DNA of 34,601 nt from a virus (taxonomy: Duplodnaviria; Caudoviricetes), in the IMG/VR virus record IMGVR_UViG_3300037789_000041, positions 1 through 34,601 of that record. The stretch is one strand, 5' to 3'. Position 1 is the stretch's first letter, and the number at the start of each line of letters is the position of its first letter. Positions 1-34,601 of this stretch are shown here, one piece after another. The position numbers and the translations under genes are program-made. The notes under the pieces are model-generated. The model was given only the letters and a program-made list of their open reading frames with translations. It ran no database searches and was not told where the DNA came from.

Positions 1-127
1 ATTGGGTCGGTAGCCCTACCGACAGCACAAAACAGAATGTTCATTATGAAGGCCGCGTCCGCACCCCAATTGTGATCAGCCGCGCAGCGCCGGTGATGCC
101 GGAGGCCAGCCCGCGCATCCGGCGAGA
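1..127. repeat. Terminal direct repeat identical to 34475-34601 (circular-assembly overlap)
   Basis: ATTGGGTCGG...CCGGCGAGA is identical at both ends; 127 nt; lies inside a gene that reads through the join. Confidence 0.95.
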
Positions 128-1460
128 ATTTGGCGAAGTGGAGATTAGCAACGGCGACGGCGAGTTGGACTCTGTCGTTCAGTCTTACGCCATCGACGGG
201 CGGAACGTCGTGGTTAAATTCGGCCCTTACATGGGCGCTTATTCGGATTTCAGCGTCATTGCCGATGTGCTTGGTGTCGGCTGGCAGACTGATAGGGATA
301 ACGTCCGCATTCCGGTGAGGGATTGGACATTTATTCTTGACCAGCCATTGCAGACGAACCTTTACGCGGGGTCCGGCGGTGTCGAGGGTGGCGATGACTT
401 AGAAGGCAAACCCAAGCCCCTATGTTTTGGCCGTGTGCGGAACATCACGCCGCCGCTAGTCGATAGCACAAACGTCATTTATCAGGTGCACGACGGCGCA
501 GTCTTTGCGATTGACGGTGTGTTCGAGAGTGGGGCGGATATCACGCTGGACACGGGCGTCGGCACCGGCGGCGACGTAGCCGATTATGCAAGCCTTGTTT
601 CTGCCAGCGTGACGGCGGGGCAGTACGCCACTTGCAAGGCGGAGGGGCTATTTAAACTTGGTTCTAGCCCGACCGGGCTGATAACCGCTGATGTGCGCGG
701 CGACGTTGTCGGCGGCGTTTACGTCAACGGCGTTGATACCGTCGTGCGGCGGCTGCTGTTCAACCGAGCAGGTCTTTCAGAATCCCGTGTAAACAAAACC
801 AGCTTTGCGCAACTTGCGTCATCGGCATCTGGAGAAATGGGCTGGTTCATAGACCACCAGTCACGCCCCTCTGCGGGTGATGTGGTCGATGCAATCGTGC
901 GCGGCGTTGCCGGGTTTTGGGGCGCGGGGCGCGATGGCCGCATCCGGGCAGGAAGATTGTCTGTGCCGGAAGATGTGTCGCCGGTCTATGCACTGGATGA
1001 AATTTCCATCCTAGATCTTCGTATTGATGGGCAGCCGATTCCGCGCTACCGCCAGCGGGTAGCCTACAAGCCGAATTGGACGCCTGGGCAAGTAAATCTG
1101 GCCGCTTCTGTTACTGCTTCACGCCGTCAGTTTCTGACGGAACGTGACCGGTCTGCCGTCTCAATTGATACCACCGTGCAGGTAAGGCACCCAGAGGCAC
1201 TAGACACGGAAGCCCTTCTCTCTCCGTTCGAGAATTCGTCAGACGCGCAGACGCTTTCTGATGAGCTTCTTAGCCTTCACAAGCGAGATCGCATTGTAGT
1301 TCGCGCTCACGTAGCCCGATTGTCTTACCTCTTCGACCTCGGGCAGCCCCTTAGCGTCACGTGGGGGAGGCACGGGCTTTCATCGGGCCGCACGATGATC
1401 CTTGTGGGGGTTGAAGAAGACGCCCGCACGGGCACGGCGGACCTGCTTCTCTGGGGTTAG
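1..1460 (+). CDS. Tail-tip/baseplate hub-like protein, 3' part (true start 34213; ~573 aa across the circular join)
   Basis: Frame of ORF 72..1460 is open back through the repeat to ATG 34213, which overlaps the tape measure stop; GKPKPLCFG motif seen in phage tail proteins. Confidence 0.75.
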   Translation, partial: WVGSPTDSTKQNVHYEGRVRTPIVISRAAPVMPEASPRIRREFGEVEISNGDGELDSVVQSYAIDGRNVVVKFGPYMGAYSDFSVIADVLGVGWQTDRDNVRIPVRDWTFILDQPLQTNLYAGSGGVEGGDDLEGKPKPLCFGRVRNITPPLVDSTNVIYQVHDGAVFAIDGVFESGADITLDTGVGTGGDVADYASLVSASVTAGQYATCKAEGLFKLGSSPTGLITADVRGDVVGGVYVNGVDTVVRRLLFNRAGLSESRVNKTSFAQLASSASGEMGWFIDHQSRPSAGDVVDAIVRGVAGFWGAGRDGRIRAGRLSVPEDVSPVYALDEISILDLRIDGQPIPRYRQRVAYKPNWTPGQVNLAASVTASRRQFLTERDRSAVSIDTTVQVRHPEALDTEALLSPFENSSDAQTLSDELLSLHKRDRIVVRAHVARLSYLFDLGQPLSVTWGRHGLSSGRTMILVGVEEDARTGTADLLLWG

Positions 1461-1465
1461 ATTTA

Positions 1466-2245
1466 ATGGCACTTCCTGTTCTGGGTGTGGTCAACCACGT
1501 TGATCGCAGCGGCACCGTGTTAACTGCTTCCGGCACGACCGGCGACCTGACCGCGTCCAACATGGCTAATCCGATTGTTGGCCGCCGTTGGCGCACGTCG
1601 TCTCTGACTGCCTATTGCACGGTTGATTTTGGCTCGGATGTGGACATCGCGGTTATGGCCCTGCGCTTCCCGCGCGACACGACGTTTCCAACGTCAGGGA
1701 CGGTGCAGCATCAACTGGACCCGGATGGCGGGTCCGCTGGGTCTGGAGCCACTTACGACAGCGGGGCCGTGTCGATCAATACGACCGACGGCTATGGCTA
1801 TCACGTTATTGTTCCGGGGGCGGAGTATTCAGCGCGCTATTGGCGTTTCACGTTCAATGTCTCGGGTGTTTCCTTCTTGGATGTAGGCCGGGCTTGGGCC
1901 GGGCCGGTCTATCGGTCCACCTATGGCCTCGCGTTCGGCGACACAGATACGTGGCTTGATCCGTCTCTTCTTCAGACGGGCGCGCGCTCCGGCGCTGAAT
2001 ATGTGGATGCCCTGCCGGTTCGCCGCATTTTGCGTGACGGTTTTGTCGCCGTGACCAATTTGGAGCGGTCGGAGGTCAGGGAAATTGCCCGGCAGGCGGG
2101 CGCATCTTCGCAGGTTCTTTTCACCAGAGACGCCGACGCGGTTTCAACCGAAACCGTAATCGGACGTTTTCGTGCCGTCCCCCAACTCTCGCAGCAGCAG
2201 TGGGGCCGGTCCGTTTCCTCTTTTGAAATTCTGGAGAGCATGTAA
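1466..2245 (+). CDS. Tail-associated structural protein (beta-rich, distal-tail-like)
   Basis: 259 aa, position in tail module, ARYWRFTF motif. Confidence 0.65.
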   Translation: MALPVLGVVNHVDRSGTVLTASGTTGDLTASNMANPIVGRRWRTSSLTAYCTVDFGSDVDIAVMALRFPRDTTFPTSGTVQHQLDPDGGSAGSGATYDSGAVSINTTDGYGYHVIVPGAEYSARYWRFTFNVSGVSFLDVGRAWAGPVYRSTYGLAFGDTDTWLDPSLLQTGARSGAEYVDALPVRRILRDGFVAVTNLERSEVREIARQAGASSQVLFTRDADAVSTETVIGRFRAVPQLSQQQWGRSVSSFEILESM

Positions 2246-3304
2246 ATGGCAGCGCTTCTTCTCGACCGCGTTATCGAGACGACGACGACAACGGGTACGG
2301 GCACAATCAATCTGGCGGGCGCGCAGACAGGCTACAATGCCTTCCGCGATGAGGCGACGGATGGTGGGACGGTGTTCTACCTGATCCTTGACGATCCGGC
2401 GTCCCCAACTTCTTGGGAGTATGGTCTTGGGACGCTGACCTACGGCACCCCAGACACCCTTAGCCGAGATACGGTGCTGGACTCGTCAAACAGCGGATCA
2501 AAAATCAGCCTTGCTGCTGCGACGACATACACGGTTCTTTCTCCCTTCGGAAAGAATGCCGCGCAGCCGTCCAGTGAGGCAAAGACCACTGCTTACACCC
2601 TGACGATGACAGATATCGGCAAGTTCTTTTCGTGTGACGCATCAAGCGCTGGGTTTACTGTCACCTTGCCTGCCGCTGCGACCGCGACAGGCCGCTACTG
2701 GGCAATCGTCGCCAACACAGGCGCGAGCAACAATGTCACGCTCGACGCAGACGGATCTGAAACGATCAATGGTGCGACAACGCTTGTTCTGCCACCTAAC
2801 AGTAGCGCCCTGCTCCGGTGCGACGGGTCTGAATGGGCCGCTGTTACAAGCGATGATGTTGAAATTCAGTTTGCCTCGGCGTCGTCTGCAACGCCCGCAA
2901 GCGATGACAAGTTTCTCTTCAGCGACACTGACGACGGTGGAGCGGTAAAGACGGCTGCGCTCTCCGGCCTTGCTGCACTTGGCCTTCAGTTGAAAACCGG
3001 GGGCTACTCCGGCGACGGCACGACGAGCAACGCCATTACAGGCGTGGGCTTTGAGCCAAAATTCCTGTTCATCTGGGAAAGCCAGGCCGACGGCGGCAAC
3101 CCTCAGTGGGGCTTCACCTCCGACAGTTACATGGCGAACGACGCGCAAGGGCTCATGGTAGTGTTTAGCAACGCCGGTAACTCCTTCTCACAAGACAATC
3201 GCGTGCTGTCACTCGATAGCGACGGTTTCACTCTCTCGGACGACGGTGCCAATTCCTTCCCAAATACGTCTGGCACTGCTTACCAATATATTGCACTGGG
3301 GTAA
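2246..3304 (+). CDS. Putative tail fibre / receptor-binding protein
   Basis: 352 aa Thr/Ser/Gly-rich; N-terminal DRVIETTTTTGTGT and internal FTVTLPAAA...ETINGATTLVL modules typical of fibre proteins. Confidence 0.7.
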   Translation: MAALLLDRVIETTTTTGTGTINLAGAQTGYNAFRDEATDGGTVFYLILDDPASPTSWEYGLGTLTYGTPDTLSRDTVLDSSNSGSKISLAAATTYTVLSPFGKNAAQPSSEAKTTAYTLTMTDIGKFFSCDASSAGFTVTLPAAATATGRYWAIVANTGASNNVTLDADGSETINGATTLVLPPNSSALLRCDGSEWAAVTSDDVEIQFASASSATPASDDKFLFSDTDDGGAVKTAALSGLAALGLQLKTGGYSGDGTTSNAITGVGFEPKFLFIWESQADGGNPQWGFTSDSYMANDAQGLMVVFSNAGNSFSQDNRVLSLDSDGFTLSDDGANSFPNTSGTAYQYIALG

Positions 3305-3867
3305 TGACGATGACTGCACCAACATGGCTTGAAAACAACCGGCTTTACACGGCAGATATTGACTGTGGCCCGACTGTTGTGTTCGCAAAGGACACCACCG
3401 ACCCTCACCCGCAATATTACGCACCGTTTGCGTGGCACGACATTGACCTCACCCAGTTCGGGGTAAGTGCTGACGCCACATTCGCAGAGATCACAGGCAT
3501 TCTCGTGATTACCGATGTGGATAGCTACATCAACGATCTGCAAGCCTGCTTCCGGTCGCCTGGGTCGGCGCTGACAGCGGACAACTACCAACTGCAAGCA
3601 ACGACTGTGCAAAGCGGTAGCGGCTATCGCGGATCTCAGTCGGTCACTGTTCGCCCGGTCAACGGAATTGTGCAATTGTACTGGAAAGCCCTGACAAACG
3701 GTAACATTGACACGGGGGCGTCATCCTTCTTGATGAACTTGCGCTTGTCCAAGTGGGGCCGGAGCGTGGCGGAGTCCGGATCAACCGGCGGCGGTGGCGG
3801 CACGACACCCATGACTATCACTGTCCCGCCTGAAGGGCTTAACGTGGACATTGTGCAGGGAACTTAA
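3304..3867 (+). CDS. Hypothetical virion/tail-associated protein
   Basis: 187 aa, coupled to the fibre gene by TAATG overlap. Confidence 0.55.
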   Translation: MTMTAPTWLENNRLYTADIDCGPTVVFAKDTTDPHPQYYAPFAWHDIDLTQFGVSADATFAEITGILVITDVDSYINDLQACFRSPGSALTADNYQLQATTVQSGSGYRGSQSVTVRPVNGIVQLYWKALTNGNIDTGASSFLMNLRLSKWGRSVAESGSTGGGGGTTPMTITVPPEGLNVDIVQGT

Positions 3868-3922
3868 TCCGCTCCCACTGCAACGCCGATGCTTCTCAAC
3901 ATGCCGGGGAAGGTAGCATGAA

Positions 3923-4372
3923 ATGCGCCTCACGCTAAAGCGCCATACCAGCGGGCCAAATTCCACACTGGGGCGGCTGTACATAGACGGTGATTTCGCT
4001 TGTTACACCCTGGAAAACCCGTGGCTGAATAACGAGCGGCGTGTTTCCTGTATTCCGGCGGGTGAATACGAGCTTGGGCTGCGGAAAGAGGGCGGGTGGC
4101 ACGCGCGTGCCCTCACCAAGTTCGAGCGCGGCTTCCACAAGGGCATGTTGGAGGTACTGGACGTTCCCAACCGCTCTTACATCCTGATACACTGGGGTAA
4201 TTATCCGTCAAACACACAGGGTTGCATTCTGGTCGGAGAAACACAACAGGCTGACATGGTCGGGTGGTCGCTGGATGCCTATCGCAAGATATACCCCCAG
4301 ATTGCAGACGCGCTAGTGTGCGGGCATGACGTAACAATAGAGATCACGTCAGAAGAAGAGGCGCTGGCATGA
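3923..4372 (+). CDS. DUF5675-family protein, putative endolysin (L,D-peptidase-like)
   Basis: TLGRLYIDG..CYTLE..SCIPAGEY..VPNRSYILIHWGN..TQGCILVG signature; first gene of the lysis cassette. Confidence 0.75.
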   Translation: MRLTLKRHTSGPNSTLGRLYIDGDFACYTLENPWLNNERRVSCIPAGEYELGLRKEGGWHARALTKFERGFHKGMLEVLDVPNRSYILIHWGNYPSNTQGCILVGETQQADMVGWSLDAYRKIYPQIADALVCGHDVTIEITSEEEALA

Positions 4373-5514
4373 GCGAGCCTTGGGTGCGCAAGGAAGTCAT
4401 CGGCAACTGCACGCTCTATCAGGGTGACTGCTTAGAGGTGATGCCGATGCTTGGCAAGGTGGATGCTGTGGTGGACCGTTGCGATGCGGTGGTATATACT
4501 GAAAAACATGAACAAACAGCAAAAAGGCAACGTCGCGCGCCAGAAAAAAGCGACAGAGATTTGGGAGCCGCGCCGGGCGCAAATCATGGCTCTCTATGTC
4601 AACGGAGACATGTCTCAAGCGCAAATGGCCGCGATGTTTGCTGTCTCGCAGCAGGGGTTCCAGCGGGCAATCGCGAGGATGGGGATTCCATCGAAGGGGC
4701 GGGGCCGGGCAGGGCAATTGAACGGCAGGTTCATCGACGGGACTCAATCGACGGCGTATCGCCAAATGATAGTCAAGGACAAGTGCAATCGCTGCGGGGT
4801 GACGGATCAACTTGTTATTCATCACAAAGACCACGACCACACCAACAACACGCCGGACAATCTGGAAGTGTTGTGCAGCCCTTGTCATACGAGCCACCAC
4901 AAAACGGAATGGTGGCGCTCCCAGAAGGGTGGGCAATCCTGACAGACCCGCCTTATGGCCTTGGCAAAAAAATGCAGGGCGGAACCTGGGGGGCTAAAGA
5001 AGCTAACTCAGGTTTCTTGCGCTGGGATCTAACCGCCCCCGGTTGGCTGCCTAAAGCGATAGGGCGAACGCCTGCCATCGTCTGGGGCGGCAACTATTTG
5101 CCATTCGCGCCAGCGCGCTGCTGGTTGATCTGGAACAAGATTAACTCAGTACCGACCATGGCTGACTTTGAGCAGGCATGGACAAATTTTGACAGGCCGT
5201 CGAAGCGATTTGATCATCCCGTCGGGCGGGTACAACACGGGCATCCAACGGAAAAGCCTCTCCCGCTGATGGAATGGTGCCTTGGTTTCCTGCCTAACGC
5301 CCGAACCATCCTCGACCCCTTTATGGGCAGCGGCACGACTGGCGTAGCCTGCGTCAAGCAGGGCCGTAAGTTTATCGGCATAGAACTTGACCCGAACTAT
5401 TTCGAGATAGCCTGCGAGCGCATCCGGGATGCCTATCGCCAGCCGGACATGTTTATCGAGGCAGAGAAGCCGAATCCTGCTGAGCAAATTGACATGCTGG
5501 AGGAGGCGTCATGA
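4369..5514 (+). CDS. Beta-class N4C/N6A DNA methyltransferase with a 156-codon in-frame insertion
   Basis: LYQGDCL, TDPPY (motif IV), HPTEKP, ILDPFMGSGTTG (motif I), FIGIELD; the usual VDAVV-TDPPY stretch is split by 4474..4941. Confidence 0.85.
   Translation: MSEPWVRKEVIGNCTLYQGDCLEVMPMLGKVDAVVDRCDAVVYTEKHEQTAKRQRRAPEKSDRDLGAAPGANHGSLCQRRHVSSANGRDVCCLAAGVPAGNREDGDSIEGAGPGRAIERQVHRRDSIDGVSPNDSQGQVQSLRGDGSTCYSSQRPRPHQQHAGQSGSVVQPLSYEPPQNGMVALPEGWAILTDPPYGLGKKMQGGTWGAKEANSGFLRWDLTAPGWLPKAIGRTPAIVWGGNYLPFAPARCWLIWNKINSVPTMADFEQAWTNFDRPSKRFDHPVGRVQHGHPTEKPLPLMEWCLGFLPNARTILDPFMGSGTTGVACVKQGRKFIGIELDPNYFEIACERIRDAYRQPDMFIEAEKPNPAEQIDMLEEAS
4472..4500 (+). promoter_or_regulatory. Sigma70-like promoter for the nested HNH gene (probably leaderless mRNA)
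   Basis: TGGACC-17 nt-TATACT, with ATG 4508 seven nt after the -10 and no RBS. Confidence 0.5.
4508..4942 (+). CDS. HTH + HNH endonuclease nested in the +1 frame inside the MTase gene
   Basis: MSQAQMAAMFAVSQQGF (HTH), GQLNGRFIDG, CNRC..IHHKDHDHTNNTPDNLEVLCSPCH (HNH/Zn). Confidence 0.85.
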   Translation: MNKQQKGNVARQKKATEIWEPRRAQIMALYVNGDMSQAQMAAMFAVSQQGFQRAIARMGIPSKGRGRAGQLNGRFIDGTQSTAYRQMIVKDKCNRCGVTDQLVIHHKDHDHTNNTPDNLEVLCSPCHTSHHKTEWWRSQKGGQS

Positions 5515-5750
5515 GCGACGATCCGCGCGGCCCCTATGCCCCGAAGTGGACATATCGCCGCCTGATCGTCTTTTTCGGCGTGCCTTACTGCCTTCTCAGC
5601 AACACCGCGCTGGCTTTCTGGGGGCCTGATACGGACGTGGCTGAAGCCGTCGCCATACTGCACGGGTCTGTCTGCTTTTTCCTCATCACTTACTACCTGG
5701 TCGGCCCATCATGGGAAGGTGTGCAACTCACAAAGTGGATGCATAAATGA
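5511..5750 (+). CDS. Putative holin
   Basis: 79 aa, two hydrophobic segments, directly upstream of spanins. Confidence 0.6.
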   Translation: MSDDPRGPYAPKWTYRRLIVFFGVPYCLLSNTALAFWGPDTDVAEAVAILHGSVCFFLITYYLVGPSWEGVQLTKWMHK

Positions 5751-6136
5751 TTGGTATTGTCACAGGCATTGCCGCGCGCCTCTGGGGCTTCAAAGCCGTC
5801 AGATACGCGCTGTATGCCGGGCTTGTCCTGTCGCTGGCCTTTGGCTTCCTCAAATGGCGGGAGCATGAGGCTGTCGCACGTGAACGACTGGAACGTGCCC
5901 TCGCCGATGAGCAGGCGCTAAGATCCGAAGCGGAAAGACAGCGTGTCGCCGCTGAGTCAGCACTTGCCGCTGCCCGCACCCGCGCAGCAGAACGCGCTGC
6001 CGAGATTGAACGCATGGAAGGTGTTTTAAATGGATACCGTCAAGACCTGGCGTCTGGCATCGCTGTGCCTGCCCCTTATGATGATGCTTACCTTGACCGC
6101 CTGCGGGCCATCGAGGGTAACAGTCGCCCCAATTGA
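5747..6136 (+). CDS. Inner-membrane spanin (Rz-like)
   Basis: N-terminal TM helix then Ala/Glu/Arg coiled coil; overlapped by a lipoprotein gene. Confidence 0.7.
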   Translation: MIGIVTGIAARLWGFKAVRYALYAGLVLSLAFGFLKWREHEAVARERLERALADEQALRSEAERQRVAAESALAAARTRAAERAAEIERMEGVLNGYRQDLASGIAVPAPYDDAYLDRLRAIEGNSRPN

Positions 6137-6311
6137 CCTTCCTGCGCTTGACTCTGCCGACGCTGCGCCATGCGCCTATCCACGTGAGACCGGCGACAAG
6201 GGCGAGGATGCGCTAGAGCGTGCTGCCCTGCTGAAAGAGTGCCGCGCCAAGCACTGGTCTATTGTTGAGTTCTATCAAGACCTGCGTCGCGATCTGATAG
6301 GCGCTGAGTGA
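6030..6311 (+). CDS. Outer-membrane spanin lipoprotein (Rz1-like)
   Basis: Signal peptide with lipobox LTAC, Pro-rich linker, overlaps 3' end of the Rz-like gene. Confidence 0.7.
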   Translation: MDTVKTWRLASLCLPLMMMLTLTACGPSRVTVAPIDLPALDSADAAPCAYPRETGDKGEDALERAALLKECRAKHWSIVEFYQDLRRDLIGAE

Positions 6312-6559
6312 CCTTGTTTGACGTGTGTGCGGTAGGCGTTGTGGTACGCAGCGAACTCATGGAATTGCTGCGTAATGTCTTCCACAGTCGCGCGCATATC
6401 GCCGACAAAGCAACCTTCCATTGTGTCGGGTTCACACAGGTCCATTAGATCGAAAAGCTCCTTGGCCCTGGCTCGCAACTGATTGAACCGCGCTCGCGCC
6501 GCGCGGCGGGTCACCTCGTAATCGATGTCCTTAGTCATCGCGGTTTTTCGCTTTTCCAT
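6275..6559 (-). CDS. Hypothetical protein
   Basis: 94 aa, AGGAG RBS; last gene of the leftward operon. Confidence 0.55.
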   Translation of the reverse strand: MEKRKTAMTKDIDYEVTRRAARARFNQLRARAKELFDLMDLCEPDTMEGCFVGDMRATVEDITQQFHEFAAYHNAYRTHVKQGHSAPIRSRRRS

Positions 6560-6573
6560 TCTCTCTCCTACTC

Positions 6574-6912
6574 TTAGCCCTCTAGGGCTTTAATGCCTGC
6601 GGGGGTGATGCGCGCATAGTTCACAGGATGCCTTAAGTCCGGAAAAACCCACCGCACATGCTCCAGCAAACCTCGTGAAATGAGGCTGCTATAAGATGAG
6701 TAGGTGCGGGTTACATCTTGCACATCTTTGTATTCGTCTGCCGCGCAATCAGCCGAAAGCATTGTCGGCACAATTCGATTGCGTTCAAGAAGCCGCACGA
6801 CTGAGTCACGATCCTGCGCGGGCATTTTTGCCGCCCGCGTTCCGTCTGGCATTAGCTGTTCTGCCTTTTTTACATCGCGCAAAAGGTACAGGTCGGCTTC
6901 ACTCAGTTTCAT
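6574..6912 (-). CDS. Hypothetical protein (possible winged helix)
   Basis: 112 aa, AAGGAG RBS; SLISRGLLE...ITPAGIKAL resembles wHTH C-termini. Confidence 0.55.
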   Translation of the reverse strand: MKLSEADLYLLRDVKKAEQLMPDGTRAAKMPAQDRDSVVRLLERNRIVPTMLSADCAADEYKDVQDVTRTYSSYSSLISRGLLEHVRWVFPDLRHPVNYARITPAGIKALEG

Positions 6913-7213
6913 TATCTTCTCCTTCTGAGTGTGTGAGGCGTATTCGAGCTAGGTGATCCCACACAGACGGGCCGGGCTTGCCGCCAATTGAAGGGAACAG
7001 CGCCACAAGCGCTGCACCTTCCTCAGCGGTAATAACTTCACACCTACGGAAGCCGTTCCCGCGAAACAAGTTCCCGTCCGCATCGGCGACGTTGAAGCGA
7101 TCACCGCCCAACTTCGGCAGCATTGGAGGGTCAGCAATGAAGCCAACACAAAAGTGGTCGCACGGATCTCCGTCGTTGTACTTCGTGGCGAGAACGTAAT
7201 CTCCAGGTTTCAT
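6899..7213 (-). CDS. Phage hypothetical protein
   Basis: 104 aa MKPGDYVLATKY..DPCDHFCVGF; RBS; ATGA-coupled to the upstream gene. Confidence 0.6.
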   Translation of the reverse strand: MKPGDYVLATKYNDGDPCDHFCVGFIADPPMLPKLGGDRFNVADADGNLFRGNGFRRCEVITAEEGAALVALFPSIGGKPGPSVWDHLARIRLTHSEGEDNETE

Positions 7214-7240
7214 TGCGTTTCCCCTTCTGAGTGTGTGAGG
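6921..7240. repeat. 18-bp direct repeat CCTTCTGAGTGTGTGAGG at 6921-6938 and 7223-7240
   Basis: Exact copies at two consecutive gene junctions; both upstream proteins end ...LTHSEGE. Confidence 0.85.
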
Positions 7241-7398
7241 GAGGCGGAGAGCATGGCGGCATAGTTCTCGCGCGCTCGTTCATCGGGCTCCATGGGGAAC
7301 CCCTCCCACAGCATCTCCGGTGTAGGCTCCACCGGCACCACCACATGAGTGCCAGAGGCGTTTACGAGGGCTATGGTTTTTTTGAGTGATGGGGTCAT
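7210..7398 (-). CDS. Hypothetical protein (VVVPVEPTPEM motif)
   Basis: 62 aa from ATG 7398 overlapping the stop of 7395..7631. Confidence 0.6.
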   Translation of the reverse strand: MTPSLKKTIALVNASGTHVVVPVEPTPEMLWEGFPMEPDERARENYAAMLSASLTHSEGETQ

Positions 7399-7631
7399 GA
7401 GGATTCTCTTTGGAAGTCGGCTCGCGCCCCTCGGTAGACGGCCCACTTGTTCCAGTGGATTGCGCTTTCGCGACCCGTCGCGCGTTCGAACCAGAAGAAG
7501 TACATGCGGTCGGCGTCCAGCATCAGGCTGTAGCCGTCTGGCATTTTTTGAATGCCCAGGGATGCGGAGACATCTGCACAACCACAGCTGATATAGCCAG
7601 CGTAGTCCGGGTGGTCCGCTTCACTCATCAC
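7395..7631 (-). CDS. Hypothetical protein
   Basis: 78 aa, AAAGGTG RBS, coupled to the downstream gene. Confidence 0.55.
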   Translation of the reverse strand: MMSEADHPDYAGYISCGCADVSASLGIQKMPDGYSLMLDADRMYFFWFERATGRESAIHWNKWAVYRGARADFQRESS

Positions 7632-7661
7632 TAGTCACCTTTCTGAAAAGTCGTTGCAGTG

Positions 7662-7898
7662 TCATGCCAGCACCCACAGGGCAACGGCATAGATCCCCCA
7701 CGCAGCGGCGATAATGATGCCAGCCAGTACGATTTCGCGCAGTGGCGTGCCCCCGTCACTTGCACGCACGCTGTAAGGCAGTCCGATAATGATCAGCGTA
7801 ACGATGGCTGGAACAACCCACCAGCCAAAAAGGCTTACAGAAAGCCCAATCAACAAAAGCACCGCTGCTATGACAAGAAATGCTATAATGTGTCCCAT
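7662..7898 (-). CDS. Small membrane protein
   Basis: 78 aa, 2-3 hydrophobic helices, AAAGGA RBS. Confidence 0.55.
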   Translation of the reverse strand: MGHIIAFLVIAAVLLLIGLSVSLFGWWVVPAIVTLIIIGLPYSVRASDGGTPLREIVLAGIIIAAAWGIYAVALWVLA

Positions 7899-7902
7899 CG
7901 GC

Positions 7903-8343
7903 TTAATCCTTTTCTGTAGGGGTGGTCTTTAGGCGCATATCCGCATTTGCTTTAATAACGCGCAGAGCGCCCGCTATTGGCTGCCTCCCCGCAAGCGCGC
8001 TGCGGGCTTGTGCTGAGATGTATTTGAACACCCCGCTACCTGGCTCTTCTGGTGGGCCGACTTTGAGATCCCGAACTCTTGCAGCGTCTCTGAGGCATGC
8101 GTCGGCTGCCATAGCGGGGCCATTAGTCCACCTCCCAGAAGCGTCGCGCGTAGCGTGTGCTTCATGTGATGCGGCCTTGCACTCAAAATAGTTAGCCACT
8201 TCTTCCAACGCCGCATTGCGCGCCTCCTCCACCTCAGCCTTATAGGCTTCTATGGTAGCGAGTAGGCGTCCTTCGTCGTCTCCTGCGAGAAACCGCGCGA
8301 TGTCCCGCAACTCTTCTTCCGTGTACGGCTCAACCTCGCTCAT
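7903..8343 (-). CDS. Hypothetical protein
   Basis: 146 aa, ARNAALEEVA motif common in early phage genes; packed with neighbours. Confidence 0.55.
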   Translation of the reverse strand: MSEVEPYTEEELRDIARFLAGDDEGRLLATIEAYKAEVEEARNAALEEVANYFECKAASHEAHATRDASGRWTNGPAMAADACLRDAARVRDLKVGPPEEPGSGVFKYISAQARSALAGRQPIAGALRVIKANADMRLKTTPTEKD

Positions 8344-8602
8344 CGGAGAACCCCTTTAACATCCCAGTGACGGTTACGAAGTGTGCGGGCATTTCAGCGA
8401 TCTGCTTATCCAGCGGGTGAACTTCGGAGCCGTAGTAGCGCTTAAGAACGCGCTTGAACGCCGTGATATTCCGCTCGGCAGCTTGGACGCTAGGCTCGTT
8501 TTTGTCGTGCTTGTAGGCGTCGACAAGGGACTTCTCAGAGTCAATGGCGATGTGCAATGCATTGAAGACTGCCCGCTTGTCAGTAAGGCGTTCACTCATC
8601 AC
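8330..8602 (-). CDS. Hypothetical protein
   Basis: 90 aa, RBS inside the 23-bp repeat. Confidence 0.55.
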   Translation of the reverse strand: MMSERLTDKRAVFNALHIAIDSEKSLVDAYKHDKNEPSVQAAERNITAFKRVLKRYYGSEVHPLDKQIAEMPAHFVTVTGMLKGFSDERG

Positions 8603-8927
8603 TAGTCACCTTTACGGCGTAATCAGCAGCAGCCTTCCGCTCCAAGCGTTCAATCTCGGCAGCGCATAGCGCGGCAGCACGAATCAAATCGCGGGTGGGG
8701 TTTTTGGGTTTCCACCACTGCGCGTCCCAAGGCCAATCGGGCGGGGGCGGTGCTTTTCTATATTCGCCGATACCAGCGTAAAAATTGCGCCTCGCTGAGT
8801 GAGCGGCATAACAGGCTGCTGCAACCGCCATTTCACCACAACGATGTTGATCATCATGTTCAGGGGTCCACCCCTCGTCGTCGATCTGACGCCTGCGCTC
8901 GTCAACAATCATATTCGTCGCACTCAT
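8592..8927 (-). CDS. Conserved phage protein (ERRRQ..EGWTPEHDDQH..WPW family)
   Basis: Recognisable motif; ATG 8927 overlaps the stop of the HNH gene. Confidence 0.7.
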   Translation of the reverse strand: MSATNMIVDERRRQIDDEGWTPEHDDQHRCGEMAVAAACYAAHSARRNFYAGIGEYRKAPPPPDWPWDAQWWKPKNPTRDLIRAAALCAAEIERLERKAAADYAVKVTSDE

Positions 8928-9340
8928 GCCTTTTCCTTCCTCTCTGCTTTCATCTTTTCCGCCCAAGCCTTCTTCGCCTGGTATGCTGCTTGCCGCTGTT
9001 CCCTCGTGGGCTGCGGTATAGGCTTGCTTTTGCGGCTCCGCTTGGGTTCGCCCATCCGCTCCCGCTCCAGCCGCGCAGCCTTTGCAATCGCGTGCTTGTC
9101 GCTGCCGTAGGTAGTGGCCTTCGGACCTTTGCCGTTCGTCTTCACGTCGGCGCAGGACTTGTGGGCGTAACGCATGTTCTCTAGGTCATCAGATCCACCA
9201 AGGGCCAGCGCGTGCATGTGTTCCCGGATCACTTTATCTGTAGGCAGAAGGCGCTTGCCGCAGAGAGGGCAGATAACGACGCCCTGCGCAAAGCAAATCT
9301 GGCGGGCCATTGCTGGCGTCTCTGTGCGGCGAGTGGTCAT
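8924..9340 (-). CDS. HNH endonuclease
   Basis: CPLC...EHMHALALGGSDDLENMRYAHKSC. Confidence 0.75.
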   Translation of the reverse strand: MTTRRTETPAMARQICFAQGVVICPLCGKRLLPTDKVIREHMHALALGGSDDLENMRYAHKSCADVKTNGKGPKATTYGSDKHAIAKAARLERERMGEPKRSRKSKPIPQPTREQRQAAYQAKKAWAEKMKAERKEKA

Positions 9341-9489
9341 CAGACTGACAGCTCGTCGTCCTCGATTTCGCCAAGCACCCAGCGCAGGGCTTCTTCAAGG
9401 CCACCCTCGTAAGTCATGCCGGGGAACTTAGTCGGTGCCTGGCTGTCGATGCGGTCAAGCATTTCTTCGATTTCGTCCTTCGACTTCAT
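9340..9489 (-). CDS. Small phage protein, 49 aa (not in ORF track)
   Basis: MKSKDEIEEMLDRIDSQAPTKFPGMTYEGGLEEALRWVLGEIEDDELSV; GGAGAG RBS; TGATG coupling. Confidence 0.65.
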   Translation of the reverse strand: MKSKDEIEEMLDRIDSQAPTKFPGMTYEGGLEEALRWVLGEIEDDELSV

Positions 9490-9508
9490 TGGTTTCTCTC
9501 CTTCTCAA

Positions 9509-9952
9509 TTAGACGGCGTACTGCCGTCCTTCCAAAATATCTTCTACCTGCTGTTCAAGCTCCGGCTTGTTGATGCCGGGGATGACCTTTGCGCAGATCA
9601 GTTCAACGGCTGCGGTGTAGAACTCATCAAATTGAAGCTGATCCATCTTGGAGAAGCTGATAGACTTGGCTTCCACCGACACGCTCCCATCCAAAAGAAC
9701 GAAGGTGTCACAGTGCCCGAGTGCTATTGCGATGGCTTTACGGAACCCATCACGCGTCGCGTAGCCGGACTGGTGCGGAAACACTGCATCAAGCAGGGCA
9801 AAATACTTCCGCGTGTGCTTCTCGTTGCGGGGGAGGGTGATCTTTGCCTTGACGGTCCGCCCTTGAGGCAAGGCCGCAAGCGCTTCCTCATCCCACCGGC
9901 TGACCGGGTAGAGGGCACCCATTTTCCGCCTCAGATATATCTCGGTTGCCAT
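9509..9952 (-). CDS. DUF1367-family protein
   Basis: PRNEKHTRKYFALL...KSISFSKMDQLQFDEFY; start at ATG 9952 after GAGG. Confidence 0.7.
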   Translation of the reverse strand: MATEIYLRRKMGALYPVSRWDEEALAALPQGRTVKAKITLPRNEKHTRKYFALLDAVFPHQSGYATRDGFRKAIAIALGHCDTFVLLDGSVSVEAKSISFSKMDQLQFDEFYTAAVELICAKVIPGINKPELEQQVEDILEGRQYAV

Positions 9953-9959
9953 GTCGGCC

Positions 9960-10397
9960 TCAAAATGGAATGTCGTCGCCGAAGTCATCAGCGCCACCGC
10001 CGGGACCAGACGCAGCAGGCTCCTGTCGCGGAGTGTCCCCGCCCGACTTCCCGTCCAGCATCACAAGCGTTGCGTTGAACCCTTGCAGCACAACCTCGGT
10101 GGAGTACTTGTCAGCGCCGGACTGGTCCTGCCACTTCCGGGTCTGCAACTGACCCTCCAGATAGACCTTTGAGCCTTTGCGCAGATATTGCTCGGCGATC
10201 TTTGCCAGCCCTTCGGAGAAGATCACTACGCGGTGAAACTCAGTCTTTTCCCGGCGCTCGCCAGTGGACTTGTCGCGCCAGCTTTCAGAGGTAGCGACGC
10301 GCAAATTAGCGATGGCTTTCCCATCCTGTGTGTGGCGGACTTCGGGGTCTGCGCAGAGGTTGCCGACAAGGATGACCTTGTTTACTGATCCAGACAT
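9960..10397 (-). CDS. ssb: Single-stranded DNA-binding protein
   Basis: [33 protein letters not shown], acidic DDIPF tail. Confidence 0.95.
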
Positions 10398-10406
10398 GTT
10401 TGCTCC

Positions 10407-11102
10407 TTATGCTGCCACTGCTTTGAGGGCGTCTCGCCTGCGTTCCATGGCGGCCCACAGTTCGCGCTTCATATCGGCGGGTAGCGTCTTGAGCACCCCG
10501 CGCTGTGTTTCGACGAAGGCGTCGATTTCTTCTTCTGCATGGACATTGCTTTCCAGCATCGACAGCAAAAGCCGATAGAGGTTGCGGTGCGTTCGGTCAC
10601 CCCATTGCTGCCTGTCAGCAGCCTGATGCAAAGCGTCTTCTAGGGCCGGGCGGCATTCCTTCTTGATCCGTCCGTACTCGTCCAGATCGACCCAAGGCGA
10701 GGCAATGTCATACAGGTAGCGGCCAATGCCCCACCGTGTGCAGGCGCGCTTGAAGGCGTCGGAGAACTGCCCCTTGTCGCCTTCCATGTTAGTCTTGCCT
10801 GCGCCGTCGGCTTTCCACACCCACTCACCGTCAACGCGGATGCCGACTTCGCAGCAGGTTGCCCCGTTGCCCGCATCCACGTAGCGGTCTTGCCAGTTCT
10901 CAGGCCCGACAACCTGGTCTAGCCGGTCGGCGTAGTCGCGGGCGTCCAGATAGGCGAGAGCGGTTCCCTGCGTTGGGCGCGCATTGCTGTTCTTCGTTTC
11001 ACGCTGCACCTTCTTTGCGTTGGTGTTGCCGACACGCCAATGCACAAGCTGCGGCGGGAACGGTTCGCAAAGCTGATCGAAAATGGTAATCTCAATGTCC
11101 AT
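10407..11102 (-). CDS. Rad52/Rad22-family (Sak) single-strand annealing recombinase
   Basis: LAYLDAR..RLDQVVGPENWQ..KGQFSDAFKRACTRWGIGRYLY; adjacent to ssb; GGAGG RBS before ATG 11102. Confidence 0.85.
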   Translation of the reverse strand: MDIEITIFDQLCEPFPPQLVHWRVGNTNAKKVQRETKNSNARPTQGTALAYLDARDYADRLDQVVGPENWQDRYVDAGNGATCCEVGIRVDGEWVWKADGAGKTNMEGDKGQFSDAFKRACTRWGIGRYLYDIASPWVDLDEYGRIKKECRPALEDALHQAADRQQWGDRTHRNLYRLLLSMLESNVHAEEEIDAFVETQRGVLKTLPADMKRELWAAMERRRDALKAVAA

Positions 11103-11319
11103 GGTGTTCCTCCGCCATACGCGCCGCGCGGACACAGGCGTTGATTGATCCGACGGCATCCCAAGCCCTCTCAGACAATGCCGCCTCATGTGAAAGGCCA
11201 CCGAAACTGGCGAAGGCATTACGGATTGCCAGAAGCTCCCGGTTGATCGCGTGCAGCCGTTCTTTCGCCTCCGATGGTGTCATCTTCGCTTCCGGCTTCT
11301 CTGTAAGGGGGGTGTTCAT
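11092..11319 (-). CDS. Hypothetical protein
   Basis: 75 aa, ATGA coupling, GGAGG RBS. Confidence 0.55.
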   Translation of the reverse strand: MNTPLTEKPEAKMTPSEAKERLHAINRELLAIRNAFASFGGLSHEAALSERAWDAVGSINACVRAARMAEEHHGH

Positions 11320-11525
11320 GAGGGGGTGTCCTCCTCCAGGTCCTTCATCACCTGGGCAATGAGTTCGGCGAACTGCTCAATGAGATAGGCGTAAGACGCC
11401 TCAGCGCCATAAGGGGCACACTCCCATTCGGTCGAGTCGTGGCATCCAGAACTTGCCCGTTCGATCTGAGCCAATAGGGCGTCAACAAGCGGATGCCCGG
11501 TTGGCTTAAGGTTTACTCCACTCAT
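11316..11525 (-). CDS. Hypothetical protein
   Basis: 69 aa, AAGGAG RBS. Confidence 0.55.
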   Translation of the reverse strand: MSGVNLKPTGHPLVDALLAQIERASSGCHDSTEWECAPYGAEASYAYLIEQFAELIAQVMKDLEEDTPS

Positions 11526-11552
11526 TCCCCATCTCCTTCCATTCTCTCCCCC

Positions 11553-12221
11553 TCATCTGACAATCTCCGGCATTTCCCGGTACTCGCGGCCATCAATCAT
11601 GGCACCGGCTGCCTTCTTGCCGACGCGGACGAGATGCGCGCTCATGGGAGCGGGGTGGAATGGTTCGCCCTCAACGGGATGGAAGGTGTCGCCGTTGGCG
11701 TGCATCCAGAGGCCGGCCTCGATTGGGTCTCCGGGCCGGGCTGCTGCCCAATCACCCCACTGCTTGCCAAAGAAGGGCACGCTCGCGGCGGCGCATTGGT
11801 CGCGCAGGCCGCGATACCAGGCCGGGTGCATGGGCCGGGAGCCGGGGCCGCTTTCGCCGCCAGCGATCACCCAGCCGATAGCCGGGCCGGTGCCGACCGG
11901 GCAGCCGCAGTGCGTGCATGCCTTGTCGATCGCAACAGTCCGCTGGCCGCACCTGCAGCACGTACCTCGCAACCATGGGAGTATGTCCATCGACCCCAGC
12001 AACGGCTCTGCGGAAATGAACCACAGCGCTGCCGGTGTATCCAGCAGGAGCGGGATGCGTTCATCGGCCCGCTTCTGATCCTCGACGCTGACGCCAAGCC
12101 AGACGTTGGGCAGGGGCCACGGGGTGCTTCCGTGATCTAGGATGTCGGTGAGGACGTCGCGGAAAGCCAGCGCTACTGCCGTTGCCCCAACCTTCCGGAC
12201 TTCCTCCCCTCTCTTAGTCAT
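11553..12221 (-). CDS. N-terminally truncated DUF5131 (phage Gp37/Gp68) protein
   Basis: PLPNVWLGVSVEDQ, FISAEPLLG, WVIAGGESG, VPFFGKQWG present; N-terminal Cys-motif half absent. Confidence 0.75.
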   Translation of the reverse strand: MTKRGEEVRKVGATAVALAFRDVLTDILDHGSTPWPLPNVWLGVSVEDQKRADERIPLLLDTPAALWFISAEPLLGSMDILPWLRGTCCRCGQRTVAIDKACTHCGCPVGTGPAIGWVIAGGESGPGSRPMHPAWYRGLRDQCAAASVPFFGKQWGDWAAARPGDPIEAGLWMHANGDTFHPVEGEPFHPAPMSAHLVRVGKKAAGAMIDGREYREMPEIVR

Positions 12222-12417
12222 GGGGGTGGTCCTTGGGGGTGATGGCTTCTCGAATACGGGTAAAACCTTCAATCAACTCGTCCAGTTCATCGGCGGTCAT
12301 CGGGCCGCTGCGCGAAATGCCTGTGCGGCGATCAAGGATCATTATCTTGGCCCAAGGGTCTTTAGTGTCGGGGTCAAGACACACCTCGCCGCCAATGGCG
12401 TAATTATTCCACTCCAT
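12214..12417 (-). CDS. Hypothetical protein
   Basis: 67 aa MEWNNYAIGG..., GAGGAG RBS. Confidence 0.55.
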   Translation of the reverse strand: MEWNNYAIGGEVCLDPDTKDPWAKIMILDRRTGISRSGPMTADELDELIEGFTRIREAITPKDHPHD

Positions 12418-12418
12418 C

Positions 12419-12613
12419 TCACTTCTCCTCATATTCAGTAAGGCGCTGCATCTCAGCCAGGTCCGAAAGGCGGTCAGCCCCCCAGTCGCGGTCGTCAATC
12501 TCAACCCATCGGCGGCGCTTCCATGACTGCACAGCGTCGTAAAATCCACGCCATGCGATGTAGGCCAAACCAGCGATACTCAGCAGGCAAAGGGTCCCAA
12601 GTACGGGGTCCAT
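12419..12613 (-). CDS. Small membrane-anchored protein
   Basis: 64 aa, N-terminal TM helix, GGAGAG RBS. Confidence 0.55.
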   Translation of the reverse strand: MDPVLGTLCLLSIAGLAYIAWRGFYDAVQSWKRRRWVEIDDRDWGADRLSDLAEMQRLTEYEEK

Positions 12614-12624
12614 TTCATCTCTCC

Positions 12625-12684
12625 CTAGAAAGCCCATATCCAAAGCAGGATTAGAACGGCAATCACAATCGCGGTGTGCGGCAT
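12625..12684 (-). CDS. 19-aa hydrophobic peptide MPHTAIVIAVLILLWIWAF
   Basis: GGAGG RBS; fills the gap between 12686..13090 and the RBS of the next gene. Confidence 0.5.
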   Translation of the reverse strand: MPHTAIVIAVLILLWIWAF

Positions 12685-12685
12685 C

Positions 12686-13090
12686 TCAGTTCCCTCCCTT
12701 CTGGGCGGCGTTGTAGGCTGCCTGTGCAATGCGTGCCGCATCAAGGCGCTTTTCGGCTGTCACGACCTCGAATTTCGGCGTGTCGATCTTGTCCTGGTAC
12801 TTATCGGCCTCCAGGTTGCGCTTCACCGCCGCTTTCTGTGCAAGGCCGATTGCGTCACTTGCCATGTCTTCGAGAGACAGATCCATGGTGGCTTGCAGGT
12901 CGTCCAGCACCTCCGGGTCCAGTTCGTCATAGGCGGCGCGAATGTCGTTAAACGCAAGGCGGTGGGTAATCATGAGTGTGGCCTTGAGCGCCCTCGCCAG
13001 ACTGTCACCTGCCTCCGCAGTTCCACGGGCGCAGTCGCTTTCGTACTTGTCCTCGCGGGTGGGGCGGTAAAATGTGTTGGGCGTGTCCAT
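12686..13090 (-). CDS. Hypothetical protein
   Basis: 134 aa, AAGGA RBS. Confidence 0.55.
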   Translation of the reverse strand: MDTPNTFYRPTREDKYESDCARGTAEAGDSLARALKATLMITHRLAFNDIRAAYDELDPEVLDDLQATMDLSLEDMASDAIGLAQKAAVKRNLEADKYQDKIDTPKFEVVTAEKRLDAARIAQAAYNAAQKGGN

Positions 13091-13114
13091 CGCCTGAATC
13101 CTTCTTAAATGTGG

Positions 13115-13657
13115 TTACGCTGCTTGCTTGAGGTGTTCTGGGAGCTGGGGTAGCGGAAACCGAAACGGCTCTTTGGCTGACAGCCACGCTACAAGGCGCT
13201 GTACCTGCCATTCTTCTTCGGCTGCCTTAGCGGCGGCACTAGCGGCGTCCCAAGCAGCGGCACTAGCAGCGGCCCTAGCAGCGCCCCAAGCGGTACCCCA
13301 AGCGGCGTCGCAAGCGGCGTCGCAAGCGGCGTCGGCAATCTCCCCGTTGGCAAAAGCGCGCACCGCTATAATGGCGCTCCGTGGTGCCGGTGTGGCCGTC
13401 CTGTCACGTTCGTAAATGTGCAACACCTTCGCCGCGCAATCGGCCATCCACATGCGCAAGCGGCGCTCGATGTCTTTGTCAGTCTGGGCCACTTCGGCGG
13501 CGACCCAAACCAAATCATCCAGCGTAGCGCCGCGCTTCACTGCCTGCCGGGCCGTCATGCCGCGCCCCTTGAACAGCGGAGCAATAACGTCCAGCCGTTC
13601 GGCGCAAGGGCGCAGGCTTTTAAGCTGTGTGAGCGTGAGTGTCGGTGCCGTTGCCAT
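13115..13657 (-). CDS. Imm5-like / Ala-Trp-repeat phage protein, first gene of the leftward operon
   Basis: WMADCAAKVLHIYE..PRSAIIAVRAFANGEI then AAWDAA-type repeats; AAGGAG RBS. Confidence 0.6.
   Translation of the reverse strand: MATAPTLTLTQLKSLRPCAERLDVIAPLFKGRGMTARQAVKRGATLDDLVWVAAEVAQTDKDIERRLRMWMADCAAKVLHIYERDRTATPAPRSAIIAVRAFANGEIADAACDAACDAAWGTAWGAARAAASAAAWDAASAAAKAAEEEWQVQRLVAWLSAKEPFRFPLPQLPEHLKQAA
13230..13335. repeat. 12-nt-period coding tandem repeat (GCGGCGTCGCAA-like)
   Basis: Degenerate units encoding AACD/AAWG/AASA on the minus strand. Confidence 0.7.
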
Positions 13658-13680
13658 TCGCCTGACTCCTTATAAAGGGG

Positions 13681-13753
13681 TCAGCCGGAGCGCTTGGCGA
13701 TCTCAATGGGGATGCTGTCTGGTCGCCATCAGGGGGAAGTGCGCTCCGGCTGA
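13681..13753 (-). promoter_or_regulatory. Long leader hairpin at the 5' end of the leftward transcript
   Basis: Perfect 13-bp inverted repeat TCAGCCGGAGCGC/GCGCTCCGGCTGA plus inner TGGCGA/TCGCCA stem. Confidence 0.65.
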
Positions 13754-13761
13754 TGACAAGT

Positions 13762-13790
13762 AATATACTCTTAGGTTATATCCATAGCAA
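13762..13790 (-). promoter_or_regulatory. Leftward early promoter (PL-like)
   Basis: Minus strand TTGCTA-17 nt-TATATT. Confidence 0.65.
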
Positions 13791-13813
13791 GCAGAAAATA
13801 TGCACTCGGGTTA
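13762..13813. promoter_or_regulatory. Two operator-like 17-mers
   Basis: AATATACTCTTAGGTTA (13762-13778) and AATATGCACTCGGGTTA (13797-13813), 13/17 identical. Confidence 0.45.
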
Positions 13814-13851
13814 TTTTTTTTCTCCCGTGCCCAATCGGCATGCTTTTTCTG

Positions 13852-13881
13852 TTGACACGGCATTACTGTAACGCATATCTA
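13852..13881 (+). promoter_or_regulatory. Rightward early promoter (PR-like)
   Basis: Perfect TTGACA then GCATATCTA -10 region just before the Cro-like gene. Confidence 0.6.
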
Positions 13882-13882
13882 T

Positions 13883-14131
13883 ATGCACATGGAGAATGAA
13901 TTGACCCCCCCTAGATATATCCGCGAGCATGTGTTTGGCATGACACAGCTTGCCTTTGCCCAGATGGTCGGCGTGACCCAGCCCATGGTGAGCCGGTACG
14001 AAAAGCGCGGGTCGTTCCCCGCTGATGTGCAGCGCACAGTTCTGGACCAGGCTAGGTTGCTCAACAAACGGTTTGACCCGGCATGGTTCTTTGACGTGCC
14101 AACCGATGCCGAGACAGGGGAGAATGCCTGA
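13883..14131 (+). CDS. Cro-like XRE HTH regulator
   Basis: MTQLAFAQMVGVTQPMVSRYEK; first rightward gene. Confidence 0.8.
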   Translation: MHMENELTPPRYIREHVFGMTQLAFAQMVGVTQPMVSRYEKRGSFPADVQRTVLDQARLLNKRFDPAWFFDVPTDAETGENA

Positions 14132-14174
14132 TGTGCTGTGCCCCGGACCATGACAACCACTTTGACAAATTCCG

Positions 14175-14345
14175 TTCACGCGGCCCCTCCTGCCTTGCAC
14201 CGCGTGAAGCCCCAGGCGGCCTTCCAACATCGCCTGCCGGGGGCAGCAATTTCAATTCGTGCGTTGAGGTTTCCTGTTTCCTCCGCACGAAGCCCGCGTT
14301 GTCTGGTTCAGGTCCTTTTCCAGACGGCGCGGGCACCTATTCAAT
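14175..14345 (+). ncRNA. Tandem pair of two-hairpin RNA modules downstream of cro
   Basis: Four hairpins in two units with compensatory changes and shared GAAGCCC junction and TTCAAT tail. Confidence 0.6.
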
Positions 14346-14369
14346 CAGCAGGCAGAAGGAGGGGCGGTG

Positions 14370-14528
14370 ATGCGTTTCGCGCTCAAGGTAGTGGAGCACA
14401 CTCTCTTGATGTTCATCGCTGTCGCGAGCTTTTTCGCCCTGTTCGGCGCTGCGATGGTTGCTGGGCTGTACATCTGGGGTGAACCGCACGGCATTCTCAA
14501 GGGCGTGCTGGCTGCGGAGGCCAGGTAA
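14370..14528 (+). CDS. Small membrane protein, 52 aa (not in ORF track)
   Basis: MRFALKVVEHTLLMFIAVASFFALFGAAMVAGLYIWG...; AAGGAGG RBS; TAATG coupling. Confidence 0.6.
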   Translation: MRFALKVVEHTLLMFIAVASFFALFGAAMVAGLYIWGEPHGILKGVLAAEAR

Positions 14529-14725
14529 TGGACTCTGTACTAGAAGTGCTCGGCATTTTTCTGCGGCTGTTTATTGCGCTTGGCGTTGCCCTTGGCGCAT
14601 ATGCCGCCGCTGCAATATCTGCGTCACTCTTCGGCCTTTCTCTTAACGACCCCGTTCACATCGTGGCGGCGTTCTTGGCTGGGCTCATTTACGCACGGCT
14701 TTTGGTTTGGGCTTGGCACGGCTAA
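14528..14725 (+). CDS. Small membrane protein
   Basis: 65 aa, two hydrophobic helices, GGAGG RBS. Confidence 0.55.
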   Translation: MDSVLEVLGIFLRLFIALGVALGAYAAAAISASLFGLSLNDPVHIVAAFLAGLIYARLLVWAWHG

Positions 14726-14727
14726 CC

Positions 14728-15042
14728 ATGGGCAAACCATCAAGAGACAAAGGCGCGCGCTTTGAGCGAGAGATTGTCCGCATTGCGGCAGCCCATGAAT
14801 TGCATGCCCTCCGCGTGCCCCTTTCTGGTGCTGCTAAGGGCTTCAAGGATGACGTGATTGTTGAAGACGCCATTGGGGAGAAGTGGAACCTGGAGGCCAA
14901 GAAACGCGCCAACGGTTTCAAGCAGATTTACGAGTGGAAGGGCGACGCCAACGGCCTTGTCATCGCCGCTGACCGGCAGCCTCCGCTGATCGTTCTTGAC
15001 CTTGATGATTTTTTTGACGTGTTGAAAAGGCTGGGAGGGTAA
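14728..15042 (+). CDS. Hjc-like Holliday junction resolvase (PD-(D/E)xK)
   Basis: SRDKGARFERE..RVPLSGA..DDV..LEAKKR. Confidence 0.75.
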   Translation: MGKPSRDKGARFEREIVRIAAAHELHALRVPLSGAAKGFKDDVIVEDAIGEKWNLEAKKRANGFKQIYEWKGDANGLVIAADRQPPLIVLDLDDFFDVLKRLGG

Positions 15043-15046
15043 GCGC

Positions 15047-15361
15047 ATGACTGAGCAGCCTTGGTACTACGACGCGTACGTAGGACAGAAAGTGGTGTGT
15101 GTGGATGCCTGTGGCTTTCCTCTCGGTTGGGCGGAATCGCCGCCGAAGGAAGGGAAAATTTACACCGTTCGACAGGTCGTCAGGCGCACAAGCGTCGGAC
15201 TGCTGCTTTGTGAGATTGTCAACGAGCCGCGCCTATACGCGGACGGCTTTTTGGAGGCTGCGTTTTGTGCCCGCCGCTTCCGCCCCGCAGTACAGCCCCG
15301 CAAAGAGCTTCCAGAGTCCATAACCAAATACCTTAATGTGCCGGGGAGGGTGGACGCGTGA
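15047..15361 (+). CDS. Phage hypothetical protein
   Basis: VGQKVVCVDA..EGKIYTVR..RRFRP motif; GGAGG RBS. Confidence 0.6.
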   Translation: MTEQPWYYDAYVGQKVVCVDACGFPLGWAESPPKEGKIYTVRQVVRRTSVGLLLCEIVNEPRLYADGFLEAAFCARRFRPAVQPRKELPESITKYLNVPGRVDA

Positions 15362-15543
15362 GCGACATTATCCAATTACCCAACTCCAATAACATCACAC
15401 AGCCCAAGCCTGTGGACGTACTGGAACACGTCATTAGCACATTGGAAGCGCTGCAATCTGATTCAAACTATGTCTGTGCAGCAATCGACTTGTTGAGGGC
15501 TGAATTGCGCACGCGTGGGGCGGCGGAGATCTTTGATGTTTGA
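15358..15543 (+). CDS. Hypothetical protein
   Basis: 61 aa, GTGA coupling, GGAGG RBS. Confidence 0.5.
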   Translation: MSDIIQLPNSNNITQPKPVDVLEHVISTLEALQSDSNYVCAAIDLLRAELRTRGAAEIFDV

Positions 15544-16132
15544 GGCGCTTGTAGCATTCGAGCGCTCGGGCCGTGTTCGTCAGGCATTGCGCGACATTGG
15601 CATTGACGCCTGGTCGTGTGATCTTGTGCCAGCCGATGACGACAGCCCGCATCACATTGTCGGCGATGCTTTGACCGTGATGAATCGCAGCGGGAGACTG
15701 CTTATAGCACACCCGCCGTGCACCCGCCTAACCCTTGCCGGTGTGCGCTGGCTGCATGAGCGCGAACTCTGGTCAGATCTGGACGACGCCTGCGCAATGT
15801 TCCGCGCTTGCCTTGAAGCTCCCTTCACTCACATTGCCGTGGAAAATCCGACACCCCACAAGCACGCTGTAGAACGGATCGGGCGCACCTATGACGCAGT
15901 AAGCCAGCCATGGGAACACGGTCACGGAGAAACCAAGCGCACCTGCTGGTGGCTCAAGGGCCTGCCCCCGTTGCTCCCGTCAAATGTTGTCGAGGGCAGG
16001 GAAGGGCGCGTGTGGAAGATGCCTCCGGGGCCTGATCGTGCGCGGCTTCGGTCTGAGACCTTGCCAGGTGTGGCGGCTGCTATAGCAGACCAGTGGGGAC
16101 CATTTGCACGTGTTCAGGAGGCGGCCAAATGA
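15536..16132 (+). CDS. Phage-type C5 DNA cytosine methyltransferase
   Basis: ALVAFERSGRVR..DAWSCDL, IAHPPCT (catalytic PC), AVENP, RSETLPGVAAAIADQWG. Confidence 0.75.
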   Translation: MFEALVAFERSGRVRQALRDIGIDAWSCDLVPADDDSPHHIVGDALTVMNRSGRLLIAHPPCTRLTLAGVRWLHERELWSDLDDACAMFRACLEAPFTHIAVENPTPHKHAVERIGRTYDAVSQPWEHGHGETKRTCWWLKGLPPLLPSNVVEGREGRVWKMPPGPDRARLRSETLPGVAAAIADQWGPFARVQEAAK

Positions 16133-16281
16133 CCCCCACAGAACTCGAAAAACATCAAGCGGTAGAAGTCGCCAAACTCCGCCTTAGGATAGCAGGGAAG
16201 GGGCAGAGGCAGACGGCTTACAAGAAGCTTGTCGCTGCCAAGTGCGCGGAACTGCAAGACGAACTGCGGAGGTATGGATGA
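16129..16281 (+). CDS. Hypothetical protein, 50 aa
   Basis: ATGA coupling at both ends, AGGAGG RBS. Confidence 0.55.
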   Translation: MTPTELEKHQAVEVAKLRLRIAGKGQRQTAYKKLVAAKCAELQDELRRYG

Positions 16282-16658
16282 CGCTTACGCTTGATGATTC
16301 GAACCGCAACCAGCAAGACTGGATGTATGTGCAAACACGGCCAATTTACAAGACTGAAGGGTTTAGAGCGCCTACCTTTCTTGCGCATCAAATTATAGCG
16401 GAGACAGCAGAAAAGCACGGCATAACAGTACGGCAAATGAAGCAAGGTGGGCGGGCGCGCATGTATTCGTGGCCGCGTCAAGAGGCTATGTATCGAATAT
16501 ACACCGAGTTGCACGGATATTCGCTGCCTCGGATCGGAAGGCTACTTGGTGGGCGAGACCACACCACAGTAATTCACGGCATTCGCCGCTTTGCCGAACG
16601 TTCGGGGCACACTAAGCGCGTAAAAAACCTGTTGGGAAAAGGGGCTTTGCCAGAATGA
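16278..16658 (+). CDS. DnaA C-terminal (domain IV) HTH protein
   Basis: PRQEAMY..SLPRIGRLLGGRDHTTVIHG. Confidence 0.8.
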   Translation: MTLTLDDSNRNQQDWMYVQTRPIYKTEGFRAPTFLAHQIIAETAEKHGITVRQMKQGGRARMYSWPRQEAMYRIYTELHGYSLPRIGRLLGGRDHTTVIHGIRRFAERSGHTKRVKNLLGKGALPE

Positions 16659-17557
16659 GCGGCCCCCGCTTTTCCATTGTTCCTGGGCGCGCGGCAACCG
16701 ATGCACGCATGACGCTTTCCACCCTGCGAGTGCTGGCCGCTCTTGGTCGCCACACGAACGCAGAGGGGTGGTGCTTTATCAATCAAGGAAGGCTTGCCCA
16801 TGAGCTTGGTGTAAGCCGTCAGGCGGTCAATATGGCCGTTAAGAAACTTGTCGAGTGGGACTATCTGGAAAAGCGCGCTACACGCCGGAAGGACGGCGGC
16901 AACGGCGTCTGCGATTACCGGGTGAAACTTGACCAAAACACGGAAGCCGAACCGGAAGAACTGTCAACTGGCGATGACACCCCCCTGTCAACCTCAGACT
17001 TTACAGGGGCTGTCAACTCTGGGGCTGACAGGCCCCTGTCAACTCTGGAGTTTACAACAGTAACGACACATGAAGGAACGACCCCTATCAACGATATAGA
17101 TAGGGATTTTGCAGAGTGGTACGCAGCCTGTCCACGCAAGCAGGCCCGTGAACGAGCAAAACGTGCCTATTTGGCAGCCCGGAAGAAAACAGACGCAAAA
17201 ACGCTTCTTGAGGGCATTCAGCGCTACACCGCGTGGTGCCAATCGTCGCCTCCAACCGAAACCAAATTCACGCAACTGCCTGCCACATGGCTGAACGGCG
17301 GCGGCTGGGACGATGAACTCACGCCGAAAGACGGGAAGGCGCAATCGGTAAAGCTGGATTTGCCTGGCGTGCCCATCACGCTGCACCACCCTGCCCGCCG
17401 TGACTGGATCAGGCACTGGGAGGGCCGGGAGCGCGAGGGCGACGGCGCGGCCAGCATGAAACTGACCTGGTACGTCGCAGACAAGACCGTGCGCGAAGAC
17501 ACCGAATACCCACCGGGAACACGTCCCACCACCCAACCCAAGGAGGCAGCGGAATGA
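16655..17557 (+). CDS. Replication initiator (N-terminal wHTH)
   Basis: QGRLAHELGVSRQAVNMAVKKLVEWDYL; FAEWYAACPRK..PATWLNGGGWDDE; iterons inside the gene. Confidence 0.75.
   Translation: MSGPRFSIVPGRAATDARMTLSTLRVLAALGRHTNAEGWCFINQGRLAHELGVSRQAVNMAVKKLVEWDYLEKRATRRKDGGNGVCDYRVKLDQNTEAEPEELSTGDDTPLSTSDFTGAVNSGADRPLSTLEFTTVTTHEGTTPINDIDRDFAEWYAACPRKQARERAKRAYLAARKKTDAKTLLEGIQRYTAWCQSSPPTETKFTQLPATWLNGGGWDDELTPKDGKAQSVKLDLPGVPITLHHPARRDWIRHWEGREREGDGAASMKLTWYVADKTVREDTEYPPGTRPTTQPKEAAE
16961..17056. repeat. Four iterons, probable replication origin
   Basis: CTGTCAAC at 16961, 16985, 17010, 17036, each ending TGACA/TTACA (imperfect palindromes). Confidence 0.75.
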
Positions 17558-17808
17558 GTGAGAAACGATTTTTTGTGGTGATTGATGACCGGCTGTGGAA
17601 GTCCGCCGCGAGAGACCTGATTTCGTGCTGTTCGTTGTTGGTGGCCGTTGCCGTCGGAGTGGTGGTTGATAGCTCCGCGCTGCAATGGATCGGCGGCCTT
17701 ATGTGGGTGCTGTGGTTTTTTGCCCGCACGTCGCGCGACGTGAAAAACAAGACGTACGGCACGATTGCGGAGGCCCGCGCGGCACTGGACGAATTGGAGG
17801 AGTCATGA
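17554..17808 (+). CDS. Membrane protein
   Basis: 84 aa, two TM segments, AAGGAGG RBS, ATGA coupling. Confidence 0.6.
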   Translation: MSEKRFFVVIDDRLWKSAARDLISCCSLLVAVAVGVVVDSSALQWIGGLMWVLWFFARTSRDVKNKTYGTIAEARAALDELEES

Positions 17809-18083
17809 CAGCCGAACTCATCCATGACCCCACCATCCTAGGCCATGTGCCTAGCTGGGATGTGCGCAATCTCCTTCGCTCACCTTACGCGAAAGCCGAG
17901 TGCTTGAAAGCCTTTCAGGAAGGCGTGAAGGGCGAGAGAAATCAGCACACAGACGGAACCCTGTTGAGCTTCATGCATGAGATAGGCGCAACAAACGAGC
18001 GCCAGCGAAAGCGCGTGAAGGAACTGGCAGCCGAGGTTGACCGGCTCACCAACCCCGTAGCCATGGAGGCGAATGACGAATGA
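17805..18083 (+). CDS. Hypothetical protein
   Basis: 92 aa from ATG 17805, GGAGGAG RBS. Confidence 0.55.
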   Translation: MTAELIHDPTILGHVPSWDVRNLLRSPYAKAECLKAFQEGVKGERNQHTDGTLLSFMHEIGATNERQRKRVKELAAEVDRLTNPVAMEANDE

Positions 18084-18691
18084 CACAAACCCCCGAAATG
18101 GCCCGTCTTGTTGAGCGCGCGAAGATTCAGGACGCACTGGAATACGGCAAGGCAGTGCTTGTCCGCGATGGTGAGCGCTCCCGCAAGACGGACGTGGTAT
18201 GGTTCCTGTTGTGTGAAGCGGCGGAAACCCACCTTGCCACACCCGACAAAGAGCGCAAGTGGTTGTATCACTCCTGTGTGTCCGGAATGCCGGAATACGT
18301 CCACACGAAAGAGGAGCTGGCGGAAGCCTTCGGCACCATGGTGCAGCGTGTGCAGGCCGGTGAGGAGCCCAAGGACACGGGGCCGCGCCGCCCGAACCCA
18401 TCCCAGCAGGCCCGTGACCGCTACCTGACCTGCATGTCATTCCTGCGCTATGTCTCAGGCAAGGGAATGCGGGCCAAAAAGCGCAACCGGCAGATACTGT
18501 TCGCCCTCGCCTGTGGGGTTAGCGGACCCGACATTGCGCGCCGGATGGGGCTGCGCTCCCGCAACTCTGCCTATGCCGTCCGCGACCGCTGCTTGGAAGA
18601 GATTGCACACAAGATATACCAGATTGCATTTTCTTCGCCACAAGGGGTTGACGGATTGGGCAAGAATGTGCAACGTATGGAGCATGTCTAG
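18080..18691 (+). CDS. Putative late-gene regulator with C-terminal HTH (Q position)
   Basis: VSGPDIARRMGLRSRNSAYAVRDRCLEEI; last gene before the RNA island and packaging genes. Confidence 0.6.
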   Translation: MTQTPEMARLVERAKIQDALEYGKAVLVRDGERSRKTDVVWFLLCEAAETHLATPDKERKWLYHSCVSGMPEYVHTKEELAEAFGTMVQRVQAGEEPKDTGPRRPNPSQQARDRYLTCMSFLRYVSGKGMRAKKRNRQILFALACGVSGPDIARRMGLRSRNSAYAVRDRCLEEIAHKIYQIAFSSPQGVDGLGKNVQRMEHV

Positions 18692-18727
18692 GAATTGCGC
18701 CCGCAAACTATGTGGGTGCCAAGTAAT

Positions 18728-18819
18728 CCAGCGGCGGCTATTGCCAGCCGAGCGAATGACCTCAAGTGCACTCTTGAGACCCCGCATTGAACGCTGGGCG
18801 TTGCGACCCGGCCCGCTGG
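18728..18819 (+). ncRNA. tRNA-shaped structured RNA, copy A
   Basis: Closing stem CCAGCGG/CCGCTGG and three arms; covaries with copy B. Confidence 0.65.
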
Positions 18820-18886
18820 TAACTAATATGGTGGCGAGATGAACGAGTCAGAGGCAAAGAAGGGCCGACCACACCCTACGCATTTT

Positions 18887-18965
18887 CTGTGCGTGGGGAA
18901 GTCTGGCCTATCCCGCCTCACTCGGACTGAGGAGACCGCAGGTTCGAATCCTGCCGCGCAGACCA
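18887..18965 (+). tRNA. tRNA-Pro(CGG)
   Basis: Cloverleaf: CTGTGCG/CGCGCAG, CCTCA-CTCGGAC-TGAGG, GCAGG-TTCGAAT-CCTGC, A73, CCA. Confidence 0.9.
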
Positions 18966-18991
18966 CTCTTTGGCGGCGAAGCTGAAACAGT

Positions 18992-19068
18992 CTTCGCGTA
19001 GCTCAACTGGATAGAGTCCCCGGCTTCGAACCGGGCGGTTGTGGGTTCGAATCCTACCGCGAAGGCCA
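18992..19068 (+). tRNA. tRNA-Arg(TCG)
   Basis: CTTCGCG/CGCGAAG, CCCGG-CTTCGAA-CCGGG, GTGGG-TTCGAAT-CCTAC, CCA. Confidence 0.9.
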
Positions 19069-19069
19069 C

Positions 19070-19143
19070 GTTGGTGTGGTCTAATGGTAAGACGGCGGCT
19101 TCCAACCCCGCAAATCAGGGTTCGACTCCTTGCACCAGCGCCA
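19070..19143 (+). tRNA. tRNA-Trp(CCA), with a C31.C39 mismatch
   Basis: GTTGGTG/CACCAGC, GCGGC-TTCCAAC-CCCGC, CAGGG-TTCGACT-CCTTG, G73, CCA. Confidence 0.75.
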
Positions 19144-19147
19144 TTTG

Positions 19148-19221
19148 TCCCGCTTCGTCTAATGGTAGGACGCCGGGATTTGGCCCCGGAAATCGGGGTT
19201 CGAGTCCTTGAGCGGGAACCA
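19148..19221 (+). tRNA. tRNA-Gln(TTG)
   Basis: TCCCGCT/AGCGGGA (U1-A72), CCGGG-ATTTGGC-CCCGG, T arm TTCGAGT, CCA. Confidence 0.9.
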
Positions 19222-19423
19222 TACAGATTGGACCTGACTGGGAAAGACGGCCAATAACACCCTCTACGCCTCTCACTGAAGTGCCTCATGAGGGTTTCTT
19301 TCAGCCCCGCCCCTCCCACTAGAGGGTGCGGGGTTTCTACGTTCAAGAACACCCCACTCCCCCGCGAGACACACACCTAAGCCCAGAGCTTTAACACCAG
19401 GCGGTGAGGGGTGGGGAACCTAA

Positions 19424-19516
19424 TTGGCGGCGGCGTGCGCACCGTCGAGCGAGGGACCTTGCCGTCGCAGGCAAGACTCCGCCCTGAAAGCTGGGATTTG
19501 CGCCCCGGCCCGCCAA
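19424..19516 (+). ncRNA. tRNA-shaped structured RNA, copy B
   Basis: Closing stem TTGGCGG/CCGCCAA; same arms and linkers as copy A. Confidence 0.65.
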
Positions 19517-19553
19517 TACCTATCGGCCCACCGCCGATGCCTCCCTGTACCTA

Positions 19554-19590
19554 GACCCGCTGCCCTTAACCGGGTGGCGGGTTATTTTTT
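19554..19590 (+). terminator. Intrinsic terminator-like hairpin
   Basis: GACCCGCTGCCC-TTAACC-GGGTGGCGGGTT followed by ATTTTTT. Confidence 0.65.
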
Positions 19591-19758
19591 AGGGAGCCGG
19601 AACGGGGGCACAGCCTGCGCCAACAGGCTGCACTTGAGTGACCTAACCCACTCATGGCCAGACAATCCCAGGCTTGCCAGAAGCCACCCCGCTACCGTGT
19701 ACACGGCGGGGCAACGTTACCCTGTGCCATGCGAGAAAAACAGAGGTGACGGCTTGTT

Positions 19759-20034
19759 ATGTCGCGCGACGCTCCATCCAACGACGTGTCCCATCTACAG
19801 ATCCTGACCGAAATGCGGGAGGGCTTGGGACGGGTAGACGAGCGCTTGCTGACAATCGAGCGGGAGATAGGCGACCTGAAACGGTCGGCCGACGCAATGG
19901 ACGAACGCCAACGCCAGTTGGTGACAGATGTTGAACAAGCCAAGGGCGGCATTGCGATGGCCAAGTGGCTATGGCTTGCCTGCGTAGGCGCTGCCGGGCT
20001 TGTGGTGGCCTTCTGGGGCCGGATTACAGGATAG
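19759..20034 (+). CDS. Coiled-coil protein with C-terminal TM (XhlA/DUF1515-like; possible holin or antiholin)
   Basis: Heptad coiled coil then WLWLACVGAAGLVVAFW; GAGGTG RBS. Confidence 0.55.
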   Translation: MSRDAPSNDVSHLQILTEMREGLGRVDERLLTIEREIGDLKRSADAMDERQRQLVTDVEQAKGGIAMAKWLWLACVGAAGLVVAFWGRITG

Positions 20035-20041
20035 CGCCGCA

Positions 20042-20422
20042 ATGTGCCACCTCTGCCCTCATCTCAAAAACAGGATCGACGAGCTGGAGGAGGAGGTGCG
20101 CCAGCTACGCGAGACAGCCGGCATCACGCTCCCTGAGTTTGGACTGACCGACAGCGAGTGGCAGGTCATCGGACCCTTGTTCAAGCGCCACCGCGCCGGA
20201 CAGGAGCCCGCCATATCCCATGACCAGATACACACACTCTACAAGCCCCGCCAGGCTGACGCAGACGACACGGACCCTCACACCATCAAGGTGTTGGTAA
20301 GCCGCGCCCGCAAGAAACTGAAGCCCTATGGCTGGGAGATACAGCCCATCTACGGCAAGGGCTACACACTCGTTAAGACACCGGGGTTCAAGGACAATGC
20401 CCGCAACAAAAACGCCGCCTAA
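20042..20422 (+). CDS. Stand-alone OmpR/CtrA-type winged-helix DNA-binding protein
   Basis: LTDSEWQVI..IKVLVSRARKKL..IQPIYGKGYTL; N-terminal CxxC and coiled coil, no receiver domain. Confidence 0.7.
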   Translation: MCHLCPHLKNRIDELEEEVRQLRETAGITLPEFGLTDSEWQVIGPLFKRHRAGQEPAISHDQIHTLYKPRQADADDTDPHTIKVLVSRARKKLKPYGWEIQPIYGKGYTLVKTPGFKDNARNKNAA

Positions 20423-20741
20423 GGGCGGTAAGCCGGACAAGTTGATGCGCGACGCCATCATGGTAGCGCTGAAGCGTGAGGCGACAGACGCCGACGGTAA
20501 AAAAACCCGCAAGCTCAACCAGATAGCAACCAAACTCGTGGAGTTGGCGGTTAACGGCGACATGCAGGCAATCAAGGAGATCGGCGACCGGGTTGATGGG
20601 CGTCCAGCGCAGGCAATGGAACTGACCGGCAAGGACGGTGGCCCGGTGGAAATCGAAACCAATGCCCGCGAACAGCTTGCACGTATCGTCTCTCGCCACA
20701 CTTCCGCAGGAGACGCAACAGAAGATACTGGCGGAGCTTAG
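20397..20741 (+). CDS. Terminase small subunit
   Basis: GDMQAIKEIGDRVDGRP..ELTGKDGGPV; immediately upstream of TerL. Confidence 0.7.
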   Translation: MPATKTPPKGGKPDKLMRDAIMVALKREATDADGKKTRKLNQIATKLVELAVNGDMQAIKEIGDRVDGRPAQAMELTGKDGGPVEIETNAREQLARIVSRHTSAGDATEDTGGA

Positions 20742-21996
20742 TCAGGAGCAGGCAGAAGCCCTGCTACATGACTGGGAATTCTTCGCCCGCCCCGAACAAC
20801 TGCCGCCGCCCGGTGAATGGTCCACATGGCTTGTCATGGCAGGGCGCGGCTTCGGCAAGACCCGGTGCGGTGCTGAATGGGTAAGGGCGCGCATCAAGGC
20901 TGGATACGGACGTATCGCCTTGGTCGCCCCGACAGCAGCCGACGCCCGCGACGTGATGGTCGAAGGCGAAAGCGGGCTGGCAGCCGTATGCTGGGAACAT
21001 GACAGGGACCACAAGGGCAACGTCATAGGCCGCCCGCTGTACGAGCCGTCTAAGCGCAAGCTGACATGGGCCAACGGTGCGACGGCGCACACATATTCGG
21101 CAGAAGAGCCGGACCGACTGCGCGGCCCGCAGCATGATTCAGCGTGGTGCGATGAAACGGCTGCATGGAAGGCCCCGGACACCTGGGACATGCTGTTGTT
21201 TGGCCTGCGCCTTGGCATGGACCCGCGAATAATTGCCACGACCACACCGAAGCCCGTGAGGCTGGTGCGTGAGGTGGCAAAAGACCCCGGCACGGTAATT
21301 ACACGAGGCAGCACATTCGACAATGCGGCGAACCTTGCCCCTCGCGCCTTGGAGGCATTCCGCCGCAAGTATGAAGGCACCCGGCTCGGCAAGCAGGAGC
21401 TGTACGCCGAACTGCTTGAGGAATCCGAGGGCGCGCTGTGGACACGGGCGCTGATAGAGGCAGCCTGCACACGGCCAATGCCGCCCGCAGCCGATATGAA
21501 GCGGATTGTCATTGCCGTTGACCCGGCAGTGACGGCCAAGGCTGAAAGCGACGAGACAGGCATTGTGGCCGCTGGTGTTGATGCCAAGCGCGACGGCCAT
21601 GTGTTGCGTGACATTTCGGGGCGGTACTCCCCGGAGCAATGGGCTCGCCGGACGGTGCTGCTGTATGACGAATTAAAGGCCGACCGGGTTGTCGTGGAAG
21701 ACAATCAGGGTGGTGACATGGTGGAAAGCGTCTTGCGGCAAGTGTCGCCAACGCTGCCCATCAAGAGGGTGCATGCCCACACCGGCAAGGCGGTGCGTGC
21801 GGAGCCGGTTGCAGCGCTCTATGAGCAGCGCCGTGTCAGCCATGCGCCCGGACTATCGGATCTGGAAGACCAAATGTGCATCTGGGAGCCGCTGTCAGGG
21901 CAGAAGTCGCCCGACCGGCTGGATGCGCTCGTTTACGCACTGCGAGAGCTTATGCTGGGCAGCCAATCGGATGGCCCGAGAATAGGGAGGCTGTAG
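20662..21996 (+). CDS. terL: Terminase large subunit
   Basis: Walker A AGRGFGKT, LRGPQ..WCDE, TTTP, VIAVDPA nuclease, SPDRLDA; start uncertain (20638 or 20662). Confidence 0.92.
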   Translation: MPANSLHVSSLATLPQETQQKILAELSQEQAEALLHDWEFFARPEQLPPPGEWSTWLVMAGRGFGKTRCGAEWVRARIKAGYGRIALVAPTAADARDVMVEGESGLAAVCWEHDRDHKGNVIGRPLYEPSKRKLTWANGATAHTYSAEEPDRLRGPQHDSAWCDETAAWKAPDTWDMLLFGLRLGMDPRIIATTTPKPVRLVREVAKDPGTVITRGSTFDNAANLAPRALEAFRRKYEGTRLGKQELYAELLEESEGALWTRALIEAACTRPMPPAADMKRIVIAVDPAVTAKAESDETGIVAAGVDAKRDGHVLRDISGRYSPEQWARRTVLLYDELKADRVVVEDNQGGDMVESVLRQVSPTLPIKRVHAHTGKAVRAEPVAALYEQRRVSHAPGLSDLEDQMCIWEPLSGQKSPDRLDALVYALRELMLGSQSDGPRIGRL

Positions 21997-21998
21997 AC

Positions 21999-23318
21999 TT
22001 GGGCATTCGTGACGCATGGCGCGCTCTTAGGGGGCAGCCGCTCCCGCAGGAGATGAAAGCCAGCCGCACGGCCCCAGTCATGGTGCAATGGCGCGTAGGC
22101 CAGCCGCAGGGCACGCCGCGCGACTATGCACACCTGGCAGCCGAAGGCTACCGCGACAACATCATCGGCTATCGGTGCATCAATCTGATTACCGAAAATG
22201 CCGCCAAGGTGCCGCTTATGCTGCGCACCAAGTCAGACAACAAGGCCATTGAAAACCACCCGCTGCTTGATCTGCTGGCGCGCCCGAACCCGGTGCAGTC
22301 CGGGGCGTCGTTCCTGCAATCCGCATATGGCTTTTTCCTGCTGTCGGGCAACAGCTACATTGAGGCGGTCGGCCCGCTGAACAAGCCGCCGATGGAACTA
22401 TACCCGCTGCGCCCGGATCGCATGAAAGTTATTCCTGGCGAAACGGGCATACCGGCAGCTTATGAATACACAGTCGGGTCAAAGAAAATTCAGTTTCCGC
22501 TGGACCCGGTGACCGGCATTGGCGAGTGCTTGCACGTCAAGGCGTTTAACCCGCTAAATGACTGGTACGGAATGGCCCCGATTGAGGCCGCTGCATGGTC
22601 TATTGACCAGCACAACGAAGCTGGCAAATGGAATACGTCGCTCTTGCAGAATGGGGCGCGTCCCTCTGGCGCTGTGGTTTATGCGCCCAAGGACGGCAGC
22701 GACGCCATGACGGATGAGCAGCGCGCTATGCTTCGCAGCCAGATTGACGAGACATTTACGGGCGGAGATAACGCAGGCCGCCCCTTGCTGCTGGAAGGCG
22801 GCATGGACTGGAAGGAAATGGCACTATCCCCCAAGGATATGGATTGGCTTAAGGGCAAGGACGTGTCAGCCCGCGAAGTAGCGCTGGCGTTTAACGTGCC
22901 CAGCCAGCTTGTAGGCATTGAAGGCAGCCAGACATTCGCCAACTTCGAGCAGGCGCGGCTTTCACTTTATGACGATGCCGTGCTGCCGCTGGTGGATCTG
23001 CTTGTCGATGAACTGAATTACTGGCTTGTGCCGCGCTACGGCGACGACCTGGTTCTTTCCTATGATGAAGATGCGATTTCGGCACTTGAGCCGCGCCGTC
23101 GTGAGCGCTGGGAGAAGGTGCAGCAGTCAACTGTGCTGACCATCAACGAAAAGCGCGAAGCCATGGGCTATGACAACATCGGCCCGGAAGGTGATGTTAT
23201 CTTTGTTGAGGCATCCAAGCTGCCGCTGGGCTATGAGCCTGCCGGTGATGAGCCGCCAGAGGGTGGTGTAACGGAAGAGGAAGCGCAGGAACAGGCCAAA
23301 GCCGCTTACGGTGCCTAA
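21999..23318 (+). CDS. HK97-family portal protein
   Basis: HPLLDLLARPNP, LRPDRM, NGARPSG, LTINEKR; TTG start after GGGAGG. Confidence 0.92.
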   Translation: MGIRDAWRALRGQPLPQEMKASRTAPVMVQWRVGQPQGTPRDYAHLAAEGYRDNIIGYRCINLITENAAKVPLMLRTKSDNKAIENHPLLDLLARPNPVQSGASFLQSAYGFFLLSGNSYIEAVGPLNKPPMELYPLRPDRMKVIPGETGIPAAYEYTVGSKKIQFPLDPVTGIGECLHVKAFNPLNDWYGMAPIEAAAWSIDQHNEAGKWNTSLLQNGARPSGAVVYAPKDGSDAMTDEQRAMLRSQIDETFTGGDNAGRPLLLEGGMDWKEMALSPKDMDWLKGKDVSAREVALAFNVPSQLVGIEGSQTFANFEQARLSLYDDAVLPLVDLLVDELNYWLVPRYGDDLVLSYDEDAISALEPRRRERWEKVQQSTVLTINEKREAMGYDNIGPEGDVIFVEASKLPLGYEPAGDEPPEGGVTEEEAQEQAKAAYGA

Positions 23319-23320
23319 GA

Positions 23321-24097
23321 ATGGCTCTGCTGCTATCACCTAGTCGCGCCGCGCTTAGACGGGAGTGGGCATCGCAGACACGGGCACGGGCTTCGCTGCA
23401 AGCCAGCTTGACGCGGGCTGCCTATGACGAAATTGCCCGTGCTGGTGGGGCCGCTGCGGCGGGCTTTGAAGCCTCCGGCGATCAGGGCATCACTATTGCG
23501 CTGGAAGGGCACCAGACGCGCCTTGAAGCCCTGCTGATGCAGAACTACCGACGCACATTCGCCGTGTTCGGTGAGCGCATTCTGGAAGACGGCAAGTCGT
23601 TCGGTGTGGCTGAGACCAAAGACGCGGAAAACATCTTTGCCCGGTTTGCGGGCGAGTGGATACGCCGGTGGGCTGCGGTTAAGGCCACGATGATTGCAGA
23701 GACCACATTGCGCGACATACAGGCGGCTATTCTTGAGGGCGTGGCAGAGGGCGACGGCATTCCGGTTATCGCCGGGCGTATCCGCAGCCGCACCGCTGGC
23801 ATGATAGGCCGGGCACGGGCAAACGTCATCGCCCGCACTGAGACGCACGCCGCATCGCAGGCGGCACAAGACGAAGCGCTTGGGGCACTTGGGCGCCCTG
23901 ACACGCGCCGGGAATGGGTTGCGGCCTTTGATGGGCGCACCCGCGAAACACACAGGATTGCAGACGGCCAGGTCCGCCGCTTGGGCGACGCGTTCGACGT
24001 TGGCGGGGCCAAGCTGAAATATCCGGGCGACCCGGACGGCCCTGCAAGTGAGATCATTATGTGCCGCTGTATCGCTGCGGCGGTTATCGGGGAATAG
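23321..24097 (+). CDS. Minor head protein (MuF / SPP1 gp7 family)
   Basis: RANVIARTETH, REWVAAFDGRTRETH, YPGDP..IIMCRC. Confidence 0.85.
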   Translation: MALLLSPSRAALRREWASQTRARASLQASLTRAAYDEIARAGGAAAAGFEASGDQGITIALEGHQTRLEALLMQNYRRTFAVFGERILEDGKSFGVAETKDAENIFARFAGEWIRRWAAVKATMIAETTLRDIQAAILEGVAEGDGIPVIAGRIRSRTAGMIGRARANVIARTETHAASQAAQDEALGALGRPDTRREWVAAFDGRTRETHRIADGQVRRLGDAFDVGGAKLKYPGDPDGPASEIIMCRCIAAAVIGE

Positions 24098-24099
24098 AC

Positions 24100-24768
24100 A
24101 TGCAAACCAAGCACATTGACGGCGCATTTAGTGTCAAGACAGTGTCCGGCGCGGGCATGTTCGAGGGCTTTGCGTCTCGCTTTGGTGAACTGGATCAGGT
24201 TGGCGACATTGTAGCCGCCGGTGCCTTTTCCAAGTCCCTGAGTGACCACGCCTCAAAGGGCCTTATGCCCGCCCTTTTGTGGCAGCACGACATGGCCGAA
24301 CCCATCGGCAAGTGGCATGAGATGCGCGAGACGGCAGAGGGGCTGGAAGTGCGCGGCGAATTGTTCGTGGATGACATTCCGCGCGCAAAGTCTGCCTACA
24401 AACTGCTCAAGGAAAAGGCGATTTCCGGGCTGTCTATTGGCTATCGCACGAAAGCGGCGGATATGGACCGCAGCACGGGTGTCCGCACGCTGAAAGAATT
24501 AGACTTGCGCGAAGTGTCTCTAGTGACGGAACCGGCACTGGAAAGCGCACGAGTGACAAGTGTTAAAGCGGCGTTGTCCGCTGGTGAAACCCTCACAGTG
24601 CGTGAGGTAGAGGCGTTTCTGAGGGAGTCAGGATTCAGCCGCAAAGAGGCGTGCCACATGGCCGCCGAATGGAAGACCGCGACCCAGAGGGAGTCTGGCG
24701 ACGGCAGTGAAGAGTTGGTGTCTGCGTTGAAGTCAATGGCCGCTGAGATGCGCGCCGCGCTTCGCTGA
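24100..24768 (+). CDS. HK97-family prohead protease
   Basis: FEGFASRFG..LLWQHD..GLSIGY..EVSLVT. Confidence 0.9.
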   Translation: MQTKHIDGAFSVKTVSGAGMFEGFASRFGELDQVGDIVAAGAFSKSLSDHASKGLMPALLWQHDMAEPIGKWHEMRETAEGLEVRGELFVDDIPRAKSAYKLLKEKAISGLSIGYRTKAADMDRSTGVRTLKELDLREVSLVTEPALESARVTSVKAALSAGETLTVREVEAFLRESGFSRKEACHMAAEWKTATQRESGDGSEELVSALKSMAAEMRAALR

Positions 24769-24797
24769 CCGCGCACACCACATTGTCAGAACCCTAC

Positions 24798-24828
24798 GCC
24801 CGTCCGGCATTGCTGAGGCGGGTTTTTT
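24798..24828 (+). terminator. Hairpin plus T-tract before the capsid gene
   Basis: GCCCGTC..GGCGGGT then TTTTT, just upstream of the RBS. Confidence 0.5.
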
Positions 24829-24845
24829 AATGGGAGCGTCACACC

Positions 24846-26213
24846 ATGGATGCTGAAATCAAGTCGGCACTGGATGAACTCCAGTCCACGAATAAGGCCC
24901 TGAACGACAAGCTTGTCGAGGGTCACGAAGAAATGAAGAAGCTGGGCACCGAACTGCCCGAGACCAAGGACGCCATTGACAAGGTGAACGAAGCCGTCAC
25001 CAATGCAGTGGAAAAGGTCAAGAAGCTGGAAGACGACGCCAAAAAGGCTAAGTCCGCACAGGAGCGGCTTGAAACCCTGCTGAACCGTTCCGGCAAGGGC
25101 ATGGGCGAAACCGAAGCGGTAGAGCGCAAGAGCGCTGCCGACTTCCTTTCCGCTGCCAAACGCCAGTTTATCCACCCCACTGACGAATGCGTGGATACTG
25201 AGGTGTACGGTGCCTATAAGTCGGCATGGCGCACGCTTGCCCTCAAGGGCTTTGATATCGAGGCGGACGGCATCGACAAGAAGGCTCTTTCTGTAGGCCG
25301 CGACCCGGACGGGGGCTATCTTGTGCCCGCCGAGATCGGCAACGAAGTCATCAAGCGCATTTATGACACGTCTCCGATGCGTCAGATCTCGCAGGTGATT
25401 TCGATTACGTCCGATGCCTGGGAGCAGCCGGTTCAGTCCAGCAAGGGCACGTCTGGTGGCTGGGTGTCTGAAAAGGCGTCCCGGACCACCACTGACACGC
25501 CGACGCTGGAAATGCTGCGTATCCCGGTGCACGAGCAGTATGCTTACCCGCTGGCGACGCAGAAAATGCTGGAAGACGGCAACATCAACGTCGAATCCTG
25601 GCTCACCCAGGAAACTGACGAGGAAATGGCTCGCACCGAAAACACCGGCTTTGTGTCCGGTGATGGTTCGGGCAAGCCGCGCGGCTTCCTTGACTATAAG
25701 TCGGCTGCCGTGACCACCGACGATGCAACCCGTTCGTGGGGTGTTCTTCAGTACGTACCGTCTGGTGCGGCTGGCGATTTCGCTACCTTGACCGGCACGT
25801 CATCCAGTGATTACGGCCCGCTTGTTGACATGATTGCCAAACTGAACCCCGGCTATCGAGCGGGTGCGGTCTGGTTCATGAACAGGCAGACTGAGGCTGA
25901 GTTGCGCAAACTGAAGGACGGCGACGGTAACAGCCTGCTTGGCCTCAATCTTCGGGACGGGGCGACGGGCTTCCAGTGCCTCGGCTTCCCGATTGTGACA
26001 GGTGAGGATATGCCGGACATCGCGTCGGACTCCTACTCCATCGCGTTTGGCAACTTCCAGCGCGGTTACAAGGTTGTTGACCGTCTCGGCACCTCTATCC
26101 TGCGCGACCCGTACAGCAACAAGCCGTATGTTGGTTTCTACATGCGCCGCCGCGTGGGCGGCGACGTGCAGAACTTCGACGCCATCAAGCTGATGAAGTT
26201 TGCCACCTCCTAA
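24846..26213 (+). CDS. HK97-fold major capsid protein
   Basis: N-terminal coiled-coil delta domain, DGGYLVP, GDGSGKPRGFL, RDPYSNKPYVGFY..RVGG. Confidence 0.93.
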   Translation: MDAEIKSALDELQSTNKALNDKLVEGHEEMKKLGTELPETKDAIDKVNEAVTNAVEKVKKLEDDAKKAKSAQERLETLLNRSGKGMGETEAVERKSAADFLSAAKRQFIHPTDECVDTEVYGAYKSAWRTLALKGFDIEADGIDKKALSVGRDPDGGYLVPAEIGNEVIKRIYDTSPMRQISQVISITSDAWEQPVQSSKGTSGGWVSEKASRTTTDTPTLEMLRIPVHEQYAYPLATQKMLEDGNINVESWLTQETDEEMARTENTGFVSGDGSGKPRGFLDYKSAAVTTDDATRSWGVLQYVPSGAAGDFATLTGTSSSDYGPLVDMIAKLNPGYRAGAVWFMNRQTEAELRKLKDGDGNSLLGLNLRDGATGFQCLGFPIVTGEDMPDIASDSYSIAFGNFQRGYKVVDRLGTSILRDPYSNKPYVGFYMRRRVGGDVQNFDAIKLMKFATS

Positions 26214-26271
26214 CGAAATCATGGCCCCGGCTTCGGCTGGGCCTCTCGTTATTCACAGAAAGGAAAGCCCC

Positions 26272-26730
26272 ATGGCTAACCGTGATCTTATCTCCAACGT
26301 GAAGACGGTGAAGCAGCTTGCAGGCACCTACTCCACGACCCAGACGCCCTCCACGGGCGTTGATACGCGGGGTTTTGACTCCGTGCTTGTTCAGTGTGCA
26401 ATCGGCACCCTGACGAATGTCGGCGGCTCGCCCAACGAAAGCTGGACGTTTGCCCTTCAGCATTCCGACACGTCAAATGCTGACTTTGCTGCTGTGTCTT
26501 CGGACGACGTCATCCTTGACAGTGGCAACAACGATGGCTCCGTCTCTTCGGGCGTCTTTGCCACTATTGACGCGGCCGCAGAAGACGACGCCGTCTATAC
26601 GGTGGGCTACATCGGTGGCAAGCGTTACCTGCGTGTGGTGGCCACGGCTGCCAATACGCCGGGCAACACGGCTATTGCCGTGCTGTATGCGCTTGGCAAC
26701 CCGTCCCTTGCCCCCGCATCCGACGCCTAA
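26272..26730 (+). CDS. Putative head decoration protein
   Basis: GVDTRGFDSV..GYIGGKRYLRVV; follows the capsid gene; AAGGA RBS. Confidence 0.6.
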   Translation: MANRDLISNVKTVKQLAGTYSTTQTPSTGVDTRGFDSVLVQCAIGTLTNVGGSPNESWTFALQHSDTSNADFAAVSSDDVILDSGNNDGSVSSGVFATIDAAAEDDAVYTVGYIGGKRYLRVVATAANTPGNTAIAVLYALGNPSLAPASDA

Positions 26731-26783
26731 CGAAACTGGGGAGGGGTCCCGGCCCCTCCCTGCTTATCTAACAGGAGGCGACC

Positions 26784-27008
26784 ATGCAGAAATACCGCGT
26801 CACCAAGCGTTTTCGCCATTGCCCGCTTGATAGCCACAATGTGGACACATATGAGGTCGGCGTGCGGGAACTGCACCCGGAGGCCGCAGAGGTTGCCTTG
26901 AAGGAGGGGTGGGCGGAGCCTGTCGCCGAAGCCAAGGCAATTCAGAGCGCGCCGGAAAACAAGGTTGCGCCGAAGGTCCGCAACAAACGCGCTCCGCGAC
27001 GGAAGTAG
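26784..27008 (+). CDS. Small hypothetical structural-module protein
   Basis: 74 aa, AGGAGG RBS, APENK motif. Confidence 0.6.
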   Translation: MQKYRVTKRFRHCPLDSHNVDTYEVGVRELHPEAAEVALKEGWAEPVAEAKAIQSAPENKVAPKVRNKRAPRRK

Positions 27009-27011
27009 CAC

Positions 27012-27683
27012 ATGCGCCGCCCTGAACCCCTCCGCCTTTCGCTGACAACCGGCCCGGCTGTTGAGCCGCTGTCTCTGGCGGATGCAAAGGAGCAATTGGA
27101 ATTTGACGGCAGCGACCGCGACGACTTTATCACGTCGCTTATCGTGTCAGCCCGTGAGCGTTGCGAGAAGTACACCGGGCGCGCGTTAATCACGCAGACC
27201 TGGACCATGTACATGGACCGCTGGCCCGACGCCGACGGATACAGCCGCACCCCGTGGTGGCAGGGCGTGCGGGATGGTGCCGTGTCTGAATTGATCGGGG
27301 CCAGGCAAGCCCTTACAATCCCGAAAGCGCCGCTGCAAAGCATTACGTCGATCAAGACGTATGATGACAGCGACACTGAGACCACGCTTGCCAGCAGCGC
27401 CTATTACGTGGACACGGCAACACAGCCGGGCAGGGTGGTGCTGCGTGATAGCACTGCAACCCCGACGCCGACGCGCGTTGCAAACGGCTTGGAGGTTATC
27501 TTTGTCGCCGGGTATGGTGACGCCGCTTCCGATGTACCGTCCGCGCTTGTGCAGGGCATGAAAATGCTGGTGGCCCACTGGTTTGAAAACCGGGAGCAGG
27601 TAGTTATCGGGGCCAGCGTGTCCCAGATCCCTGACGGCGTGCAGGCCACGTGGCGAGACTATAAGCTGGAGTCCATCGGCTAA
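27012..27683 (+). CDS. Head-tail connector (gp6-like)
   Basis: PAVEPLSLADAK..AGYGDAASDVP..LVAHWFENRE. Confidence 0.85.
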   Translation: MRRPEPLRLSLTTGPAVEPLSLADAKEQLEFDGSDRDDFITSLIVSARERCEKYTGRALITQTWTMYMDRWPDADGYSRTPWWQGVRDGAVSELIGARQALTIPKAPLQSITSIKTYDDSDTETTLASSAYYVDTATQPGRVVLRDSTATPTPTRVANGLEVIFVAGYGDAASDVPSALVQGMKMLVAHWFENREQVVIGASVSQIPDGVQATWRDYKLESIG

Positions 27684-28039
27684 TGGCACGTCTGCGCGCA
27701 GCACGGGGTATTGGCACGCTGCGCGAGCGGGTGTCTATTCAGGAGCGGAGCGAAACCAGCGACGGCGGGGGCGGTGTATCCTTCACATGGGCCAATATCG
27801 CCACAAACCCCACTGTATCGGCCCGCGTTGAGCCGCTGAGAGGCTTTGAACAATTGCAGGGGCTTGGTTTGCAGGGGCGCGTCACCCATCGTGTTACACT
27901 GCGCTATCGTGATGACGTGACCATCGGCAATCGCTTTCTGTGGGGCTCGATTGGGCTTGATGTGAAGTCGCCGGGCATTAACGAAGACGAACGCAGCCGG
28001 TACGTGACATTTCTTTGTGAGCAGGGCGGGGGCCAGTGA
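27683..28039 (+). CDS. Head closure protein (SPP1 gp16-like)
   Basis: LRERVSIQ..DGGGG..THRVTLRYR. Confidence 0.8.
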   Translation: MARLRAARGIGTLRERVSIQERSETSDGGGGVSFTWANIATNPTVSARVEPLRGFEQLQGLGLQGRVTHRVTLRYRDDVTIGNRFLWGSIGLDVKSPGINEDERSRYVTFLCEQGGGQ

Positions 28040-28467
28040 CCGGCATTCGCGCAACCGTTGAAGGTACTGACCGTCTGGCTAAGGCCCTGCGCCGCTATGA
28101 CCAGCAGGCAGTTGACCGCATCGGCGATGCAATCATCGACTCCGCGCTTGAAGTGCAGGGGCAGGCACAGCGCCTTATCCAGCGCGGCGAGCGCAGCGGT
28201 ACAGCGCGCCCGGATGGAAGCCGGTCATCTGCGCCTGGTGAGCCGCCCAAAACGGATACAGGCCGCTTGGTGGCCAGCATAGACATTGAGACGGACACAG
28301 ACCGCCTTGGCGCGGCTGTGGGAACGAATTTGCGATACGGCAAATACCTGGAATTGGGCACAACGAAGATGGCCGCGCGCCCGTGGCTGTTCCCGACATT
28401 CGAGAGCTTGAAGCCCCGCATCCTGTCCCGCATCGGTGCCGCCATTAAGGCAGCCCGCGCCCGTTGA
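28036..28467 (+). CDS. HK97 gp10-family tail component
   Basis: SAPGEPPKTDTGRL..YLELGTTKMAARPWLFP. Confidence 0.85.
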   Translation: MTGIRATVEGTDRLAKALRRYDQQAVDRIGDAIIDSALEVQGQAQRLIQRGERSGTARPDGSRSSAPGEPPKTDTGRLVASIDIETDTDRLGAAVGTNLRYGKYLELGTTKMAARPWLFPTFESLKPRILSRIGAAIKAARAR

Positions 28468-28628
28468 TGGACAAGAAAGAATATAAGCCAACGCCTTTGC
28501 GCACCCGAGCGGCCTACAAGCCAAGCCGGGGTGTGAGGGCTGGCATACGGTTAGACGAAGAGGACGACCGCATCGTCATCCGATACCCTGACGGCACATT
28601 GAAACGAGAACCGCCACCCTATGAGTGA
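28467..28628 (+). CDS. Small hypothetical protein, 53 aa (not in ORF track)
   Basis: MDKKEYKPTPLRTR...REPPPYE; TGATG coupling; fills the gap to the next gene. Confidence 0.45.
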   Translation: MDKKEYKPTPLRTRAAYKPSRGVRAGIRLDEEDDRIVIRYPDGTLKREPPPYE

Positions 28629-29028
28629 CCTTAGCTGGCCCGTGCAACAGATGGTCTATGCGACCCTGACAGCAGATGCAGGAGTTAAGGCTTTCGTTGG
28701 CACGCCCGCGCGTGTCTATGACAACCCGCCCGCTAACCCGACATTCCCATATCTCACGATAGGCGACGACACAGCCCGCGAGTTTGGCGCGCAGACATTC
28801 GACGGGCAGGAAATCACGCTCACCATCCACGCTTGGTCGCGCTATGGCGGGCGAAAGGAAGCCAAGCAGATCGCGGGGGCGGTCTATGACGCATTGCATG
28901 ACCAGTCACCGAGCCTCACGGGCGGCACGCTGGTTAACCTGCGCTATGAGTTCGGCACGACCATGCAAGACCCTGACGGGCTGACGTGGCACGCCGCCTC
29001 CCGCTTCCGCGCTTCGGTGTGTGACTAG
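28621..29028 (+). CDS. DUF3168 tail terminator
   Basis: RVYDNPP..FPYLTIG..LTIHAWSR..GRKEAKQIA. Confidence 0.85.
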   Translation: MSDLSWPVQQMVYATLTADAGVKAFVGTPARVYDNPPANPTFPYLTIGDDTAREFGAQTFDGQEITLTIHAWSRYGGRKEAKQIAGAVYDALHDQSPSLTGGTLVNLRYEFGTTMQDPDGLTWHAASRFRASVCD

Positions 29029-29699
29029 TGACGGTGCCGCATGTGCCAGAGCGCTGGACGCCGGGCCCGATATGGGAAGGCGAGACGGCGGTTATCATCG
29101 GATCTGGCCCCAGCCTGACCAAGCAGGACCGGGACTATACACAAGGCAAGGCGCGCGTAGTTGCCCTGAACCGGGAATGGTTCTGGACGCCATGGGCTGA
29201 CATGCTTTATGCGTGCGACGGCAAGTATTTTTTTACGCAGGATGACCAGCCGCACGGCGGAAAGGCGGCTTACAAGCATTTTGGTGGGTTGATCGTGACG
29301 CAGGACTTCCGCGCCGCTGCTGACCTGCCAAATCTAAAATGGGTGGAGATTTCGCCGCCCGGCATCAAGAACATGGCCGACCTTAGCGGATACGATGACC
29401 GCCCCGGATACATACGCTCCGGCAAGGGTTCGTGCTATCAGACGATGAACCTGTTGGGGCATCTCGGCGTCAAGCGCATTCTGTTGCTTGGCATCGACAT
29501 GAAGTTTGCCCCGGACGGCCGCCAGCACCATTACTCAGAGCCGCCACGCGGGCTTGCAATCAGCGCGATAGAACGCATGCGGACATTCTTTGACAGCATC
29601 GCCGGGCATCTTGAGGCGCGCGGGATTGAGGTCATCAACTGTTCACCAGACAGCGCCGTTGAGGCGTTCCCTAAAGCCAGAATTTACGAGGTGCTTTGA
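29028..29699 (+). CDS. MptE-like/DUF115 (Maf-type) transferase-fold protein
   Basis: IIGSGPSL, VVALN, YACD, ILLLGIDM, VINCSP motifs. Confidence 0.6.
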   Translation: MTVPHVPERWTPGPIWEGETAVIIGSGPSLTKQDRDYTQGKARVVALNREWFWTPWADMLYACDGKYFFTQDDQPHGGKAAYKHFGGLIVTQDFRAAADLPNLKWVEISPPGIKNMADLSGYDDRPGYIRSGKGSCYQTMNLLGHLGVKRILLLGIDMKFAPDGRQHHYSEPPRGLAISAIERMRTFFDSIAGHLEARGIEVINCSPDSAVEAFPKARIYEVL

Positions 29700-29700
29700 C

Positions 29701-29913
29701 ATGCGGAAACTCAGGTTTAAGCGCGAGGTGGTGGAGCACCGCCCCGACGGCACAGGCCGCCGCCGCTACCCCGGCAAGGTCTATGAGATCGGAGACGCTG
29801 CGGACCAGGTGACGGACGCAGCGGCACGTCCATGGCTGGCAGATGGCACTGCGGAAGAGGTGATGCCGCCTCGCGCCACTACACCCAAAACCAAGTCAGA
29901 CGACGAAGAATAG
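29701..29913 (+). CDS. Small hypothetical protein
   Basis: 70 aa from ATG 29701, GAGGTG RBS. Confidence 0.55.
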   Translation: MRKLRFKREVVEHRPDGTGRRRYPGKVYEIGDAADQVTDAAARPWLADGTAEEVMPPRATTPKTKSDDEE

Positions 29914-29957
29914 CCGCGAGACGCGGTTCCCCCGGCCATCGCGGCCACCCGTTGAAC

Positions 29958-29982
29958 GCCCCGCCATTGAGCGGGGTTTTTT
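29958..29982 (+). terminator. Hairpin plus T-tract before the major tail gene
   Basis: GCCCCGC-CATTGA-GCGGGGT-TTTTT. Confidence 0.5.
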
Positions 29983-29997
29983 ATTGGAGAAAGACCA

Positions 29998-30411
29998 ATG
30001 GCTGCACAGAAGGGTAAATCCCTCCTCCTCAAGATCGGTGACGGCGCTACGTCCGAAACCTTTGCCACCGTTGCCGGTATGCGCACCACGTCTCTGACGA
30101 TCAATGAAGAGACTGTGGACATTACGAACAAGTCCACCTCCGGCCAGTTCCGCGAGCTGCTGCGCGCTGGCGTCAAGAGCGTGTCGGCTTCCGGCTCCGG
30201 TGTATTCACCGACAGCACGGCAGAGGGTGCCGTGCGGACAGATGTATTCGGCACAACGCTCACGAATTATCAGGTGGTCGTGCCGGACTTCGGCACCTTC
30301 GAGGGCGCGTTCCTCGTGACTACGCTGTCTTACGCCGGTGAATACAATGGTGAGGTCACCTATGACATGACCATTGAGTCCGCTGGTGCCATCACCTTCT
30401 CCGCCGCGTAA
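29998..30411 (+). CDS. Major tail (tube) protein, TP901-1/GTA family
   Basis: MAAQKGKSLLLKIG..TVAGMR..VPDFGTFEGAF..YAGEYNGE. Confidence 0.9.
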   Translation: MAAQKGKSLLLKIGDGATSETFATVAGMRTTSLTINEETVDITNKSTSGQFRELLRAGVKSVSASGSGVFTDSTAEGAVRTDVFGTTLTNYQVVVPDFGTFEGAFLVTTLSYAGEYNGEVTYDMTIESAGAITFSAA

Positions 30412-30423
30412 GGAACCTGACAC

Positions 30424-30819
30424 ATGGCGAATGAATATCGCGGTGAAGTCGAGGTGGATCTGGGCGGTAACACCTACACCATGCGCCCGACCATGAATGC
30501 GATTGCCCACCTTGAGGCCAAGGGCGGGAGCATCCGCAAGCTGTTGTCGAAGTTCATCAAAGATGATGGCAGCGGGCGGACCGTGGAGAACGATGAATGG
30601 GCCATCACCGATGTGATGCGCATTCTGCAAGCTGGGTTTTTGGGGCAGGGGCGTGACGCTCCGGCCCCCAAAGACCTTGGCGACCTGGTTATGCAGACCG
30701 GGGCGCAAGCCTTGGTGGTCCCATGCGTCGAGTTCCTTGCCAACTGCCTCAACCCGCCCAAGCGTGAGGCTGCCGAGGCCGACCGCGACGAGAGCCCTAC
30801 GGACGGGGCGGAGGCGTAA
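30424..30819 (+). CDS. Tail assembly chaperone
   Basis: ANEYRGEV..MRPT..AIAHLE; between tube and tape measure genes. Confidence 0.75.
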   Translation: MANEYRGEVEVDLGGNTYTMRPTMNAIAHLEAKGGSIRKLLSKFIKDDGSGRTVENDEWAITDVMRILQAGFLGQGRDAPAPKDLGDLVMQTGAQALVVPCVEFLANCLNPPKREAAEADRDESPTDGAEA

Positions 30820-30851
30820 AAAGCACCGCCCCCATTCCGCTTCAGCGCTAC

Positions 30852-31070
30852 ATGGAAATTGCCCTCGGCGTGATGGAAATGTCTCCAGATGATTTCTGGG
30901 GCATGACCATGGGGGAGTTTGCCGCCAAGTTTGATGGCTGGCAGGAGCGCAACGGCGGCAAGGGTAAGTCTAAGCCGCCGCCCATGACCAAATCAGAACT
31001 AGACGCGCTGCGGGAGTATTACCCCGATGGCGGGTCTATCAAGCCCCTCAAGCAGGACACGCAACCGTGA
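30852..31070 (+). CDS. Tail assembly chaperone C-terminal part (gpT-like)
   Basis: LGVMEMSPDDFWGMTMGEF..LREYYPD; in the -1 frame relative to the upstream chaperone. Confidence 0.7.
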   Translation: MEIALGVMEMSPDDFWGMTMGEFAAKFDGWQERNGGKGKSKPPPMTKSELDALREYYPDGGSIKPLKQDTQP

Positions 31071-34000
31071 GCACAATCGACGAACTGATTGTCCGCATTG
31101 ACGCGGATACGCGCGGGCTGCGTCAAGGGCTTGACCGGGCGACAGACAGTACGCGCCGCGCCAATCAGAAGATGGGCGGTGCATTTGACAGCACAAATAA
31201 GTCGATTGAGCGTGTCTCGGCGTCTGTAAAAGCGATGAGCGCCGCTATCGCTGCTGCTGGCGTTGCTGCGTTTGCGCGAGGCGTCATTAATGCCGGGCTT
31301 TCCGTCGAGCGCATTGATGGCGCGCTGCGTCAGGCTACCGGCTCGGCTAAGGCAGCGGCGAACGAGTTTGCTTTTGTGCGGCGCGAGGCGGCCCGCCTGG
31401 GGCTGGACCTTGAAGGCGCTGCCACGCAGTATTCCAAGCTGGCGGCGGCTGCGCGTGGGACGGCTGTGCAGGGCGCGGCAACGCGCGAAATCTTCACCGC
31501 CATTTCCGAAGCGTCCACTGTGCTGCGCCTTTCCGCAGCACAGACACAAGGTGCGCTGACTGCTGTTGAGCAGATTATCTCCAAGGGCACTGTCAGCGCG
31601 GAAGAGTTGCGCGGGCAGCTTGGCGAACGGCTTCCGGGGGCGTTCCAGATTGCGGCGCGCGCCATGGGTGTCACGACGCAAGAACTCGGCAAGATGCTTG
31701 AGCAGGGCGAGGTCATTGCAGATGACTTCCTGCCGAAGTTCGCTGCCGAGATGCGCCGCACATTTGAAGATCAGGTGCCGCAGGCTGTGCGCGGTGCACA
31801 GGCCAGCATCAACCGCTTTCAGACCGCTATCTTTGATCTTCAGGTTGAGTTGGCCTCTTCCGGTGTGCTCGACAGCTTCGTTGATGGGCTGGAAGACCTC
31901 CGGGCTGTTGTCGAAGACCCGGCGTTCCGGGAGGGTATGCGCATTATTGCCGAGGGCATCGCGCTTATCGGCACCGAGGCTGCAAATGCTGTCCGGCAAC
32001 TTGGTAGGCTGGCCGACCCGGACACTACGTTTGGCGAACTGCTGCGAGGCAGCACGCTAGGCCGCATTGGCGTCATGCTTGGTGTGGTCAACGAGGAAAT
32101 AAAGGCCCTTGGCGACGAGTCAAGTTATCGCGCGCCTGAAAGCGTTGCCGCACTCGCTGAAGAACTGGATAATCTTACGGCTGTGTCGTCTGGGGTGTCC
32201 ACGGCAACAAAAAGGGTATCCAAGGAGGACGAGAAGGCAGCCGAGGAGTTAGCCAAGCGCCGAAAGGCGGCGGCTGATTTCATTCGAGACCTCACAAACG
32301 AGAACCGTGTTCTTGATGCCAGGATTAAGGCCGGCGACAAGGCGGCGGACCAACTTGAACGCGAGATTGCCCAACGCGAGGCCCTTGGCCCGCTGTATAA
32401 TGACAACCTCGATGCGCTGAACGAACTGAACGCCGCGAACGACAACCTCACCGAATCCCTTGAGCGCCAGCAGGAAGCGCAGGAAGAGCTAGAACAGGCC
32501 GCGAAGAAAGCCGCCCGCGAAATGGAGCGGGACATCACGCAGGCCACAGACAGTATTGTGGACGCGCTTGAAGGCGTGCTGTTTGACGGCGAAGACATCT
32601 TCGGCAGCCTTGCAAATCTCGGCAAGACAGCATTCCGGGAGATAGCCCGCGAAGCTATTATTCGCCCGATTGTGCAGCCGATTGTCGGCGGCGCTGCGGG
32701 CGGTGGTTCTGCTGGTGGGATCACGGTTCCAGGGTTCTCTGGCGGCACCATTTCAGTAGGTGGCGGCGGTGGCATAGGCGGCATCCTGAGTGGTGGCGGT
32801 GGCATCTTTGACATATTCAGCGGCGGCGGTCTTACCGCGCCCTCCGGCTTTGCCAGCGACTTCATTTTCAGCGGGCTGGGCCAGTCCCTTGGCTTCTCTT
32901 CGCTGGGTGCGGGCGGCATGGGTCCGGCGGCTCCGACGGCGCTTGGTAGTGCCTTCGGTCGCCTGTCGTCGCCCGCTGGCATGATTGGGGGCTTCGCGGG
33001 CAACCTCCTTGGTAACGCACTGTTCGGTAGTGATCGTGGACCCGGCGCAAGTATCGGCAGCAGTGTTGGTGCCATCGCAGGCTCGTTTATTCCGATCCCA
33101 GGCGTTGGCTCGTTTCTCGGTTCTGTTGCGGGTAACTTCCTCGGCGGTCTTTTCGGCGAGGATAAAAATTATCCTTTCGCGTCGGCTGGCCTGTCTCTTG
33201 ACCGGAACGGGCGTCTTGTCGTCAGCGGCTCGCAGGCCCTTGATGAGGGTGACGCCTCTGCGGCCCGCGCAATGGCGCAGGCTGTCGCTGACCAGGTCAA
33301 CGCGCTTCTTGACGCTACCGGCGGTAGCATTGGGATGCTCACTGGCGGTTTGCAGGTAGGCCGGGCGTCCGGACGTGACGGTGATCTGGGTGAGGGCTTC
33401 TTTGGTGGCGGCAACTTCCAGGGGTTCAATGGCGGCGCTGAGTTCACAAGCCTCGGCAGCGCTGAAGAAGCGGTCGCGAAGACCGTTGAAGTTATCCTGC
33501 AACGAAGCACGTTCAATAACCTGACCGACCAGCAGGTCGCGGCCTTGCAGGCTGGCGATGTATCGACGGCGCAGGAAATCACATCCGCGACACAGGCCAT
33601 TGACGCGCTCCGGGAGGCTTTGGACGCATCTACTGACCCGATTTCGCGGATCACTGCACAGTTTGAAGACCTCCGGGCCGCAGCCGTGAAATATGGTCTT
33701 GACGTTGCGACGGTGGACCGCGCCCTGCAAACGGAGTTGGACCGCTTTAACTTGGGCGTTGAAGGGGCCGCGCTGGCACAGGTGGGCAATGAGCTTGGGG
33801 CTATTCAAAGCTTCCAGCTAAACCGGCAGCTCGGTGCATCATCGACGCCGCTCGACCGTGTGGCCGCAGCCCAGGAAGCCGTGCAGGCGTCACTTGAGGC
33901 AGTGAGGGCCGGGGAAAGCGGGGCAGTCGGCGGCTTGTTGCAGAATGCCGACACTTTGCTCCGTGTTGGTGCAGACGCTTTTGGCACGGCCACGCCGCAA

Positions 34001-34213
34001 TTCGCCGCTCTAGAAAAAATGGTTGATAGCCAGGTTGCCAACGCAGCGGCTTTGGTGGGCAGTGAGACGGCCATTCAGGACCGCATTGCAGCGGCTATCG
34101 AGGCGCAAACCGCATCTAATGAAGCGGGCACAGAAGCGCTGCGCCGGGAGGTAGAGGGGCTTCGCGCGGATGTGCGCAACCTTAGCCGCCAGTTGGCAGA
34201 TCAGGCCGCCTGA
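31067..34213 (+). CDS. Tape measure protein
   Basis: 1048 aa; [24 protein letters not shown] domain; coiled-coil and Gly-rich segments. Confidence 0.92.
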   Translation: [1048 protein letters not shown]

Positions 34214-34601
34214 TGCTTGTCCTTGATGCCCTAGTTAGCGCGCCTTTGGTTGGCGATTACGGCAAGTCGCCTTCGCGCACTTACATCGAGACTGTTATTG
34301 ACCAGAGGCCCGGACAATATCTGGTGGAAATTCAGGCGTACAAGGGCGGTGATATCCGAACCGGCGCTGCCTCGTCTCTTGTTGGACTTCCCATGGTCGC
34401 AGGAGCGCTTGTTGATGGTGTGGCGCAGGGCGAGGGAAATGCTGGCCTTGTCAGCCTGTTCTATTCCGACCGCGATTGGGTCGGTAGCCCTACCGACAGC
34501 ACAAAACAGAATGTTCATTATGAAGGCCGCGTCCGCACCCCAATTGTGATCAGCCGCGCAGCGCCGGTGATGCCGGAGGCCAGCCCGCGCATCCGGCGAG
34601 A
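34213..34601 (+). CDS. 5' part of the tail-tip gene that continues at position 128
   Basis: ATG overlaps the tape measure TGA; MLVLDALVSAPLVG...YLVEIQAY...YSDRDW...HYEGRV is open to the end. Confidence 0.75.
   Translation, partial: MLVLDALVSAPLVGDYGKSPSRTYIETVIDQRPGQYLVEIQAYKGGDIRTGAASSLVGLPMVAGALVDGVAQGEGNAGLVSLFYSDRDWVGSPTDSTKQNVHYEGRVRTPIVISRAAPVMPEASPRIRR
34475..34601. repeat. Second copy of the terminal overlap
   Basis: Identical to 1-127. Confidence 0.95.

Follow-up and report, generated by a model that had tools for sequence, protein, structure and literature searches.

The general design of the locus described here, a nuclease gene hidden out of frame in a host gene that requires no splicing, was already published in 2025 for the ShiLan domain, an HNH endonuclease residing in the mycobacteriophage methylase gp65 (Arsenault, Gosselin, Gogarten 2025, PMC11855218; Gosselin 2023, PMC9957025); our statements on this and the other published systems refer to the portions of the papers covered. 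In its covered portion, the 2025 paper proposes leaderless initiation from a larger transcript, contains no selection test and does not use the word 'promoter'. The 2023 paper applies to ShiLan the same test against a single clade of filled alleles that we use below, and the words 'purifying', 'synonymous' and 'promoter' do not occur in the portion covered. A second hidden HNH-like insert, in gp60 of Pacc40 (PMC11855218), is likewise open in the host frame and has free-standing relatives upstream of related methylases. In the T4-like phages, mobA represents an HNH gene inserted into the conserved topoisomerase gene 39/60, where it overlaps host-frame extensions out of frame, HomR replaces deleted host sequence, and the endonuclease has been lost in some genomes (bioRxiv 10.1101/2022.08.31.505936). 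Aeh1 mobE in nrdA, together with other gene-splitting free-standing endonucleases, places an HNH gene in a critical region without an intron or intein, and retention of host enzyme function was shown for Aeh1 (PMC2988022). Out-of-frame nucleases have also been reported inside inteins (bioRxiv 10.1101/2025.01.02.630785).

The locus analysed here lies in a 34.6-kb stretch of phage DNA (34,601 nucleotides, hereafter the window), and it resembles the ShiLan system in several respects: a stop-free in-frame insert in a phage N6/N4 methylase carries an HNH gene in another frame with its stop codon at the 3' end, neither an intron nor an intein is involved, the distribution is patchy, a loop is the proposed fate of the extra residues, and the end of the insert resembles host sequence beside the site. 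The differences are equally evident. The VDAVVTDPPY segment of the ShiLan methylase is uninterrupted, its insert lies far downstream and is offset by +2 (+1 in the window), and it encodes a 195-aa zinc-finger/HNH/zinc-finger protein and not the 144-aa HTH-HNH protein of the window; the two nucleases match with a blastp E of only 0.11, the profile match is limited to the core, and the best promoter-like score at the GTG of ShiLan is 7 of 12. The Pacc40 insert, which shares with our family free-standing relatives of the kind seen in L031, L063 and L069, differs by its +2 offset, by its location in a helicase-like N-terminal gene part and by the lack of similarity to the window HNH profile. As the ShiLan and Pacc40 inserts occupy other sites, are offset by +2 and have at most the HNH core in common with it, the window insert works like a ShiLan domain and is a separate element: judged by these sequence comparisons, it belongs to the same functional class without being a ShiLan domain proper and represents an independent lineage. 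It differs from mobA, whose host gene is split into two ORFs with a ribosome-bypass cassette containing stops or frameshifts, in that the host frame of the window is whole, and from mobE, where the host protein consists of two polypeptides and dual coding through the whole nuclease gene is absent. The mobA replacement region and the gene-splitting endonucleases set earlier examples of a host gene being repaired in other ways. The known beta-class methyltransferases (MTases) M.BceJIV, CcrM, M.RsrI and M1.HpyAVI have the fold and motif order of the window MTase, yet in none of them is motif IV preceded by a loop of about 150 residues. In the literature searched, which did not extend to subscription journals, we found no publication on this motif-IV insert lineage. 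The preliminary description of the locus had missed both the ShiLan precedent and the promoter that the insert appears to carry.

The window represents a whole virus record with direct terminal repeats at its ends and with tailed-phage genes for terminase, portal, capsid and tape-measure proteins, the capsid protein having database matches of at most 39%. A single public DNA run, a pond metagenome that is probably the source and hence not independent support, holds the stretch on one contig with 0 differing letters and no joints or variants; there is no RNA run among the public sequencing runs listed as holding it. Positions 4369-5514 form one open frame of 381 aa that encodes a beta-class N6/N4 MTase (Pfam N6_N4_Mtase, E 6e-21; PHROGs phrog_67, E 5e-44), with VDAVV at residues 31-35 and the insert at residues 36-191 (Table 1). 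Assignment to the beta class follows from motif IV (DPPY) preceding FxGxG and from the Rossmann-like fold of the predicted structure. The MTase ATG overlaps the stop codon of the upstream gene (ATGA), and its own stop codon overlaps the ATG (5511) of the next gene; a DUF5675 gene lies on one side and small genes, including one with an Rz-like spanin match, on the other.

Table 1. Features of the interrupted methyltransferase gene in the window (predicted functions are marked as such).
Feature	Position	Strand	Remarks
MTase N-terminal part	4369..4473	+	35 codons: beta-hairpin, GD motif and helix, VDAVV
Sigma70-like promoter (predicted)	4472..4500	+	TGGACC-17-TATACT; -10 box ends 7 nt before ATG 4508
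468-nt insert	4474..4941	+	156 codons open in the MTase frame; 5' edge uncertain by a few codons
HTH-HNH endonuclease gene (predicted)	4508..4942	+	+1 frame, 144 aa, CxxC/HNH/CxxC core
WAIL strand (insert-encoded)	4930..4941	+	precedes TDPPY; overlaps the tail and stop codon of the HNH gene
MTase catalytic part	4942..5514	+	TDPPY 4942-4956, HPTEKP, DPFMGSG 5314-5334

Several further features of the window deserve mention. A minus-strand ORF of 179 aa (4397-4936) without a Pfam match spans nearly the entire insert and is probably a shadow frame. The motif QxD[LM]F, found at the MTase C-terminus of 23 of 43 filled MTases (5440-5460 in the window), resembles a beta-clamp-binding motif and is a candidate for one. 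Elsewhere the window contains a second DNA MTase (15515-16132, phrog_757), a free-standing HNH gene (8924-9340), NinB, SSB and Erf/Rad52-like recombination genes (9509-11219), which could support homing, and, located between the gene for the tail terminator and that for the major tail protein, a phrog_4603 match annotated as alpha-2,3-sialyltransferase (29028-29699, E 3e-23).

When residues 20-200 of the 381-aa frame served as the query, 23 related proteins were recovered among 778 candidates, 20 of the 23 covering at least 98% of these residues at 40-63% identity; these proteins are open by ascertainment and were kept out of the stop test. The HNH query yielded 97 homologues among 98 candidates. 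The HNH alignment was used to fish for DNA loci, which are consequently not selected for an open MTase frame; it gave 17 viral and 10 distant genome loci besides the best 80 of 162 metagenome matches. The 93 family loci, the window included, comprised 81 with a usable HNH gene, which collapsed into 60 clusters at 95% DNA identity; the 12 loci excluded from the counts either overrun the 3' end (L030, L058, L076), have an artefactual end (L044), are cut at the 5' side (L065, L072, L075, L077-79) or are partial (L073, L097). Distant matches (L001-2, L080-82, L098-109) were excluded as well. Locus classes were assigned from flanking motifs searched in all three frames, independently of stop content, with the labels of L034, L091 and L096 set by hand.

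A tblastn search of the 381-aa protein against 50,697 GenBank phages returned no record spanning 80% of it, and the HNH protein found 4 weak matches in the same set; among the GTDB genomes scanned, 10 distant sequences matched in part, none of them as a full-length member, and a viral scan with a single sequence gave 2 distant loci. One distant locus (L080, approximately 1550-1920) contains a distantly related HNH gene in the +1 frame of a methylase-like gene whose own frame is open, with TACAAT 7 nt upstream of the HNH ATG; the tail of this host gene, RRLTPLEAERLQGFPD, is presumably C5-cytosine MTase-like. Another, in an Intrasporangium MAG (L100, approximately 2380-2657), has a distantly related HNH gene in the +1 frame of an open gene resembling ShiLan gp70. 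In protein P0025, a frame change fuses the N-terminal part of the HNH protein to the insert, read in the MTase frame, and to the catalytic half.

All coordinates given in the preliminary description for the 468-nt, 156-codon open insert proved correct, and the 144-aa HTH-HNH protein that it had placed in the +1 frame was recovered by translation and by profile searches: phrog_7545 (HNH) is matched at E 9e-14, Pfam HNH_3 at E 2e-5 (24.6 bits, narrowly below the cut-off of 24.8), and the HTH matches are weak. The TGA of this gene (4940-4942) sits within the CTG-ACA junction, and its frame is also open further back to TTG 4451 (163 aa). A Foldseek search with the HNH model gave nothing at E of 0.001 or below, only weak HNH entries such as 4h9d (E 0.17) and I-HmuI (E 1.2). 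An alignment of 80 homologues (79 of the 97 plus the query) shows no variation at either CxxC pair or at the His/Asn core. Compared frame by frame, as the preliminary description had suggested, the HNH frame has a pN/pS of 0.17 and the MTase frame across the HNH body one of 2.5 (29 close pairs among 25 colinear loci). These comparisons indicate that the HNH frame is under purifying selection, with the catalytic and zinc-binding residues intact.

Synonymous shuffling of the HNH codons of the window leaves the MTase frame open in only about 1 of 1000 shuffles, with 4.6 stops expected. The preliminary description had considered that homologous inserts might commonly carry stops, so that the frame would be open by chance; across the 43 clusters in which the HNH gene is embedded in an intact MTase, there is not a single MTase-frame stop against 181 expected, while the third forward frame of the same clusters has stops in 43 of 43 and the clusters outside an intact MTase have them in 12 of 15 (1-16 each), this latter group being itself somewhat stop-poor overall (80 observed vs 128 expected). 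Within the 43 clusters, T is absent from all 1063 third positions where it would make a stop, compared with 829 of 3239 at other sites; even before AC or AT, the most T-poor of the harmless contexts, it is present in 43 of 462. On the HNH tree, changes to T number 0 in 10 stop-risk columns and 335 in 61 other columns. The insert varies in length (ten lengths, 435-498 nt), always by multiples of three (40/40), and the GD motif and DPPY share one frame in all 59 loci that show both. A stop in the MTase frame can arise only from an HNH codon ending in T before AA, AG or GA, which the nuclease can avoid cheaply. We conclude from this comparison that selection keeps the MTase frame open and that, across the HNH body, this frame is constrained against stops and not in its amino-acid sequence; the dual coding proposed as the means by which the insert spares its host is thus supported. 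The N-terminal codons of the MTase are under purifying selection (pN/pS 0.33).

Alternatively, the frame could be kept open for translational coupling, or against polarity, in a late or lysis operon, the looped MTase being inactive or irrelevant. The ATGA overlaps at both MTase ends and the lysis-like genes nearby fit such a role, as does the start codon that is found at the MTase stop more often in filled alleles (31 of 34) than in empty ones (48 of 62). Moreover, five clusters without an MTase core (L034/36/37/95, L096, L032/33/38, L091 and L071) and protein P0007, which also lacks it, are still open. Three of these five clusters sit on short branches (0.04-0.2; L032 0.39 and L071 0.38 are long), which is consistent with a recent loss of the core. 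Coupling leaves unexplained, however, why the insert encodes a hydrophobic strand, why TDPPY is invariant and why FxGxG is present in 40 of 43 embedded-intact clusters (the remaining 3 stop at a contig edge), and it accounts neither for scars that keep the strand nor for alleles in which stops block the frame and a new MTase start follows (L028, L031, L063, L069). We therefore regard coupling as a serious rival that may contribute to the open frame, and as an unlikely sole explanation. In one of the core-less clusters, L036 and L095 carry a tandem duplication of DRHAVIA in the promoter spacer at the 5' junction that keeps the frame.

The preliminary description had offered three routes to the MTase, namely one looped protein, ribosome bypass and re-initiation at ATG 4909; the first fits best and the other two are disfavoured, because bypass or re-initiation alone would need no run of about 140 stop-free upstream codons. 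That the insert is removed by an unrecognised form of RNA splicing, protein splicing or bypass might be suggested by its length, a multiple of three, by the canonical motif that excision restores, and by the Thr that follows it, as inteins require. Yet removal of the RNA or bypass would select neither for stop avoidance nor for a replacement strand, the MTase frame shows no amino-acid conservation, and no stop follows any take-off site; we consider removal extremely improbable. Apart from a chance snoRNA match (E 3.4), Rfam scans of the window stretch were negative, as were those of 16 related loci, and the RNA folding of the insert is unremarkable (z -1.43). In agreement with the earlier claim that there is neither room for a ribozyme nor an intein signature, a group I intron was rejected, with no Rfam match, a terminal G in only 5 of 43 clusters and a mere 34 nt of insert outside the HNH ORF, as was an intein, with no Hint domain in the Pfam scan and an insert that starts with D and ends in WAIL. 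A bypass cassette of the T4 gene 60 type was likewise discarded on the criteria found in the covered portion of bioRxiv 10.1101/2022.08.31.505936, the frame being open in 43 of 43.

Translation from ATG 4909 would give MVALPEGWAILTDPPY, and this short product, alone or paired with the N-terminal part, could in principle be the chief active MTase, started there or at a nearby GTG. Most alleles do have an ATG or GTG 11-12 codons ahead of DPPY, and L073 and L097, possibly chimeric contigs, retain the 3' part without the N-terminal one. ATG itself, however, occurs in only 15 of 43, no Shine-Dalgarno sequence is seen upstream of 4909, and the N-terminal codons, which such a product would dispense with, are under the purifying selection noted above and are docked in the structural model. 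The ATG/GTG is a by-product of the HNH codons for EWW. Re-initiation may serve as a minor route; as the main one we judge it very improbable.

The 3' junction offers a view of how the uninterrupted 381-aa protein might work. Empty alleles read V-D-A-V-V-T before DPPY, as had been anticipated from the window alone, and filled alleles have WAIL, IALI, FVLI, LCVV, ICLI and similar sequences at this place, hydrophobic at -5 in 45 of 45, at -3 in 44 of 44 and at -2 in 45 of 45, a pattern met in 10 of 5272 same-frame control windows. Part of the pattern is forced by the HNH stop codon. Nevertheless, L035, L047, L053 and L096, in which this stop is shifted downstream, retain the hydrophobic strand, and over the same 29 close pairs the strand codons have a pN/pS of 0.40 when read in the MTase frame and 0.68 when read in that of the HNH gene. 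Against a clean replacement counts that the new strand is hydrophobic where empty alleles have Asp (61/64). An AlphaFold model based on an alignment of 24 sequences (mean pLDDT 57.9) gives residues 1-30 a pLDDT of 76-93, leaves residues 31-180, VDAVV included, below 50 and disordered, and forms a strand at 188-192; its range 10-355 superimposes on M.BceJIV with a Z of 16.4 (rmsd 3.1, 176 residues). WAIL is accordingly predicted to substitute for the displaced VDAVV strand, with the 30 N-terminal residues docking onto the core, so that the strand proposed ahead of TDPPY finds backing both in the relatives and in the model.

At the 5' junction, the -35 box of the putative promoter straddles the edge of the insert. 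The window promoter by itself is modest (score 9 of 12; 1 found in the scan, 0.3 expected), but its relatives usually show TTGACA-17-TTTAAT or TATAGT at 7 nt, or TATAAT at 5 nt. A promoter scoring at least 9 of 12 and ending 5-8 nt before the HNH ATG is found in 34 of 40 embedded clusters; the corresponding figures are 3 of 15 for the non-embedded clusters and 0.13% for the 46,147 control positions. The spacing window of 5-8 nt was fixed after the sequences had been inspected, and a positional control was used. A stricter scan requiring A at position 2 of the -10 box gave 19 of 42 and misses the TTTAAT boxes. In several non-embedded clusters the promoter lies farther upstream and is accompanied by a Shine-Dalgarno sequence. 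Transcription from sigma70 promoters starts about 7 nt past the -10 box; the transcript start would thus fall on the HNH ATG, and the HNH mRNA is likely to be leaderless. Read as protein, this promoter would account for the VD, VF/VY and GII motifs in the MTase frame. DAVV or TD frequently recurs in the promoter spacer, seemingly as a duplicate of the target segment.

Several observations bear on the mobility of the element. A search with the catalytic half (the best 80 of 203 MTase matches) gave 79 loci, 76 of them parsed: 73 are empty, 2 are scars and 1, on the same contig as L085, is filled. Among the matches listed, the catalytic half of the window resembles that of an empty allele (L116, 73% identity) more than that of any filled allele (at most 53%). 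Of 32 HNH pairs with at least 80% identity, 30 have MTase halves that are only 39-68% identical. The AU test rejects a tree in which all filled alleles form one clade (p=0.000135; 56 rows: 32 of 39 filled, 24 of 62 empty). On the MTase tree, though, filled and empty labels change 16 times vs 31.7 when shuffled; as filled alleles cluster and phage MTases are mosaic anyway, patchiness alone is no proof of homing. The two scars (L180, L185) read DA[V/L]D-GGLAIL-TDPPY, with six extra residues at about 1150-1205 directly before DPPY, and 13 of their last 15 nt match the 3' end of the element vs at most 11 of 15 for empty alleles; the HNH gene was apparently lost through an in-frame deletion that spared the replacement strand. 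L117 and L186 (DAILT) were rejected as scars, being nearer to empty alleles. In-frame deletions within the insert occur in P0023 and P0024. A further form, in L028, L031, L063 and L069, consists of an MTase N-terminal remnant, an HNH gene with 3-6 stops in the other frame and then a new MTase ORF whose start is 50-75% identical to the remnant over 16-31 aa. The HNH tree, which is unrooted and does not give the direction of change, has non-embedded forms scattered across it, with 11 changes of which at least 7 are forced.

These data could also describe an HNH gene that no longer homes, a domesticated or passively inherited module moved by ordinary phage recombination. HNH and MTase identities are indeed correlated (Spearman 0.49), and vertical descent thus contributes too; the N-terminal part tracks the HNH protein somewhat better than it does the catalytic half (0.47 vs 0.36). 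Such passive inheritance explains poorly why the insert occupies a single fixed site within the best-conserved motif, why nearly the same HNH protein occurs in divergent MTases, and why there are empty sister alleles and decay scars; we deem it quite unlikely. Stop depletion, patchy distribution and purifying selection on the nuclease together support the original proposal that the catalytic motif is the site of a mobile element with dual coding.

In our view it is probable that a mobile, likely homing HNH gene sits directly before DPPY, that the MTase frame is kept stop-free, and that the MTase is likely made as an unspliced 381-aa protein with a predicted flexible loop; this last point follows from the selection that keeps the frame open. 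The following sequence of events can be envisaged. Two overlapping frames are open, the nuclease frame under purifying selection and the MTase frame, by comparison of the relatives, constrained across the HNH body against stops only. The last codons of the insert, WAIL, are predicted to take the place of the VDAVV strand while the 30 N-terminal residues redock. The nuclease would be made from its own leaderless transcript, driven by the promoter at the 5' junction, and would nick or cut the empty allele near the codons for DAVVT-DPPY, whereupon recombination would copy the insert in; the altered junction would shield the filled allele. Later the HNH gene might decay through in-frame deletion to the six-residue scar that keeps the new strand or, alternatively, escape to the form with a duplicated MTase start, where stops could then accumulate. 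Taken as a whole, this picture of a self-repairing, splice-free homing element (an active-site strand as target, a -35 box across the junction, a leaderless mRNA, a donated beta-strand and a full life cycle) could equally well turn out right or wrong.

The 2025 proposal of a splice-free nuclease overlapping its host gene was built on about 10 mycobacteriophage sequences and structure prediction (PMC11855218, portion covered). The unrelated family described here allows this proposal to be tested at the population level and brings its own control, since stops are absent inside the intact MTase and present in most copies outside it. The predicted promoter at the 5' junction would offer a concrete answer to the question of expression raised by the 2025 paper, and the apparent replacement of a host strand at the catalytic motif would add a further element to the design. 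Such elements are easily missed, since gene callers often report only one of two overlapping genes. If our interpretation is correct, the working MTase would be part host and part parasite, with a donated beta-strand positioning DPPY, and the family would display the empty allele, the dual-coded insert, a six-residue scar that fixes the strand of the parasite in its host, and an escape by way of a duplicated gene start.
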